Virus record (IMG/VR): IMGVR_UViG_3300044971_001687
Location: 1 to 28,235 of that record
Source: a virus
Lineage: Duplodnaviria; Caudoviricetes
Strand: one strand, 5' to 3'
Length of the DNA: 28,235 nucleotides
Program-made: the position numbers and the translations under genes
The notes under the pieces: generated by a model
What the model was told of the DNA's origin: nothing
The model's input: the letters and a program-made list of their open reading frames with translations, nothing else
The model's database searches: none
In this document: positions 1 through 28,235 of the stretch, piece by piece
Numbering within the stretch: the first letter of the stretch is position 1
Layout: each line of letters begins with the position of its first letter

Positions 1-67
1 CAATCTCAACTTAGACCGCTTCCAGACCCTCCCGCCCCTCTGAACCCCCTGATTTTCGCCCCCAGAC

Positions 68-387
68 CGTTTTCTGATTTTGTGAGCTGGCCAAAACTTT
101 TCACGATTTCGAAAATCCCGCCGAACGTTTTGGATTTGGTTTGCTAATCCGGCTTCGCCGTGGGGAGCTGGCCTTGCCAGCCGCTATCGCGGCGTTGTGT
201 GCGCTGCGCGCGATGCCTGGGCCTACCGGTGCGGCGCTCCTCTCGCTCCTGGGCGTTGCTCCCCTCGCTCCCGTCGCTGCGTTGCGGTTTTCCGTCTGGA
301 ATCGTTTTCCGGTTTTGTGGGTTTCTGAAAACTTTTCACGATTTCCAAAATCCCGTTGAGCATTTCGGTTTTGGAAAGCTAATCCGG
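68..387. repeat. Imperfect ~85-bp direct repeat, copies 68-152 and 303-387
   Basis: AAAACTTTTCACGATTTC[G/C]AAAATCCCG at 93-120 and 328-355 (27/28 identical); GCTAATCCGG at 143-152 and 378-387; CGTTTTC at 68 and 303; all share a 235-bp offset. Confidence 0.85.
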
Positions 388-403
388 TGTTTCGGTTTTG
401 CGT

Positions 404-438
404 GAAACACCCCGAACCCGCCACTCGGCGGGACGGGG
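404..438 (-). terminator. Possible intrinsic terminator closing the minus-strand operon
   Basis: CCCGCC-ACTC-GGCGGG stem (417-432) extended by CCCCG/CGGGG; only a weak U-tract (TGTTTC) on the minus strand. Confidence 0.35.
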
Positions 439-541
439 CTTCTGGCGTGCTGTTTCGTTCTTGTTCTCGTTTCACCCGCTCTGAACGTGATTCAGGTTTA
501 GTTCATTGCTGTACAAGCAGCACGCCGGAAGATTGCTACCT

Positions 542-802
542 TTACCGCACGATGGCGTTCTCTGGCAACAGAGTTCTCCTGAGCCTGCTGATGGCGCTGC
601 TGATGGCAGCGGCCTGCGCCGCTGGGCTCCCTGCTTTTCTTGCCTGTAGCAGTCTGATGAGTGCGTCGACTTGGGCGACGCCTGCACTCAGCGAATGTTC
701 TGCGTGCGCTGGCGCTGGCGCTGGCGTCCTGCGGTTGTTTGACTGCTGTATTACCCACTCGTCCTCAAACGCACCCAACAGAGTAAACTCGGTGTTCATC
801 AT
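542..802 (-). CDS. Hypothetical protein, 86 aa
   Basis: ATGA start/stop overlap with the mom-like gene; helical-looking C-terminal half; no recognisable motif; 5' end lies in a repeat copy. Confidence 0.45.
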   Translation of the reverse strand: MMNTEFTLLGAFEDEWVIQQSNNRRTPAPAPAHAEHSLSAGVAQVDALIRLLQARKAGSPAAQAAAISSAISRLRRTLLPENAIVR

Positions 803-1558
803 TCCAAGAAGAAAGCCGTTTGAAGCTCAATAGCAGCGTCGGCGTTGTACCTGCGACTCTCGCCTTTTGGGTATGGCTCTACCGTGTACCTCAAAGCTGC
901 CAGCATTGCAGCGCGTTGCTTTCTGCTTCCACAGGCGTAGACGTATCGGTGTTTGCGTGGGCGATCCTCTAAGTAGAAGTCATCTCCGTATTTTTCGCGC
1001 ATCCATTCGGCGCGGTTAGCTTGTCCACGGCTTTCATCTGCCACGGTTGCACCGTGAAGGTGTTCCTTGCCCTTGATTTTCCAGTCAGTGCGCTTCGCGC
1101 TCAGACCGGTGTAAATGAAGTTTGTGGCTTGGTAGATGTACCCTACATGGCCTTGCGCAGTGTCCGCGTAGCTCACCACCAGCGAAGGCTTCGGGAGCAT
1201 ACGCAGTGACTGACCGACGAGCCGGCTTGCCATGTTCTTTTCGCTCACGCAGCACAAGCGGTTGAGTTCAAGCACATGATTTGCCCATTCCTTGCCAGCG
1301 ATTCCATCTCGCAGCGTTGAGCTCGCTGGCGTGCCATATGTCACTACGCCGACAAGTTCAGTCCTGTTGTATGCACCGAAGGCGAATGAGATTGGACACA
1401 TACGCCGTGCGTAATGCCGTTGCAGAAGCCATGGCTTTGCTTCCTTGGCTGGAATCTGCGCAACTCTCAATGCGCTTTGCTGATTGTCCATGGGTGTGTT
1501 TTCTCCTGTATAACATCCGACGTCCTCAAGCCTCCCAACAGAGTAAAACACCGGTGTT
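746..1558. repeat. Degenerate ~50-bp direct repeats (746-796 and 1506-1558) flanking the mom-like gene
   Basis: Shared blocks CTGTAT[T/A]AC, CGTCCTCAA, CCCAACAGAGTAAA (774-787 and 1534-1547, exact) and CGGTGTT. Confidence 0.85.
799..1491 (-). CDS. mom: Mom-family adenine modification enzyme (GNAT-like fold), 230 aa
   Basis: Motifs HY, LVGVVTYG.P, LELNRL, VVSYAD..QGH.GYIYQATNF.YTG, KHRYVY, PYPK; start moved to MDNQQ, which follows an AGGAG RBS. Confidence 0.85.
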   Translation of the reverse strand: MDNQQSALRVAQIPAKEAKPWLLQRHYARRMCPISFAFGAYNRTELVGVVTYGTPASSTLRDGIAGKEWANHVLELNRLCCVSEKNMASRLVGQSLRMLPKPSLVVSYADTAQGHVGYIYQATNFIYTGLSAKRTDWKIKGKEHLHGATVADESRGQANRAEWMREKYGDDFYLEDRPRKHRYVYACGSRKQRAAMLAALRYTVEPYPKGESRRYNADAAIELQTAFFLE

Positions 1559-1592
1559 GCCGGTGTTTCTTGGTGCTGTTTTGGGGACGCGC

Positions 1593-1964
1593 TCACAACC
1601 CGAACTCCTCGGCCATGGTCACGCGCACCACAATCGGCACGCTCGCCTGCATATACCGGTCTGCGTCCAACAACACCCCCTTGTCCCCGCCCCTCCAATC
1701 CAAGTCCGCCATAACCCGCACCATAAGACGCTCACGCAAATCGCTCACCACCTCGCTGCCCTGCACAACCAAATCCTCCGCCTCCCGCAACTTCCCCCGA
1801 AGCTCCTCAGTGAGCCCACGCTCCAAGTTGAGGCGCTTCTCCATCTTCTCCAGCGCACGCATCAGATTCCTGATGATGTCCTCTGGCTCCATCACCGGTA
1901 GCCCCGTATCGTGGATACCGGCGATGTAGTCGTTCTGTTCGTTGTCGTTATTTGGTGTGACCAT
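1593..1964 (-). CDS. Hypothetical coiled-coil protein, 123 aa
   Basis: Start MVTPNN after an A/C-rich leader; heptad-like E/K/R/L stretch. Confidence 0.7.
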   Translation of the reverse strand: MVTPNNDNEQNDYIAGIHDTGLPVMEPEDIIRNLMRALEKMEKRLNLERGLTEELRGKLREAEDLVVQGSEVVSDLRERLMVRVMADLDWRGGDKGVLLDADRYMQASVPIVVRVTMAEEFGL

Positions 1965-2391
1965 GGCTTGTTGTTGGTTTGGTTTTGGTTGGTTTGGTTG
2001 CTGCTGAAAACTTCTTCCCGACTTTGCGGCACTCCGCCCCGCAGAAGCGGTGACCGTTGTTGATCTTTCGGAACACCGTGCCGCAGTTATCACACGCATA
2101 ATCCGCCAGCGGTTTGCCCCGCAGACCACGCGAAACAAACCACACCCGCACGCTTTCGATGTTGGCCTTGCGCGAACACTCTTTGCTGCACCGCAAGTGC
2201 ACCGAGCAGTTCTTCATGAATCTCTTGCCGCACTGGTCACACGCGATGACGCGAAGCTTGTTCTGCTCACGGGTGCGTCCGCTGTACTTGCCGCGCTTGG
2301 GCTTCTCAGGCGGTACAACCGCTCTGCCCTGCGCCACCAACTTGCCCACAATGGAGCGTATCTCGTCTGGGTTGATTCTCATCAAGTTCAT
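1948..2391 (-). CDS. Protein with two Cys4 zinc-binding repeats
   Basis: CDQC...CSKEC and CDNC...CGAEC; start uncertain (2391 or 2382). Confidence 0.7.
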   Translation of the reverse strand: MNLMRINPDEIRSIVGKLVAQGRAVVPPEKPKRGKYSGRTREQNKLRVIACDQCGKRFMKNCSVHLRCSKECSRKANIESVRVWFVSRGLRGKPLADYACDNCGTVFRKINNGHRFCGAECRKVGKKFSAATKPTKTKPTTSHGHTK

Positions 2392-2445
2392 AAGCTCTCT
2401 TTCGGCCAGTTCCCCACCGGCCTTTAACAAAATCTTCCAACAATC

Positions 2446-2895
2446 TCACACCAGCCACTCCGGTGCCTTCTCCTCTGCCGGCGCATCCACAAAGATGCTC
2501 ACCGCCACTCCCTCCTCCCCAGCCTTGCACCAACGCTTGCGCACGGTCAAATCCGCCACCCTGCTGTCATCGCCCACCCACATACCGCCATCAACCAGCG
2601 CGTCCATCACCAGCTTCGCCAGATTGTCCGCATCCGGTTTGTGCGTGTGTGGATGACCGTGACGCGCCTCCTCCTTGGTCGCGAAGTGGAAGGTCAGCTC
2701 CATCGAAATCGCCTCACCGAGCCCCAGCGACTCAGCCGTCTTGCCGGCCTTGCGTAAAACAACCCCCGCAGACGAGCGCAACAGCCCCTTCCACGCACTG
2801 GAGCCAGCATCCAAGGTGGACACCGCTCTCCCACGCACAAAGCGCGGTCTTGGCTGCGGACGAGGCGTACCGGAAACGAAGAAAGTGAAGGTCAT
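2446..2895 (-). CDS. rusA: RusA-family Holliday junction resolvase
   Basis: G.P.PQPRPR N-terminus; KPDADNLAKLVMDAL and DDSRV catalytic motifs. Confidence 0.92.
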   Translation of the reverse strand: MTFTFFVSGTPRPQPRPRFVRGRAVSTLDAGSSAWKGLLRSSAGVVLRKAGKTAESLGLGEAISMELTFHFATKEEARHGHPHTHKPDADNLAKLVMDALVDGGMWVGDDSRVADLTVRKRWCKAGEEGVAVSIFVDAPAEEKAPEWLV

Positions 2896-3541
2896 AAAAG
2901 TCTATAGGGATTGTATACAATGAAATCGGCGCGGGGGGATAAAACGGTCAGCAAACACAACAGCCAAAAAAAACAAGGCAACAACGGTCGATATAGAGGA
3001 AGTATCCTGCGAAGCAGTGTCCCCTCTCCTCTCAGGCAGCAAAGCGGTAGACTGAGAGAAGAGAGAGGGGGCAGTAGGAAGAGCGTAAGCGATGAGTACG
3101 CTACTCTCTATATAAGGGCTCATGTCCTCAAACATCGGTTTTCTTTCGCAAATCATACGGTTTTCAGGCACTTACGTAGCGTCCTTTTTTGCTGTTTTTT
3201 TCAACGCGAAAAAAAATCTGTTGCGCAATTGCGCAAAGTGTCGTGCGAAAGTGGTGCAAAATCTCTGTAGAACGGCATGGTGCAATGCTTGTGAACTTTG
3301 CGAACTTTCTTGCACGATTGTTGTGCGAGCCATGCATCGTTGAACATGAACAACTTACAAAGGTCGTTTTTGGGCTGTTTTTTGGGATGTTTTTTGAGCT
3401 TTTGATTTTCTCGCGCAACAGTGCGCACGTCTCGCGCAAAATACTCTGTAGAAAACGCTTCACAAACTTGGCGAACTTTGCAAACATGAATCTGCGCGTT
3501 TTGCGCAACAGTAACAACCAACTAAAAAACAGCAACTTACA
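2896..3541. promoter_or_regulatory. Non-coding repeat/palindrome-rich region, candidate replication origin and divergent promoter region
   Basis: 9-bp tandem GCGAACTTT-like units, palindromes at 2910-2921 and 3221-3236, phased T-tracts, long imperfect hairpin 3005-3079; lies downstream of the primase-helicase. Confidence 0.55.
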
Positions 3542-3862
3542 ATGAGAGCAGAATACTACCGTGAATGGCGTGCAAAAAAGCGTGCGAAGGCCGCTGAAAC
3601 CACTACTGAGGCTGACCACATGAAAGCGGATTTGAAGGCTGCGCTCGAAGCGAACACAGCCATTCAAAAGACGCTTGCGAGTCGGGATGAGACTATTCGT
3701 CATCTGGAGAAGATGGTCGAGCGGCTCTCGGCAGACCAATCCGCTCGGCTTGAGCGAATCGAGACCGCATTGCAGGCAATGCTGGCGGTTCCTCTGGCTC
3801 ATCCAACTCCTCATCCAGCTCCTCAGCCATCCCAGCCTGCGCCCCCTTGGATGAAAAGGTAG
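3542..3862 (+). CDS. Hypothetical protein, 106 aa: basic N-terminus, coiled coil, Pro-rich tail
   Basis: A/C-rich leader before ATG; EYYREWRAKKRAK, clear heptads, ends PAPPWMKR; antisense overlap with the primase-helicase 3' end. Confidence 0.7.
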   Translation: MRAEYYREWRAKKRAKAAETTTEADHMKADLKAALEANTAIQKTLASRDETIRHLEKMVERLSADQSARLERIETALQAMLAVPLAHPTPHPAPQPSQPAPPWMKR

Positions 3863-6200
3863 CCCATGCCGCTTGACCGGCCTTGCCGACGCAGGTGCCG
3901 GTCTCTGGATCGAAGGCGTACTCGTTCCAATCGGGAACAGACGCATACGCACCTGCTTGGATAGCCGCACCGGTCTCATCCGAAGCCAATAGCCCCCCAG
4001 GCACATCGAGGTAGCTCTTCGCCTTGCTGCCCTTGACCGCACAGGAGACGATGAGCTCCTTCTGTAAGCCCTCCTCGATGAGGTGCCCGAACTCGCTCGC
4101 GCCAACTGCACGCAGCACCGGTGGGAGTTCTGAGCGGCGCTTGTAGAGTCCGTTGGCTGCGTTCTTGTTCCCCAGCGTGTACGGGTGCAGATTGCCAGCA
4201 GCTTCCCTGACGGCCAGAACCAGCCATGCAAGGCGCTCGGTCACGTTGATGGCGCTGTACACATCCACCTTGGTGACGTCCTGAAGAAGGCCGTTGCCAT
4301 CCCGTAGCAGCGTGCGCTCGCCGCGCATGAGGCCCGAGATGTTCGCCTTCAGCACACCGAACCGGTAGCAAGAGTCCACCCGTGGGGCGAGGCCCATTCC
4401 CTTCATGCGGCGCTCGTAATCGGTCGCGTGCCAGAACCCCAGATTGATTCGGAAGTACGACGGTATGGCGCTGCTCCCACGGATCGAGTTCTTCATGTCC
4501 TTGAGCGTGCGGATGGGCTCGGCCCCAGGCTTTCGGATGTGGTGCGTTATCATAAGCGCCGCCCGAAGTTCCCCGCACACGCGCCCTGCCTCGCGCATCA
4601 TTTCCGCAACAGCCAGCGCGTTGTTCTCATCCCCGTGGGAGACCGCGTTGAAGGTATCCACGCATACCAAGCACAGGTCTGGCACTCGCTTGAGCTCGGT
4701 TATGACCGCCTCCCACTTTGAGGAGGCTACCGGTGCTCCGCTCCTCGGATCGCGCTCAACGAGCGGGAACGCCCCGCCAACCGCCGATAGCGGTATGACG
4801 ACAAGCCGACGACCTGCCTTCGCGATGAGCCCACCTTGATCAATCTCCAAGATGCGCCGGTGCATCTCGGTCTGACTGTCCTCGCACAAGAGCAGAACAG
4901 CGGTGCCGCCGTTGGTGATTCGCTGCCCACACCAGTCCAAATCCCCGCCAAACTCGGGGTAAGCGGCCACTTTCAACGCTAAGTCAGCGATAAGACCGGT
5001 CTTCCCCGCCCCGCCCTCGGCGATAAACAGGTGCGGCTCGCCTTTCACAACGAGCGATTCAACGAGGTAGGTGTGCTCGGGCTTGGGCCATTTTATCCAC
5101 CGGTGCGCTTCCCATGCTGAGAACCATGACTCCGCCGGTGTGCTCTGCGGGAGCTGACGCACGGGAGCTGGGGCCGGTGCCTGTGCCGGTGCCTCTGGCT
5201 TGCCGTTGCGCCGAATGTCCGCATTGACGAGACCCTGCCACTCCGAAGCAAATCGTGCATCTGTCCACGCGGGGTGCATCCGTTGCAGCATCCAGCCCCG
5301 TGTTTGCTCGCGTGCCTCGTCCATCGTGATGACGCCGCGCCGAACCATCCCTAGATTCGCGCCGGCAACCGAGTTGAACGCATCCCACCGCGTCTCGCCT
5401 CCTGCGCCCCCCTCGAACACATCACGCTGGTACGCGGGCTCCTTGGGCAACACGTTCCCGCTGCTCGCCCCGAACAGCCCGGGCTCTGGTGCTACTGCGC
5501 CTGCCGGCAGCAGCGTGCGCAGACGCTCGCCGAGTGCCCCTGCGTTGTACACGGCCTCGGACTGCCACTCGATTGTGGCCTGCACCGGTTTGCCTTGTTT
5601 CGCGTGGACACTGCCTGCGAGTCGGATTGGCTGGTGAGCGCGTCCGTACGGGTTTGATTCAACACCGAGTCCCATGGCGGAGTCGCCGCCTGAAACCTTG
5701 GCCAGAGCGTCTCGCATACGGATGGCCTGCTCAACCGGTACTTCCTCATCCAGACTGTACCAGACGTGCCGCTTCGGCGTGCCCTCGTCGGTCGTCCCGC
5801 CTGAACACACCACAAGCGAGGGCTCACCCAACTGCTCGGTGAGCTCGCGCATCTTGGCGTCGGTGTCCCCCGCATCGAGGTCTGCGACGAGCGAGCGCAT
5901 CCGCGCTACGTTGGCGCTTGTGGCGCGACGGTCGCTCAAGATGCCTGGGACAACGAATGTCGCCACATTGTACTGCGCCCACCGCTCGGTGGCCGACAAC
6001 ACAGGCGTGAAGCCTTCCGTGGCGGGTTCCACGAAGATATCCTCGCGGAAGACTCCCTCTTGGTCAGTTCCCTTTTCTCCGATACCGCGAACGCAGATGA
6101 ACTCGTTCTCTTTCCAATCTCTCTCGCCGAAAATGAGGCGAAGGTGCTCTTGGGCTTGGCGTAGGTCGACCAAGCCGCGACGATCTGTCAGTGGCTGCAT
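3693..6200 (-). CDS. Primase-helicase: N-terminal RepB-like AEP primase, C-terminal RecA-fold (AAA_25/RepA-like) helicase
   Basis: LVADLD, PSLVVCSGG, HVWY, IRLAGS primase motifs; Walker A AEGGAGKT, Walker B LVCVDT, ITHHIRK, RGSSAI. Confidence 0.9.
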   Translation of the reverse strand: MQPLTDRRGLVDLRQAQEHLRLIFGERDWKENEFICVRGIGEKGTDQEGVFREDIFVEPATEGFTPVLSATERWAQYNVATFVVPGILSDRRATSANVARMRSLVADLDAGDTDAKMRELTEQLGEPSLVVCSGGTTDEGTPKRHVWYSLDEEVPVEQAIRMRDALAKVSGGDSAMGLGVESNPYGRAHQPIRLAGSVHAKQGKPVQATIEWQSEAVYNAGALGERLRTLLPAGAVAPEPGLFGASSGNVLPKEPAYQRDVFEGGAGGETRWDAFNSVAGANLGMVRRGVITMDEAREQTRGWMLQRMHPAWTDARFASEWQGLVNADIRRNGKPEAPAQAPAPAPVRQLPQSTPAESWFSAWEAHRWIKWPKPEHTYLVESLVVKGEPHLFIAEGGAGKTGLIADLALKVAAYPEFGGDLDWCGQRITNGGTAVLLLCEDSQTEMHRRILEIDQGGLIAKAGRRLVVIPLSAVGGAFPLVERDPRSGAPVASSKWEAVITELKRVPDLCLVCVDTFNAVSHGDENNALAVAEMMREAGRVCGELRAALMITHHIRKPGAEPIRTLKDMKNSIRGSSAIPSYFRINLGFWHATDYERRMKGMGLAPRVDSCYRFGVLKANISGLMRGERTLLRDGNGLLQDVTKVDVYSAINVTERLAWLVLAVREAAGNLHPYTLGNKNAANGLYKRRSELPPVLRAVGASEFGHLIEEGLQKELIVSCAVKGSKAKSYLDVPGGLLASDETGAAIQAGAYASVPDWNEYAFDPETGTCVGKAGQAAWATFSSKGAQAGMAEELDEELDEPEEPPALPAMRSRFAQAERIGLPRAARPSSPDDE

Positions 6201-6218
6201 TTTGTTTGGGGTAGTAAC

Positions 6219-7019
6219 TTACTTAAGCCAGAACGGCTTGGTTGCTTTGGGAGTTACCTGCACGGGAACATCCTCCCAGCAAGTGGACTTGAACGAGCAG
6301 AACTTGCACCGAAAGTCGGTGCGGTCGTTCCCAAGGCGCGGGAGTTCCTTTGGCGACTGAGCGTCTATGACGCGCACTGCGCGGTCTGACGCCTCTTGAG
6401 CGGCCAAGGCATCGTATGGGACAAGCTCAACGAGCACCTCACCGGTATCACGGTTCAGCGCCGTGAACATCCCGCCCGAGGGTATGTCGAGGTACGCGCA
6501 GTAGATTTGCATCTGGGCGTAGTACACCGGCTTAGACGCTCTAACCCCCTTGTTCTTGGTGTCGTTCCAGCTTTTGTCGTTGAGCGCCTTGTTCTCCCAC
6601 AGAAGCGGGTACTCAACACCGGTGATGATGGGCCCACCAGCGACAATCCCATCGATGTGTCCACCGAGGCGACCGTCCGCAGCGCGGAAGCCGAACTGCT
6701 TTCCGTCGCTCTTCTCGGTGAGTAGGTCAAACCCCGCTGCACGAATGTACTTCGCCATGCGGTCTTCGCCGTCATGCCCCATATCAAAGATGCGCAGCAC
6801 CTCCGGTGAGAAGCCCGAGCCTTCGTCCTCTGGCGTGTGCTCGTACTCATACCGGAGGCGTCTCTCGCACGCCTCGCCCCACCTAGACGCCCCGAGGTAG
6901 TCCCGCTTCTCTTGGTTCGCCTGCCGCTTCAGAATGGCCTCATCCAGCACCGCTGCGATAGCAGCCTGTGCCGGCTCGTTCCCGATTACCTTCTTTGTCT
7001 CTGGCTTAAAGATGCTCAT
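6219..7019 (-). CDS. Cas4-like PD-(D/E)XK exonuclease with probable Fe-S cluster
   Basis: YLGAS..G..C.R, GHIDG, WENK, QMQIY, C-terminal CKFC.....C (1+3 Cys arrangement). Confidence 0.88.
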   Translation of the reverse strand: MSIFKPETKKVIGNEPAQAAIAAVLDEAILKRQANQEKRDYLGASRWGEACERRLRYEYEHTPEDEGSGFSPEVLRIFDMGHDGEDRMAKYIRAAGFDLLTEKSDGKQFGFRAADGRLGGHIDGIVAGGPIITGVEYPLLWENKALNDKSWNDTKNKGVRASKPVYYAQMQIYCAYLDIPSGGMFTALNRDTGEVLVELVPYDALAAQEASDRAVRVIDAQSPKELPRLGNDRTDFRCKFCSFKSTCWEDVPVQVTPKATKPFWLK

Positions 7020-7167
7020 CGTCGTTCTTAAGTGAGTAAAAGATTCCGAACATGGCTAGAAGCAACACGGCCACATACGCGGTGACGGAGGCTTTGTCCT
7101 CTTGTTGGTAGAGTTTCACGGTGTCAGCGATCGCGATTGCCGCAAAAATGGTTGCCAGCAGTTTCAT
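7006..7167 (-). CDS. Small membrane protein, 53 aa (not in ORF track)
   Basis: Hand translation MKLLATIFAAIAIADTVKLYQQEDKASVTAYVAVLLLAMFGIFYSLKNDDEHL; two hydrophobic segments; fills the gap between neighbours. Confidence 0.65.
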   Translation of the reverse strand: MKLLATIFAAIAIADTVKLYQQEDKASVTAYVAVLLLAMFGIFYSLKNDDEHL

Positions 7168-7375
7168 GTTTCAAGAATAGTGGCCCCTCAACACCGCTGG
7201 CTAGTCGCCATTCGGCGAGCTCGCCTTCAAGGCGTTTGATGGTCTCAGATGCGGTTTCAAGACGAGCCTTGTACTCGTCTCGCTCTTCAGCGGCCTCGCT
7301 CAAAGACCGGCAGGTGAACGCAACGCTTGGGTGCTCGCGCCACAAGACGCCGCACGATGTGCATGATTCGCTCAC
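7124..7375 (-). CDS. Hypothetical protein with CxxC/H/C motif and coiled coil
   Basis: GTG start coupled (GTGA) to upstream stop with GGAGG RBS; CTSC...H......C then heptads. Confidence 0.7.
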   Translation of the reverse strand: MSESCTSCGVLWREHPSVAFTCRSLSEAAEERDEYKARLETASETIKRLEGELAEWRLASGVEGPLFLKHETAGNHFCGNRDR

Positions 7376-7677
7376 GGCTGCACCTCCTCCCACTTGCCCA
7401 TTGCCCTCAAGAACGCCTCTGCCCGTTGCCGTGCGGTGGCGCGGATAGGCCATAAAGTGGAATGTGTTACATCGTACAGCTTGAGGTAGTAGGCTTCAAA
7501 CAACGCTTCAGACCCAAGCACCTCCTCCACTTCGTGCATGGCGTTGAGGTCAGTGCAGTAGTCTGGGATGGCCTGAGTGCCGACTCGTAATCCATTGTCT
7601 GGATACCAACCCCCGTCTGGGTTCCTCTCTCTGCCACACGCTTCAGCGATGGCTTCGTTGATTTCCTGCTCGCTCAT
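7372..7677 (-). CDS. Phage protein resembling ABA-sandwich domain family
   Basis: EINEAIAEACG, PDYCTDLNAMHE and ATARQRAEAFL motifs; ATGA-coupled start. Confidence 0.7.
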   Translation of the reverse strand: MSEQEINEAIAEACGRERNPDGGWYPDNGLRVGTQAIPDYCTDLNAMHEVEEVLGSEALFEAYYLKLYDVTHSTLWPIRATARQRAEAFLRAMGKWEEVQP

Positions 7678-8006
7678 CCCTGCACCTCCTTCGGCAGCTC
7701 CGGCAGCGGCATCCAGTGGGTTGGCAGGTAGCCTCTCCACACCCCAAACTGGTCGATGCAAGAAACACTCAGATCCATCCACTCGCAGATATGCACTAGC
7801 ACCATCTTGTTCGCTGGAGGATGAGCTTCGCTGACCGGAATCCAGCGTTGTTGCTGTGCGATCCTGTTCAGTTCATGGCGTACAGCCAGCCTTCTGCGAG
7901 CCTCATCTATCAGAGCGCGATGGTTGTGATGCATCTCCAATGAAATGTGCATCAACATTCCTGCAATCATGCTGTCTGGCATGAACATTAAATCATTTTC
8001 GCTCAT
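7674..8006 (-). CDS. DUF551-like protein
   Basis: WIPVSE..P....VLV and THWMPLPE.P motifs. Confidence 0.85.
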   Translation of the reverse strand: MSENDLMFMPDSMIAGMLMHISLEMHHNHRALIDEARRRLAVRHELNRIAQQQRWIPVSEAHPPANKMVLVHICEWMDLSVSCIDQFGVWRGYLPTHWMPLPELPKEVQG

Positions 8007-8224
8007 CCCTGCACCTCCTTCTCAATGCTCTTGTAATGGTACATATTCAGTATCCGCATTAGGTCATCTGCGTTTATAATTTTTCTCTCAAATAGAACCT
8101 CAAGCAGTTCGGCTATTATGGTGTGCGTATCCTCATGCCAATCGCCATACGCAAGCGCAAGTCTAGCAATGGACGCATACTTGAAGCGTTCCCCATAGTT
8201 GCTGGTTACTACAACCGCGCTCAT
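8003..8224 (-). CDS. Hypothetical protein, 73 aa
   Basis: Start MSAVVV with GGAGG RBS and ATGA coupling; AT-richer than flanks. Confidence 0.7.
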   Translation of the reverse strand: MSAVVVTSNYGERFKYASIARLALAYGDWHEDTHTIIAELLEVLFERKIINADDLMRILNMYHYKSIEKEVQG

Positions 8225-8373
8225 TTCGTCTCCTCCTTCTCGCATTCTGGGCACTTGAGCATTTCGCTCACCTCGTTCCACTCCATCATCGCCCCGCAAC
8301 GGCAGTCTGGAGGTTCCGGTTGGTCGGACGGATCGTTCGACAACCACCCATCGTACCAGCTTGGCAGGTTCAT
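8221..8373 (-). CDS. Small zinc-ribbon protein, 50 aa (not in ORF track)
   Basis: Hand translation MNLPSWYDGWLSNDPSDQPEPPDCRCGAMMEWNEVSEMLKCPECEKEETK; ATGA-coupled at both ends. Confidence 0.75.
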   Translation of the reverse strand: MNLPSWYDGWLSNDPSDQPEPPDCRCGAMMEWNEVSEMLKCPECEKEETK

Positions 8374-8516
8374 TTGCTCTCCTTTCTGAGGCGCATGATT
8401 TCGGCCTCGATGCGTTTGAATGTCGCCTCAAACGCACGCCGGTTTGGGTGCGACTGAAGCAGCGTCTCCGTCAGTGCCAGAAGCTCAGTGGCTTCTTGTT
8501 CTAGTCTGTTTTTCAT
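8370..8516 (-). CDS. Hypothetical helical protein, 48 aa
   Basis: MKNRLEQEAT start, ATGA-coupled at both ends, A/C-rich leader. Confidence 0.7.
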   Translation of the reverse strand: MKNRLEQEATELLALTETLLQSHPNRRAFEATFKRIEAEIMRLRKESK

Positions 8517-9394
8517 TTTGTTGTTGTTGTTGCAGTTGAAATTTCGCATTGAATATGCCATGCAGCATTGTTTAGTTCTTTGATTTTATCAGCTTCAATT
8601 TCGCTTTTGTGAGCTCTCCATAAATAAAGAATTGCAAGTGACTTACTGCATGGCTTTTCAATCATTAAATATTTTGATATTGCCACGATATCATACTTAA
8701 GATTCTGTATATTGTTGCTCTGGATACGGAGAATAATTTCGCTAATTTCGTTTGGGATACCCCATTCATTGCAAGATTTCTGATCTCTTGAACTTGAGCA
8801 TCCGAAAGTTTTGCCATCGGATTTTGTCGCCCATGATAAGATGTTCCGTGAACCCATTTCCTGCGACAGTTCTCCAGATGAGTTTCCCACTTCAGATTCT
8901 CCAACCGGTTGTCTTCTCGATTGCCGTTCAAATGCGATGCATTGCATCCACTCGGACATGGCCCTACGAATGTCTCCAGTACCATTCGATGCACATACAG
9001 TAATTGCCTCGGAGATGAGAACATACACGTCATGTATCCACTCTTTATCTTCACTGGATTTCTTATTCTTCCATTCGAAACGCGTCTTATCTGACCAAAA
9101 ATTGATACCTCGTATTCCGGCTTTGATGGATAAAGTTTCCACATATCTGGAGATGTACCACAAAGCCTTCTTTAAATCAAGTGTTGGATTTTCGTGCTTT
9201 ATTTGATTCCTGAAAACGTACTTCACGGCATTCCCCAAAGGAAAAACCATGTTTTCTGCAATTTCGATACACTCTACACCACTTGGGTGCTGCTTGTAGT
9301 GCTGCGGCTCGACGGCGCTGGTCGTCGAGGACGGGTTGGATGATTTCGCGCCACAGTTTTGAGTACATACTGTCTCTTTCGGTTGGTTTTCCAT
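8513..9394 (-). CDS. DUF3310 (SaV / T7 gp1.7-like) protein with an internal dual-coded insert, 293 aa
   Basis: P.HY....SGVECIE....F.LGNAVKY..R...K......DLKKALWY; second degenerate copy YLWRAHK...ELNNAAWHI..EI at the C-terminus; start MENQ 6 nt after the helicase stop. Confidence 0.8.
   Translation of the reverse strand: MENQPKETVCTQNCGAKSSNPSSTTSAVEPQHYKQHPSGVECIEIAENMVFPLGNAVKYVFRNQIKHENPTLDLKKALWYISRYVETLSIKAGIRGINFWSDKTRFEWKNKKSSEDKEWIHDVYVLISEAITVCASNGTGDIRRAMSEWMQCIAFERQSRRQPVGESEVGNSSGELSQEMGSRNILSWATKSDGKTFGCSSSRDQKSCNEWGIPNEISEIILRIQSNNIQNLKYDIVAISKYLMIEKPCSKSLAILYLWRAHKSEIEADKIKELNNAAWHIQCEISTATTTTK
8665..9144 (-). CDS. NUMOD4-HNH homing endonuclease with C-terminal HTH, nested in the DUF3310 gene
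   Basis: WK......YEVS..G.IR, VHRMV...F, HLNGNREDNRLENL.W....EN, AKLS...V.EIR, SQTKLAKLFSVSRATI. Confidence 0.92.
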   Translation of the reverse strand: MWKLYPSKPEYEVSIFGQIRRVSNGRIRNPVKIKSGYMTCMFSSPRQLLYVHRMVLETFVGPCPSGCNASHLNGNREDNRLENLKWETHLENCRRKWVHGTSYHGRQNPMAKLSDAQVQEIRNLAMNGVSQTKLAKLFSVSRATIYRILSMISWQYQNI

Positions 9395-9399
9395 GTTCT

Positions 9400-11043
9400 T
9401 TAGCCGAGAATTGCTTTTTTTATTCGGGACTCGTTGAAACGCCATGTCAGCAGGCAGCTCGCACGATACCGAGACATCCCAAACATGGGAACGTCCGCCA
9501 TGTGCTTGAGTTGCGCGTCGGTGGGTGGCAGCTTGATCCAACTCTTGGTCTTGCGCGAGTTTGCACGATCTCCGTTGGATCGCAGATAATCGTCCGCTTG
9601 AGCGAGCGCAAGTTCCTTGGAGTTTGTGCGGGTAATGACGGTAACCGCGCCTCCGGTGACTCCGCCAATGGCGTTATACACCTCGCCAAGCCTGATGACC
9701 GCGCCCCACGCAGTGAGCGCGTTCGCCATGCGCACGGCGTCCCCGTACATCGACTCCCACCGGAACGGAGACATCTCGATGATTTGCATCTCAGACATCT
9801 CGAAGGACTCGATTGTCTCGATGCCGTTGACTCGAACCGGGAAGACGTAGCCGCACACGGGGCAGTTACTGACAGCAGCTGGCACTTGAATGCCGCACTC
9901 AGGGCACTTCTTCATCGGCGCTTCACCGGTCTCGCTCTGGCGAACAAACAGCCGGTCTCCCGCGTCGATGTCACCGTGCGTGAGCAGTGAGGCGCCAAAG
10001 TCCAAGATGATGCAGTCGCTCTTAATCACCCCAGGGTAGCGTTTGGCATCAATGCACGGTCTCAGCCCTCGCCCGATCATCTGAATCATCGTTGACTTCT
10101 GACTGCACGGTCGCACCAGCACAACGCACCCCACACGCTGGCAGTCCCACCCCTCGGTCAGCTTCATCACGTTGAGCAGCACCTTGATTTTGCCTTGGTC
10201 AAAGCGCCGAAGAACCGTCGCGTTGTCGTCGTCCGACATTTCGGAGTGGACGGCCTCAGCCGAGATGCCTTCTTCGCGGAACGCCTCAGCCAAGTGCTGG
10301 GCGTGTTGGATGGTCGAGCAGAACACCACGGTCGAGCGGTCGGACGCCTTCTCGCGCCAGTGCCGCAGAATCTCCGAGTGAACCGCCCTCTTGTCCATGA
10401 TGGCCTCGACTTCACCCATGTCGAACTCTGCACCGGTCTTCTGCACGCTCTGGAGCTGGTCGTTGAGGCCGATGTCCATGCGGAACGCACGCGGCGGAAC
10501 AAGGTTCCCCGCAGCGATGAGTTCACCCACGGTGATTTTGTCGGCGACGTTGTTGAACACCGCCGTGAGCGCCTGTTTGTCGCCGCGCTCCGGTGTCGCG
10601 GTAAGCCCCAAAATAACGCCATCTGGAGAGCGTTCGCGAAACGCCTGCACGATGTTCATGTAGCTTTCAGCCGCTATGTGATGGCACTCATCACAGAACA
10701 GCGCCGACATCCCACTCGGCATCGTTGCCAAGTTCGCCGGCCTGCATAGCGTCTGTACCATGGCGAAGGTCGCCCCCGGCGACCACGCTTTGCGCTCTGC
10801 ATTGAACACATCCACCTTCGCGCCGGCGTTGTACCGCTTGAAGGTCTCCTTGTTCTGGGTAACAAGCTCGTCGCGGTGTTGAATGACGAGCACCGGTGCC
10901 TCTTTCACAAACGGCGCAAGGATTGCGCTGCCCATGACCGTCTTACCTGCGCCTGTTGGCGCAATGCCTAAAGTGTTGCCGCACTTTCCGAGTGCGTCGA
11001 TACAGGCGTCAACGAACTGCGCCTGCCTTGGTCGTAAAATCAT
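9400..11043 (-). CDS. Superfamily 2 DExH helicase (RadD/YejH-like) with zinc finger
   Basis: LRPRQ, APTGAGKT, DECHH, LTATPER, LTEGWD, QMIGRGLR, CPEC...CPVC; start MILRPRQ. Confidence 0.93.
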   Translation of the reverse strand: MILRPRQAQFVDACIDALGKCGNTLGIAPTGAGKTVMGSAILAPFVKEAPVLVIQHRDELVTQNKETFKRYNAGAKVDVFNAERKAWSPGATFAMVQTLCRPANLATMPSGMSALFCDECHHIAAESYMNIVQAFRERSPDGVILGLTATPERGDKQALTAVFNNVADKITVGELIAAGNLVPPRAFRMDIGLNDQLQSVQKTGAEFDMGEVEAIMDKRAVHSEILRHWREKASDRSTVVFCSTIQHAQHLAEAFREEGISAEAVHSEMSDDDNATVLRRFDQGKIKVLLNVMKLTEGWDCQRVGCVVLVRPCSQKSTMIQMIGRGLRPCIDAKRYPGVIKSDCIILDFGASLLTHGDIDAGDRLFVRQSETGEAPMKKCPECGIQVPAAVSNCPVCGYVFPVRVNGIETIESFEMSEMQIIEMSPFRWESMYGDAVRMANALTAWGAVIRLGEVYNAIGGVTGGAVTVITRTNSKELALAQADDYLRSNGDRANSRKTKSWIKLPPTDAQLKHMADVPMFGMSRYRASCLLTWRFNESRIKKAILG

Positions 11044-11137
11044 ATGTGCCTTTGTTTCACTGACGCAAAAATGAAAAAGCGTCGTTGCAGGATCTCCCTG
11101 CACACCATGCGGCTAGATTTGCCGCTGGTTTTAACCC

Positions 11138-11176
11138 AAAAAAGGGGGGCGAGACAACCATTATTGCCCCGCCCCC
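11138..11176 (-). terminator. Rho-independent terminator downstream of the SSB-like gene
   Basis: Minus strand GGGGGCGGGGCAAT-AATG-GTTGTCTCGCCCCC (14-bp stem with G-U pairs) followed by C and T6. Confidence 0.8.
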
Positions 11177-11196
11177 ACAACCCCAAACAAACTGTG

Positions 11197-11769
11197 CTAC
11201 TTCAACCAAGCAGGTTTCTTGCCAGCCGTCGCCGCAGGTGCGGCGGTCTTCGCTGCTGGCACCGGCGCTTTCGCCTCAGGCGCACTCTCATGCGCTTGGC
11301 TCCAGAGCTTGTGCCCGTTGCTACTCGGGTTGGGTGAACCCCAGTCGCTGATGGAGTTACGGTCTGCGCGTCCGTCTTTGCCCTTGTCGATGCCGACTTT
11401 GATGACGACCTCAGCGCCGTTGAGTGCCTCGATGATTTGGTTGAAATCACCGTTGTTGAACTGCTCGTACGAGGCAGGGTCTGCGTAGTTGAAGACGCCA
11501 CGGCTCTCAAGAATGCGAGTAATCGCCCCGATGCCCATCTGGCGCCACACCTCGCTGTTGTTCTCATCGAAGGGATTGCAAACCATCCCAAACACGCGCC
11601 GGTTGTTGTACTGACCCCCTTGGATGGCGAGCTCGATGGAGAGATAGTCCCCACCGGTTGACTGACTGCTTTTGCGCTCCTTCACCACAAGGACGGCCTT
11701 GGCGACCGTGCCTTTGGGAATGAGTTCCATCTCTGTTGACCCGACGTTTGTTGATTGTGCGTTGAACAT
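11197..11769 (-). CDS. DUF669-like single-stranded DNA-binding protein
   Basis: ELIPKGT, YL..E..I..G.Y..R.VF, Ala/Pro-rich tail ending KPAWLK; adjacent to an AAA_24 ATPase. Confidence 0.75.
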   Translation of the reverse strand: MFNAQSTNVGSTEMELIPKGTVAKAVLVVKERKSSQSTGGDYLSIELAIQGGQYNNRRVFGMVCNPFDENNSEVWRQMGIGAITRILESRGVFNYADPASYEQFNNGDFNQIIEALNGAEVVIKVGIDKGKDGRADRNSISDWGSPNPSSNGHKLWSQAHESAPEAKAPVPAAKTAAPAATAGKKPAWLK

Positions 11770-11790
11770 ACTGCTTTTCGATTTTTGTTT

Positions 11791-12633
11791 TTAGTGTTTT
11801 GCGGTGTCGATGCGTTTACCTGCGCGAATCTTGGCGAGCACCTTCCCAAGGTCAGCGGGTTCCTGAAGCTCCAGCGTACCGGAGCGGTCTTTTGCGGGGT
11901 AACCCCACGGGTTTTGTTGGTGGCATACAAAAGCGCGATACTGCGACTTGTCCTCTGCCTCAAAGTTCTGAAGCGTCAGAACTAGGTCGAAGATACCAGG
12001 CAACTCGCGACCCGTCTTTGAGCCCTCGATTTGCACGTCCCAGTACTTCCTCTTCAACTCGTCCTCCTGCTGCTCCAGAATGCCCACCAGCACCACGTTC
12101 TTGTGGCAGTGCTGTAGTTGGGTCACCCATCGAATCATCTCGCGTCCAAGAAGCCCGTAGGCTCCACGGGTGTCAGGCTTGCCGGTCTTGTCGGAGAACG
12201 CTTCCGGTTGCTGCTGGCACCACGCAAAGCACATACGGCTTGCGACGGTGATACTGTCCACAAACAGCGTCTCGTACTGCTCATGCCCCGAGTCCGGCCC
12301 GAATGCCTTCACAACGGACTCGTACGCTGACTTGGAATATGAGCCGTTGGCGTCCGCTGGATCGGGCCCACCGAGCCACAAAGCAATGGCCTTGGCCAGC
12401 TCCCACGGGTGAGCCCCCATCTCGTTGGACGTTGCTCGGATGTCGAGGCAGTCGCCCTTCCAGTCTTTACCCAGCGCCAGCGTACCGGCCTCAAGGTCAA
12501 CGAATAGAGTGCTCTTCGCGTCCAGCGTCCGAGCTTGGTAGGTTTTACCAACGCCGGCAGGGCCGAACACAACCGCTTTCACGCAGTCCGAGGTGCGCTT
12601 GAGGCGCTCGTCTGCTTTTATGATTTTGAGCAT
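11791..12633 (-). CDS. AAA_24 ATPase, Sak4-like recombination protein
   Basis: Walker A GPAGVGKT, DLEAG, Walker B LFVDSIT, LPGIFD, AKDRSG.L...EP.DL. Confidence 0.88.
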   Translation of the reverse strand: MLKIIKADERLKRTSDCVKAVVFGPAGVGKTYQARTLDAKSTLFVDLEAGTLALGKDWKGDCLDIRATSNEMGAHPWELAKAIALWLGGPDPADANGSYSKSAYESVVKAFGPDSGHEQYETLFVDSITVASRMCFAWCQQQPEAFSDKTGKPDTRGAYGLLGREMIRWVTQLQHCHKNVVLVGILEQQEDELKRKYWDVQIEGSKTGRELPGIFDLVLTLQNFEAEDKSQYRAFVCHQQNPWGYPAKDRSGTLELQEPADLGKVLAKIRAGKRIDTAKH

Positions 12634-13031
12634 TACTTGAAGGAGATACGGGGTTCGCTGAACTTGGTCGTGCGTGCGTCCATCACGCGGCGCAGAACGT
12701 CCTCGTTGCCGATGCGCTCAATGGTCTTTGCGGCTACCGAGAGCTTGGCGTTGATGAGCTCCCGCGCATCTGCCAGAGGCAATGACTCGTACAAGGACTG
12801 CAACTTCCCCTGATCCCAGAGGTACGTCGCCTTGACCTCGTACTTGAGTTTCACGCCGTCAATCTCAGTGGATAGCTCCCCATACCCTCGTCCACTTTCC
12901 TTCAGCAGGTTCTGGAGGTTCGCTCCATGCTCTTGCATGATGGCTTCCTCCAGCGTCTTTATCTCATCTTCAAGGACGGAGATTTTGGTTAGCCGTTTGG
13001 CTATCTCGTCCCTCATTTTTTTTAGGTTCAT
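12633..13031 (-). CDS. Hypothetical phage protein, 132 aa, upstream of Sak4-like gene
   Basis: N-terminal coiled coil, WDQ.KL motif, one-base TAATG overlap with the ATPase gene. Confidence 0.8.
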   Translation of the reverse strand: MNLKKMRDEIAKRLTKISVLEDEIKTLEEAIMQEHGANLQNLLKESGRGYGELSTEIDGVKLKYEVKATYLWDQGKLQSLYESLPLADARELINAKLSVAAKTIERIGNEDVLRRVMDARTTKFSEPRISFK

Positions 13032-13266
13032 TTTCTAGTTCTCTTTTCAGTTTATGGCACACGTCTTCGAGTCGGAGCGACCAGCCTTCGTTGTGCGCCA
13101 ACGCAACAAGCGCGGCGAACTTATCCAGCGGGATTTTCCGTCTGCGAACCCATGTTGATATTGTTCGCGGTTGCACAAGTACACCCGCTAACACCAACTT
13201 CTTCCAGAGCAGGTTCTTTCCCCCGAACCGGAAGACCATGTGCCTCGCATCGATTTGGTAGCTCAT
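12970..13266 (-). CDS. Cro/YdaS-like HTH regulator
   Basis: FGG...L...L........TISTW.RR.KIP pattern; first gene of the replication operon; start MSYQID. Confidence 0.7.
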   Translation of the reverse strand: MSYQIDARHMVFRFGGKNLLWKKLVLAGVLVQPRTISTWVRRRKIPLDKFAALVALAHNEGWSLRLEDVCHKLKRELENEPKKNEGRDSQTANQNLRP

Positions 13267-13354
13267 GGCGGGGATGAAGATGTACGCATTTTTTGCGTAT
13301 CGCAACATCTTTTTTTATTTCGTCGCAAGGCGCTTTCTCGCAACGTATTGGCCC
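13267..13354. promoter_or_regulatory. Divergent promoter/operator region
   Basis: Inverted repeats TACGCA-N5-TGCGTA (13283-13299) and AAGATGT/ACATCTT (13277-13311); TCGCAA three times; minus-strand TTGCGA-17-CATCTT. Confidence 0.6.
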
Positions 13355-13588
13355 ATGGAACCAGTCTCTTTCGACACTCTCGTTCAGCGTTTCACCGGTG
13401 TACACGGCATTCAGGCCGGCCTTCTTGTCCTTGCGCCCAAGGTGCATTCCGACTCGGGGCCGATTGCAACCATGGGCAGCGCAATGCCACCGGACACCAT
13501 TATCCCCAAGGGCGCAGGGATTTACGACGAGAACGGTATGCTCCCGAAGATTGAAGGCAAGGGGCTGGAGTTTATCGCTTACGCTTAG
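13355..13588 (+). CDS. Hypothetical protein, 77 aa
   Basis: MEPVSFD start; C/G-ending codon pattern like neighbouring genes; converges on endolysin with a 17-nt overlap. Confidence 0.65.
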   Translation: MEPVSFDTLVQRFTGVHGIQAGLLVLAPKVHSDSGPIATMGSAMPPDTIIPKGAGIYDENGMLPKIEGKGLEFIAYA

Positions 13589-14198
13589 GCTCAAGAGCCT
13601 TCTCGAAGAGGGCTGCTTCAGCGTCTCTGCGGCGTTGTAAGCCTTTGGTGTTAGGCCACAACCGCTTCATTGAGCGGATGAGTTCCGGTACGTCGTAGAA
13701 CCGGCGGTCACGCATGGCGTTCTGGATGCCCAGCATCTCCGAGCGTCTTTCGCCAGAGAGAGCCGTTCCACGGTTGAACACCAAGGAGATAAGTGCATCT
13801 CGCGCCTCATCAGGCAGGTCTTCTGCCTGTGGATATATGCGTAGCATCCGCAGGTAAAATGTTGGCAGTGTGTTCTTTTGGAAAACCTCAACGGCCTTTT
13901 GCCAAAGGATGACAATCGATCGCATTGCTGGCGAGGCGTGCAGAAGTTCGCGAGCTGCGTTGGCCTTAACTCCGAGGGCGGCGGTGAGCGCAACGTAATC
14001 GGACTCAGGGAGAAGTTCCTCCCACGCTTCCTCGAACTGCTGCGGTGTGGTGTAGCCCAAGTCGTAGCCAATCCCAATCGTAACTCCGCTTTGCTCCCCA
14101 GGCCAAGTAGGACTCTGAAGGAACTTGCGGTAGTACTCCTCACCGCCGCCCACCTCGAAATCAATGATGAGCTTTAGACCGTCGTCAGAGAGAATCAT
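13572..14198 (-). CDS. Endolysin, lysozyme-like muramidase (GH24/pesticin C-terminal type)
   Basis: LIIDFE, WPG..SGVTIGIGYDLG, ALISLVFNRG, GL..RR.AEA.LF; start MILSDD. Confidence 0.9.
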   Translation of the reverse strand: MILSDDGLKLIIDFEVGGGEEYYRKFLQSPTWPGEQSGVTIGIGYDLGYTTPQQFEEAWEELLPESDYVALTAALGVKANAARELLHASPAMRSIVILWQKAVEVFQKNTLPTFYLRMLRIYPQAEDLPDEARDALISLVFNRGTALSGERRSEMLGIQNAMRDRRFYDVPELIRSMKRLWPNTKGLQRRRDAEAALFEKALEPKRKR

Positions 14199-14380
14199 TT
14201 GTGTTCTTGGAAGAACCGCTCCGATATTTCGCTCACCTTCTTCCACAGCTCCTTCCGGTCATCCTCGCACTCGCGAATCTTCTGTGAGAGATACCAGATA
14301 GCAACCGCCAGCGCACACGCCAGCGGCCCTTGAGCAACGAGTTGGTTTACCATGGGTTCAAGTGAGATGTCGGCAATCAC
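14195..14380 (-). CDS. Single-TM plus coiled-coil lysis protein (holin-like)
   Basis: QGPLACALAVAIWYL then charged coiled coil; sits between holin and endolysin, coupled at both ends. Confidence 0.65.
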   Translation of the reverse strand: MIADISLEPMVNQLVAQGPLACALAVAIWYLSQKIRECEDDRKELWKKVSEISERFFQEHK

Positions 14381-14544
14381 GGTTTCTCCTTACGAAAGAT
14401 GTTGATGGCGCTGTAGACGCTTACGCCAGCGGTTAGAATCGCATCGGATTGGTCTGGGGCCAGTTTTAGCCCAAAGAGCGTTGCCAATGAAACCAGCCCA
14501 CGCCATGTGGAGGGCTCGAACAACCGGTTCAGTATGTACTTCAT
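14377..14544 (-). CDS. Putative holin, 55 aa (not in ORF track)
   Basis: Hand translation MKYILNRLFEPSTWRGLVSLATLFGLKLAPDQSDAILTAGVSVYSAINIFRKEKP; EPSTWRG motif, two hydrophobic segments, basic tail. Confidence 0.75.
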   Translation of the reverse strand: MKYILNRLFEPSTWRGLVSLATLFGLKLAPDQSDAILTAGVSVYSAINIFRKEKP

Positions 14545-14546
14545 AA

Positions 14547-14957
14547 TCAGATATTCAGAGCTGTTTTCAAACCGTCCACGTCTTGGGCTGCGTCGATAGC
14601 AACCTGCACTTGAGCGTACTTCTCTCGAATCAAAACGCGAGCCGCTTCAGCGGTCTCTGCTTCATTTGGGATTTGTTTGACGATTGCATCGTCGTATGGG
14701 GCGAACTCCGCATCGCGTAACTGGCGTCGGATGGAGTGACTGATTTCTTTGGCTTTATCCAAGTTGACTTCGATTGTCTTACCGTTGGCTACCCATGCAT
14801 TACGGAACGTGCGATCAGTGGGTATGACGTTATCTTCAACGATTTCGTAGGCAACACTTTGGGGGACATCTTTTGCGGCGACTTCTTCAATACTTAACTC
14901 GCCCGTTGGCATGATGACGCTGACGCCGCCTTCACTGTTGGTGTAGATGATTTTCAT
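14547..14957 (-). CDS. Putative tail fibre assembly/chaperone protein
   Basis: IIY....GGVSVI.P, KDVP, P.DRTFRNAW motifs; immediately downstream of the fibre gene. Confidence 0.7.
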   Translation of the reverse strand: MKIIYTNSEGGVSVIMPTGELSIEEVAAKDVPQSVAYEIVEDNVIPTDRTFRNAWVANGKTIEVNLDKAKEISHSIRRQLRDAEFAPYDDAIVKQIPNEAETAEAARVLIREKYAQVQVAIDAAQDVDGLKTALNI

Positions 14958-14963
14958 GGGATT

Positions 14964-16130
14964 TCAGCGGAAGATGGCAACGGAAATGATGGGTCTGTCA
15001 AATGGCCCACCAGCCCTTGCATCATAAACTCTTACTGATCCAGCTGTAACTCCAGTATCCAATGGAGATAAATGCGACCCGCTTTGAATGTTGTTGCCTG
15101 AGGTTGTCCCGCTAATACTGTAATTCGCATCCACCATCGCCGTCGTAAAGTTCACCGTATAGTCACCTGTGCTGTTATCTGTAACGCTTGACACATTAAA
15201 ACTTCCTCGGATGAAATTGTTTCTGGTGACATTCCCACTTGTTGAACCAGAAATAGAATCAGTGACAGTAAAGTTGTTAGCGTCTAAGACGGTAACCGTA
15301 TAACTTCCAGATGTAGCACCGCCCGTTGTAAAGGACAGGCTTGCAACTTGTCCAGTAGTCATTCCATGAGCGGTCATCGCGACCGTAATCAACGTCCCAA
15401 CGCGAGTGTATGTTCCATTTAATGGCACTCCACTAAAGTTTACCCACGCTTTAACAGGACTTCCGGTTGCTGCCGTCGTATCGACGTACCCTTTTGTTGC
15501 CGCTCCAAGAGTCGCTACTGGAGCCCCAGAAAGCACAAGCAGCCCTGTCATGGTGTCACCGGTCTTCGCTACGCCTGCTGTAGTCTGCGTAGAGGTATCC
15601 GAGAAGCCAATGCCAGCCGCCGCCATATTGAGCTTGCCGGTCATGGTGTCGCCGGCCTTGTTGACTTTTAGAGCGTCCGCTGTGTCAACGTAGCCTTTGG
15701 TTGCCGCTTCCAAGGCTGCGCTCGGAGCACCCGGAAGCACAATAGCGCCTGTCATCGTCCCACCGGTCAAACTCAACTTGGTAGCAAGGCTGGCGTTCAC
15801 GCTGGCTTGAAACGCCGCGAAGTCTGCTTGCGACACATCACCAGCGGTGCTCATGGCCGAGTAAACGAGCTCGCCCTTGTTGTCGTTCACAACCATCGAG
15901 AAGTTCGTCGCGGAGGTGTACACGCGAGCTGGTGTGCCAGAACGCGAGAAGAAGCCATTCAGCGTCCGCAAAGGCTGCGCTGCCGGCTGGGTGAGCGCAT
16001 CGTCCCAGTACACCGAGATGGGATTTGTGATTGGATTCAAGTTCGCCGTGCCGATGTAGACGTAACCGTTGTTGAGCGGCGAGCCGTCTGTGTCGGCGAA
16101 GGTCGTGAATGGAGAAACGATGTAGGCCAT
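14964..16130 (-). CDS. Tail fibre with P22-tailspike-like head-binding N-terminus
   Basis: F.D.DG.PL.NG.VYIG.ANLNP..NP..VY, QPLRT; TMTG/ATKGYVD repeats; C-terminal KAWVNF...FNVSSVTD..TGDYTVNF. Confidence 0.85.
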   Translation of the reverse strand: MAYIVSPFTTFADTDGSPLNNGYVYIGTANLNPITNPISVYWDDALTQPAAQPLRTLNGFFSRSGTPARVYTSATNFSMVVNDNKGELVYSAMSTAGDVSQADFAAFQASVNASLATKLSLTGGTMTGAIVLPGAPSAALEAATKGYVDTADALKVNKAGDTMTGKLNMAAAGIGFSDTSTQTTAGVAKTGDTMTGLLVLSGAPVATLGAATKGYVDTTAATGSPVKAWVNFSGVPLNGTYTRVGTLITVAMTAHGMTTGQVASLSFTTGGATSGSYTVTVLDANNFTVTDSISGSTSGNVTRNNFIRGSFNVSSVTDNSTGDYTVNFTTAMVDANYSISGTTSGNNIQSGSHLSPLDTGVTAGSVRVYDARAGGPFDRPIISVAIFR

Positions 16131-16136
16131 GGTGTG

Positions 16137-18182
16137 TTACTCTTGAGGTGGTTCTTCGCTGGGCTTGAGGATGTCTTTGTTGGAGCCCATGTAGTTTGCG
16201 ATACTGGTCAATACCGCTCGCTCTGAACTGCTGTTGCTCTTGACCCTTCCAAGTTGGGCGAGAAGGTTCCTACCTGCCTTGGACTCGTACAAGCGCACAA
16301 GACCGGTGTTTAGTGCTGCGGCAAGGCCAGCTCCGACAAGTCCGAGTTGACTCTGAAGACCAGAGAACGCAACAAAAGGAACAGCCTGTGCGCCAGTTGG
16401 TGGATTTGCTGCAAACTCTCCAGCCCTACGAGTGTAGTTCAAAGCCTTCTGAAGTCCCTGCACACTGTCTAGGTCAGAACCTGTGAAGAACACGTTCACT
16501 TGGTTTTCAAGTTTCCCAAGTTGAGTTGCAAACCGGTTGGGCACAATCACGCCAGACGGGTCAGTGGCATTCTCTAATGCACGGGTGATAATTGCCGCTC
16601 TTCCAACTTCACGCCCTTCTGTTGACAGGTTTCTATAGAGTCTTTCGATGCTGCTCTTCTTGTCCGTAAAAAGCACGTTGTTAACGATTTCAGGCGTCAA
16701 CTCGCCTTTCTTGAGAAGCGAGTTAAACGAGGACGCCTTAAGGTCATCTGCAAGGTCAGAAAGAGCACGGTTTGAAACACTCCACTTGGTGAAATCAGTT
16801 GGTTTTCCAAACTGTTTGATGTGGTTGCCAAGGTCTTGATTCAACGCTGTATAAACCTCGTTGTAGGCTTTTGAAGCCATGTCCTTTGGCGTTCCGATAG
16901 TTGGGTCTGTCAAACTCTTAAAAAGAACCTTTCGTCTTTGTTCAACCTCTTCAGGTGTCTTGCCGACAATTTCAGAGGAGAAGTTGATGAGATCGTCAAT
17001 CGCTTGCTTGTTTGCTGTTGGGCTAATGTTCTCAAGTTCAAGCGCCAAGTCCTCGGCTTTTTTGGCCGTTGCAGACATATCTACAAGCTGACCTGTCATA
17101 GAAAGCCTTCCGAGAACATCCTGCTTATTCCCTGACAGTTTTTTAACAATCTTCTCACGCTGAGAAATCGCCTGATTTGCCAATTCCTCCGTGAGCGTAG
17201 GGCTTCCAACACCAGCGTATTCAGACACAAAATCTTGGATTGCCTCTGACCGCTGCTTCTCTTGCTTGCGTAGAAGCGAGCCGGTTCCAAACGGTGTAAT
17301 CTCTCTGGTCTTTGCCAGTGCATTGCCAAGTGGCGTCTCTGGCTTGAACTCTTGGGAGGTAATCGTCTCGATGCCGCGTTTCTCGGCCTGTACCGCGCCT
17401 TCTGGAAGAGCAGCAGCTTTGCTGATTCTAGCCCCTGCGCCAATACCAGCACCCATGCCGCCACCAAGACCGGCCAGAAGCTGCGCTGTAGGGCCGTAGC
17501 CGGCCTCTTTAGCCGCCTGCATACCAACTTCTGCTCCAACGCTAGAAGCTATCTGTTCAGCAGGCTTCTCCGAAAAGAACCGTCCTGCTGCCTGCATCGC
17601 CGGTCTGGCTGATGCCATGAGTGCCTTGCCAAGGCCGACCTGACCGAGACCTTCACCAACACCGCGTCCTACTGCTCCTGCAAGGCGTTCTGCTTGCGTG
17701 TCAGGGTTAGGCACTCCGAGTTGAGTGAGATAGTGGTTTAGCGCATCAGACGGTTTTGTGTAGTGCGTACCGAAAAGCGAGTTGATGCCAGAAACAACCG
17801 GATCGGCCAGAGTCATGCCAGCAGCCCCGATAAGGGCACCAGGAACGGCGCCAATGCCACCGGTGGGTGCTCCACCCATGATTGCGCCTCCAACAGCCCC
17901 AAGAGCCGCAGGGCTGAGTCCACGCAACGCTCCACCCGCCAACCCTCCCGCCGTCGTCTCCGGTTGCCCAATCATCGCCTCTTCGCTGGCAGCAGACGGC
18001 AGCGGTGCCTCGGCTGGTGCGGCCTCTGGAGGAGCCGGTGGGCCTTGCATTTCTGGGCCTTGCTCCTGAGGTTTTAATCCAAACTTTCCAATGATTTCAT
18101 CTACTGCAAATGGAATGGCCTCAGGCGAGTCAGCCTTAACCTCAAACATCTTGTCGCCGATCTTTACGTCGTAAACTGGCAT
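16137..18182 (-). CDS. DNA ejection/transfer protein (P22 gp16-like position)
   Basis: Large helical protein with Gly/Ala-rich membrane-type segments; third of three ejection genes; start MPVYDV. Confidence 0.7.
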   Translation of the reverse strand: MPVYDVKIGDKMFEVKADSPEAIPFAVDEIIGKFGLKPQEQGPEMQGPPAPPEAAPAEAPLPSAASEEAMIGQPETTAGGLAGGALRGLSPAALGAVGGAIMGGAPTGGIGAVPGALIGAAGMTLADPVVSGINSLFGTHYTKPSDALNHYLTQLGVPNPDTQAERLAGAVGRGVGEGLGQVGLGKALMASARPAMQAAGRFFSEKPAEQIASSVGAEVGMQAAKEAGYGPTAQLLAGLGGGMGAGIGAGARISKAAALPEGAVQAEKRGIETITSQEFKPETPLGNALAKTREITPFGTGSLLRKQEKQRSEAIQDFVSEYAGVGSPTLTEELANQAISQREKIVKKLSGNKQDVLGRLSMTGQLVDMSATAKKAEDLALELENISPTANKQAIDDLINFSSEIVGKTPEEVEQRRKVLFKSLTDPTIGTPKDMASKAYNEVYTALNQDLGNHIKQFGKPTDFTKWSVSNRALSDLADDLKASSFNSLLKKGELTPEIVNNVLFTDKKSSIERLYRNLSTEGREVGRAAIITRALENATDPSGVIVPNRFATQLGKLENQVNVFFTGSDLDSVQGLQKALNYTRRAGEFAANPPTGAQAVPFVAFSGLQSQLGLVGAGLAAALNTGLVRLYESKAGRNLLAQLGRVKSNSSSERAVLTSIANYMGSNKDILKPSEEPPQE

Positions 18183-18186
18183 GACT

Positions 18187-19692
18187 TTACTTCTGTTTGA
18201 ATTCAAATGTCACTCCGCCGCGACTGCCTTGAGTCCAGCCTGCGCCAGCACCAGTTGGCACCGGCGGTGGTACGGACTTGTTCTTGAGTTGTTCTTGGCG
18301 CGTCTGTGGCGCTTTGCTTCCAAGTACAGACTCAACTGGCGCATTTGGAAGCGAGAAGATGTTTTGAATATCTAGGCCACGCCTTTCAGCAATAGCTTTG
18401 TTACTTTCTAGATATTTATTGTATTCTTTTTCAGATTGCTGCATCCGCCTTTCTGACATCCGAATCAAGTCGTCCCTGTCTTTCTCGGAAAGCTTTCCTC
18501 CTTCGTTTACTTTAGCAACAAGCGATCTGAATGCGGCTGGAATCGTCCCACCGGTAACCATTCCTGCTTCAGTCACGCTGACCGTTGACGTTGGGTCATT
18601 GATTTTGACAGCCGCAACAATTGCTGACGCATCACCAGGGATGCTCTTAAGTTCCTTTGCCAACTGAACCGCTGTGACGAGGTCTCTTCTTGCAATATAA
18701 TTTCTAACAAAAGGTTCAGCCTCAAAGTTTTCTTTCATCTGAATTTCTAGCGAAGCTTTCTTCTCTGGGTCAAGCGCGCCAGATTTCTTGAAGTCTGCTT
18801 CTAAATCCTTAAGTCGAGCCTCTGCTTTCTTCAACGATGTCTCGGACTCGGTTTTGGCAACCTGCTCAGGAGCGCGTTCCTTGAGGAAGCCCAAAAAAGA
18901 ATCTGCTTTCTTTTGGTCTACTTTCAAAAGATTGCTGTAAGCAACATTTGCCCAGATTGCAGGAGGCGCTTCTTCTGGCAGTCTGTCTAAAGCTGTCTGA
19001 AGCTCTTTAGACATCCGTTGAGCAACCGGATTCGGGTCTTTTGCAAATGCAGAAATCTGGTCGTTTATCAACTTAAACGCTCCGATGTTGTCCCCTGACA
19101 TCCCAAACATCGCAGCGTCCTGCATGGTGTTCACAAGCCCATCACGGTACTTGTTTGGCATGGCTTTCAGGATGTTGTCATACCTTTCAGCCTCCTTTGA
19201 AGGCAGAAGCGCACTCAACTGCCCAATCTTTTGTACGGATTTTGGGTCTGGATCGTTTGGATCCATCTTGCTGGCAATCTGACCAAGACGGATTTGAGCT
19301 GCCGCAGTAGCAGCATCTAACTCTGCCTTGTTCAACTTCCCAATCACCGGCAAGAGCGCTTCTGTGCCAGCTTCTTCAGAGCTTACAAAGCTGTTGAACG
19401 CCTTTCCAACTTCTTGTTGCCTTGCCCTCTCAGCCTGAAGCGCCTGCAACTGCTGCTGGAATCCAAACTCTGCACGCCTTGCCGCCGCCGCGCTCTGTGC
19501 CATCTGCTGTTGTTGGCCTTGGATACCGAGTTGAGCGGCTTGAATCTGGAGCGGGGCCATCATCGCCGCTTGTTCCTGCTGGGCGCGAGACGCCTTAATC
19601 CCCTCAATAGCTGAGAGCCCTTGAATCAGATTACCTCCGAACAGACCTGGATTTGGAGGCTGAATTGGAATGTTGTAGTTGAAATCAGCCAT
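18187..19692 (-). CDS. DNA ejection/transfer protein (gp20-like position)
   Basis: Gln/Ala-rich helical protein; DP.S.V...E motif; start MADFNY. Confidence 0.65.
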   Translation of the reverse strand: MADFNYNIPIQPPNPGLFGGNLIQGLSAIEGIKASRAQQEQAAMMAPLQIQAAQLGIQGQQQQMAQSAAAARRAEFGFQQQLQALQAERARQQEVGKAFNSFVSSEEAGTEALLPVIGKLNKAELDAATAAAQIRLGQIASKMDPNDPDPKSVQKIGQLSALLPSKEAERYDNILKAMPNKYRDGLVNTMQDAAMFGMSGDNIGAFKLINDQISAFAKDPNPVAQRMSKELQTALDRLPEEAPPAIWANVAYSNLLKVDQKKADSFLGFLKERAPEQVAKTESETSLKKAEARLKDLEADFKKSGALDPEKKASLEIQMKENFEAEPFVRNYIARRDLVTAVQLAKELKSIPGDASAIVAAVKINDPTSTVSVTEAGMVTGGTIPAAFRSLVAKVNEGGKLSEKDRDDLIRMSERRMQQSEKEYNKYLESNKAIAERRGLDIQNIFSLPNAPVESVLGSKAPQTRQEQLKNKSVPPPVPTGAGAGWTQGSRGGVTFEFKQK

Positions 19693-19696
19693 AATT

Positions 19697-20860
19697 TTAC
19701 ACGTTGGTGGACATAAATCCAGACTGCGCCCCCTGTCCCATTGTCCAGTCGCCAGAACCGGCAAAGGATTCATAGCCGCCTCCGCCGCTGTCAAAGCCTC
19801 CACTTAACTGATTCAGTAGAGCGAAGTTTTGTAATCCGCTTCCAATTGCATTCGCCATACCAGTATATCCAGCAGCCCGAGCCGCTGCTGCTCCTTGAAT
19901 CCCAGCGGCCTGCGCTGCTCCTTGTGACGAGAGAAGACCAGCAATTGCATTTCCAGACTGGATGCCGCCAGCAGCTTGTCCTGCCGCAGACGCTTGACCC
20001 AAGTTAAGCATATTCTGCGCTGCTGCCTGTCCTACATTGGAGAGACCACCAAGACGTGCGTACTGCTGATCGATAAGCTGATTAAGAAGCTGCGGACGGT
20101 ACCGTGCGAGTGCGCTTTGAGTGCCATCAGAACCGCGCCGCCCGGTGGCTGACGCCGCTGCAAGAATCGCTTCCTCGCCCTGCTTGGCGAGTTCTTGGTA
20201 AAGCGGCCCCTGCTCAATCTGCTGGATAGCTTGACGTTGCTGTTCGATGCCAAGCTGTTCGTACTGCTTGTCCTCAAGAATCGGTTTAAATAGAGCCTGT
20301 TGCTGCGCGTATCCTTGGGCCTCAATGTTTCTGGCAGCAGCATTAGTCGATAAATCAAACTCAGCTAAAGCATCTTCTCCTTTGATTTTTTCTCTTTGTT
20401 TTTCTCTAGTTCTATAAAGCTCATCAATTTTCTCTTTTGTGATGTCAGCGAGTTGATTGTACTGCGGCGATTGTTGAATAGCGTAAAGGGCTCTTTGGCG
20501 CTCCTGCTCACCACCAAGACCGGCTAGACGTTGCATTTGCTGAATCGCTCCAGGGCCAGCGCCGATATATGGTTGTGTAAGCCCAGGCTGACCAGCATTG
20601 ATGTATGGCGAGAGAATCTCCCGCATTGCATCAAACTGTCTGCGTTGCTCATAAATAGCAGCGTCTTGACCTCGCAACTGAGCTGCCGCTGCTCTTTCTG
20701 AAGCAGCCTTTGCTGCGCTAGAAGCTTTCTTTTGTCCGTAAATACTTGCGCCAACACCACCAGCCGCAACCCCAGCGGCAATCGCTGCTGCCGTGCCTGC
20801 GCCTGCTAAAGCCGCTCCTCCTCCTACTGCAATTGCTGTTCCTACTGCTACAAATGCCAT
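19697..20860 (-). CDS. DNA ejection protein, P22 gp7-like
   Basis: Hydrophobic Gly/Ala N-terminus, EQRRQFD....L.PY..AG, QGEEAIL..ASATG. Confidence 0.8.
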   Translation of the reverse strand: MAFVAVGTAIAVGGGAALAGAGTAAAIAAGVAAGGVGASIYGQKKASSAAKAASERAAAAQLRGQDAAIYEQRRQFDAMREILSPYINAGQPGLTQPYIGAGPGAIQQMQRLAGLGGEQERQRALYAIQQSPQYNQLADITKEKIDELYRTREKQREKIKGEDALAEFDLSTNAAARNIEAQGYAQQQALFKPILEDKQYEQLGIEQQRQAIQQIEQGPLYQELAKQGEEAILAAASATGRRGSDGTQSALARYRPQLLNQLIDQQYARLGGLSNVGQAAAQNMLNLGQASAAGQAAGGIQSGNAIAGLLSSQGAAQAAGIQGAAAARAAGYTGMANAIGSGLQNFALLNQLSGGFDSGGGGYESFAGSGDWTMGQGAQSGFMSTNV

Positions 20861-20872
20861 TTTTTAATCCTC

Positions 20873-21307
20873 CTAAGTGGTTAAACTTTCAAGTAGAGCT
20901 TTTGCTTCTTCAAACTTGATGAAAGAGTTGCTTTTACGCACCAATGTTGACTCCAAAACCTCAACGCTGGTCTCGTCTGTTGGATGAATGGTAGCGAACT
21001 TCATCTCTTCCAAAATGAAGAGCACTTTCCTGACATTGGGTTTTGAGATGAAATAACACGGCGCAACAAGGTCTTCGATAACGCCGTCAATCATCACTCG
21101 GGCTTTGCCGGTAAGAACCACATTGAAATGCTCAGTAAGATGTTCGTGCCCAATGATAAAACTGCCAGCAGGCATTGTTATCTCGCGCATATAGACCCCA
21201 GGCGCAAAGTTGTGTTTTAACGGACACTCAACCTGTGGAAGATTGAGAAGTTCCTTCTCAAGGCTCTCAATCTGATCGTTTACCGGTACTGAAAGTTCTT
21301 CACTCAT
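20873..21307 (-). CDS. Cupin-fold phage protein
   Basis: H.FAPGVY.REI..PAG..IIG..H..EH.N.V..G, K.......E....TIH. Confidence 0.75.
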   Translation of the reverse strand: MSEELSVPVNDQIESLEKELLNLPQVECPLKHNFAPGVYMREITMPAGSFIIGHEHLTEHFNVVLTGKARVMIDGVIEDLVAPCYFISKPNVRKVLFILEEMKFATIHPTDETSVEVLESTLVRKSNSFIKFEEAKALLESLTT

Positions 21308-21642
21308 TACGTCACTTCCCTCCCCGAAGCAGTAATGGTGATTGAAACGGCTGCGCTTGCTAGGGTCGATATGCGTCCGCCTACTTCAAGAACCTGTCCG
21401 ACGAGTTCCGGGCAAGTGTAGGTCTCGTTTGGAAAAATCGTTCTGGCGTCGAGAATCAAGTTTGCGTCACCTACGGAAGCTGACAAAGGAACCAAGTTGA
21501 CCGACAACGTCACATTGCTGGCAGAAGTGTTCGTAGCGGTAAACTTGTCGATGATGCACTTGGCATTAGACGCCGTGTACTGAGTCGTCTGCGAAGCCTC
21601 AGCCTGCTTGGGCGGGATGATGTTTTTGACGTTAACGGCCAT
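21307..21642 (-). CDS. Small beta-rich virion protein, 111 aa
   Basis: IIDKFTATN, ETYTCPELVGQVL..GG.IST; lies in the tail operon. Confidence 0.75.
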   Translation of the reverse strand: MAVNVKNIIPPKQAEASQTTQYTASNAKCIIDKFTATNTSASNVTLSVNLVPLSASVGDANLILDARTIFPNETYTCPELVGQVLEVGGRISTLASAAVSITITASGREVT

Positions 21643-22324
21643 ACAGCGGGACAGTTGTTACGGTGAGAATAACGGACGGAATACCAGGCACCGGTGGGGC
21701 TGCGGTAAAAGCCTTGATTTCGAGGTCTGTCACGTCCGATGACCAAACAAACTCAAGGTAATCTCCCGCGTTCATTCTATACACGAAGTTCCATGCCGCA
21801 ACACTTTCCGCGTTGTTGCCTTGAAGACGAACCTGCGTTGCAGAATTGGTTTGGTTAATGCCATTGATAGCCGCCCACAGGTAGAACAAACCGACGCCTC
21901 CTGCGGTCTTGTCCAACTGCATTGAGAACTGGAAGTTGTATATGCCCTCAGAATCGACGTAAATGCGGCTTGCAGGCGTTCCAATGCGTACACCGAAGCT
22001 CAGGTCTGTTGAGTTGAATGTGACGGCCTTTGGCGTGTTTATGACCGTGGACGTTTGCGTTGTCGTATCATAAAAGGTGCCATAGCGAAGCTGGCGCAGT
22101 GGTTCTGGCGCGGGAGCTGTGGCATATAGCTCAACAAGCTTTGAGAGGCGTTCGATGGAGTCCAGCGCCTGCTGTGCATTTGCTTGAGCGCCGGCGGACT
22201 CGAACTCGTTCGCTTCGGTGGCTGTAGGGACGCTGGCAAAGAGTTCCTCGAAAGCTCGGATTGCCCGTTGATCAGGCAAGAACTTTGCTAGGTCGTTTCG
22301 GTTGAGATTGATGCGGTTCGCCAT
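21632..22324 (-). CDS. Tail protein after gp10-like gene (helical N-terminus, beta-sandwich C-terminus)
   Basis: YG.FYDTTTQ, G.YNFQFS.QL, P.IPSVILTV; occupies the position of the tail needle in P22-like gene order. Confidence 0.7.
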   Translation of the reverse strand: MANRINLNRNDLAKFLPDQRAIRAFEELFASVPTATEANEFESAGAQANAQQALDSIERLSKLVELYATAPAPEPLRQLRYGTFYDTTTQTSTVINTPKAVTFNSTDLSFGVRIGTPASRIYVDSEGIYNFQFSMQLDKTAGGVGLFYLWAAINGINQTNSATQVRLQGNNAESVAAWNFVYRMNAGDYLEFVWSSDVTDLEIKAFTAAPPVPGIPSVILTVTTVPLYGR

Positions 22325-23724
22325 TACCAGACAAGTGGTTCGAGCCTTGCGTCAAGTCGTGCGATGGACATATGCGCGTCACTCGTCCCACGGAACCGGT
22401 ACGTCCGCCAATCTCCCATACGACCGTTACGCATCCACGTCAGGCGCTTGTAGTAGTCGCCAATCTTACCGGCCTTTATGCCGCGTTCGACCGAGTAAGT
22501 CAGACCGTCTGCTGAGTAGCTTGCGAAGATGGTTGGGTCAACGCCAAGCGCCACCCGCCCGGTAAGTGCCACAAGTTCCATCTCATGGAAAATGGCACCT
22601 TTACCTTCGTTGTAGAAAATCTGTGTTTCAAACTGCCAGCCGGTCAGGTTTCCCCACACCGACGAGATTGTGTCTACCGTGTAGCCGAGGTTCGTTGTTG
22701 TGGTGTCAGCACACACCCACTTGTCGTAGACGTACACAAAGTTACGTGCGCGGTAGCCGTTGTTGCCAACAATACCGTCTGCGAGCACAAACCAAACGGC
22801 CTGTTGGGCGATTTGCGAGGCTGTGCCGTCGTACACAAGCGTGCGGTCAGGAAGGTGAATGTACAGGTGGTTCAGTCCATCGTGAAGACGCGTTTCACAG
22901 ACAATCTGAGCCAGAGTAGTTTCAGGGTAACTTGCCAGAATCTGGTCAATTTCACGGGTTGAGACCTTGACCGTGTTTGCCCCAGTCGCGAGCCATACCG
23001 AGACCTGCTCGTTTCTCCCGCCTCCGACGAATGCCATAGCATCCAGATAGACGCATGAGGTGTACGTTCCCACGCCCCCTCGCTGTATCTGGGCTCCCTC
23101 AACGCGCACGAACGGGAAGTCCCCTGCAAGCCCCGCGTTGTTGAAGAGCTCGATGGTGTGTCGGTTAACCGCATAGACCTCGTTCCTGAACTTCTGAATG
23201 GAGATAACGCTGTCTGGGTCGGCCTCGCTGGTCGCTTTGTACGAGATGACCGTTGGGTCGCTGATGCTGGTAATAGCCAGCAGGTAGCCGTCGGTGACGA
23301 AGAAGTACCCGTCCACCCAGCAAAAGTCGATGAGCGGCCCAAGCTCAGGATCGTCTGCAAGCTGGGTCAGAACCGTGCCGTTCCAGTAGTACAACGTACC
23401 GTTTGACAGCACTGCAAGCAGGTCGGTTGAGTAGTCGAAGGTGACTTGCCCTGACCCACCAATATCAGCCAACACCGTGACGCCGCCGAGAACATCCACG
23501 CTGACGAGCTTGGTGCCCATGGCGCGGTACAGCGTGCCTTTCCACTCAATGCCGCCTCGGTCGAGTCCTGGGCCTGTGCCGAACTGCACAATGCCATCAG
23601 CCGGCCTCAGGTAACCGTTGCTGATGCCGTTTTGCTGGATGACCGGTACGAGGTTGCGCGGGTAGCTGCGACGGAAGTCGCTTGCTCCATTTGTGTAGAT
23701 TCCGCTGAGTACCGGTACTTCCAT
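22324..23724 (-). CDS. P22 gp10-like packaged DNA stabilisation / tail hub protein
   Basis: YP.NL.P, GYLRPADG, RG.I.W...LY...G.KL, DGYF, E.DPD, HL...TLVYD. Confidence 0.88.
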   Translation of the reverse strand: MEVPVLSGIYTNGASDFRRSYPRNLVPVIQQNGISNGYLRPADGIVQFGTGPGLDRGGIEWKGTLYRAMGTKLVSVDVLGGVTVLADIGGSGQVTFDYSTDLLAVLSNGTLYYWNGTVLTQLADDPELGPLIDFCWVDGYFFVTDGYLLAITSISDPTVISYKATSEADPDSVISIQKFRNEVYAVNRHTIELFNNAGLAGDFPFVRVEGAQIQRGGVGTYTSCVYLDAMAFVGGGRNEQVSVWLATGANTVKVSTREIDQILASYPETTLAQIVCETRLHDGLNHLYIHLPDRTLVYDGTASQIAQQAVWFVLADGIVGNNGYRARNFVYVYDKWVCADTTTTNLGYTVDTISSVWGNLTGWQFETQIFYNEGKGAIFHEMELVALTGRVALGVDPTIFASYSADGLTYSVERGIKAGKIGDYYKRLTWMRNGRMGDWRTYRFRGTSDAHMSIARLDARLEPLVW

Positions 23725-23871
23725 TTACTTCTTCTTGGCGGTCTTTGCTGATGCCTTGAACGCGGCTGCGGTCGGCGCTCCCTTGGAACCCGGCTTACGC
23801 ATCCGCTCTTTGCTGCCAGCTTCAATGCGTTCGCGTTTGGCGTGGATATTTGCGTAGAGTCCCTTTTTCAT
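23725..23871 (-). CDS. Small basic phage protein, 48 aa (not in ORF track)
   Basis: Hand translation MKKGLYANIHAKRERIEAGSKERMRKPGSKGAPTAAAFKASAKTAKKK; abuts both neighbours. Confidence 0.85.
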   Translation of the reverse strand: MKKGLYANIHAKRERIEAGSKERMRKPGSKGAPTAAAFKASAKTAKKK

Positions 23872-24137
23872 TTGCAGTTCCAGCGTTTGAGTGAAGCAGC
23901 TTTGCGCGTAGGCCGGCCTTTCTCGTCCTTCATAGGCCCAGGCATCCCGCTCATCCTCGCGCAGAACGAAGCCTTGCGCCCCGCATCTGCCTTGGTCTTA
24001 GGGTTGGGTGCTGGAGGCTTGAGCTTGGAGCCAGTAGCTGCGTTGTACTTTGCGCGGCCCTTGGCTGTTAAGCCAGCCCCCTTGGATACAGGGAGCTTTT
24101 CACCGCGACCGACCGAGAGTGAGGTTGATTTAGGCAT
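23868..24137 (-). CDS. DUF6321-like basic protein, 89 aa
   Basis: GLTAKGR..YN..TGS.LK.P, R.ASFCARM.G, SLK.W.C; start MPKSTS. Confidence 0.8.
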   Translation of the reverse strand: MPKSTSLSVGRGEKLPVSKGAGLTAKGRAKYNAATGSKLKPPAPNPKTKADAGRKASFCARMSGMPGPMKDEKGRPTRKAASLKRWNCK

Positions 24138-24321
24138 CTTGCGGAGGAGGAGAGTAACTGCCGTCTTCGTTGCGGATAAAGCCTGCGCCTGCCTCGTAAT
24201 CGAATCGGAACTCATACAACGTGGTTCCTTCTGGAGGCGTGTATGGTGTCACGCCATCCCACAGTATTGTCATTTCAACGATTGATGTTTCGTTGTTAAC
24301 GATTGCCCATTGATTAGCCAT
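24130..24321 (-). CDS. Small acidic fibre-associated protein, 63 aa
   Basis: WAIV......V...I.WDG....PP.G motif; directly follows the glycine-rich fibre gene. Confidence 0.75.
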   Translation of the reverse strand: MANQWAIVNNETSIVEMTILWDGVTPYTPPEGTTLYEFRFDYEAGAGFIRNEDGSYSPPPQDA

Positions 24322-24322
24322 A

Positions 24323-27300
24323 TTAGAAATATGTTACAACTTCAACTGCTGCACCTCCACCGCCTCCCCCTGCCCCGCCAGTAAATGCGTATGCAAGCGT
24401 TTGACCAGATACTGTTTGCAGCGCGTTTTGGTCTAGTGTTATTTGATTATTTGCGCTATCTACAGACACTATTCTAGCATATGACATTGCAGACCTGCTG
24501 CCTGATGCAGTAGGGAATATGATTTCATCTTTGGGGCTTGTGTAATAGAACGGCTTACTTGTTACAGTTGCGGTAGCAACAGAACTTAGCGTTATTGATG
24601 TCGAGCCTGATGATGCTGTAAAAGCGTTTTGTATCCTACTGCTAACTCCTTCACCCAAAACCGAAACTGAATTAAATAATGCATTTGGCATTGGATTTGT
24701 TAATGTGGCCGTCGTTGACCCAGCAGTTGTAGACCAAGTGTTTTCCGCAGAAACAATAGACACCATCATCCCGACATAAAGCGGGGTTGTATCGGAGACG
24801 GTAACAATGTTTGACCCCAATGTTGTGCTTGCTCCCGCAACGAAACCAATGCAGTTCATTGCATAAAGTGTTAGACCAGATGCTGTTGCCGATGCGGTTG
24901 TTGACAGCGTGAATGCCGTTGCCGAAGACACCCCGTCAACGTGCCTGTATCCGACATCCGTTGTGGCTGGGGTGATTCCATTACTCGCCCAAAGAGCTTG
25001 CCCCCATGTCATTCCAAGCGTTGACGTTACTGTAGCCGAGGTTGAATTGTTAGTTGTAGCAAACCCGCTAATTGTTCCGACTCCAGCCACAACCAGCTTT
25101 CCTGCGGTTTCGCTTCCAGTTGCCGCTACGCTAATGGTGAACTGCGTTTCGCTAACAAGCGATGCAACCGTTGTGCCTGCTGGAATGTTTGCGTTGTTGA
25201 AGATTGTTAGGCCCACAAGAACGCCTCTTGTAGACGTGCAGTCAACTGTTGTGCTACCAGATGTGAGATTGACTCCAGTGATTAGAATTGGAGTACTTGC
25301 TTGCGCGGAGCCACCTCCGCCGCCTCCCCCTCCATATCCGCAAGTTGCCAGTGCTGTTTGACCGCTTGTTGTCGCATTTGCGTTTGCCGAAACTACAAAT
25401 GTGGTTGAATTTGTAATTGATGCAACGTATAGAAGCCTGTTTGTTGGATTTGCAAATCCAGATGAGGGAATGATTGCCATTCCTACATTTAGTCCGGTAG
25501 TTGAAGCGCAAGTTACCGTTGACGATCCGCTTGTTGTTGCAACGCTTGTTAGATTCACTGGAGGAAACCAGCCTCCTCCATCCCCTGCGCTTCCTCCTAA
25601 GCAAAGAGTATTTGCAACAGACATTCCACAAGCTCCACCAGATGATTGGTTGTCTCCAAAACTTCCAGTTCCTTGCATTGGCGAAGTAGGAAGTGGCGAT
25701 GTGAAGTTTGTTGTTGTGGATGGTTGTGTCGTAAGAGGCGGCGTGGAAAGCGACCCAAATCCAAAAACAGAATTTACAGTTCCAGCTCCAGCCCCAGTAT
25801 TTAATCCTCCAATTCCCCCTGATGAGCCTCTTCCCGAAGCTGTTGGCAAACCGCCTGGCGTTGCTCCTGCATTTGAATCAAACCCCACACTTGCTCCTCC
25901 TGTTGTTGCTGAATTAAAAAATGCAATATTACCTAGATTAGCACCTGTAGAATTTCTAATAAACGCGCCAAAAAGTGCTGTAGATGCGGCTGTTCCTTGA
26001 GTCACACCCCAAAAATTGCAAAGATACCCTGGATAATATTTTGGAGCAACAGTTGAAATTGTTACAGATACTGTGCTTGGAAGTTCGCTTGCAGCAAATT
26101 GCGACTTCATTACTTGTCCAGATGCACCTCCTGATCCGCCTTGCGCTAAAGCTGAAGTAGGCGTAACAACACGCCTTATTCCAGGCCCGCCTGAGCCGCC
26201 GCCGCCAATAAGCGTGACTTGAATGTACTTCGCCCCTGCTGGCTTCGTCCACGTCCCGCTGGAGGTGAAAACCTGCCTGTCAACGGGAGTACCGCCACCT
26301 CCACCTCCTGCCGTAATCCATGAAGTGTTCGCACCGTCCGTCGATAGCACCTTGCCGCTGTTACTGGCTTGCGAGGGAAGCAAGGCGTTGAGTGCTGCAT
26401 TTGCCGTGGTCTGCCCTGTGCCGCCATTTGCTACGCCCAACGTCCCTGCGAGCGTCACCGCTCCGGTCGTGCCTGTTGCTGGCGTAAGCCCAGTGGTTCC
26501 TGCGGAGAATGAGGATACACCTGCAACCCCACCGCCGCTTGCCGTTGTCTGAATAGTGCCATCACCGAACTTGATGCCGCTCGTGTCCACGGACAAGGCA
26601 ACCGCTGCGTCTGGCGTAACACCAACGCCAACACGTCCGCTTGCACTGATTGTAAACGGAGTGGTGTCTGGGTTTGAGTCTTCAACAAGCAACGAAGGGC
26701 CAGCACCAAGATTCGTAATCCGCACTGCCGCCGCCGTGGAGGACGTGTTTGGCAAATCTACCGTCAAGGCTCCGTTGGGGTTTCCAGCGTTCTGTGTAAT
26801 TGCCAGTGCAACGGGAGTGGTGGTTCCCGTAGGTGTTACAGCTTGATTTGTGGTGAAGTTGTTTGGCTCCGCTGTAGCGGCGACCGTGTTTACGGTTGCG
26901 CTTGAGCCTTTGTACCTGATCAGGTTATTGCGAATCCAAACATCCCCATTAGCAGAAGTAGTTGGATCAGTATTTGCAGACCCAAGATTCAATGGAGCTG
27001 ATGCTGCCGTAACCGCAGGGAGCGTGAGTTTGCCCGTCATCGTATCCCCCGTCTTCAGCACCGTCGTGCCGCCTTCAGTCACCTTGCCTGTGGTCGCTCC
27101 AAAGTCCGCTGCAATTGTTCCAGTGCTTGTGATTGTGCCGCCTGTTAGCCCTGTGCCTGCTGTGACGCTGGTGACTGTTCCACCTCCACCACCACCTCCC
27201 CCTGCGGTCGTTTGAATCGTGCCGTCTCCAAATTTAATCCCCGTAGTATCCACCGACAACGCAACTGATGCGTCTGGAGTCACCCCGATGCCAACGCGCC

Positions 27301-27880
27301 CATTGTTCGCCACAGCAAACCGAGTGCTATCCGGTGTTGTCTCGTCGTTGACAACCAAGCTGTTTCCAGAGCCGAGGTTTGTGATGACAACGGCATCGCT
27401 TGTCGCCGTAGCGGTGTTCGCGATTGATGCTGCCGTGCCTGTTCCACTGTTGTTTACCGTCAATGCAGTCCCCGCTCCAACGCCGATTGTCTGCGGTTGG
27501 TTAAAGGTGTTTGATAGGGATGTAGCTGCAACTGCACGGGAAGTTGGCCCTGTTGAGTCTCGATAGCTGAGAGCACCTTGGTTTGAAATCCAGATATCAC
27601 CATCCGAAAGTGTAGTTGGTGAACTGCCAACAGTTCTTGATCCAACGCTCAGTTTTGCAATCGTATTGTCAGCAGCAGCAGTGAGTTTGCCGGTCATCGT
27701 GCCGCCAGAAGTTTGCACCGCTCCCGTGATGCGCGAGTCGTTACCTGCGGCTACTGTGCCTGCGGTCGTTCCCGTGTTCTTGGTTGCAGAATCGCCAAGA
27801 CTCAATCTCGTCCGCATTTCAGCCTGATCAGCAGACTGCATGAACGTGTCAATCGAATTGGATACTGTGATGTCAGGCAT
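24323..27880 (-). CDS. Long mosaic fibre / receptor-binding protein with glycine-rich domain, 1185 aa
   Basis: T/G/S/A-rich; AAGNDSRI, TMTGKL, GVANGGTG.TT, FTSSGTWTKP.GAK...V..IGGGG motifs; internal repeats. Confidence 0.85.
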   Translation of the reverse strand: MPDITVSNSIDTFMQSADQAEMRTRLSLGDSATKNTGTTAGTVAAGNDSRITGAVQTSGGTMTGKLTAAADNTIAKLSVGSRTVGSSPTTLSDGDIWISNQGALSYRDSTGPTSRAVAATSLSNTFNQPQTIGVGAGTALTVNNSGTGTAASIANTATATSDAVVITNLGSGNSLVVNDETTPDSTRFAVANNGRVGIGVTPDASVALSVDTTGIKFGDGTIQTTAGGGGGGGGTVTSVTAGTGLTGGTITSTGTIAADFGATTGKVTEGGTTVLKTGDTMTGKLTLPAVTAASAPLNLGSANTDPTTSANGDVWIRNNLIRYKGSSATVNTVAATAEPNNFTTNQAVTPTGTTTPVALAITQNAGNPNGALTVDLPNTSSTAAAVRITNLGAGPSLLVEDSNPDTTPFTISASGRVGVGVTPDAAVALSVDTSGIKFGDGTIQTTASGGGVAGVSSFSAGTTGLTPATGTTGAVTLAGTLGVANGGTGQTTANAALNALLPSQASNSGKVLSTDGANTSWITAGGGGGGTPVDRQVFTSSGTWTKPAGAKYIQVTLIGGGGSGGPGIRRVVTPTSALAQGGSGGASGQVMKSQFAASELPSTVSVTISTVAPKYYPGYLCNFWGVTQGTAASTALFGAFIRNSTGANLGNIAFFNSATTGGASVGFDSNAGATPGGLPTASGRGSSGGIGGLNTGAGAGTVNSVFGFGSLSTPPLTTQPSTTTNFTSPLPTSPMQGTGSFGDNQSSGGACGMSVANTLCLGGSAGDGGGWFPPVNLTSVATTSGSSTVTCASTTGLNVGMAIIPSSGFANPTNRLLYVASITNSTTFVVSANANATTSGQTALATCGYGGGGGGGGSAQASTPILITGVNLTSGSTTVDCTSTRGVLVGLTIFNNANIPAGTTVASLVSETQFTISVAATGSETAGKLVVAGVGTISGFATTNNSTSATVTSTLGMTWGQALWASNGITPATTDVGYRHVDGVSSATAFTLSTTASATASGLTLYAMNCIGFVAGASTTLGSNIVTVSDTTPLYVGMMVSIVSAENTWSTTAGSTTATLTNPMPNALFNSVSVLGEGVSSRIQNAFTASSGSTSITLSSVATATVTSKPFYYTSPKDEIIFPTASGSRSAMSYARIVSVDSANNQITLDQNALQTVSGQTLAYAFTGGAGGGGGGAAVEVVTYF

Positions 27881-27885
27881 ATGCT

Positions 27886-28047
27886 TTAGGGTCTAACGTA
27901 TTTATCGCCGGTTACCGGCTGTAGGTAGTACCCGCCGCCGACTGCTACGGGACGGATGTAGTAAAAAGCTGTTGGAGGCGGCACCGGCGTTACGCCAGAA
28001 ACCGCCGCAGGTATTTTTGACCGTCTTCTGGAGAGATACCGAATCAC
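27886..28047 (-). CDS. Hypothetical protein, 53 aa (not in ORF track)
   Basis: Hand translation (GTG start) MIRYLSRRRSKIPAAVSGVTPVPPPTAFYYIRPVAVGGGYYLQPVTGDKYVRP; GTGA-coupled, stops 6 nt before the fibre start. Confidence 0.65.
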   Translation of the reverse strand: MIRYLSRRRSKIPAAVSGVTPVPPPTAFYYIRPVAVGGGYYLQPVTGDKYVRP

Positions 28048-28235
28048 AGGCCAGCGCCAGAAATGATGTGAACCGTCGTTGTGCTGGCAGAAGAGAGCAA
28101 CGCAATCACGTTGTCATCCTCGAACTTGCCAAGGGACACTTGGCTACCGGGCATGATGATGTAGTCTGCGGCAGTTGCCGTAATCGTGCCTTGCCCAACG
28201 CGAACGTAAGCGGCATTTGTCGCACCGGTGTTCGT
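28044..28235 (-). CDS. C-terminal part of a small beta-rich virion protein (truncated by window edge)
   Basis: Open frame TNTGATNAAYVRVGQGTITATAADYIIMPGSQVSLGK...VHIISGAGL-stop. Confidence 0.7.
   Translation of the reverse strand, partial: TNTGATNAAYVRVGQGTITATAADYIIMPGSQVSLGKFEDDNVIALLSSASTTTVHIISGAGL

Follow-up and report, generated by a model that had tools for sequence, protein, structure and literature searches.

Organization of the DUF3310 locus

The window, meaning the whole stretch of DNA analysed here, is the 28-kb (28,235 nt) linear virus record IMGVR_UViG_3300044971_001687, in which Pfam domains identify P22-like structural genes and a replication module. Its minus strand carries a host ORF of 293 codons (8513..9394) in which DUF3310 is read through a nested HNH endonuclease gene into a second DUF3310-like module. 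The ATG of this ORF is the start used by the short empty alleles of the same gene. The first DUF3310 domain is complete (9152..9310, minus strand; host residues 29-81) and matches Pfam with an E value of 2.9e-9 and a score of 37.3 bits, against a cut-off of 24. A phenylalanine replaces the usual tryptophan of its KYx[W/F]R motif. In PHROGs, the host DUF3310 falls under the SaV-like and "nucleotide kinase" annotations, and a sequence search of solved structures gave no match for DUF3310. T7 gp1.7 bears DUF3310, and the family is also labelled T7 gp1.7-like. A dTMP/dGMP kinase activity has been described for T7 gp1.7 (PMC11897194).

The nested gene (8665..9144, minus strand) has 159 codons, lies in the +1 frame of the host with its own ATG, and comprises NUMOD4 (residues 2-42), HNH_3 (50-92) and HTH_7 (112-150) domains. 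The initial annotation had placed a NUMOD4-HNH-HTH ORF of this length wholly inside a DUF3310 ORF of the same strand, with its ATG at the end of the DUF3310 domain. Both ORFs are present as described, and the position of the ATG is true of each nested HNH. The host frame over the HNH gene (8714..9118, minus strand; host residues 93-227) forms a stop-free linker whose residues are unconserved and predicted to be unfolded. It is followed by a second, degenerate three-helix DUF3310 core (8519..8710, minus strand; residues 229-292), the first ~15 codons of which overlap the 3' end of the HNH gene. The second DUF3310-like half that had been proposed from the letters alone was recovered by BLASTP against an empty allele (E 8e-6) and by PHROG 26005 (E 0.005). 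A TAATG at 8663..8667 (minus strand) combines the HNH stop with a host-frame ATG; it is unconserved in relatives and is a possible separate start of a 50-aa C-terminal piece in the window lineage.

The host stop is coupled to the next gene by an ATGA at 8516-8513, as had been annotated. This next gene (8370..8516, minus strand) encodes 48 aa of no known family, and its arrangement is identical in filled and empty alleles. Upstream of the host ORF lies a DNA helicase gene (9400..11052, minus strand), whose last 550 nt were used as a flank marker. Within the host ORF, an AT-rich (40% GC) stretch with approximate edges at 8533..9284 (minus strand) behaves as a mobile cassette, which replaces the ~160-nt core of the empty alleles in this phage population. 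A promoter and terminator scan of 8300-9600 returned one promoter-like match on the plus strand (1.8 expected) and no terminator. In GenBank phages, the match is limited to the DUF3310 part in 147 records, and none spans 80% of the host protein.

The host frame is kept free of stop codons

By hand, the initial annotation had counted about 42 HNH codons beginning with AA, AG or GA and about a quarter ending in T, from which roughly 10 host-frame stops were expected and none was seen. The recount gave 42 codons and 38 of 160, and the expectation was 8.5 stops under a within-gene synonymous shuffle and 10.0 under codon permutation, against zero observed. In the synonymous-shuffle check for stop depletion suggested by that annotation, neither shuffle null reached zero in any of 200,000 replicates; a null of uniform synonymous choice did so in 5 of 200,000. 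The third frame across the HNH gene contains 12 stops versus 9.8 expected. As a control, 34 blocks of 160 codons were taken from 14 other genes of the window, and none was stop-free in the same relative frame (range 2-14). One control block (window 18844-19323, from the minus-strand gene 18187-19803) has 6 shifted-frame stops versus 13.9 expected, with none of 300 shuffles as low; it is stop-depleted yet not open.

The same avoidance is seen in relatives of the element. Over 13 pooled nested-class loci, a T-ending codon precedes AA, AG or GA in 0 of 426 cases, compared with 396 of 1092 elsewhere, the loci being related so that p values overstate the difference. Over six free-standing sister loci, also related to one another, the corresponding counts are 82 of 234 and 190 of 509. 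The free-standing sisters serve as a natural control and show that it is nesting that imposes stop avoidance. By hand comparison, the sole variable HNH site among the filled loci, 8923, is silent in the HNH frame and alters a host residue, and its variant avoids the single base that would create a host-frame stop. The open host frame is real and not due to chance. That it arose by chance or from faulty assembly is vanishingly improbable given the shuffles, the presence of the allele in 14 further full-length viral contigs, and an open frame in all of nine or more distant lineages.

Nested, free-standing, fused and tandem relatives

The frame test was applied to 73 HNH-relative loci obtained from scans with HNH alignments. 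At 23 of these, six of which are the window's own allele, the HNH gene lies inside a DUF3310 gene in the same register, with no host-frame stop where 3-12 are expected. Ten loci have 7-17 stops, and there the HNH gene stands behind a closed DUF3310 gene of another subfamily or before an orphan 3' DUF3310 remnant. Among the other 40, just one GC-rich locus is free of stops (1.3 expected). An extra nested locus from genome contigs (L141) has none versus 6.6 expected. At least nine groups can be told apart among the nested HNHs: eight with pairwise identities of 40-76%, and L141. The frame openness in homologues that the initial annotation wanted checked holds in all the nested lineages, and needs amending for the free-standing sisters, with their 7-17 stops.

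The free-standing sisters L073, L074, L077, L118, L120 and L121 lie directly behind a complete DUF3310 gene, joined by ATGA or short overlaps. Their HNH genes are found at about 1501-1970, in L120 at 236-703 and in L121 at 721-1185. Several of these loci carry a start-less 3' DUF3310 remnant after the HNH gene. L074 and L121 are free-standing yet in the same register, their host frame closing a few codons in. With sisters of this kind maintained behind DUF3310 genes that are closed, the nuclease clade as such does not depend on read-through.

A host-anchored search, with a DNA pattern built from host DNA alone, returned 28 loci. In all seven HPSG-subtype loci, an intact HNH is nested and the host frame is open. 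The other 21 (L222-L249) are long forms from different DUF3310 subfamilies: they have KYCFR and extended helical C termini, and no HNH in the +1 frame. In a protein library clustered at 50%, 12 of the best 150 of 8212 matches span the overlap uninterrupted (202-514 aa); most of these 12 are known as protein sequences, and for them a hidden HNH is presumed. Other forms occupy the linker position as well. HNH domains are fused there in frame in L165 (seen in DNA; fusion gene at 1201-2052) and in the proteins P0102, P0104 and P0019, with the second module after the HNH. P0140 has a short in-frame NUMOD4-like remnant at this position, and P0151 and P0061 are HNH-less tandem forms with short linkers. 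A database protein, P0002, comes from a single 1-kb contig and joins window 9394-8870 to 8841-8668, so that the host frame runs into the HTH end of the nuclease; its joint resembles a deletion of ~28 nt, either natural or an assembly error.

When 23 selected HNHs were placed in a tree, those associated with DUF3310, 17 in number, stood apart from the six others (SH-aLRT 98). The nested class as one clade was rejected (p-AU 0.013), whereas the free-standing class as a clade was not (0.11). Because the nested class is not one clade, the state changed at least once. A larger HNH tree is weak at its deep branches. The DUF3310 host family, the duplication architecture and the three states at one site appear to be new in this work.

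The cassette replaces the core of empty alleles

Searching viral contigs with the host protein yielded 39 loci, comprising 15 filled alleles (one partial), 23 empty alleles and one cut short. The empty alleles encode 92-94 aa and have the start, stop and neighbours of the filled ones. In the filled allele, ~750 nt of 40% GC DNA (8533-9284) stand in place of an empty-gene core of 46-57% GC, and the replaced stretch runs from CACCC (His-Pro codons) to just before the final ACA repeat. In L112 and L209, a closely matched filled and empty pair, the edges lie at KY| and |KAVWY. When L069, L111 and L113 are aligned to empty loci by BLAST, the alignments are interrupted at these positions too. HNH-less alleles had been proposed as the means of mapping the insertion point, and they serve this purpose. 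The clean insertion expected from the initial annotation was only partly upheld: extra sequence is present relative to the empty alleles, but part of DUF3310 is replaced by a recoded copy and a second degenerate core is added. The element is a replacement composed of a recoded DUF3310 segment, then the HNH, then the second degenerate DUF3310 core.

Nucleotide diversity over the 14 full-length filled loci is 0.0005 in the cassette, versus 0.107 across the 550-nt upstream flank and 0.053 across 150 nt downstream; the flanks differ by 5-11% between loci. Filled and empty alleles are interleaved in the upstream-flank tree. A near-invariant cassette on diverse, interleaved flanks is the pattern of recent lateral spread, as homing predicts. 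The alternative is a sweep of an advantageous host allele, which would likewise leave the cassette with little diversity.

In the KYx[W/F]R motif, W is found in 78 of 80 sampled DUF3310 loci and in 52 of 53 short proteins, whereas nested loci have F in 13 of 14 and Y in one; L141, counted separately, is nested with W. Among the empty alleles of the window population, 21 of 23 have F (L018-L038, KYVFR), with 14 of 15 bases at that spot identical to the cassette. These KYVFR alleles might be cleavage-resistant. L141 is nested with W, however, and 21 of the 28 loci with KYCFR come from other long subfamilies that lack an HNH, so the F may instead accompany the long architecture. In the RNA-labelled runs X1 and X4, the commoner allele at window 8499-9398 swaps the whole 898-nt gene region for 308 other letters.

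Selection on the two frames and the second module

Selection was compared between the HNH frame and the host frame in two clades of relatives. In the HNH frame, pN/pS is about 0.1-0.4, with pS reaching 0.55-0.8 in distant pairs (synonymous saturation). In the overlap, the host frame has pN equal to or above pS in distant pairs, so its openness is kept and not its sequence.

The part behind the HNH aligns by profile with DUF3310 as a degenerate three-helix core (55 columns, probability 99.6), the query alignment having included HNH-less and in-frame forms. Four disjoint pairs were compared at the codons behind the HNH stop that belong to the cassette alone: about 59 synonymous sites carry 18 changes, and about 172 non-synonymous sites carry 6. 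The second module is under purifying selection. As an edge lies at KAVWY, its last helix can come from the recipient. In 4 of 14 loci, the interval from -34 to +40 nt around the HNH stop contains no host-frame start, and the starts in the other loci are scattered and unshared. In the absence of a shared start, the simplest reading is that the second module is made by read-through.

It might instead be argued that the first DUF3310 domain works alone, with the frame kept open for coupling to the next gene, to avoid polarity or to damp HNH initiation, and with a C-terminal module that is dispensable or has its own start. The complete domain before the HNH, the ATGA coupling and TAATG overlap of the window, and the free-standing sisters, in which DUF3310 does end before the HNH, are all compatible with this. 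We nevertheless consider it fairly unlikely. The cassette-only codons of the C-terminal module are under purifying selection and the module has no conserved start; several nested-class genes, L072, L110 and L117, lack coupling to their downstream neighbour; and translation ending at a stop just within the HNH would be enough to cover the HNH start.

AlphaFold2, run with a 34-sequence alignment, gave pLDDT values of 80-96 for residues 41-90, mostly below 50 for 93-227 and 74-97 for 231-290. The host product is thus predicted to consist of two folded helical modules joined by an unfolded linker of ~135 residues. The pTM of 0.48 with ~45% of residues unfolded is an arithmetic hint only that the modules are placed together. 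An HNH-less tandem form has an all-helical AlphaFold model (mean pLDDT 81.5) that matches SaV-like and "nucleotide kinase" viral models; the best Z score in a structure search with this form was 5.8, which is uninformative for helices.

The nested endonuclease and its start

The closest solved relative of the nested HNH is I-HmuI (PDB 1u3e; E 5e-10 over residues 3-120), with which it shares the NUMOD4 and HNH architecture. The positions of I-HmuI His75, Asn83 and Asn96 are kept, and the HNH motif residues His71, Asn79-equivalent, Asn83 and Asn92 are kept as well. In contrast to I-HmuI, the DUF3310 HNH is not located in a group I intron, has a C-terminal HTH_7-like domain, and has Ser at the Asp74 position, as do all 14 nested-class HNHs checked. 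In I-HmuI-type enzymes, these His, Asn and Asp74 positions belong to the active site. Activity of the HNH is not guaranteed, given this Ser.

The ribosome-binding signal of the HNH gene is weak in the window (-2.8 kcal/mol, versus -3.5 to -12.3 in 13 relatives), and most relatives have a purine-rich, Shine-Dalgarno-like run 3-7 nt before the HNH ATG. Upstream of the ATG, the HNH frame stays open for just 1-23 codons, and the loci have no slippery site in common; this makes low-level internal initiation more likely than frameshifting. A DUF3310-HNH frameshift fusion was rejected, as no conserved slippery site was found. An mRNA hairpin around the HNH ATG (9119..9167, minus strand; -17.2 kcal/mol, z -1.9) is weak: 12 of 200 shuffles are equally stable, so that it is not significant in the window, and relatives share no structure there. 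In T4-like phages, RNA hairpins are known to hide the ribosome-binding sites of endonucleases (PMC2988022).

These features bear on whether the HNH still homes. It could be inactive, domesticated or expressed as a frameshift fusion, the long DUF3310 allele spreading because it is advantageous; the Ser at the Asp74 position, the weak ribosome-binding site in the window, the existence of in-frame fusions and the joint of the host frame to the HTH part in P0002, known from its single 1-kb contig, would all fit. We regard a non-homing HNH as unlikely, because the HNH frame is under purifying selection with its His and Asn motifs kept, the cassette has sharp edges that lie at the same codons in different loci, most relatives have the Shine-Dalgarno-like run before the ATG, and a shift would have to fall within 1-23 codons lacking a conserved slippery site.

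Splicing, intein and bypass

Another way to reconcile the two genes is that an unrecognised intron or a ribosomal bypass takes the HNH region out of the host product. The resemblance of the HNH to the intron-encoded I-HmuI and the lack of protein conservation in the host-frame overlap speak for this. The initial annotation had noted no flanking room for a group I intron and no intein termini, in agreement with our searches: Rfam gave no match at E<=5 over 8000-10000, and Pfam found no intein domain in the host frame of the window or of four relatives. Coding DUF3310 sequence abuts both HNH ends and synonymous saturation extends across the HNH, leaving no room for the RNA core of a group I intron. 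Neither junction structure nor long-range pairing rose above shuffles (z -0.9 to 1.0).

RNA was checked in assembled contigs only, from eight runs of which six are labelled RNA (one by guess). In two RNA-labelled runs, contigs cross the 5' junction unjoined; the 3' junction falls outside the coverage of the RNA-labelled contigs. The joints seen in the eight runs are whole-allele replacements only (e.g. 8532/9285), and none drops just the HNH, which speaks weakly against splicing. Gene 60-type bypass involves a stop or hungry codon after the take-off codon, stops in the skipped part and a conserved stem-loop (10.1101/2022.08.31.505936). At the DUF3310 locus there is no stop after a take-off codon and no conserved slippery site or junction structure, which speaks against the skipping by recoding that had been offered as one outcome. 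Moreover, any removal of the HNH region from the product would make host-frame stop avoidance unnecessary. Removal by an intron or bypass is thus very unlikely. The other outcome offered, a tolerated linker, agrees with an overlap that is open and unconserved, with the unfolded linker of the AlphaFold model and with the pattern of a mobile cassette.

A probable dual-coding cassette and its known counterparts

We consider it likely, from sequence comparisons, that the element is a mobile dual-coding cassette, with an internally initiated HNH that homes by replacement and a host frame read from end to end with the overlap as a tolerated loop. Translation of the HNH would begin at an internal ATG in the +1 frame of the DUF3310 gene, and the nuclease would drive homing into empty DUF3310 alleles. 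It may cut in or near the stretch replaced by the cassette, between the KY and KAxWY codons, and repair could then use two homology arms, the 5' part of DUF3310 that the alleles share and KAxWYIxREI at the 3' end. The host frame would be translated whole and unspliced, giving two helical DUF3310 modules joined by a loop of ~135 residues, in which the second module probably packs against the first domain to form a pseudo-dimer within one chain. Host-frame stops would have been removed by selection because the module behind the HNH must be made in the same chain.

A wider reading, which we put forward only as a possibility and with some doubt, is that the DUF3310 site records a splice-free homing life cycle. 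One HNH clade would switch between nested, in-frame and free-standing forms, the HNH-less tandems would be scars, and the cassette would have rebuilt the host as a pseudo-dimer, locking itself in. If so, homing would have created a new host-protein architecture, and the host protein would depend on reading through the gene of its parasite.

Among known systems, the dual-coding cassette has its closest counterpart in the ShiLan domain and the Pacc40 gp60 insertion, hidden out-of-frame HNHs in mycobacteriophage DNA methylases that were described on computational evidence (PMC11855218). Arsenault, Gosselin and Gogarten (2025) gave the first description of the ShiLan lifestyle (PMC11855218), which the DUF3310 element shares. 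Extra sequence, an open host frame, a complete same-strand HNH ORF, a lack of intron or intein signatures and a disjunct distribution, by which ShiLan-type elements are recognised, were all found here. The initial annotation had seen a selfish nuclease that neutralises its insertion by dual coding; a mobile HNH cassette with no signs of splicing agrees with this, but the phenomenon itself is not novel, having been published for phage methylases (PMC11855218). The two elements differ in several respects. The ShiLan host is a DNA methylase and its nuclease an HNH with zinc fingers in the "third frame", whereas here the host is DUF3310 and the nuclease an I-HmuI-like NUMOD4-HNH-HTH protein in the +1 frame. 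ShiLan inserts between two codons, whereas the present cassette takes the place of a host segment and brings with it an entire second, degenerate domain core. Because of its DUF3310 host, its NUMOD4-HNH-HTH nuclease and this replacement with duplication, the element is best described as ShiLan-like and not as a ShiLan domain. Beyond the ShiLan work, stop avoidance was tested here against nulls and free-standing sisters, and in-frame and free-standing forms were found at the same gene. In the titles and abstract openings of the literature on DUF3310 and HNH, no HNH nested in DUF3310 was found; the repository of the ShiLan paper could hold further hosts.

Out-of-frame endonucleases have also been described in inteins, in reports on a cyanobacterial dnaX intein (10.64898/2026.09.14.751524) and on actinophages (10.1101/2025.01.02.630785). 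In these, purifying selection acts on the nuclease while the outer frame drifts, as in the DUF3310 element. An intein insert is removed by protein splicing, whereas no Hint domain was found in the DUF3310 element, whose loop would stay in the protein. The actinophage paper also proposes that out-of-frame ORFs can move in frame by indels of 1-2 nt (10.1101/2025.01.02.630785). MobA in T4-like gene 39/60 (10.1101/2022.08.31.505936) and mobE in Aeh1 nrdA (PMC2988022) are HNH cassettes. In both, the target stretch is deleted and a diverged homologous replacement is supplied, with extensions on both sides of the nuclease ORF, as is observed here. MobA and mobE split their host into two ORFs, gene 60 also needing bypass, whereas the DUF3310 host remains one open frame.

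The DUF3310 element extends splice-free selfish elements from methylases to a small, soluble and widespread phage protein. Because empty and filled alleles can be paired and the cassette edges are mapped, the locus lends itself to direct tests of read-through, internal initiation and homing. The occurrence of in-frame, out-of-frame and free-standing forms at one gene bears on how endonucleases enter proteins without, or before, a splicing device. As gene callers report only the outer ORF, nested nucleases are missed and "DUF3310 hypothetical proteins" of 250-310 aa are misread.

Two further observations concern the window outside this locus. A minus-strand frame of 355 codons at 3164-4231, which overlaps the last 540 nt of the primase-helicase gene and has no Pfam or PHROG match, is probably not a gene. 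A second, weakly HNH-like ORF (PHROG 15471, E 8.5e-5) is located at 1948-2430, beside RusA and a Mom-family gene.
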